In this document: positions 1 through 1,978 of the stretch, piece by piece
Numbering within the stretch: the stretch's first letter is position 1
How the letters are laid out: each line of letters starts with the position of its first letter
NCBI RefSeq assembly: GCF_003334255.1
Contig: NZ_QOWU01000142.1
Source of the DNA: Escherichia coli
GTDB lineage: Bacteria; Pseudomonadota; Gammaproteobacteria; Enterobacterales; Enterobacteriaceae
Reading direction: 5' to 3' (one strand)
DNA length: 1,978 nucleotides
The notes under the pieces: generated by a model
What the model was told of the DNA's origin: nothing
Database searches by the model: none
The model's input: the letters and a program-made list of their open reading frames with translations, nothing else
Program-made: the position numbers and the translations under genes

Positions 1-658
1 TTGTGCGCTGCTTCAGTATGCTGATGGCTGTCTGTTCTCCCGGTACGATGTCACTCTCACGGTATACGGAGCGGATTTTTTCCACCGGTAATCCCAGCGA
101 ACGACGCAATACAGACTCCGGAAGCGCATCAGCCACCTGATGACAAACCGCCCACCAGCATAACTCTGCCAGCGACAGTTCCCGCTCCTGTGTGCCATTC
201 ATTGCGTGACGTATGACATCAATCATCCTGGCTGCCAGATTCTGCTGAGCAAGTTGATCGAGTGATTCTGATGTCTGGTCGCGCAGCTGGTTGTCACAGT
301 GCCAGCACAACACCATCGCGCCGGTACCGTAACGGTGAATGACGGTTTCGCTGTGATGATAATCACCGTGTGGCCACTGGCAGGATTTCACGTGACGTAA
401 TAACCAGTCAGACAGTGCACCAGCGCCACCCGCAGCACGAATCACCCGTTCGTTGCTGAAAAATGGCAGTAATGTTTTATCCTCTGCCAGCGGCTGTCGA
501 ACGGCAGGAACGACTCCGGACGGCAGATTACGCATGCTTTTCGGTTCCGGCTCCACCAGTACCCGGGTATTGTGGAATACCGGCATGGATTCACGGCCCG
601 GCTTAACGATCACCAGCCCGAGTTCCGGTACCAGAACAGGTCGAAGTAATACCCGCAC
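1..658 (-). CDS. DUF968-family (YdfU-like) lambdoid-prophage protein, N-terminal 219 codons; the 3' end continues past the left edge of the window
   Basis: The minus-strand frame is open from GTG (658-656) to position 2 with no stop: 219 codons beginning (M)RVLLRPVLVPELGLVIVKPGRESMPVFHNTRVLVEPEPKSMRNLPSGVVPAVRQPLAEDKTLLPFFSNERVIRAAGGAGALSDWLLRHVKSCQWPHGDYHHSETVIHRYGTGAMVLCWHCDNQLRDQ... GGAGGT (667-662) lies 3 nt upstream of the GTG. The N-terminus and the CQWPHGDYHH...LCWHCDNQL block match what I remember of DUF968 proteins found next to the Q antiterminator in E. coli prophages (memory, not searched). The ORF track omits it because no stop codon falls in the window. An alternative start is ATG at codon 25. 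Confidence 0.85.
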   Translation of the reverse strand, partial: MRVLLRPVLVPELGLVIVKPGRESMPVFHNTRVLVEPEPKSMRNLPSGVVPAVRQPLAEDKTLLPFFSNERVIRAAGGAGALSDWLLRHVKSCQWPHGDYHHSETVIHRYGTGAMVLCWHCDNQLRDQTSESLDQLAQQNLAARMIDVIRHAMNGTQERELSLAELCWWAVCHQVADALPESVLRRSLGLPVEKIRSVYRESDIVPGEQTAISILKQRT

Positions 659-659
659 G

Positions 660-938
660 TTACCTCCAGATGCGTTGCAGGAATGTGCGGGACGGACGCG
701 GTGGGCGTTCAGAGTAAGGAAGCCTGACGGAGATTATCCAGTGACGATAATCGAGGCTGAGGGTTTTCCTAAACTCATACCCACGTCTGCGGTAGTTCTG
801 AATCAGCCATTCGGCCTGTTCTTCAGTGCATGGGGCGTGCTGTAACCTGTCAGATTTGAATGCATGAGAACGCCGCCCGTGCCTGCTGGCAAAGACGGCT
901 GAATTATCAGAATTGTATAATTTGGTATCGTGCGCCAT
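660..938 (-). CDS. Hypothetical 92-aa basic protein, apparently translationally coupled to the downstream DUF968 gene
   Basis: ATG at 938-936 to TAA at 662-660: MAHDTKLYNSDNSAVFASRHGRRSHAFKSDRLQHAPCTEEQAEWLIQNYRRRGYEFRKTLSLDYRHWIISVRLPYSERPPRPSRTFLQRIWR. Its TAA stop sits between the GGAGG and the GTG start of the next gene (GGAGGTAACGTG). The Shine-Dalgarno site is weak (GAGA), and I recognise no family. It occupies the position between hok and the DUF968 gene that rem occupies in the K-12 Qin prophage (positional analogy only, from memory). Confidence 0.5.
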   Translation of the reverse strand: MAHDTKLYNSDNSAVFASRHGRRSHAFKSDRLQHAPCTEEQAEWLIQNYRRRGYEFRKTLSLDYRHWIISVRLPYSERPPRPSRTFLQRIWR

Positions 939-1010
939 CGGTTGTCTCTGCTGGCGCAGCAGGTGCCAGTTGTTCAGGCTGGCGTGCGAATTGTAAACCA
1001 GAATGCCAGG

Positions 1011-1037
1011 AAAAAACAAAACCCGCCGAAGCGGGTT
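1011..1037 (-). terminator. Rho-independent terminator at the 3' end of the hok mRNA
   Basis: On the minus strand: a 7-bp stem AACCCGC / GCGGGTT (1037-1031 pairs with 1026-1020) with a UUCG tetraloop (1030-1027), followed by UUGUUUUUU (1019-1011). Confidence 0.8.
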
Positions 1038-1041
1038 AAGT

Positions 1042-1056
1042 GCGGGTGCGTTGAGG
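1042..1056 (-). promoter_or_regulatory. fbi-like (fold-back inhibition) 3' element of the hok mRNA
   Basis: The minus-strand RNA CCUCAACGCACCCGC is complementary, with one bulged C, to the predicted 5' end of the hok mRNA, GCGGGUGCUUGAGG (1432-1419). This is the arrangement known for plasmid R1 hok mRNA, where the 3' fbi pairs with the 5' tac. Confidence 0.65.
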
Positions 1057-1105
1057 ATGCCTGACTCATCAGAGGTGGCGAGGGATTTCTCCCCCGCCAG
1101 GTCTC

Positions 1106-1261
1106 TTACTCCTCAGGTTCGTAAGCTGTGAAGACAGTGACCTCCGTCTGGCCGGTTCGGATTCGTACCTCGCAGAGGTCTTTCCTCGTTACCAGTGCCG
1201 TCACAATGACGGTAATACAGATGACGATCAGGGCGACTAACATCGCCTTTTGCTGCTTCAT
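1106..1261 (-). CDS. hok: Hok/Gef-family type I toxin, 51 aa
   Basis: MKQQKAMLVALIVICITVIVTALVTRKDLCEVRIRTGQTEVTVFTAYEPEE. It has a short basic N-terminus, one transmembrane helix and the conserved TRKxLCExR...GxxEVxxFxAYE tail. From memory it is nearly identical to E. coli HokD/RelF and close to HokC/Gef. ATG at 1261-1259 is preceded by AAGGAG (1276-1271) with a 9-nt spacer. The stop is TAA at 1108-1106. Confidence 0.93.
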   Translation of the reverse strand: MKQQKAMLVALIVICITVIVTALVTRKDLCEVRIRTGQTEVTVFTAYEPEE

Positions 1262-1318
1262 AGCCTGCTTCTCCTTGCCTTTCGGCGTGTAAGAGGCTAA
1301 CCTACATGTGACTAGCAT
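1106..1318 (-). CDS. mok: Mok-like leader reading frame (70 aa), an in-frame N-terminal extension of hok through which hok translation is coupled
   Basis: ATG at 1318-1316 (MLVTCRLASYTPKGKEKQA followed by the Hok sequence), with GAGG (1330-1327) 8 nt upstream. The in-frame layout matches my memory of chromosomal mokC/hokC. Both the start codon and the Shine-Dalgarno site lie inside the region covered by the antisense Sok-like RNA. Confidence 0.65.
   Translation of the reverse strand: MLVTCRLASYTPKGKEKQAMKQQKAMLVALIVICITVIVTALVTRKDLCEVRIRTGQTEVTVFTAYEPEE
1275..1303 (+). promoter_or_regulatory. Sigma-70 promoter of the Sok-like antisense RNA
   Basis: TTGCCT (1275-1280), a 17-nt spacer, then TAACCT (1298-1303). 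The block CTCCTTGC...GTAAGAGGCTAACCT..ATGTGACTAGCAT runs parallel to the R1 sok promoter and start region as I remember it (CTCCTTGCGC...GTAAGAGGCTATCCTGATGTGGACTAGACAT). The -35 overlaps the hok Shine-Dalgarno site on the other strand. Confidence 0.65.
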
Positions 1319-1381
1319 GAAATTGGCCTCAGATTAATGTTAAGCGTCCTGCAAGACGCATAATGTTAACTGGGGCTTTTC
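1308..1381 (+). ncRNA. sok: Sok-like antisense RNA (type I antitoxin), about 70 nt
   Basis: The start is predicted 5-7 nt downstream of the -10. A single-stranded 5' tail (about 1308-1325) is followed by a long imperfect hairpin (1326-1376) and a UUUU tail. The RNA is fully complementary to the hok mRNA leader, including the mok start codon (1316-1318) and the mok Shine-Dalgarno site (1327-1330). Confidence 0.75.
1326..1381 (+). terminator. Sok stem-loop and intrinsic terminator
   Basis: GCCTCAG (1326-1332) pairs with CTGGGGC (1370-1376). The inner stem TTAATGTTAAGCGTC (1334-1348) pairs with GACGCATAATGTTAA (1355-1369), with one A.A mismatch and two G.U pairs. The loop is CTGCAA, and TTTTCT follows (1377-1382). 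Confidence 0.7.
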
Positions 1382-1382
1382 T

Positions 1383-1418
1383 CTGTCTGCCTTACGGTGG
1401 CATGCCCGAGGCAGACAG
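1383..1418 (-). other. 5' leader hairpin of the hok mRNA
   Basis: A perfect 9-bp inverted repeat, CTGTCTGCC (1383-1391) with GGCAGACAG (1410-1418), around an 18-nt loop containing the self-complementary GGCATGCC. It corresponds to the GGCUxUCUGCC...GGCAGAxAG leader hairpin I recall from R1 hok mRNA. Confidence 0.6.
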
Positions 1419-1432
1419 CCTCAAGCACCCGC
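1419..1432 (-). promoter_or_regulatory. tac-like 5'-terminal element of the hok mRNA
   Basis: The minus-strand RNA GCGGGUGCUUGAGG lies at the predicted 5' end. It resembles the R1 hok 5' end (GGCGCUUGAGG, from memory) and is complementary to 1042-1056. Confidence 0.65.
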
Positions 1433-1436
1433 AGCA

Positions 1437-1464
1437 ATTCTACTTAACTCTCGCTTTACCGCAA
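1437..1464 (-). promoter_or_regulatory. Candidate sigma-70 promoter of the hok/mok mRNA
   Basis: On the minus strand: TTGCGG (1464-1459), a 16-nt spacer, then TAGAAT (1442-1437). The predicted start near 1430-1432 coincides with the tac-like element. Together with the terminator this gives an mRNA of about 420 nt, in the size range known for hok mRNAs. Confidence 0.55.
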
Positions 1465-1476
1465 ACCGTTTTTACC

Positions 1477-1498
1477 CGATATGGGAATTCCCATATCG
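1477..1498. repeat. 22-bp perfect palindrome CGATATGGGAATTCCCATATCG, function unknown
   Basis: Exact self-complementarity, checked base by base and centred on GAATTC. It lies 12 bp upstream of the hok -35 and 8 bp downstream of the 34-aa ORF stop. The confidence value refers to the repeat existing, not to any function. Confidence 0.95.
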
Positions 1499-1506
1499 TA
1501 ATGAAT

Positions 1507-1611
1507 TCAGTTCCCTAGTCGATCCATCAAAAACACAACCAGGCAGTAAACACCCACAACAGCAATAACAGCCAGCGCACCTTCCATTGCCAGTGAGATA
1601 TCATCCGACAC
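1507..1611 (-). CDS. Candidate 34-aa single-pass membrane micro-protein
   Basis: GTG at 1611-1609 to TGA at 1509-1507: (M)SDDISLAMEGALAVIAVVGVYCLVVFLMDRLGN. AAGGAGGG (1622-1615) lies upstream; the AGGAGG core ends 4 nt before the GTG. The peptide has an acidic N-terminus followed by an 18-residue hydrophobic helix. This frame has a strong first-position G bias (GCG CTG GCT GTT ATT GCT GTT GTG GGT GTT), which favours it over the overlapping ATG frame. Confidence 0.5.
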   Translation of the reverse strand: MSDDISLAMEGALAVIAVVGVYCLVVFLMDRLGN

Positions 1612-1646
1612 ATTCCCTCCTTTGGTGTTAATCCCGGCGAACGCTT

Positions 1647-1730
1647 TTACCCACACCGACAAATAACATATACTAAAAAAGCGATAGCCATAGCAACGCC
1701 TGTAATTGCAAATGCTTCAGGCCAGATCAT
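1647..1730 (-). CDS. Candidate 27-aa hydrophobic micro-protein, translationally coupled to the DUF551 gene
   Basis: ATG at 1730-1728 overlaps the TGA stop (1729-1727) of the upstream gene as ATGA. GGAGG (1742-1738) lies 7 nt upstream. The peptide is MIWPEAFAITGVAMAIAFLVYVICRCG, with a TAA stop at 1649-1647, and is essentially one transmembrane helix. Confidence 0.55.
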   Translation of the reverse strand: MIWPEAFAITGVAMAIAFLVYVICRCG

Positions 1731-1978
1731 TGGCGCACCTCCTGCGGCGGTTCTGGTAACGGCATCCAGTCGGTTACATTGCGGCTCTGTGTTTCGAAAA
1801 ATTCATCACCATTACGGACTACATCAAAAAACTCACCGTCTCGATATTGCGCATAAAGAACGAATGCGCCATCACATAAAATAATTACGTGCTGACCATC
1901 ATCCGGCATTCGCTCACTACAGCTTATCCAACCATCCGGAGTTACCGGAGAGTTGCCCGATAGTGCATTCTGCTCCAG
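1727..1978 (-). CDS. DUF551-like phage protein, C-terminal 83 codons; the 5' end probably lies beyond the right edge
   Basis: The frame is open from 1978 to TGA at 1729-1727: LEQNALSGNSPVTPDGWISCSERMPDDGQHVIILCDGAFVLYAQYRDGEFFDVVRNGDEFFETQSRNVTDWMPLPEPPQEVRQ. The pattern GWISxxERMP...V(I/L)(I/L)...VTxWMPLPEPP is what I recall for DUF551. The domain begins upstream of the ATG (1909-1907) used by the ORF track, and that ATG has no good Shine-Dalgarno site, so the real start is probably outside the window. Confidence 0.8.
   Translation of the reverse strand: MEQNALSGNSPVTPDGWISCSERMPDDGQHVIILCDGAFVLYAQYRDGEFFDVVRNGDEFFETQSRNVTDWMPLPEPPQEVRQ

Follow-up and report, generated by a model that had tools for sequence, protein, structure and literature searches.

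A probable complete hok/mok/sok toxin-antitoxin module in the nin region of a lambda-like Escherichia coli prophage

The minus strand of positions 1011-1464 very probably carries a complete and self-contained hok/mok/sok type I toxin-antitoxin module of the hokD/hokW subfamily. The window, that is, the whole 1,978-nt stretch of Escherichia coli DNA analysed here (contig NZ_QOWU01000142.1), is 100% identical to annotated E. coli chromosomes. Within it, the cassette forms a small, separate insert inside the nin region of a lambda-like prophage; the replication genes lie on one side and the Q antiterminator on the other, and the cassette is oriented like the early rightward operon. The prophage context of the locus is intact, and several pseudogenes lie near the cassette. 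The match of the locus to its family is far above chance: the cassette is real, and this allele of it is probably functional. It is also a textbook module, of a kind that is already known to be common and has been annotated and studied. Every element listed in a first-pass annotation of this DNA was found at, or a few bases from, the coordinates given there, and its claim of a complete, autonomous locus is borne out, with all elements present and predicted to fold as in plasmid R1. The elements are listed below; a position p in the mRNA corresponds to window position 1431-p.

1437-1464, minus strand: hok promoter, read from the sequence (-35 TTGCGG at 1459-1464, 16-nt spacer, -10 TAGAAT at 1437-1442)
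G1430, minus strand: hok transcript start (+1), to which position 1 of the Rfam model RF01794 aligns
1016-1430, minus strand: full-length hok mRNA of about 415 nt, from the Rfam start and a terminator scan
1419-1430, minus strand: tac (translational activator element), GGGUGCUUGAGG, at the 5' end of the mRNA
1372-1378, minus strand: ucb (anti-SD box), AAGCCCC, mRNA 53-59
1327-1330, minus strand: mok Shine-Dalgarno (SD) GAGG, mRNA 101-104, 8 nt 5' of the mok ATG, read from the sequence
1106-1318, minus strand: mok reading frame of 70 codons (70 aa), in frame with hok and sharing its end, from the ORF list
1305-1325, no strand assigned: sokT / Sok 5'-tail recognition patch, mRNA 106-126, hypervariable among alleles
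1293-1297, minus strand: dcb, predicted to pair with the mok SD in the 3'-trimmed fold
1271-1276, minus strand: hok SD AAGGAG, mRNA 155-160, read from the sequence
1106-1261, minus strand: hok toxin CDS, 51 aa, MKQQKAMLVALIVICITVIVTALVTRKDLCEVRIRTGQTEVTVFTAYEPEE
1044-1056, minus strand: fbi (fold-back inhibition element), CCUCAACGCACCC, in the 3' UTR and complementary to tac
1011-1037, minus strand: intrinsic terminator of the hok mRNA, from the terminator scan (stem at 1020-1037, stem-loop AACCCGCUUCGGCGGGUU, then a U-run, the T-run of 1011-1019)
1275-1303, plus strand: Sok promoter, read from the sequence (-35 TTGCCT at 1275-1280, 17-nt spacer, -10 TAACCT at 1298-1303)
1310-1380, plus strand: Sok antisense RNA of about 71 nt, its ends mapped from sokW of phage 933W (71 nt) and sokC of K-12

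The covariance scan that the first-pass annotation had proposed as a check matched the leader (1256-1430, minus strand) to the sok family of Rfam, RF01794, at 117.6 bits (gathering score 59; E = 1.2e-27), and the alignment runs end to end, from position 1 to position 157 of the 157 in the model. A plus-strand 'sok' match at 1372-1503 (18 bits, E = 0.31) is chance-like and reflects the near-palindromic 5' hairpin. Sub-threshold Rfam matches to ceN48 and v-snoRNA-1 were taken as chance, and a match to isrK at 1016-1097 (27 bits) falls under the gathering score of 50.

A consensus promoter scan of positions 900-1600 called neither the hok nor the Sok promoter. We rejected this as an argument against the two promoters because the scan is set too strictly to pick up hexamers that are weak or depart from consensus, and because sokW is driven by the same hexamers (PMC8621323); for hok, being missed is what is expected of a weak promoter. 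Its -10 box and transcript start align with those of K-12 hokC and of hokW from Sakai prophage 5 (Sp5), and across our panel of related loci the -10 region is conserved while the sequence upstream of about -20 is mosaic. Both hexamers of the Sok promoter are identical in Sp5 sokW; an alignment of 88 related loci shows no variation in the -35 columns and next to none in the -10 columns. Mutating the sokW promoter showed that antitoxin activity depends on it (PMC8621323). Throughout the panel, the conserved block stops at the promoter on one side and at the terminator on the other, with mosaic flanks beyond, as expected for an autonomous module.

The toxin is a hydrophobic ORF of about 50 aa belonging to the Hok/Gef family: it covers the whole Pfam HOK_GEF profile at 79.7 bits (cut-off 22) and matches PHROG 251, 'MokW-like host killing', at 110.5 bits. 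The NCBIfam Hok models score it under their curated cut-offs (46.8 vs 73); given the unambiguous results of Pfam, PHROG and Rfam, we did not hold this against its place in the family. The mok frame starts upstream of hok, overlaps it, and has an SD of its own that is invariant in the panel of related loci; an in-frame mok of 70 aa (69 aa in hokC) is also found in Sp5 hokW, in K-12 hokC and in 83 of the 115 panel loci. The hok SD, for its part, is invariant across a five-locus alignment that includes R1, hokB, hokC and hokW. Promoter, tac, ucb, mok start, SD boxes, hok and fbi all align with their counterparts in Sp5 hokW, K-12 hokC and hokB, and R1-type hok.

On the opposite strand, a putative cis-encoded antisense gene, Sok, lies over the mok initiation region. 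The RNA, homologous to the annotated sokW and sokC, is predicted to begin with a 15-nt 5' tail that stays single-stranded, to continue as a long terminator hairpin and to end in UUUU (fold of -27.6 kcal/mol; z = -5.9 for 1312-1384). The first-pass annotation had described a Sok of about 70 nt starting near 1308 and an mRNA of about 420 nt; these figures shift by only a few bases, to about 71 nt from 1310 and about 415 nt. The sokT patch shows a mean entropy of 0.84 bits, against 0.09 bits at the third codon positions of hok, a gene nearly without variation, and occurs as 17 different 20-nt variants, which differ from one another at a median of 6 positions. This recognition patch is hypervariable although the prophage copies are otherwise near-identical.

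The folds of the hok mRNA and of Sok are thermodynamic predictions. The 415-nt transcript has a minimum free energy (MFE) of -175.5 kcal/mol (z = -8.1), and 0 of 100 shuffled sequences fold equally well. The predicted MFE fold includes the pairing of tac with fbi, a 12-bp duplex with one bulge (-21.5 kcal/mol) that would close the molecule over a long range, and in it ucb pairs with the mok SD region and would thereby sequester the mok SD. When the 3' end is trimmed, the predicted fold switches, so that tac pairs with ucb and the mok SD and dcb form the target hairpin. In the first 30-40 nt of nascent RNA, tac would sit inside a metastable hairpin of -21 kcal/mol. Both the alternative trimmed fold and this 5' hairpin were obtained in silico.

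Conservation of these pairings was followed in the 88 related loci, where the tac-ucb and SD-dcb pairs are invariant or nearly so. Each of the seven ucb pairs is standard in 87 or all 88 of these loci (two pairs show a single variant), and the tac-fbi pairing is either invariant or G-U. Compensatory changes occur at 11 stem pairs (for example pair 15-46, changed from GC to AU in 27 of the 88 loci), and in hokB two such changes preserve the tac-fbi pairing (GGGUGCCUGAGA with UCUCAUGGCACCC). Pairs in the middle of the target hairpin are poorly conserved. The invariant or nearly invariant boxes, together with the compensatory changes in the stems, point to purifying selection on the RNA mechanism.

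Following the paradigm of plasmid R1, the module might work as follows. A weak promoter would give rise to a stable mRNA of about 415 nt, whose 5' end (tac) would be kept in a metastable hairpin during synthesis; in the finished mRNA, tac would pair with fbi and ucb would cover the mok ribosome-binding site, allowing neither translation nor Sok binding. 3' processing is documented for R1 hok, and a slow 3' trimming would here remove fbi, after which tac would pair with ucb and the mok ribosome-binding site would pass into a hairpin presenting the Sok target loop. A short-lived 71-nt Sok, made from its own stronger promoter on the opposite strand, would pair with this target through its 15-nt 5' tail, leading to a block of mok translation and to RNase III cleavage. 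Upon loss of Sok, mok would be translated and, with it, the overlapping hok, and the 51-aa Hok would harm the inner membrane, an activity established by experiment for the 86%-identical HokW.

By analogy with Sp5 hokW-sokW, the likeliest trigger would be prophage induction, and the likeliest effect would be to help lysis and phage release. Experiments in 2021 showed that locus to be a toxin-antitoxin system, with toxicity and a rescue that depends on the sokW promoter; sokW is lost after mitomycin C, and phage release is halved in a hokW-sokW deletion mutant (PMC8621323). In the window, early rightward transcription would meet the Sok promoter head-on. The 933W/Sp5 locus lies elsewhere, near the end of the phage map and not in the nin region, so that the induction-linked behaviour of hokW may not apply here.

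Instead of helping lysis, the module could serve mainly for addiction, killing cells that lose or excise the prophage (post-segregational killing) and so stabilising lysogeny. We regard this as possible but rather improbable. R1 hok/sok classically acts in this way, the 933W record labels hokW 'prophage maintenance', and the mRNA architecture that delays activation (tac/fbi, 3' trimming) is fully kept; yet according to the sole experimental study of the subfamily it is lysis and phage release that are affected upon induction, with stabilisation unreported (PMC8621323), and chromosomal hok loci have failed in post-segregational killing assays. According to the summary of Pedersen and Gerdes (1999) in bioRxiv 10.1101/2025.08.07.668861, the native chromosomal loci hokA, hokB and hokC gave neither post-segregational killing nor activation by rifampicin. 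It seems unlikely that the main role is abortive infection or exclusion directed at other, lytic phages, whose shut-off of host transcription would deplete Sok and free Hok: the effect on T4 was modest and required a high-copy plasmid, hok was not enriched beside defence systems in a survey (bioRxiv 10.1101/2025.08.07.668861), and the window itself offers nothing bearing on this role. That the cassette is complete in sequence and physiologically silent, a selfish or neutral passenger of the prophage with no meaningful release of Hok at native single copy, would fit the neighbouring pseudogenes and the alleles ruined by insertion sequences (such as that of locus L009), but is decidedly unlikely in view of the regulatory boxes that are invariant or nearly so, the compensated stems, the almost invariant hok, and the activity of the 90%-identical hokW-sokW at single copy in a lysogen (PMC8621323).

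Of 5426 complete E. coli genomes, 3002 carry the leader, at identities of 80-100% and with as many as 8 copies, and the search returned 'none' for annotated features beneath the match. In natural E. coli the complete prophage form is the common one, and present genome annotation still leaves out mok and Sok; the toxin gene of the window bears the RefSeq name hokD (WP_052977210.1). The hypervariable Sok patch raises the question of antitoxin specificity among co-resident prophages; the sample for comparing co-resident copies comprised two isolate genomes with two copies (n = 2). We propose, tentatively, that diversifying selection among lambda-like prophages may act on the 20-nt tail/target patch (1305-1325), and that hok/sok copies residing in the same genome may be mutually orthogonal. 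If so, the Sok of one prophage would be unable to silence the hok of another, the addiction or lysis function of each copy would be private, and competition between prophages could be mediated in this way; the allele of the window would be one among at least 17 specificity types.

Among known systems, mokW/hokW/sokW of Stx2 phage 933W and of Sp5 shares 90.2% nucleotide identity with the window over 95% of positions 1011-1464. The first-pass annotation was right that the family is known, and took the complete prophage form to be less ordinary than it is: this form is common, has been annotated in phage 933W since 1999 and was tested in 2021. The two loci have in common the hok -10 box and start, tac, ucb, the mok start, a 70-codon in-frame mok, fbi and a 16-nt extension of the Sok hairpin. 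They differ at about 7 of 17 positions in the Sok 5' tail/target patch, in the sequence 3' of fbi, terminator included, and in the C-terminus of Hok (FTAYEPEE in the window, FVDYESEK in HokW). K-12 hokC/mokC/sokC (gef) is alike in architecture, with mok in frame with hok, a Hok 84% identical, an identical tac (GGGTGCTTGAGG) and the same ucb and SD boxes, but it is a locus of the core chromosome, flanked by IS186 in K-12, in which the Sok hairpin is without the 16-18-nt extension and the fbi sequence is different. Plasmid R1 hok/sok (parB) arranges its elements in the order seen here and uses the tac-fbi, tac-ucb and SD-dcb pairings in the same way (PMC9841398). Its Hok is just 37% identical and its locus is plasmid-borne; its 5' hairpin carries a longer insertion, and its fbi pairing is split.

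Judged by sequence, the protein is a HokD orthologue and the locus architecture is of the hokW/hokC type. As had been noticed at first pass, the toxin is close to K-12 HokD (94% identity, 48 of 51 residues, with differences I9V, L16I and A42T). K-12 hokD (relF), in the Qin cryptic prophage, has the hok SD, the CDS, the 3' UTR with fbi and the terminator as in the window, and likewise lies upstream of a DUF968 gene (ydfU) and of Q. It is, as also stated then, a truncated remnant behind relBE (PMC12214031): homology begins only about 15 nt 5' of the hok ATG, at about 1275 in the window, and extends to just beyond the terminator. The first-pass annotation had considered that K-12 hokD might have the same upstream region, and this is not so. 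The 3' end of relE is found there, and the full leader of the window occupies the site of K-12 relE. Because relE replaces the upstream sequence, K-12 hokD lacks the Sok promoter, Sok RNA, mok start, ucb and tac; it has no promoter of its own, and relB-relE stand in that place. Conversely, relBE is found neither in the window, as had been said, nor in the 26 kb around it, and the gene is not the third member of a K-12-type relBEF operon. A further difference lies between hokD and ydfU, where K-12 has rem and the window an unrelated 92-aa ORF (660-938). We rejected this ORF as a Rem homologue, a label it bears in some phage records, after BLASTP gave no alignment to K-12 Rem; it has no match in Pfam or NCBIfam, and its sole match is PHROG 1212, of unknown function.

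The relE-hokD junction occurs in 1204 genomes; of the 1210 matching records, 1202 reach 99% identity or more, a near-uniformity that is expected from one recent event. Strain EC25 has an intact leader and, after it, hokD, rem and a DUF968 gene, an arrangement that matches the downstream context of K-12 but has no relBE. With the intact leader so widespread, the junction so uniform and this arrangement in EC25, the earlier suggestion that the intact locus is possibly ancestral to the K-12 form is plausible, and the laboratory reference of K-12, with hokD behind relBE, would then be the derived, truncated form.

We located every element of a complete hok/mok/sok cassette on the window: promoter, mok, hok, Sok, tac (the 5' mRNA end), ucb (the anti-SD box), fbi (the 3' UTR partner) and terminator. 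The first-pass annotation had claimed such a cassette, and its coordinates were right to within a few bases. The Rfam check that it suggested gave a full-length match of the hok leader to the 'sok' model, which describes the sense strand of that leader. The 51-aa hok ORF also matched PHROG 251 ('MokW-like host killing'), and RefSeq names it 'type I toxin-antitoxin system toxin HokD'. The ends of Sok were transferred from the annotated sokW of phage 933W (71 nt) and sokC of K-12. The features, including two neighbouring genes, are as follows.

1459-1464 and 1437-1442, minus strand: hok promoter (TTGCGG and TAGAAT, 16-nt spacing), upstream of the mRNA start at G1430
1256-1430, minus strand: hok leader, Rfam 'sok' over the whole model (117.6 bits, gathering score 59, E = 1.2e-27)
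1316-1318, minus strand: ATG of mok (70 codons), in frame into hok, with GAGG 8 nt upstream
1106-1261, minus strand: hok CDS, 51 aa, Pfam HOK_GEF (79.7 bits, cut-off 22)
1020-1037, minus strand: stem of the intrinsic terminator, T-run to 1011 (terminator scan)
1275-1280 and 1298-1303, plus strand: Sok promoter (TTGCCT and TAACCT, 17-nt spacer), preceding Sok RNA
1310-1380, plus strand: Sok RNA, predicted fold with a free 5' tail of 15 nt, then a long hairpin, then UUUU
660-938, minus strand: 92-aa protein directly 3' of hok (RefSeq annotation)
1727-1960, minus strand: truncated DUF551 gene (prophage record annotation)

In the sampled E. coli genomes with a match to leader 1262-1470, RefSeq carries no annotated feature under it; the current pipeline annotates the toxin and omits mok and Sok. 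The leader has a 16-18-nt insertion (1344-1359, minus strand) that is missing from the Rfam consensus, hokC and hokB and that lengthens the terminator-stem hairpin of Sok; it is shared with sokW of Sp5 (Sakai prophage 5) and 933W, and is therefore a trait of the prophage subfamily. A sub-threshold match to isrK, a Salmonella prophage sRNA (Rfam), was found at 1016-1097 on the minus strand (27.1 bits, gathering score 50, E = 0.0024). This interval, the hok 3' UTR, contains a stable hairpin and the terminator, and the match probably reflects that common architecture, not homology. Low-level A-to-I editing is reported to convert a conserved tyrosine to cysteine in the hokC, hokD and hokE mRNAs of K-12 (PMC12214031; bioRxiv 10.1101/2025.08.07.668861); the Tyr47 codon of the window hok (1120-1123, minus strand) lies in a TACG context, GCTTACGAA, and the editing site is preserved.

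We folded three versions of the transcript: the full-length 415 nt, a form trimmed from the 3' end through fbi, and the first 30-40 nt. The full-length RNA has a minimum free energy of -175.5 kcal/mol (z = -8.1 against shuffles), and in its predicted fold tac (the first 12 nt, GGGUGCUUGAGG) pairs with fbi (CCUCAACGCACCC, 1044-1056), while the mok SD is paired to ucb (mRNA 53-59). Removal of the 3' end switches the prediction: tac pairs with ucb, and the mok SD and dcb, the downstream box (1293-1297), close the base of a hairpin that presents the Sok target in its loop. In the first 30-40 nt alone, tac is predicted to be locked in a hairpin of -21 kcal/mol. These three predicted folds are those of the three-state scheme of plasmid R1 hok mRNA (PMC9841398).

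In a promoter-to-fbi alignment with Sp5 hokW, K-12 hokC, K-12 hokB and an R1-type hok, tac-fbi complementarity is present in every locus and is kept in hokB by two compensatory changes. We also assembled 115 loci, mostly IMG/VR viral contigs, chosen for the same first 23 mRNA nt, a selection that fixes those positions; 79 of them have the 51-aa hok, the 70-aa in-frame mok, fbi and the Sok promoter hexamers exactly as in the window. Among 88 aligned loci (members at least 80% identical), tac-ucb and SD-dcb form standard pairs in at least 87, and compensatory double changes occur at 11 stem pairs (e.g. 15-46, G-C to A-U in 27 loci). Conservation extends over mRNA positions of roughly -20 to +415, with mosaic sequence on both sides, so the inherited and exchanged unit is exactly the cassette that the first-pass annotation had delimited.

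Within this block a single stretch is hypervariable: mRNA 106-126 (window 1305-1325, both strands), complementary to the 5' tail of Sok and situated between the mok SD and mok codons 2-5. Entropy there averages 0.84 bits and exceeds 1 bit at 10 of 21 sites; the third codon positions of hok average 0.09 bits, and 0 of 51 exceed 1 bit. It comes in 17 distinct 20-nt variants (median of 6 mismatches between variants), and the mok SD, mok ATG and Sok promoter flanking it are invariant or nearly so. In both of the two-copy isolate genomes of the sample the patch differs between co-resident prophage copies, one pair being 96% identical overall. This variability fits a diversification of antitoxin specificity. 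Alternatively, a non-functional N-terminus of Mok under relaxed constraint could account for it, in combination with effects of sampling and relatedness. The literature that we checked, with partial coverage, contained no discussion of it.

Several E. coli chromosomes match the window at 100% identity, e.g. that of strain JE86-ST05, whose record places it within a lambda-like prophage. The genes listed lie on the window minus strand, in the transcription order cro-like regulator (adjoined by a repressor gene on the opposite strand), replication genes (DnaT-like protein, P), small 'nin-region' genes, truncated DUF551 gene, two small ORFs, hokD, the 92-aa hypothetical protein, DUF968 gene, RusA, antiterminator Q, and tRNAs, lysis genes and terminase. 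The sole hit of the 92-aa protein is PHROG 1212, a family of unknown function. Some phage records tag its interval 'rem' or 'toxin to Rem', and we rejected that identity, the protein being unrelated to K-12 Rem; an alternative, longer TTG-initiated frame (660-1019) would overlap the hok terminator. Just past the stop of a 34-aa ORF, and some 13 nt upstream of the hok -35, lies a perfect 22-bp palindrome, CGATATGGGAATTCCCATATCG (1477-1498). Exact copies occur in 27 of 131 fetched loci, its distance to hok is identical in the three loci checked, and no T-run follows it on either strand; it may act as a terminator-like hairpin or a protein-binding site, or mark a module junction.

The window Hok is 94% identical to HokD (RelF) of the K-12 Qin prophage, as close as had been proposed, and 86%, 84% and 37% identical to HokW, HokC and R1 Hok. 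The K-12 order is relB, relE, hokD, rem, ydfU. The two loci are near-identical from 'AGGAGAAGCAGGCTATG' through hok, 3' UTR, fbi and terminator, and homology ends some 15 nt upstream of the hok ATG; there the end of relE stands in K-12 instead of the leader. K-12 hokD thus retains SD, CDS and fbi and has lost Sok promoter, Sok, mok start, ucb, tac and its own promoter, which bears out the earlier description of it as truncated. Of 5426 complete E. coli genomes, 3002 carry leader 1262-1470 (80-100% identity, up to 8 copies per genome); the relE-hokD junction occurs in 1204 genomes, and 1202 of its 1210 matching records show an identity of 99% or more, a uniformity to be expected of a single recent rearrangement. 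In E. coli EC25 (2524-2950 of the fetched locus L011) an intact leader precedes hokD, rem, a 92-aa ORF, a DUF968 gene, RusA and Q, i.e. the downstream context of K-12 Qin without relBE, and this is a likely precursor state of the K-12 relBE-hokD fusion. From this distribution, rather than a dated phylogeny, we infer that the complete form is commoner and older than the K-12 form, in support of the suggestion that an intact version may be ancestral. In E. coli LD39-1 (2541-2810 of locus L009), next to ydfW, flxA and ydfV as in Qin, the hok leader and first ~20 mok codons are intact and an ISNCY-family transposase fragment then replaces hok, a natural case of this locus inactivated by an insertion sequence.

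Sequence, predicted structure and conservation support an R1-type mechanism for the cassette; toxicity, Sok expression, 3' trimming and RNase III cleavage would be expected here from homologues. Its biological role is less certain: the sole data for the subfamily point to help with post-induction lysis, while prophage maintenance and exclusion of other phages are possible roles. The locus might instead be intact yet silent, as native hokA, hokB and hokC are reported to be (bioRxiv 10.1101/2025.08.07.668861), but the strong conservation of the regulatory boxes in the 88-locus alignment argues against silence.

The cassette belongs to a family that is already known, a 2025-26 survey counting 44,248 Hok homologues and finding them enriched in prophages (bioRxiv 10.1101/2025.08.07.668861). 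It occurs at ~87% identity over 90% of its span in P1-like phages and plasmid prophages (MH422554.1, MH445380.1 and others), so the module moves between lambda-like and P1-like elements. A phage recorded from Actinobacillus pleuropneumoniae (PP818812.1) matches at 93.4% identity over 98% of the cassette length, an unexpected host for an enterobacterial module that could reflect mislabelling, contamination or recent transfer. In the Stx2 phage 933W, GenBank AF125520.1 annotates mokW, hokW and a 71-nt 'SokW antisense RNA' at a locus 90.2% identical to the window cassette over 95% of its span. Takada et al. 2021 (PMC8621323) studied the identical locus of Sp5: HokW is toxic, sokW neutralises it from its own promoter, with a partial contribution of RNase III and Hfq, mitomycin C eliminates sokW and increases HokW in a way that depends on RecA, and deletion of hokW-sokW halves phage release. 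Unlike the Sp5 and 933W loci, the window cassette lies in the nin region; it is oriented along the early rightward operon, and with this orientation induced read-through transcription would be expected to collide with that of Sok. Both Sok promoter hexamers are identical to those of sokW; given these, the annotated 933W locus and the Sp5 experiments, the window carries one more allele of a module already known and characterised, and the original observation is confirmed and its interpretation supported.

Follow-up and report, generated by a model that had tools for sequence, protein, structure and literature searches.

The window, a 1,978-nucleotide stretch of Escherichia coli DNA, lies within a lambdoid prophage at yccA, in the early-right (PR) operon, with all of its genes on the minus strand, and it raises the question of why a perfectly symmetrical sequence, CGATATGGGAATTCCCATATCG at 1477-1498, should stand just ahead of the hok promoter. 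The sequence is an inverted repeat of two 11-nt arms with zero spacer, symmetrical on both strands, and thus matches the 22-bp perfect palindrome reported by the first-pass annotation. Even with up to 3 mismatches allowed, the window has no other copy (shuffles with a match, 0/200). That the palindrome is a chance product without a history is scarcely credible. Short palindromes are common, but when the window was shuffled 3000 times with its dinucleotides preserved, an 11+11 perfect palindrome of any sequence appeared in only 3 cases (p≈0.001; analytic expectation ~5e-4). Moreover, the same 22-mer is found at hundreds of loci, and its flank similarity links it to KilA-N genes.

Upstream in the direction of PR transcription lies ORF34 (1507-1611, minus strand), annotated as a small hydrophobic protein (RefSeq WP_001278450), whose stop codon is 8 nt upstream of the dyad and which has homologues, differing by conservative substitutions, in hok loci of the L178 and L117 types. 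Beyond it is ORF27 (1647-1730, minus strand), a small hydrophobic peptide ending in ...CRCG*. The micro-ORFs that had been proposed here on the minus strand are annotated or conserved, and hence real. On the other side of the dyad, the hok promoter (1437-1465, minus strand) has a -35 element, TTTGCG, at 1465-1460, a 17-nt spacer, and a -10 element, TAGAAT, at 1442-1437; it was identified by reading the sequence, by the Rfam 5' end, and by its conservation across hok loci, and was not called in a strict promoter consensus scan. Rfam RF01794, the model of the hok mRNA leader and Sok target, is matched on the minus strand from 1430 to 1256 (117.6 bits, E 1.2e-27), which places the hok mRNA 5' end near 1430. 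This match is followed by the hok coding sequence (annotated hokD; 1106-1261, minus strand) with its overlapping mok frame (1106-1318), and by an intrinsic terminator of the hok transcript, found by the terminator scan, in which the stem AACCCGC-TTCG-GCGGGTT is followed by a T-run (1010-1037, minus strand). Since the Rfam match reaches no further than 1430 and the first base of the dyad is 1477, the dyad, although an immediate neighbor of the hok/sok toxin-antitoxin system at 46 nt upstream of the mRNA 5' end (dyad center at ~-57.5), falls outside the conserved RNA model. It is also missing from most hok loci and is no component of the toxin-antitoxin system.

A terminator of the upstream operon would be the simplest role for such a sequence. 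As RNA, either strand folds into a 9-bp stem (5 G-C pairs) with a 4-nt AAUU loop, reproducing the fold that had been drawn earlier, with free energies of -13.9 kcal/mol (plus strand, z-score -3.8) and -14.5 kcal/mol (minus strand, z-score -3.5). The dyad thus shares with intrinsic terminators a stable, G+C-containing stem-loop a few nucleotides past a stop codon. Unlike them, it has no U-tract 3' of the hairpin on either strand, the sequence continuing as GGGUAAAAACGG on the minus strand and UAAUGAAUUCAG on the plus strand, and the terminator consensus scan of the window makes no call at this position. The earlier statement that this is no canonical terminator is therefore upheld, as is the observation that the T-run at 1469-1473 lies on the wrong side for both directions of transcription: on the plus strand it comes ahead of the dyad, and on the minus strand it becomes an A-run past the dyad.

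This T-run belongs to the proximal copy (1467-1477; minus strand GGGTAAAAACG) of an 11-nt direct repeat, CG(T/C)TTTTACCC, the distal copy of which, at 1642-1652 (minus strand GGGTAAAAGCG), takes in the ORF27 stop codon. The proximal copy is conserved in hok loci that have no dyad. Because the T-run is also present in the dyad-less L123-type loci, in which an ORF27 homologue directly adjoins the hok -35 element, it is assigned to the hok promoter module; judged by this alignment, the proximal repeat with its T-run (an A-run on the minus strand) is part of that module. From its position at -43 to -39 of hok, the A-run may represent an UP-element-like proximal subsite.

A hairpin that does not terminate transcription might still act as RNA. 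In such a scheme, the dyad would form a structure at the 3' end of the ORF34 part of the PR transcript, where it would block 3'-exonucleases, be processed, or cause a weak pause, and would thereby shield the hok promoter and the 5' fold of the hok mRNA from read-through. The stability of the minus-strand stem fits this idea, as does the location of the dyad, since in locus classes A, C, D, and E the upstream PR-sense ORF stops 7-16 nt before it. Furthermore, the L127 locus and those of class B have true terminators at the equivalent place in the hok locus, which makes insulation of hok plausibly useful. However, GGGUAAAAAC comes next in place of a U-tract, class B retains the dyad despite its canonical terminator ~80 nt upstream, and in many hok loci both the dyad and a terminator are missing. 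In addition, the mismatches found across the whole family show no enrichment for G·U, and the symmetry is already accounted for by inheritance from KilA-N genes. An RNA function of this kind is thus quite unlikely.

The first-pass annotation had also considered the palindrome as an operator for a dimeric protein, and in this case a putative phage or host regulator would act on the hok promoter from ~-57.5. The perfect 11+11 symmetry is that of an operator, and the dyad is close to the -35 element, although the 12 bp given earlier must be corrected to 11 (bases 1466-1476). A comparison of 79 close hok loci, picked by their Hok protein, argues otherwise. The dyad is perfect in 24 of these loci, diverged in 1, and absent from 54, and the 54 share the same promoter; the dyad is dispensable for hok. 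Its position is not fixed either, since it is 46 nt from the hok +1 in some locus classes and 64-65 nt in others, a shift of ~18-19 bp whose one merit for the operator is that it amounts to roughly two helical turns. The search for further copies and half-sites that had been proposed as a check found no second copy in the 42-kb prophage at up to 3 mismatches, and its 6 half-sites against 2.4 expected are not significant (6/100 shuffles reach 6). L292-type copies of the dyad tolerate a 1-nt central deletion, and elsewhere the 22-mer is found inside an unrelated coding sequence. The dyad is probably not a hok operator, and a regulator dedicated to this promoter is very improbable. A multi-site version of the operator model was rejected as well, given a single-copy dyad in five phage/prophage genomes and half-sites that are not enriched.

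The remaining suggestion, that the dyad marks a mosaic or recombination joint, is borne out. Lambdoid phage genomes are known for mosaic boundaries and gene remnants (mosaicism of the Juhala/Hendrix type), and the dyad site resembles such joints in three ways: homology breaks at or next to the element, two modules have a short decayed coding fragment between them, and an indel block is surrounded by a short direct repeat. When related prophages are aligned, as had been advised, homology to other phages and hok loci stops either at the hok-side edge of the dyad or 0-17 nt past the opposite edge. The block made up of ORF34 and the dyad is flanked by the 11-nt direct repeat and is missing from L123-type loci, and loci without the intervening 175 nt have a single copy of the repeat. 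The dyad is therefore placed at mosaic joints. It differs from ordinary mosaic remnants in that what is left is not random; the remnant is centered on a sub-element that is strongly selected at the nucleotide level in the parent genes, and it turns up repeatedly in a precisely trimmed form.

Within class A, where divergence is shallow, the dyad has received one central substitution and, in a decaying prophage, one 1-nt deletion. No special protection of the dyad was seen at this depth, and such ordinary hits neither prove nor exclude selection.

The parent genes can be named. An 18-mer core of the dyad occurs at at least 120 viral-contig loci, with 27 copies in KilA-N ORFs (Pfam PF04383, E 1e-19 to 1e-26) and ~74 upstream of hok. 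Proteins encoded by the dyad-bearing KilA-N genes have a BstA C-terminal domain (PADLOC BstA, E 1e-14 to 1e-21), and the dyad is present too in KilA-N genes with other C-terminal domains. The window dyad is identical at 22/22 positions to the allele in L254 and in phage ON470590, and in 74/74 sampled motif-carrying genes there are 0-2 mismatches to it. After an initial C, either strand of the dyad reads as the codons GAT, ATG, GGA, ATT, CCC, ATA, and TCG, and it is this heptapeptide, D-M-G-I-P-I-S, that the identical 22-mer encodes in intact KilA-N genes. In ON470590, the corresponding region, flanked by the replication genes and Q, holds the intact gene, which runs opposite to PR. Another frame, I-W-E-F-P-Y, had been considered for the non-hok copies and was discarded, since it is mostly closed and D-M-G-I-P-I-S is the correct frame.

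The similarity to KilA-N genes extends beyond the dyad on one side. On the plus strand, the 3' flank at 1499-1513, TAATGAATTCAGTTC, can be compared with GAATTAATTCAATCA in intact genes, where it encodes E-L-I-Q-S; the window version is decayed, has two stop codons, and overlaps the ORF34 stop codon on the minus strand. Against the best of 13 KilA-N genes, it is identical at 10/15 positions (P≈0.01), or at 13/27 over a longer stretch (P≈0.04). Flanks of sister hok classes match KilA-N at 11/15 positions (class B, P≈0.002), 19/27 (classes D and E, P<2e-4), and 20/27 (L285, P<2e-4), and similarity is absent from the class C flank. On the hok side of the dyad, no KilA-N similarity was detected (P 0.2-0.4), and the hok-linked copies thus keep KilA-N-like sequence solely on the plus-strand 3' side. 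Stop codons bracket the D-M-G-I-P-I-S frame on both strands of the window, and tblastn finds a KilA-N-like stretch of 7-13 codons at most. With the frame closed and so few KilA-N codons left, the window dyad is an orphan fragment rather than a gene. The prophage of the window has no annotated BstA-family gene. A full or intact KilA-N gene abutting hok was looked for and not found, the most being 13-16 codons.

In the intact genes, the dyad is more than a stretch of conserved protein. Among a close set of 12-13 KilA-N genes with 60-86% nucleotide identity, codon identity at invariant residues averages 0.88 within the dyad versus 0.40 elsewhere (P<5e-5), and 13/13 genes share the Pro codon CCC and the rare Ile codon ATA. 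Distant homologues retain the dyad with other bases and other residues. In a broad set of 52 unique sequences, chosen solely by protein similarity, 78% of the dyad cells are paired versus 55% in shuffles, 9/9 stem pairs have double changes, and the covariation score of 0.62 exceeds that of shuffles (0.24; 0/500 reach 0.62) and of slid controls (0.10-0.20). This covariation reaches across phages of enterobacteria, Bacteroides, and cyanobacteria. Pairs between third codon positions are Watson-Crick in 103/156 cells versus 48.8 expected, and the residue pairs 1-7 and 2-6 of the heptapeptide obey a codon-complement code, D↔S, V↔T, A↔A, L↔R, and G↔P (0/5000 shuffles). A protein contact within a beta-hairpin was ruled out as the cause of the residue covariation, because the D-M-G-I-P-I-S segment is the corner of a helix-turn-helix (one helix ends, G-I-P forms the turn, and the next short helix begins) and because the third-codon-position pairs covary. 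On this comparative evidence, with its frozen synonymous sites and covarying stem pairs, the dyad of the intact genes is under selection at the nucleotide level.

The mismatches of the family indicate which nucleic acid this selection may concern. They show neither an excess of G·U nor a strand bias (retained dyads have 7 G·T versus 6 A·C cells), which favors a DNA-level element, and the intragenic dyad is most likely such an element, that is, a symmetric site or an extruded hairpin with a candidate activity. An attempt to assign the element to one strand by its wobble pairs gave no significant result, and the two hok-linked events could share a strand by chance. The arms of the dyad are hypervariable between lineages, and the dyad is single-copy in each of five phage/prophage genomes. 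No Rfam family matches it, and literature searches found no description of a KilA-N intragenic dyad. Binding sites that lie inside the gene of their reader protein are familiar from the iterons of the lambda origin in gene O and from parS in parB/spo0J. Like these, the KilA-N dyad is a dyad-symmetric, nucleotide-level element within a coding sequence that is co-inherited and varies by lineage. In those systems, binding has been demonstrated and the sites are usually multiple, whereas the KilA-N dyad is a candidate site that occurs once per genome. A further difference is that the dyad codes for the turn in the helix-turn-helix of the KilA-N domain itself.

Taken together, these results lead to an explanation that is probably correct as a whole. 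In this model, the palindrome would be what is left of a KilA-N (BstA-like) gene, namely the dyad with a 3' flank of ~15 nt, lying antisense to the PR operon and stranded where the small-ORF module with ORF34 meets the hok/sok cassette of the lambdoid prophage. The element of the intact genes, with 9-bp arms and a 4-nt center, would be ancient; compensatory substitutions maintain it at the nucleotide level and restrict the pairs of amino acids that are allowed. The perfect symmetry next to hok would thus have been inherited and not have evolved for hok, and any activity left in this copy would be the family's own cis activity. We infer that the hok-side dyad is mainly a passenger that neither terminates the upstream operon nor serves hok as a dedicated operator. 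Most likely, the hok-linked copy is a relic carried along as a passenger, and possibly it is an orphan site that has been retained.

Several observations weigh against a pure passenger. The similarity of the window flank is modest (P 0.01-0.04) and that of class C nil, and a KilA-N gene abutting hok in intact form was found at no locus. The exact 22-mer is present as a precisely trimmed orphan in at least 8 unrelated contexts, an outcome rarely expected from random gene decay, sometimes beside a second palindrome with a GGGAATTCCC core. Finally, structure is kept in the diverged hok-linked copies, CGATGCGGGACTTCCCACATCG in L285 and CAATGTGGGAA-TCCCACATCG in the L292 type, whose hairpins survive far better than those of random mutants (P 0.0015 and 0.007, values that are not independent, one compensatory pair being common to both). 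This retention hints at either continued constraint or patch conversion from KilA-N alleles, and compensatory maintenance of the stem among hok-linked orphans is suggestive only.

The orphans are widespread, occurring in 671/5426 E. coli genomes with up to 5 copies per genome. A tight linkage of orphans to intact KilA-N genes was considered and rejected: a KilA-N gene is present in the examined stretch at just 1/93 orphan loci, and the L254-type KilA-N allele is found in 137 of the 5426 genomes versus 671 for the orphan. No shared theme was seen among the genes that flank the other orphans.

This distribution bears on a further hypothesis, in which the orphan by hok has been retained because it titrates or blinds the KilA-N/BstA-like proteins of co-resident or resident prophages and so might protect a phage that has no Abi gene of its own. 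Suppression of BstA comes from a short DNA element in its own locus, with a cognate element for each variant (PMC8585504). The dyad-bearing genes belong to the BstA family, the lack of strand bias and of a wobble excess fits an element that works as DNA, and the dyad is present once per phage genome, with hypervariable arms that could encode specificity. The hypothesis would also make sense of orphans trimmed to the 22-mer in unrelated contexts (two of them with tandem variants), of the structure preserved in diverged hok-linked copies, and of the wide spread of the orphan.

The mapped element, aba of phage BTP1, is 63 bp long, consisting of 29 bp upstream of bstA and its first 34 bp, and has CCCGCC direct repeats at its ends (Owen et al. 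2021, PMC8585504). It acts as DNA rather than as RNA or peptide, is genetically inseparable from bstA, and is not the same in all variants (PMC8585504). The dyad and aba are alike in being short cis elements of a KilA-N-type/BstA-family locus, which holds for the parent genes, identified as BstA by PADLOC, and not for the window copy. They are unlike in that aba is defined by its direct repeats and not by a palindrome and lies over the start codon, whereas the dyad is at codons ~58-65 of a canonical KilA-N domain. Given that both sequence and position differ, the idea that the dyad is the published aba element was rejected (PMC8585504). Furthermore, the match between BTP1 BstA and the dyad-bearing proteins is confined to the C-terminal domain, and the occurrence of the dyad in KilA-N genes with other C-terminal domains also speaks against a titrating site for BstA-like proteins, as does the rarity of KilA-N genes near orphans. 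Because the 22-mer is common to many diverged enterobacterial alleles, it is unlike a variant-specific antidote. A retained titrating site next to hok is rather unlikely. A broader form of the idea, in which the intragenic dyad would be an aba-like, DNA-level self-recognition site of KilA-N/BstA-like proteins, with covarying arms that set specificity and trimmed orphans, the copy beside hok included, that act as decoy or immunity sites, is likewise rather unlikely.

For hok, the outcome is deflationary: the palindrome would be a relic at a module joint and not a hidden regulator of the toxin gene. For the KilA-N family, the finding points to a 22-nt dyad conserved within the gene for a DNA-binding domain, in which paired nucleotide changes dictate the covariation of residues in the turn of the helix-turn-helix. 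This calls for caution in the prediction of protein coevolution and contacts, since covariation in the KilA-N domain would be driven in part by nucleic acid. Members of the KilA-N/APSES superfamily are very widespread phage proteins and include the BstA-type abortive-infection proteins, and the dyad offers a concrete, mutable candidate cis site for them. The orphan dyads of prophages are suggested as a class of possible anti-defense decoys; if this is true, phages without an Abi gene could use them to escape BstA-like abortive infection.

The sequence CGATATGGGAATTCCCATATCG at 1477-1498 of the window is a perfect palindrome with 11-nt arms and no spacer (repeat search I14). It is the single such sequence in the window even when up to 3 mismatches are allowed, and when the window was shuffled 3000 times with dinucleotides preserved, just 3 of the shuffled sequences contained any palindrome of that length. 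As RNA, each strand folds into a 9-bp stem capped by the loop AAUU (-13.9 or -14.5 kcal/mol). Neither strand has a U-run after the stem, and a terminator scan gave no hit at the dyad, which bears out the view of the first-pass annotation that a canonical terminator is not present here.

A lambdoid prophage integrated next to yccA in E. coli JE86-ST05 matches the window with 100% identity. The window's genes all lie on the minus strand and belong to the early-right (PR) operon, which runs replication genes, ea22/DUF551, ORF27 (1647-1730), ORF34 (1507-1611; WP_001278450), dyad, hok (1106-1261), DUF968, rusA, and Q. ORF27 and ORF34, which are small, hydrophobic, and conserved across locus classes with conservative substitutions, probably encode real small membrane peptides; upstream of them, the DUF551 gene, intact in EDL933, is annotated as two partial pseudogene pieces (window 1727-1960, minus strand; locus L001 21727-22635). 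The hok mRNA is placed to start at about 1430 because a match to the Rfam hok/sok model begins there (1430-1256, minus strand, 117.6 bits). In our own reading, the minus-strand hok promoter consists of a -10 element, TAGAAT (1442-1437), a 17-nt spacer, and a -35 element, TTTGCG (1465-1460). An alignment of hok loci agrees with this reading, and the dyad consequently lies at -47 to -68. On the minus strand, the A-run beyond it occupies -43 to -39, a position that would fit a proximal UP subsite. This run had been noted from the sequence as lying on the wrong side for a terminator; it is part of the hok promoter module, since it is found in dyad-less loci of the L123 type. At 27.1 bits (E 0.0024), a weak isrK-like Rfam match (1016-1097, minus strand) stays below the gathering score (50); it overlaps the stem of the hok terminator (1037-1020).

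A sample of hok loci that is independent of the dyad was obtained by choosing 80 loci by Hok protein (each at least 94% amino acid identity), of which one was too short and 79 were scored. The perfect dyad is present in 24/79, a diverged dyad in 1/79, and nothing similar in 54/79. Alignment reveals three architectures. Loci of the L123 type (ORF27-TAA-AAACGG-TTTGCGG) have neither ORF34 nor dyad; in the L178 type, an ORF34 homologue is followed by TGATTGATTTCAT-ATTGGCG, without dyad or A-run; the window type contains ORF27, ORF34, TGAATTCATTA, the dyad, and then GGGTAAAAACGG-TTTGCGG. An 11-nt direct repeat, CG(T/C)TTTTACCC, at 1467-1477 and 1642-1652 flanks exactly the 175-nt block of ORF34 plus dyad that is missing from L123-type loci, which retain one copy of the repeat; the pattern fits either deletion between repeats or insertion with duplication. 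Among the other types of dyad-bearing locus (the window being class A), classes B and C have different DNA on the far side of the dyad, and classes D and E have about 18-19 additional bases between dyad and promoter, so that the dyad lies either 46 or 64-65 nt from the hok +1, depending on the class. These comparisons confirm the earlier suggestion that the dyad marks a mosaic joint. They do not support the companion proposal of an operator for a dimeric protein: a search of the 42-kb prophage found no second copy and no significant enrichment of half-sites, and this, together with the dyad-less loci and the variable spacing, argues against a dedicated hok operator, which must be considered highly improbable. 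Some hok loci have a canonical intrinsic terminator just upstream of the promoter (AAAAACCCCGGATTGATGGTCCGGGGTTTTT in L127; CCACGTCCTTCAGGACGTGGATTCTTTTT in class B, as seen in L176), which suggests occasional selection for shielding hok from read-through.

A scan of viral contigs located the 18-nt core of the dyad in at least 120 loci, about 74 of the hok type, 27 inside ORFs, and about 20 in other settings outside an intact gene (orphans). The products of the 27 ORFs read ...FL.eLs.DMGIPISeLiq..kGG..qGTWvHP and have a KilA-N domain (Pfam PF04383, E 1e-19 to 1e-26); most also end in the C-terminal domain of BstA (PADLOC BstA, E 1e-14 to 1e-21). In frame, the dyad reads C GAT ATG GGA ATT CCC ATA TCG, or D-M-G-I-P-I-S. 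At hok-linked loci, likeness to KilA-N genes is short and one-sided, extending from the dyad into the plus-strand 3' flank (window orientation), with identities of 10/15 in the window (P≈0.01), 11/15 in class B (P≈0.002), and 19-20/27 in classes D, E, and locus L285 (P<2e-4); there is none in the class C flank or on the hok side, and no intact KilA-N gene abutting hok was found. In the annotated Rac-type phage ON470590, an intact KilA-N gene runs antisense to PR in the interval from the replication genes to Q, matching the hok-linked relic in location and orientation. In PhiR5_2 and Proteus phage V3, the KilA-N gene is directly downstream of cI, as is bstA in phage BTP1 (PMC8585504). It is thus probable that the dyad at 1477-1498 is an orphaned fragment of a KilA-N/BstA-like gene that would have brought with it the conserved intragenic dyad of that family, and that it sits beside hok as a passenger. 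Of nine metagenomic/genomic loci fetched at random, two (L385 1-197, L389 1-193) have an IS1595-family transposase gene immediately upstream of the KilA-N gene, and in L386 (119-831) and the contig of P0018 the KilA-N and BstA_C (PF26567) domains are two adjacent, unfused ORFs.

Within KilA-N genes, selection acts on the dyad at the nucleotide level. Among 12-13 enterobacterial representatives sampled by codon-degenerate patterns (60-86% nt identity), invariant residues outside the dyad have scrambled synonymous codons (Gly 4, Arg 6, Pro 4, and Ser 4 in use), while the dyad codons are almost fixed (GAT 13/13, GGA 11/13, ATT 11/13, CCC 13/13, and the rare ATA 13/13); pairwise codon identity averages 0.88 for the dyad vs 0.40 elsewhere (matched permutation P<5e-5). 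The residue preceding the dyad varies (S/R/A/T), but its codon ends in C in 12/13, preserving the outer C-G pair. Distant homologues have a dyad at the same codons made of other bases and encoding other residues: T-T-G-I-P-I-V in a podovirus (TTAACTACGGGAATTCCCATAGTTAA), D-I-G-K-T-I-S in Planktothrix PaV-LD (CGATATCG-GGAAGA-CGATATCG), D-M-H-I-P-I-S in a Bacteroides LoVEphage (GCCGATATG...CATATCGGC), and S-A-G-I-P-A-D in Synechococcus S-SRP02 (GTCAGCCGG-AATC-CCGGCCGAC). KilA-N genes of giant-virus MAGs (L011 11257-11278; L042 547-568), some fused to other domains, encode N-M-G-I-P-I-L with CAATATGGGAATTCCCATATTG, the same dyad except that positions 2 and 21, which pair with each other, are A-T instead of G-C.

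Furthermore, KilA-N proteins obey the residue code predicted from base pairing. Among 55 unique motifs from 120 homologues (profile search), residues 1-7 pair as D/E-S, S-D, V-T, A-A, and I-I, residues 2-6 as M/I-I, A-A, V-T, and T-V, and residues 3-5 as G-P and R-R; codon-complement compatibility exceeds all 5000 column shuffles for the first two pairs (P 0.01-0.02 for 3-5). In the DNA of 15 diverse genes, 91% of cells are paired and covariation is 0.71 vs 0.22 in shuffles. Because 9 of these had been picked by motif, the test was repeated on 52 unique sequences selected by protein similarity alone. Here, 78% of cells are paired (55% in shuffles), double changes are seen at every one of the 9 pairs (137 cells vs 58 expected), and covariation is 0.62 vs 0.24 in shuffles (reached by 0/500) and 0.10-0.20 in slid controls. 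Pairs involving third codon positions only, which are invisible to protein selection, are Watson-Crick in 103/156 cells vs 48.8 expected (P<5e-5). Even the G-I-P core is sometimes swapped with pairing retained (S-P-Q-I-C-G-D, S-L-P-N-G-G-D, L-R swaps). At least 7 of 9 pairs are kept in 33/52 sequences, and 14/52 have 4 or fewer; some lineages have therefore lost the dyad.

In a confidently predicted KilA-N model (pLDDT 88.6), best matched among solved structures by the APSES domains of Mbp1 and PCG2, D-M ends a long helix, G-I-P lies in a turn, and I-S opens a short helix that precedes a beta-hairpin. The segment is thus modeled as a winged helix-turn-helix corner, and the alternative that it forms a beta-hairpin, with positions 1/7 and 2/6 as neighbors, was rejected.

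Non-Watson-Crick cells in retained dyads comprise 7 G·T, 6 A·C, and 17 others, with neither wobble enrichment nor strand bias, a pattern not usual for a single-strand RNA hairpin. In this small sample, the evidence points more to an element at the DNA level, be it a symmetric site or a hairpin/cruciform. For the copy beside hok, a role as an RNA 3' hairpin serving the upstream ORFs is quite unlikely. Four phage genomes with the KilA-N gene have just one copy of the dyad each, a count that speaks against a regulator binding several operators. The dyad is distinct from the anti-BstA element aba of BTP1, which covers 63 bp across the bstA start codon and has CCCGCC direct repeats (PMC8585504). 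BTP1 BstA and the dyad-bearing KilA-N proteins have only the C-terminal domain in common.

Could the hok-linked copy still be active as an orphan DNA site? D/E-type loci sampled regardless of the dyad contain two diverged versions, L285 (CGATGCGGGACTTCCCACATCG) and the L292 type (8 loci; CAATGTGGGAA-TCCCACATCG), which have a compensatory A5G/T18C pair in common; their remaining changes either are transitions or fall in the centre, a 1-nt deletion among them. When the canonical dyad was mutated at random, the hairpin was retained equally well in only 0.15% and 0.7% of trials, respectively, two tests that are not independent of each other. In addition, the exact 22-mer is cleanly trimmed in at least eight unrelated orphan contexts, in two of which a second GGGAATTCCC-core palindrome is close by. 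These features suggest that the hok-linked dyad may still be doing something. However, patch conversion by KilA-N alleles could account for the diverged versions, the class A dyad acquires ordinary mutations, most hok loci (54/79) dispense with it, and a KilA-N gene is near the orphan in only 1/93 loci (among E. coli genomes, the L254-type KilA-N allele occurs in 137/5426 vs 671/5426 for the orphan context). Continued activity is unlikely.

The orphan contexts themselves are varied. The second palindrome, of another arm type than the 22-mer, is ACGGGAATTCCCGT, 20 nt from the orphan, in L072 (13856-13920); in L004 (5711-5732 and about 6020-6067) the 22-mer is accompanied by AAAAACGGGAATTCCCGTTTTT and GGTCGGAATCCCGAC. 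Three others are unlike each other: a direct repeat of about 20 nt (GGCAACCAATGCGCGCA) flanks the dyad in L015 (6877-6898), an AAGGAGG ribosome-binding site lies 3 nt downstream in L031 (10234-10255), and in L120 (3621-3642) the core caps a longer hairpin with a T-run after it, an arrangement resembling a true terminator. In L391 (E. coli RM14723, 151-249), which adjoins an IS481 transposase gene, the dyad lacks one base (CCCATA-CG) and is a decaying copy.

No published description of the intragenic dyad of the parent KilA-N genes was found. It is this parent element, rather than the copy beside hok, that carries the interest.

Follow-up and report, generated by a model that had tools for sequence, protein, structure and literature searches.

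Two conserved single-helix micro-ORFs upstream of a hok/sok cassette in a lambdoid prophage of Escherichia coli

Genes and signals upstream of hok

We analyzed a 1,978-nt stretch of Escherichia coli DNA, referred to here as the window, which is part of the P-to-Q (nin-type) region of a lambdoid prophage. Two micro-ORFs, ORF1 and ORF2, lie between a DUF551-domain gene and a hok/sok locus. As listed below, both ORFs, the DUF551 gene and the hok features are all encoded on the minus strand.

1727..1978, minus strand: 3' part of the DUF551-domain gene, which runs off the window; frame open for 84 codons, TGA at 1729-1727
1738..1742, minus strand: Shine-Dalgarno site GGAGG of ORF1, inside the final DUF551 codons CAG GAG GTG
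1647..1730, minus strand: ORF1, predicted single-helix peptide of 27 aa; ATG at 1730-1728, TAA at 1649-1647
1615..1622, minus strand: Shine-Dalgarno site AAGGAGGG of ORF2, read from the sequence; 4 nt between GGAGG and GTG
1507..1611, minus strand: ORF2, predicted single-helix peptide of 34 aa; GTG at 1611-1609, TGA at 1509-1507
1477..1498, strand not applicable: perfect palindrome of 22 nt, CGATATGGGAATTCCCATATCG, lying after the ORF2 stop and before the hok promoter
1437..1464, minus strand: putative hok promoter TTGCGG-16 nt-TAGAAT, read from the sequence; predicted start near G1430
1256..1430, minus strand: leader of the hok mRNA with the sok antisense region; matches Rfam RF01794 over the full model (1-157) at 117.6 bits and E = 1.2e-27
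1106..1318, minus strand: mok, 70 aa, with hok nested inside
1261..1106, minus strand: hok, 51 aa; named 'type I toxin-antitoxin system toxin HokD' by PGAP in an identical locus
1020..1037, minus strand: intrinsic terminator-like hairpin with a T-run where the hok transcript ends, overlapping a sub-threshold Rfam isrK match

ORF1 translates to MIWPEAFAITGVAMAIAFLVYVICRCG and ORF2 to (M/V)SDDISLAMEGALAVIAVVGVYCLVVFLMDRLGN. The ATG of ORF1 overlaps the TGA of the DUF551 gene as ATGA at 1730-1727, and GGAGG falls exactly 7 nt before the ATG. A first-pass annotation, made from the DNA letters, had placed the micro-ORFs, the ATGA overlap and the GGAGG at these positions, and we saw all of them in the sequence. 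It had also placed the pair directly upstream of hok, in agreement with the match to RF01794 at 1430..1256 and with mok/hok at 1318..1106. The hok promoter itself is putative: the Rfam hok-leader model begins at 1430, in line with the predicted start, but a stricter consensus scan gave no match there. A locus 100% identical to the window exists in E. coli JE86-ST05, where the DUF551 ORF is a continuous 302 codons and its product is named DUF551 domain-containing protein by PGAP.

Each ORF had been described as little more than one hydrophobic helix, and prediction agreed: both peptides contain a single strongly hydrophobic 19-residue stretch (best mean Kyte-Doolittle hydropathy 2.45 in ORF1 and 2.72 in ORF2; summed Hessa-scale energies -1.7 and -2.2 kcal/mol, respectively). 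With a hydrophobic stretch of bilayer length and short polar flanks, both are predicted single-pass micro-proteins, and ORF2 has a net charge of -3. The predicted duplexes between the Shine-Dalgarno and anti-Shine-Dalgarno sequences are strong, at -11.6 kcal/mol for ORF1 and -12.1 kcal/mol for ORF2. The suggestion that such ribosome-binding sites make chance unlikely held up, as the window contains 2 hydrophobic, GGAGG-led micro-ORFs of 20-60 aa versus a mean of 0.0005 across 2000 shuffles.

Searches with both peptides against Pfam, NCBIfam, PHROGs and PADLOC profiles returned nothing significant, the best sub-threshold match being phrog_38566 (unknown function) at E = 0.0035. Profile searches of the PDB gave no matches, and profiles of KdpF, SecE and ATP-synthase c gave only weak matches far below cut-offs. 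No sequence similarity was found between ORF2 and Hok, between ORF1 and Hok, or between ORF1 and ORF2.

Coding constraint and translation

Homologues were gathered using the DUF551 C-terminus, Hok and degenerate DNA patterns as anchors. A check for purifying selection had been proposed in the first-pass annotation, and it returned a frame-specific synonymous excess together with conserved start codons and Shine-Dalgarno sites and in-frame indels. For ORF1, we counted 112 synonymous versus 107 non-synonymous changes on 19.4 versus 58.6 sites (p = 7.5e-17) along the minimum spanning tree of 59 unique 84-nt homologues. For ORF2, the minimum spanning tree of 22 unique core sequences gave 53.7 synonymous versus 67.3 non-synonymous changes (p = 4.7e-6). 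Synonymous excess in frames +1 and +2 was not significant for either ORF. Median pairwise dN/dS by the Nei-Gojobori method was 0.21 for ORF1 and 0.36 for ORF2, as compared to 0.84-1.6 in the other frames.

Intact frames were present in 219 of 227 homologous regions for ORF1 and 194 of 203 for ORF2 (~96%), although these counts are not independent events because all loci come from related, heavily sampled prophages of E. coli and Shigella. Indels in homologues of both ORFs were multiples of three. We looked for frames broken within conserved DNA and found rare cases only. The exceptions for ORF1 among its 227 regions were one amber allele at codon 3, present in two backgrounds (L003 and L082/L316), one truncation and three stop-loss extensions. 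Regions with a non-intact ORF2 were recombination remnants or stop shifts, and no full-length copy carried an internal stop.

Alignment of the ORF1 homologues revealed invariant M1, W3, P4, A6, F7 and G11, and nearly all homologues kept GGAGGTG or GGAGGAT. Residue 2 varied (I, N, T or S), while codon 2 always started with A, as the overlapping TGA demands. ORF2 starts with ATG in most homologues and with GTG in the window. Its Shine-Dalgarno site is kept in clade A homologues; start codons vary among clade B copies, some of which have no Shine-Dalgarno site. In the window lineage, ORF1 has Cys at the nearly invariant W26, and non-synonymous changes outnumber synonymous ones among close relatives of ORF1. 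Together with the GTG start of ORF2, these features suggest that constraint may be locally relaxed.

Could the DNA be conserved for hok promoter elements, mRNA structure or recombination sites rather than for functional peptides? ORF2 ends right beside the hok -35 element, and its 3' end survives as a stub in cassettes that have lost the remainder; in addition, rare ORF1 nonsense alleles persist in conserved DNA. However, substitutions concentrate at synonymous sites in one frame only, and that frame stays open despite silent-site divergence (pS) of about 0.5-0.7, whereas stops abound in the other frames. Homologues also keep the start codon, Shine-Dalgarno site and length, and ORF2 has ribosome footprints. 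We consider a non-coding explanation largely refuted and extremely improbable. At the level of sequence, frame-specific purifying selection, conserved starts and Shine-Dalgarno sites, in-frame indels and ~96% intact copies confirm ORF1 and ORF2 as genuine coding genes for predicted single-helix peptides.

The micro-ORFs had been described as falling below normal annotation cut-offs; ORF1 was indeed unannotated in the RefSeq and phage records examined, but ORF2 was not. The latter is already known: it is RefSeq WP_001278450.1, or ECs_5710 of prophage Sp6 in E. coli O157:H7 Sakai, and it corresponds to Ribo-seq gene XECs145, previously reported as translated. ECs_5710 sits between the DUF551 gene ECs_1518 and mok/hok ECs_1520, as in the window, and the peptides are identical except for the start codon (ATG in ECs_5710, GTG in the window).

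Ribosome footprints, suggested earlier as a check, have therefore been published for ORF2, albeit at a multi-copy locus. In healthy LB cultures of Sakai, XECs145 ranked with the more strongly translated of the novel ORFs, at an RPKM translatome of 346.1, a ribosomal coverage value (RCV) of 4.35 and a coverage of 0.99 (PMC5597208). Read assignment may be ambiguous, as the Sakai genome carries several near-identical copies. Its RCV was 1.14 in BHI (PMC5597208). The authors predicted an inner-membrane protein with 1 transmembrane helix and described neither a function nor a linkage to hok (PMC5597208). ORFs shorter than 30 aa were left out of that study, placing the 27-aa ORF1 outside its scope (PMC5597208). 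Among the literature sources searched, main texts contained no mention of either peptide by accession or peptide string, the supplements of an Enterobacteriaceae microproteome preprint and an EDL933 translatome paper contained neither peptide, and no proteomic or tagging data were found for either.

The published start of XECs145 is extended upstream, giving 53-54 codons, whereas conservation favors the 34-aa form preceded by AAGGAGG. Our analysis thus revises the probable start of this previously reported gene. We rejected the 51-54-aa forms of ORF2 (TTG at 1662, or the published start) because the added upstream part overlaps ORF1, has no Shine-Dalgarno site and is not kept in clade B. An overlapping 28-aa frame beginning MCRMISHW (ATG at 1613), which shares the Shine-Dalgarno site of ORF2, was also rejected, as it is not conserved: its ATG is gone in most homologues and stops occur in several.

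Separate distributions of ORF1 and ORF2

Members of the ORF1 family share the pattern M-x-W-P-E/D-A-F...Y-x-I-C-R-W-G and are hosted by lambdoid prophages and by non-mobilizable plasmids of roughly 90-100 kb. Another location is the early-left operon, where ORF1 comes last, next to xis/int. The window variant alone is present in about 13% of complete E. coli genomes, and the family occurs in 92 phage records and 195 plasmids; a scan of genome contigs gained little outside Escherichia. None of the RefSeq or phage records examined annotates ORF1, and a few GenBank genome submissions carry family members as hypothetical proteins. Judged from homologous sequences, ORF1 is firmly a widespread 27-aa gene family that RefSeq has missed in the records examined.

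Translational coupling of ORF1 to the DUF551 gene had been proposed, and conservation of the ATGA and internal GGAGG across homologues argues for it. The junction of ATGA and upstream Shine-Dalgarno site is kept in essentially all homologues. An upstream frame of at least 60 codons ends in the TGA of this ATGA in 112 of 149 ORF1 copies, and most others have an ATGATGA variant. As such, the layout is that of a textbook coupled pair, with a 4-nt overlap and a Shine-Dalgarno site inside the upstream coding sequence. Gene pairs overlapping as ATGA or TAATG, which are expressed by termination-reinitiation, are common in phage operons. ORF1 differs from the usual case in that the downstream partner is unusually small and the same junction is found behind unrelated genes.

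Indeed, the junction was found behind at least four unrelated upstream gene families. Its partners include DUF551 proteins (ending ...PQEV[RNK]Q*), a family ending ...GLISVEDVLR*, a family ending ...NDLKNIEQEVNR, a protein ending ...IGVEVK and a 110-aa protein of phage-plasmid SJ46. This implies that the junction travels with ORF1, making ORF1 a promiscuous 'rider' at the 3' ends of early and accessory genes. Conversely, the DUF551 gene yfdS of K-12 is followed by yfdT, with no ORF1 homologue there. The presence of 121-aa DUF551 proteins in a 90% cluster with ORF1 hinted at a fusion of the two ('Rosetta stone'), but these sequences end normally at ...PQEVNQ and their clustering is an artefact.

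Half of the ORF1 copies have no hok nearby. Downstream of the 127 evaluable copies, we found neither ORF2 nor hok in 62, hok only in 33, both in 30 and ORF2 only in 2. The two ORFs had been presented as a linked set, a view that did not survive, as ORF1 is a separate module that also follows unrelated genes.

The distribution of ORF2 is different. In a scan anchored on ORF2, the hok 5' motif occurred within 170 nt downstream in 63 of 65 unique contexts (97%), and hok was intact in 62 of those 63. ORF1 was upstream in 31 of the 63 and missing from another 31, with too little upstream sequence in the remaining one. For example, ORF2 directly precedes mokW in HannyBb and mEp460, where there is no ORF1. 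The distance from ORF2 to the hok mRNA 5' region is fixed at 42 or 76 nt. ORF2 is therefore an almost obligate neighbor of one hok/sok cassette subtype. As with known hok/sok loci, including hokW-sokW of prophage Sp5, the locus directly downstream in the window is complete, and ORF2 is physically part of one cassette subtype. To our knowledge, the canonical cassette consists of mok/hok and the sok RNA only, with no upstream protein gene described.

The association does not hold in reverse. In a scan anchored on hok, an intact ORF2 was present in only about 41-44% of the closest hok cassettes, and some cassettes keep only its last 6-12 codons. A tblastn search with the ORF2 family against 50,697 phage records found it in only 4, with no Stx or Sakai phage matched. 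The paper on hokW-sokW mentions no upstream ORF (PMC8621323). Hok does not need ORF2, as indicated by the many hok cassettes that have none and by the hokW-sokW study, in which ORF2 did not figure. The proposed link between the micro-ORFs and hok accordingly stands in part: ORF2 has genetic support whereas ORF1 does not, and hok cassettes often occur without ORF2.

These observations bear on whether both peptides are independent accessory membrane proteins of the 'moron' type, serving for instance in superinfection exclusion or to modulate a membrane protein of the host, with ORF2 and hok brought together by joint recombination and having no functional tie. Cassettes with no ORF2 or only its 3' stub, the lack of Stx or Sakai matches, the silence of the hokW-sokW paper on an upstream ORF and the dissimilarity of ORF2 and Hok all fit such a scenario, as does translation of ORF2 in uninduced cultures, where Hok is silent. 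Linkage could reflect physical hitch-hiking across the 42-76 nt gap. However, the linkage is strongly asymmetric: with random breakpoints and an ORF2 useful on its own, ORF2 without hok would be expected about as commonly as hok without ORF2. The linkage also holds across about 50% amino-acid divergence and across differing upstream neighbors. We regard independent accessory functions as a real possibility, short of an even chance, and a role for ORF2 in Hok biology as plausible from these patterns of co-occurrence.

Possible modes of action

Taken together, the data probably reflect two real genes for single-pass inner-membrane peptides that belong to separate mosaic modules abutting in the window, one being a coupled rider (ORF1) and the other ORF2 with hok/sok. 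The first module would be ORF1 alone, which lacks a separate leader. Because its Shine-Dalgarno site falls within the final codons of the gene before it and its ATG overlaps the TGA of that gene, ribosomes completing the upstream gene would re-initiate on ORF1 (termination-reinitiation coupling), tying its output to that gene. ORF1 would then be no specific partner of DUF551 or hok. In the second module, ORF2 would be translated from its own strong Shine-Dalgarno site in ordinary lysogen cultures, terminating 42-76 nt before the hok mRNA start. Both peptides would presumably be released before reaching the end of the ribosomal exit tunnel and then insert post-translationally. ORF1 is probably oriented N-out/C-in, as Arg25 is its only basic residue.

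KdpF, AcrZ, MgtS, MgrB, PmrR and YohP are enterobacterial single-pass regulatory proteins of fewer than 50 aa, each with one helix and short polar ends. Proteins of this type were mostly missed by annotation and were found via conservation and ribosome profiling. ORF1 and ORF2 resemble them in size and in having a single helix, although they show no homology and are phage-borne rather than part of the core genome. We favor this group as a model for how the peptides may work; by analogy, ORF1 and ORF2 would most likely work through contact with a larger protein of the membrane, to which they would bind.

Another group of very hydrophobic peptides comprises the toxins Ibs, ShoB, TisB, DinQ and ZorO, which are 19-35 aa long; each is paired with its own antisense or divergent sRNA, and its translation is tightly blocked. 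Similarity to Ibs, ShoB, TisB, DinQ and Zor toxins in size and hydrophobicity, the adjoining known type I toxin, and a plus-strand sigma-70-like match at 1646-1674 that would transcribe antisense to ORF1 raise the question of whether ORF1, ORF2 or both are type I toxins under antisense RNA in a toxin-gene cluster. In contrast to such toxins, both ORFs have strong translation signals that are accessible or directly coupled rather than sequestered, and we found no cognate antisense sRNA. No Rfam family other than hok/sok scored meaningfully, and ORF2 was well translated in healthy LB cultures (RCV 4.35). The promoter-like match antisense to ORF1 lies in codons that are not the same in other ORF1 variants, and it is one of 3 such matches versus 1.9 expected by chance. 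Moreover, ORF2 carries a net charge of -3, whereas most type I toxins have basic tails. We judge it very unlikely that either peptide is a toxin of this kind.

Modulation of lysis together with Hok, in the manner of a holin, antiholin or spanin, would be in keeping with phage-borne single-helix peptides. It would also accord with the finding that hokW-sokW raises lysis and doubles the release of Sp5 phage after mitomycin C (PMC8621323). The ORFs nevertheless lie in an early nin/ea-type region between P and Q rather than beside an endolysin in the late lysis cassette, and ORF1 also occurs beside xis/int in the early-left operon and in the ~90-100 kb non-mobilizable plasmids. At 27-34 aa, they are much shorter than known holins (usually at least 60 aa). 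Neither has a dual-start motif, as ORF1 has one start and no Shine-Dalgarno site precedes Met9, which is in frame in ORF2; no PHROG lysis family was matched. A lysis function thus appears highly doubtful.

Returning to two separate modules, Hok is the most economical partner or context for ORF2. Hok, ORF1 and ORF2 are all small single-helix peptides, but the latter two have no equivalent of Hok's periplasmic Cys-containing tail, and their ribosome-binding sites are open whereas Hok has an elaborate translational lock. We tentatively propose that ORF2 may modulate Hok action during prophage induction, while holding this to be somewhat unlikely. A stronger formulation, which we consider unlikely, is that ORF2 is a third, protein part of one hok/sok subtype that tunes Hok in a tripartite type I toxin-antitoxin system, and, separately, that ORF1 is a widespread 27-aa phage membrane family, unannotated in the RefSeq and phage records examined, that is always expressed by re-initiation. 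Under this tripartite formulation, ORF2 would be a small, acidic-ended peptide of the membrane, produced constitutively from a site immediately before the hok promoter. It might pair with the Hok helix in the membrane and so shift the threshold or timing of depolarization during prophage induction, or it might couple upstream transcription to hok expression.

As an annotation finding, the result is solid and of moderate novelty. Annotation systematically under-represents small membrane proteins, which abound in the accessory regions of prophages in pathogenic E. coli. Should ORF2 modulate Hok, the textbook example of a toxin whose expression is controlled by RNA alone would gain a protein layer, in a system linked to lysis and phage release in lysogens of Stx phages (PMC8621323). 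If it does not, the outcome is still an annotation fix and a defined candidate pair for functional screens of small proteins.

The palindrome between ORF2 and the hok promoter is predicted to form an RNA hairpin of -21.2 kcal/mol (z = -4.5) with no T-run, and may act as an insulator, an RNA 3' stabilizer or a binding site. It is missing from the ORF2-hok cassettes of clade B, where the spacing is 42 nt versus 76 nt, and is present in a hok cassette without ORF2 (L250).

Anatomy of the locus

All relevant genes of the window lie on the minus strand, where they are arranged as follows:

From beyond 1978 to 1727, minus: 3' part of a DUF551-domain gene, with its TGA at 1729-1727
1742-1738, minus: Shine-Dalgarno GGAGG of ORF1, 7 nt before the ATG and within the last DUF551 codons
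1730-1647, minus: ORF1, 27 aa, MIWPEAFAITGVAMAIAFLVYVICRCG, ATG at 1730-1728 and TAA at 1649-1647
1622-1615, minus: Shine-Dalgarno AAGGAGGG of ORF2, within the 35-nt ORF1-ORF2 spacer
1611-1507, minus: ORF2, 34 aa, (M)SDDISLAMEGALAVIAVVGVYCLVVFLMDRLGN, GTG at 1611 and TGA at 1509-1507
1498-1477: perfect 22-nt palindrome CGATATGGGAATTCCCATATCG, after the ORF2 stop and before the hok promoter
1464-1437, minus: plausible hok promoter read from the sequence (TTGCGG, 16 nt, TAGAAT)
1430-1256, minus: hok leader and sok region (Rfam RF01794, 117.6 bits)
1318-1106, minus: mok/hok
1037-1020, minus: terminator at the 3' end of the hok transcript

The DUF551 stop and the ORF1 start overlap as ATGA. An E. 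coli JE86-ST05 prophage is 100% identical to the window, with the order P ... ead/Ea22-like - DUF551 - [ORF1] - ORF2 - hokD - hypothetical - DUF968 - RusA - Q. There, PGAP calls the DUF551 gene (locus L001, 3166-4074) as two 'partial' pseudogene pieces. Its frame is actually continuous over 302 codons, and it probably encodes a mosaic protein with a central portion that fails to align with the reference, rather than being a broken gene. A sub-threshold Rfam match to the Salmonella prophage sRNA IsrK (27.1 bits, gathering score 50) at 1016-1097, minus strand, spans the 3' end of the hok transcript and the terminator.

The first-pass annotation had described two GGAGG-led, single-helix micro-ORFs unlikely to arise by chance, and their coordinates, hydropathy, duplex energies and shuffles confirmed this. 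Each peptide has one strongly hydrophobic stretch (best 19-mer mean Kyte-Doolittle hydropathy 2.45 for ORF1 and 2.72 for ORF2), and anti-Shine-Dalgarno pairing energies are -11.6 and -12.1 kcal/mol, respectively. Two GGAGG-led hydrophobic micro-ORFs occur in the window versus a mean of 0.0005 per shuffle (2000 shuffles). A 28-aa ORF in another frame (MCRMISHWQWKVRWLLLLLWVFTAWLCF; 1527-1613, minus) overlaps ORF2, with its ATG 2 nt upstream of the GTG, and uses ORF2's own Shine-Dalgarno site. It is very likely not a gene, as the ATG at 1613 is ATA in most homologues and several contain stops, although it could draw initiation away from ORF2 in the window's lineage.

Coding constraint on ORF1 and ORF2

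We fetched homologous loci (numbered L001, L002 and so on) using four anchors: the DUF551 C-terminus, an ORF1 DNA pattern, Mok/Hok and an ORF2 DNA pattern. The ORF1 pattern gave 149 matches encoding 42 peptide variants, nearly all exactly 27 aa. Their alignment has the consensus M-x-W-P-E/D-A-F-x-x-x-G-...-Y-x-I-C-R-W-G, with M1, W3, P4, A6, F7 and G11 invariant. Divergent members share 52-67% amino-acid identity with the window copy, with silent sites near saturation (pS 0.6-0.77) versus a non-synonymous divergence (pN) of 0.18-0.30. ORF2 falls into two clades, A and B, that are ~50% identical in amino acids (MSDDISLAMEGALAV... and MWEVIVLxLKCALAI...) and align over a common core, ALA-x-x-AV-x-x-x-YCL-x-x-x-L-M-D-R/H-L-S/G-D/N. 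Its start is ATG in most homologues, the window's GTG being a minority, derived allele.

Purifying selection, which the first-pass annotation had put forward as a check, was evident for both peptides in the proposed frame only. Spanning-tree counts, a heuristic rather than a codon-model test, gave 112 synonymous and 107 non-synonymous changes on 19.4 and 58.6 sites for ORF1 (minimum spanning tree, 59 unique sequences, p=7.5e-17), and 53.7 versus 67.3 on 20 versus 58 sites for ORF2 (frame 0, p=4.7e-6). The same trees yielded no synonymous excess in ORF1's two other frames or outside frame 0 in ORF2. Nor were the frames commonly broken within conserved DNA: ORF1 was intact in 219 of 227 homologous regions by nucleotide-level detection and ORF2 in 194 of 203, counts drawn from heavily redundant E. 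coli and Shigella prophages that are not independent events. The ORF2 exceptions were remnants left by recombination or shifted stops; none of the 203 regions had an internal nonsense codon or a frameshift. For ORF1, they comprised a codon-3 amber in two recombinant backgrounds, one truncation and three short stop-loss extensions; length variants were in-frame deletions of 2-4 codons.

The amber (TGG to TAG) occurs in Shigella phage POCJ13 (L003, 1514-1597) and in L082 and L316. Since one shared 5' segment precedes two distinct ORF1 bodies, this nonsense allele is spreading by recombination. In POCJ13, RefSeq places an opposite-strand 'hypothetical protein' (gp73), probably spurious, over the ORF1 region.

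ORF1 residue 2 varies (I, N, T, S), yet its codon invariably begins with A because the overlapping TGA demands it. The window allele carries a derived W26C, and the close clade around it has 0-1 synonymous versus 2-4 non-synonymous changes. The commonest O157:H7 allele, MIWPEAFAITGVAIAIDFLVYVICRWG (L002, 1571-1654, and many O157 loci), has an Asp in mid-helix (A17D), and other variants have Glu at positions 16-19. Together, the non-synonymous excess among close relatives and the mid-helix Asp make local relaxation or diversification of ORF1 near the window's lineage possible.

Conserved coupling junction and asymmetric linkage to hok

Translational coupling had been proposed between ORF1 and the DUF551 gene. 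The ATGA junction is conserved across homologues, but DUF551 is not a fixed partner: the junction (Shine-Dalgarno in the last codons, ATGA or ATGATGA overlap) is kept behind unrelated upstream genes, encoding:

DUF551 proteins (C-terminus ...PQEV[RNK]Q)
a 114-187-aa family (C-terminus ...GLISVEDVLR)
a 131-aa protein with CxxC (C-terminus ...NDLKNIEQEVNR)
a 151-aa protein (C-terminus ...IGVEVK)
a 110-aa protein, in phage SJ46

The last codons of these unrelated proteins are alike (E-V-x-x or E-D-V-L-R), which suggests that the coupling junction moves together with ORF1. ORF1 would be produced by termination-reinitiation from whichever gene precedes it.

Among 127 evaluable ORF1 copies, 62 were followed by neither ORF2 nor hok, 33 by hok only, 30 by ORF2 and hok, and 2 by ORF2 only. 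In Stx phages, ORF1 is often the final gene of the early-left operon, before xis/int. A 40-aa hydrophobic ORF, MSKVNVLIFSAIVGFGFTAGVQIYITWEKIINYAWSCFIK, annotated as gp090 in phage SJ46, recurs two genes downstream of ORF1 where hok is absent (L028, 2114-2236; L004, 1871-1993; L088, 2087-2209). Such accessory regions seem to contain several genes for micro membrane proteins.

ORF2 behaved in the opposite manner. The hok mRNA 5' motif lay within 170 nt in 63 of 65 unique ORF2 contexts, with an intact hok ORF in 62 of those 63; ORF1 was upstream in 31, absent in 31, and one had too little upstream sequence. Between ORF2 and the hok start lie a constant 42 nt in clade B and 76 nt in clade A; a palindrome-containing insert accounts for the difference. 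In HannyBb and mEp460, ORF2 directly precedes mokW without ORF1. Three ORF2-bearing loci have altered hok cassettes: mok is interrupted by foreign sequence soon after its start (L009, ~2143 onward), the cassette is replaced just past the hok -10 element (L036, after 1969), or the hok 5' region is kept with no Hok ORF (L061, after 885). The link to hok suspected for the pair is thus backed by gene context for ORF2 but not ORF1. Given this opposite linkage, the window is a junction of a [DUF551-ORF1] and an [ORF2-palindrome-hok/sok] module; judged by gene context, the two ORFs are two modules, not one pair.

Conversely, only ~41-44% of hok-anchored cassettes contained an intact ORF2, and in a few, all that remained of it was the final 6-12 codons, joined to foreign DNA. 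That ORF2 is almost never without hok, while hok is often without ORF2, suggests that the usefulness of ORF2 depends on hok. A serious alternative is that ORF2 merely hitch-hikes with hok across the 42-76-nt gap, and hok clearly works without ORF2.

The palindrome (1477-1498) has an EcoRI site at its centre and would form a stable RNA hairpin (dG -21.2 kcal/mol, z -4.5) with no T-run. Clade A ORF2-hok cassettes contain it, as does one hok cassette lacking ORF2 (L250); it is absent from clade B. Candidate roles are insulation, stabilisation of an mRNA 3' end or protein binding. An imperfect ~20-nt direct repeat places GGGTAAAAGCGTTCGCCGGG at the ORF1 stop (1633-1652) and GGGTAAAAACGGTTTGCGGT just past the palindrome (1458-1477). 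Where ORF2 is missing, as in L275, AAAACGGTTTGCGGGG and the hok promoter come directly after the ORF1 stop. Given the repeat and this layout, ORF2 and the palindrome seem to have been inserted into a pre-existing ORF1-hok junction.

Prior annotation, candidate roles and distribution

Both micro-ORFs had been thought to escape annotation, which proved correct for ORF1 only. No RefSeq or phage record examined annotates ORF1, and it is listed as a 27-aa 'hypothetical protein' only in a few GenBank submissions (e.g., ASL59204.1, AOM45384.1, ETI78407.1), with only 7 protein clusters in a search of 5.8 billion sequences. ORF2 is PGAP hypothetical protein WP_001278450.1 and, in the current Sakai reference genome, ECs_5710 of prophage Sp6, between ECs_1518 (DUF551) and ECs_1520 (mok). 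Public protein collections have it on >1000 contigs, in some cases under the label 'membrane protein'.

Ribosome footprints, another proposed check, are already published for ORF2, which is occupied by ribosomes in uninduced cultures. Hücker et al. (2017) reported it as the novel translated gene XECs145, with LB values of 79.1, RPKM translatome 346.1, ribosomal coverage value (RCV) 4.35 and coverage 0.99 at a multi-copy Sakai locus; RCV was 1.14 in BHI and 0.01 under cold/osmotic stress (PMC5597208). They predicted an inner-membrane protein with one transmembrane helix and drew it from an upstream start (PMC5597208); conservation favours the 34-aa form. ORFs <30 aa were ignored (PMC5597208), so the 27-aa ORF1 fell outside that assessment. 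Profile searches matched neither ORF to a curated family, defence-system model or solved structure, and we found no mention of either peptide sequence in the main text of the literature. ORF2 is therefore an annotated, Ribo-seq-supported hypothetical protein and not new, while its tight hok/sok association appears to have had no earlier notice. Comparative evidence makes ORF1 a genuine micro-gene family that is widespread, mostly lacks annotation and keeps its coupling junction.

As single helices, both peptides would enter the membrane after translation. With Arg25 as its one basic residue, ORF1 is probably oriented N-out/C-in; ORF2 is acidic at its ends, with a net charge of -3. The two would bind larger membrane proteins, by analogy with KdpF, AcrZ, MgtS and MgrB. 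The evidence argues against type I toxins, given the strong ribosome-binding sites, high translation in healthy cells and no antisense partner found, and against holins, given the early-region location and peptide sizes of 27 and 34 aa. In mitomycin C-treated cells, prophage hokW-sokW promotes lysis and the release of phage (Takada et al. 2021, PMC8621323), which makes modulation of that Hok-promoted process by ORF2 a reasonable guess. We consider it unlikely that ORF2 is a third component of a hok/sok subtype. The first-pass interpretation is partly supported overall, and ORF1 and ORF2 add, with moderate novelty, to a class already known, that of small membrane proteins from phages or bacteria.

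Of 5426 complete E. coli genomes, 699 carry the ORF1-ORF2 segment; these are mostly EHEC and have a median of two copies each. ORF2 is much narrower than ORF1, with four phage records (Tritos, Evi, mEp460, HannyBb), six plasmids and 7 representatives among 1.84 billion proteins. Members of the ORF1 family are found in 92 phage records, among them those of Stx1 and Stx2 phages, BP-4795, VT1-Sakai and 933W-like phages, and on 195 plasmids, mostly non-mobilizable ~90-100 kb replicons of Escherichia and Salmonella, in line with P1-like phage-plasmids such as SJ46.
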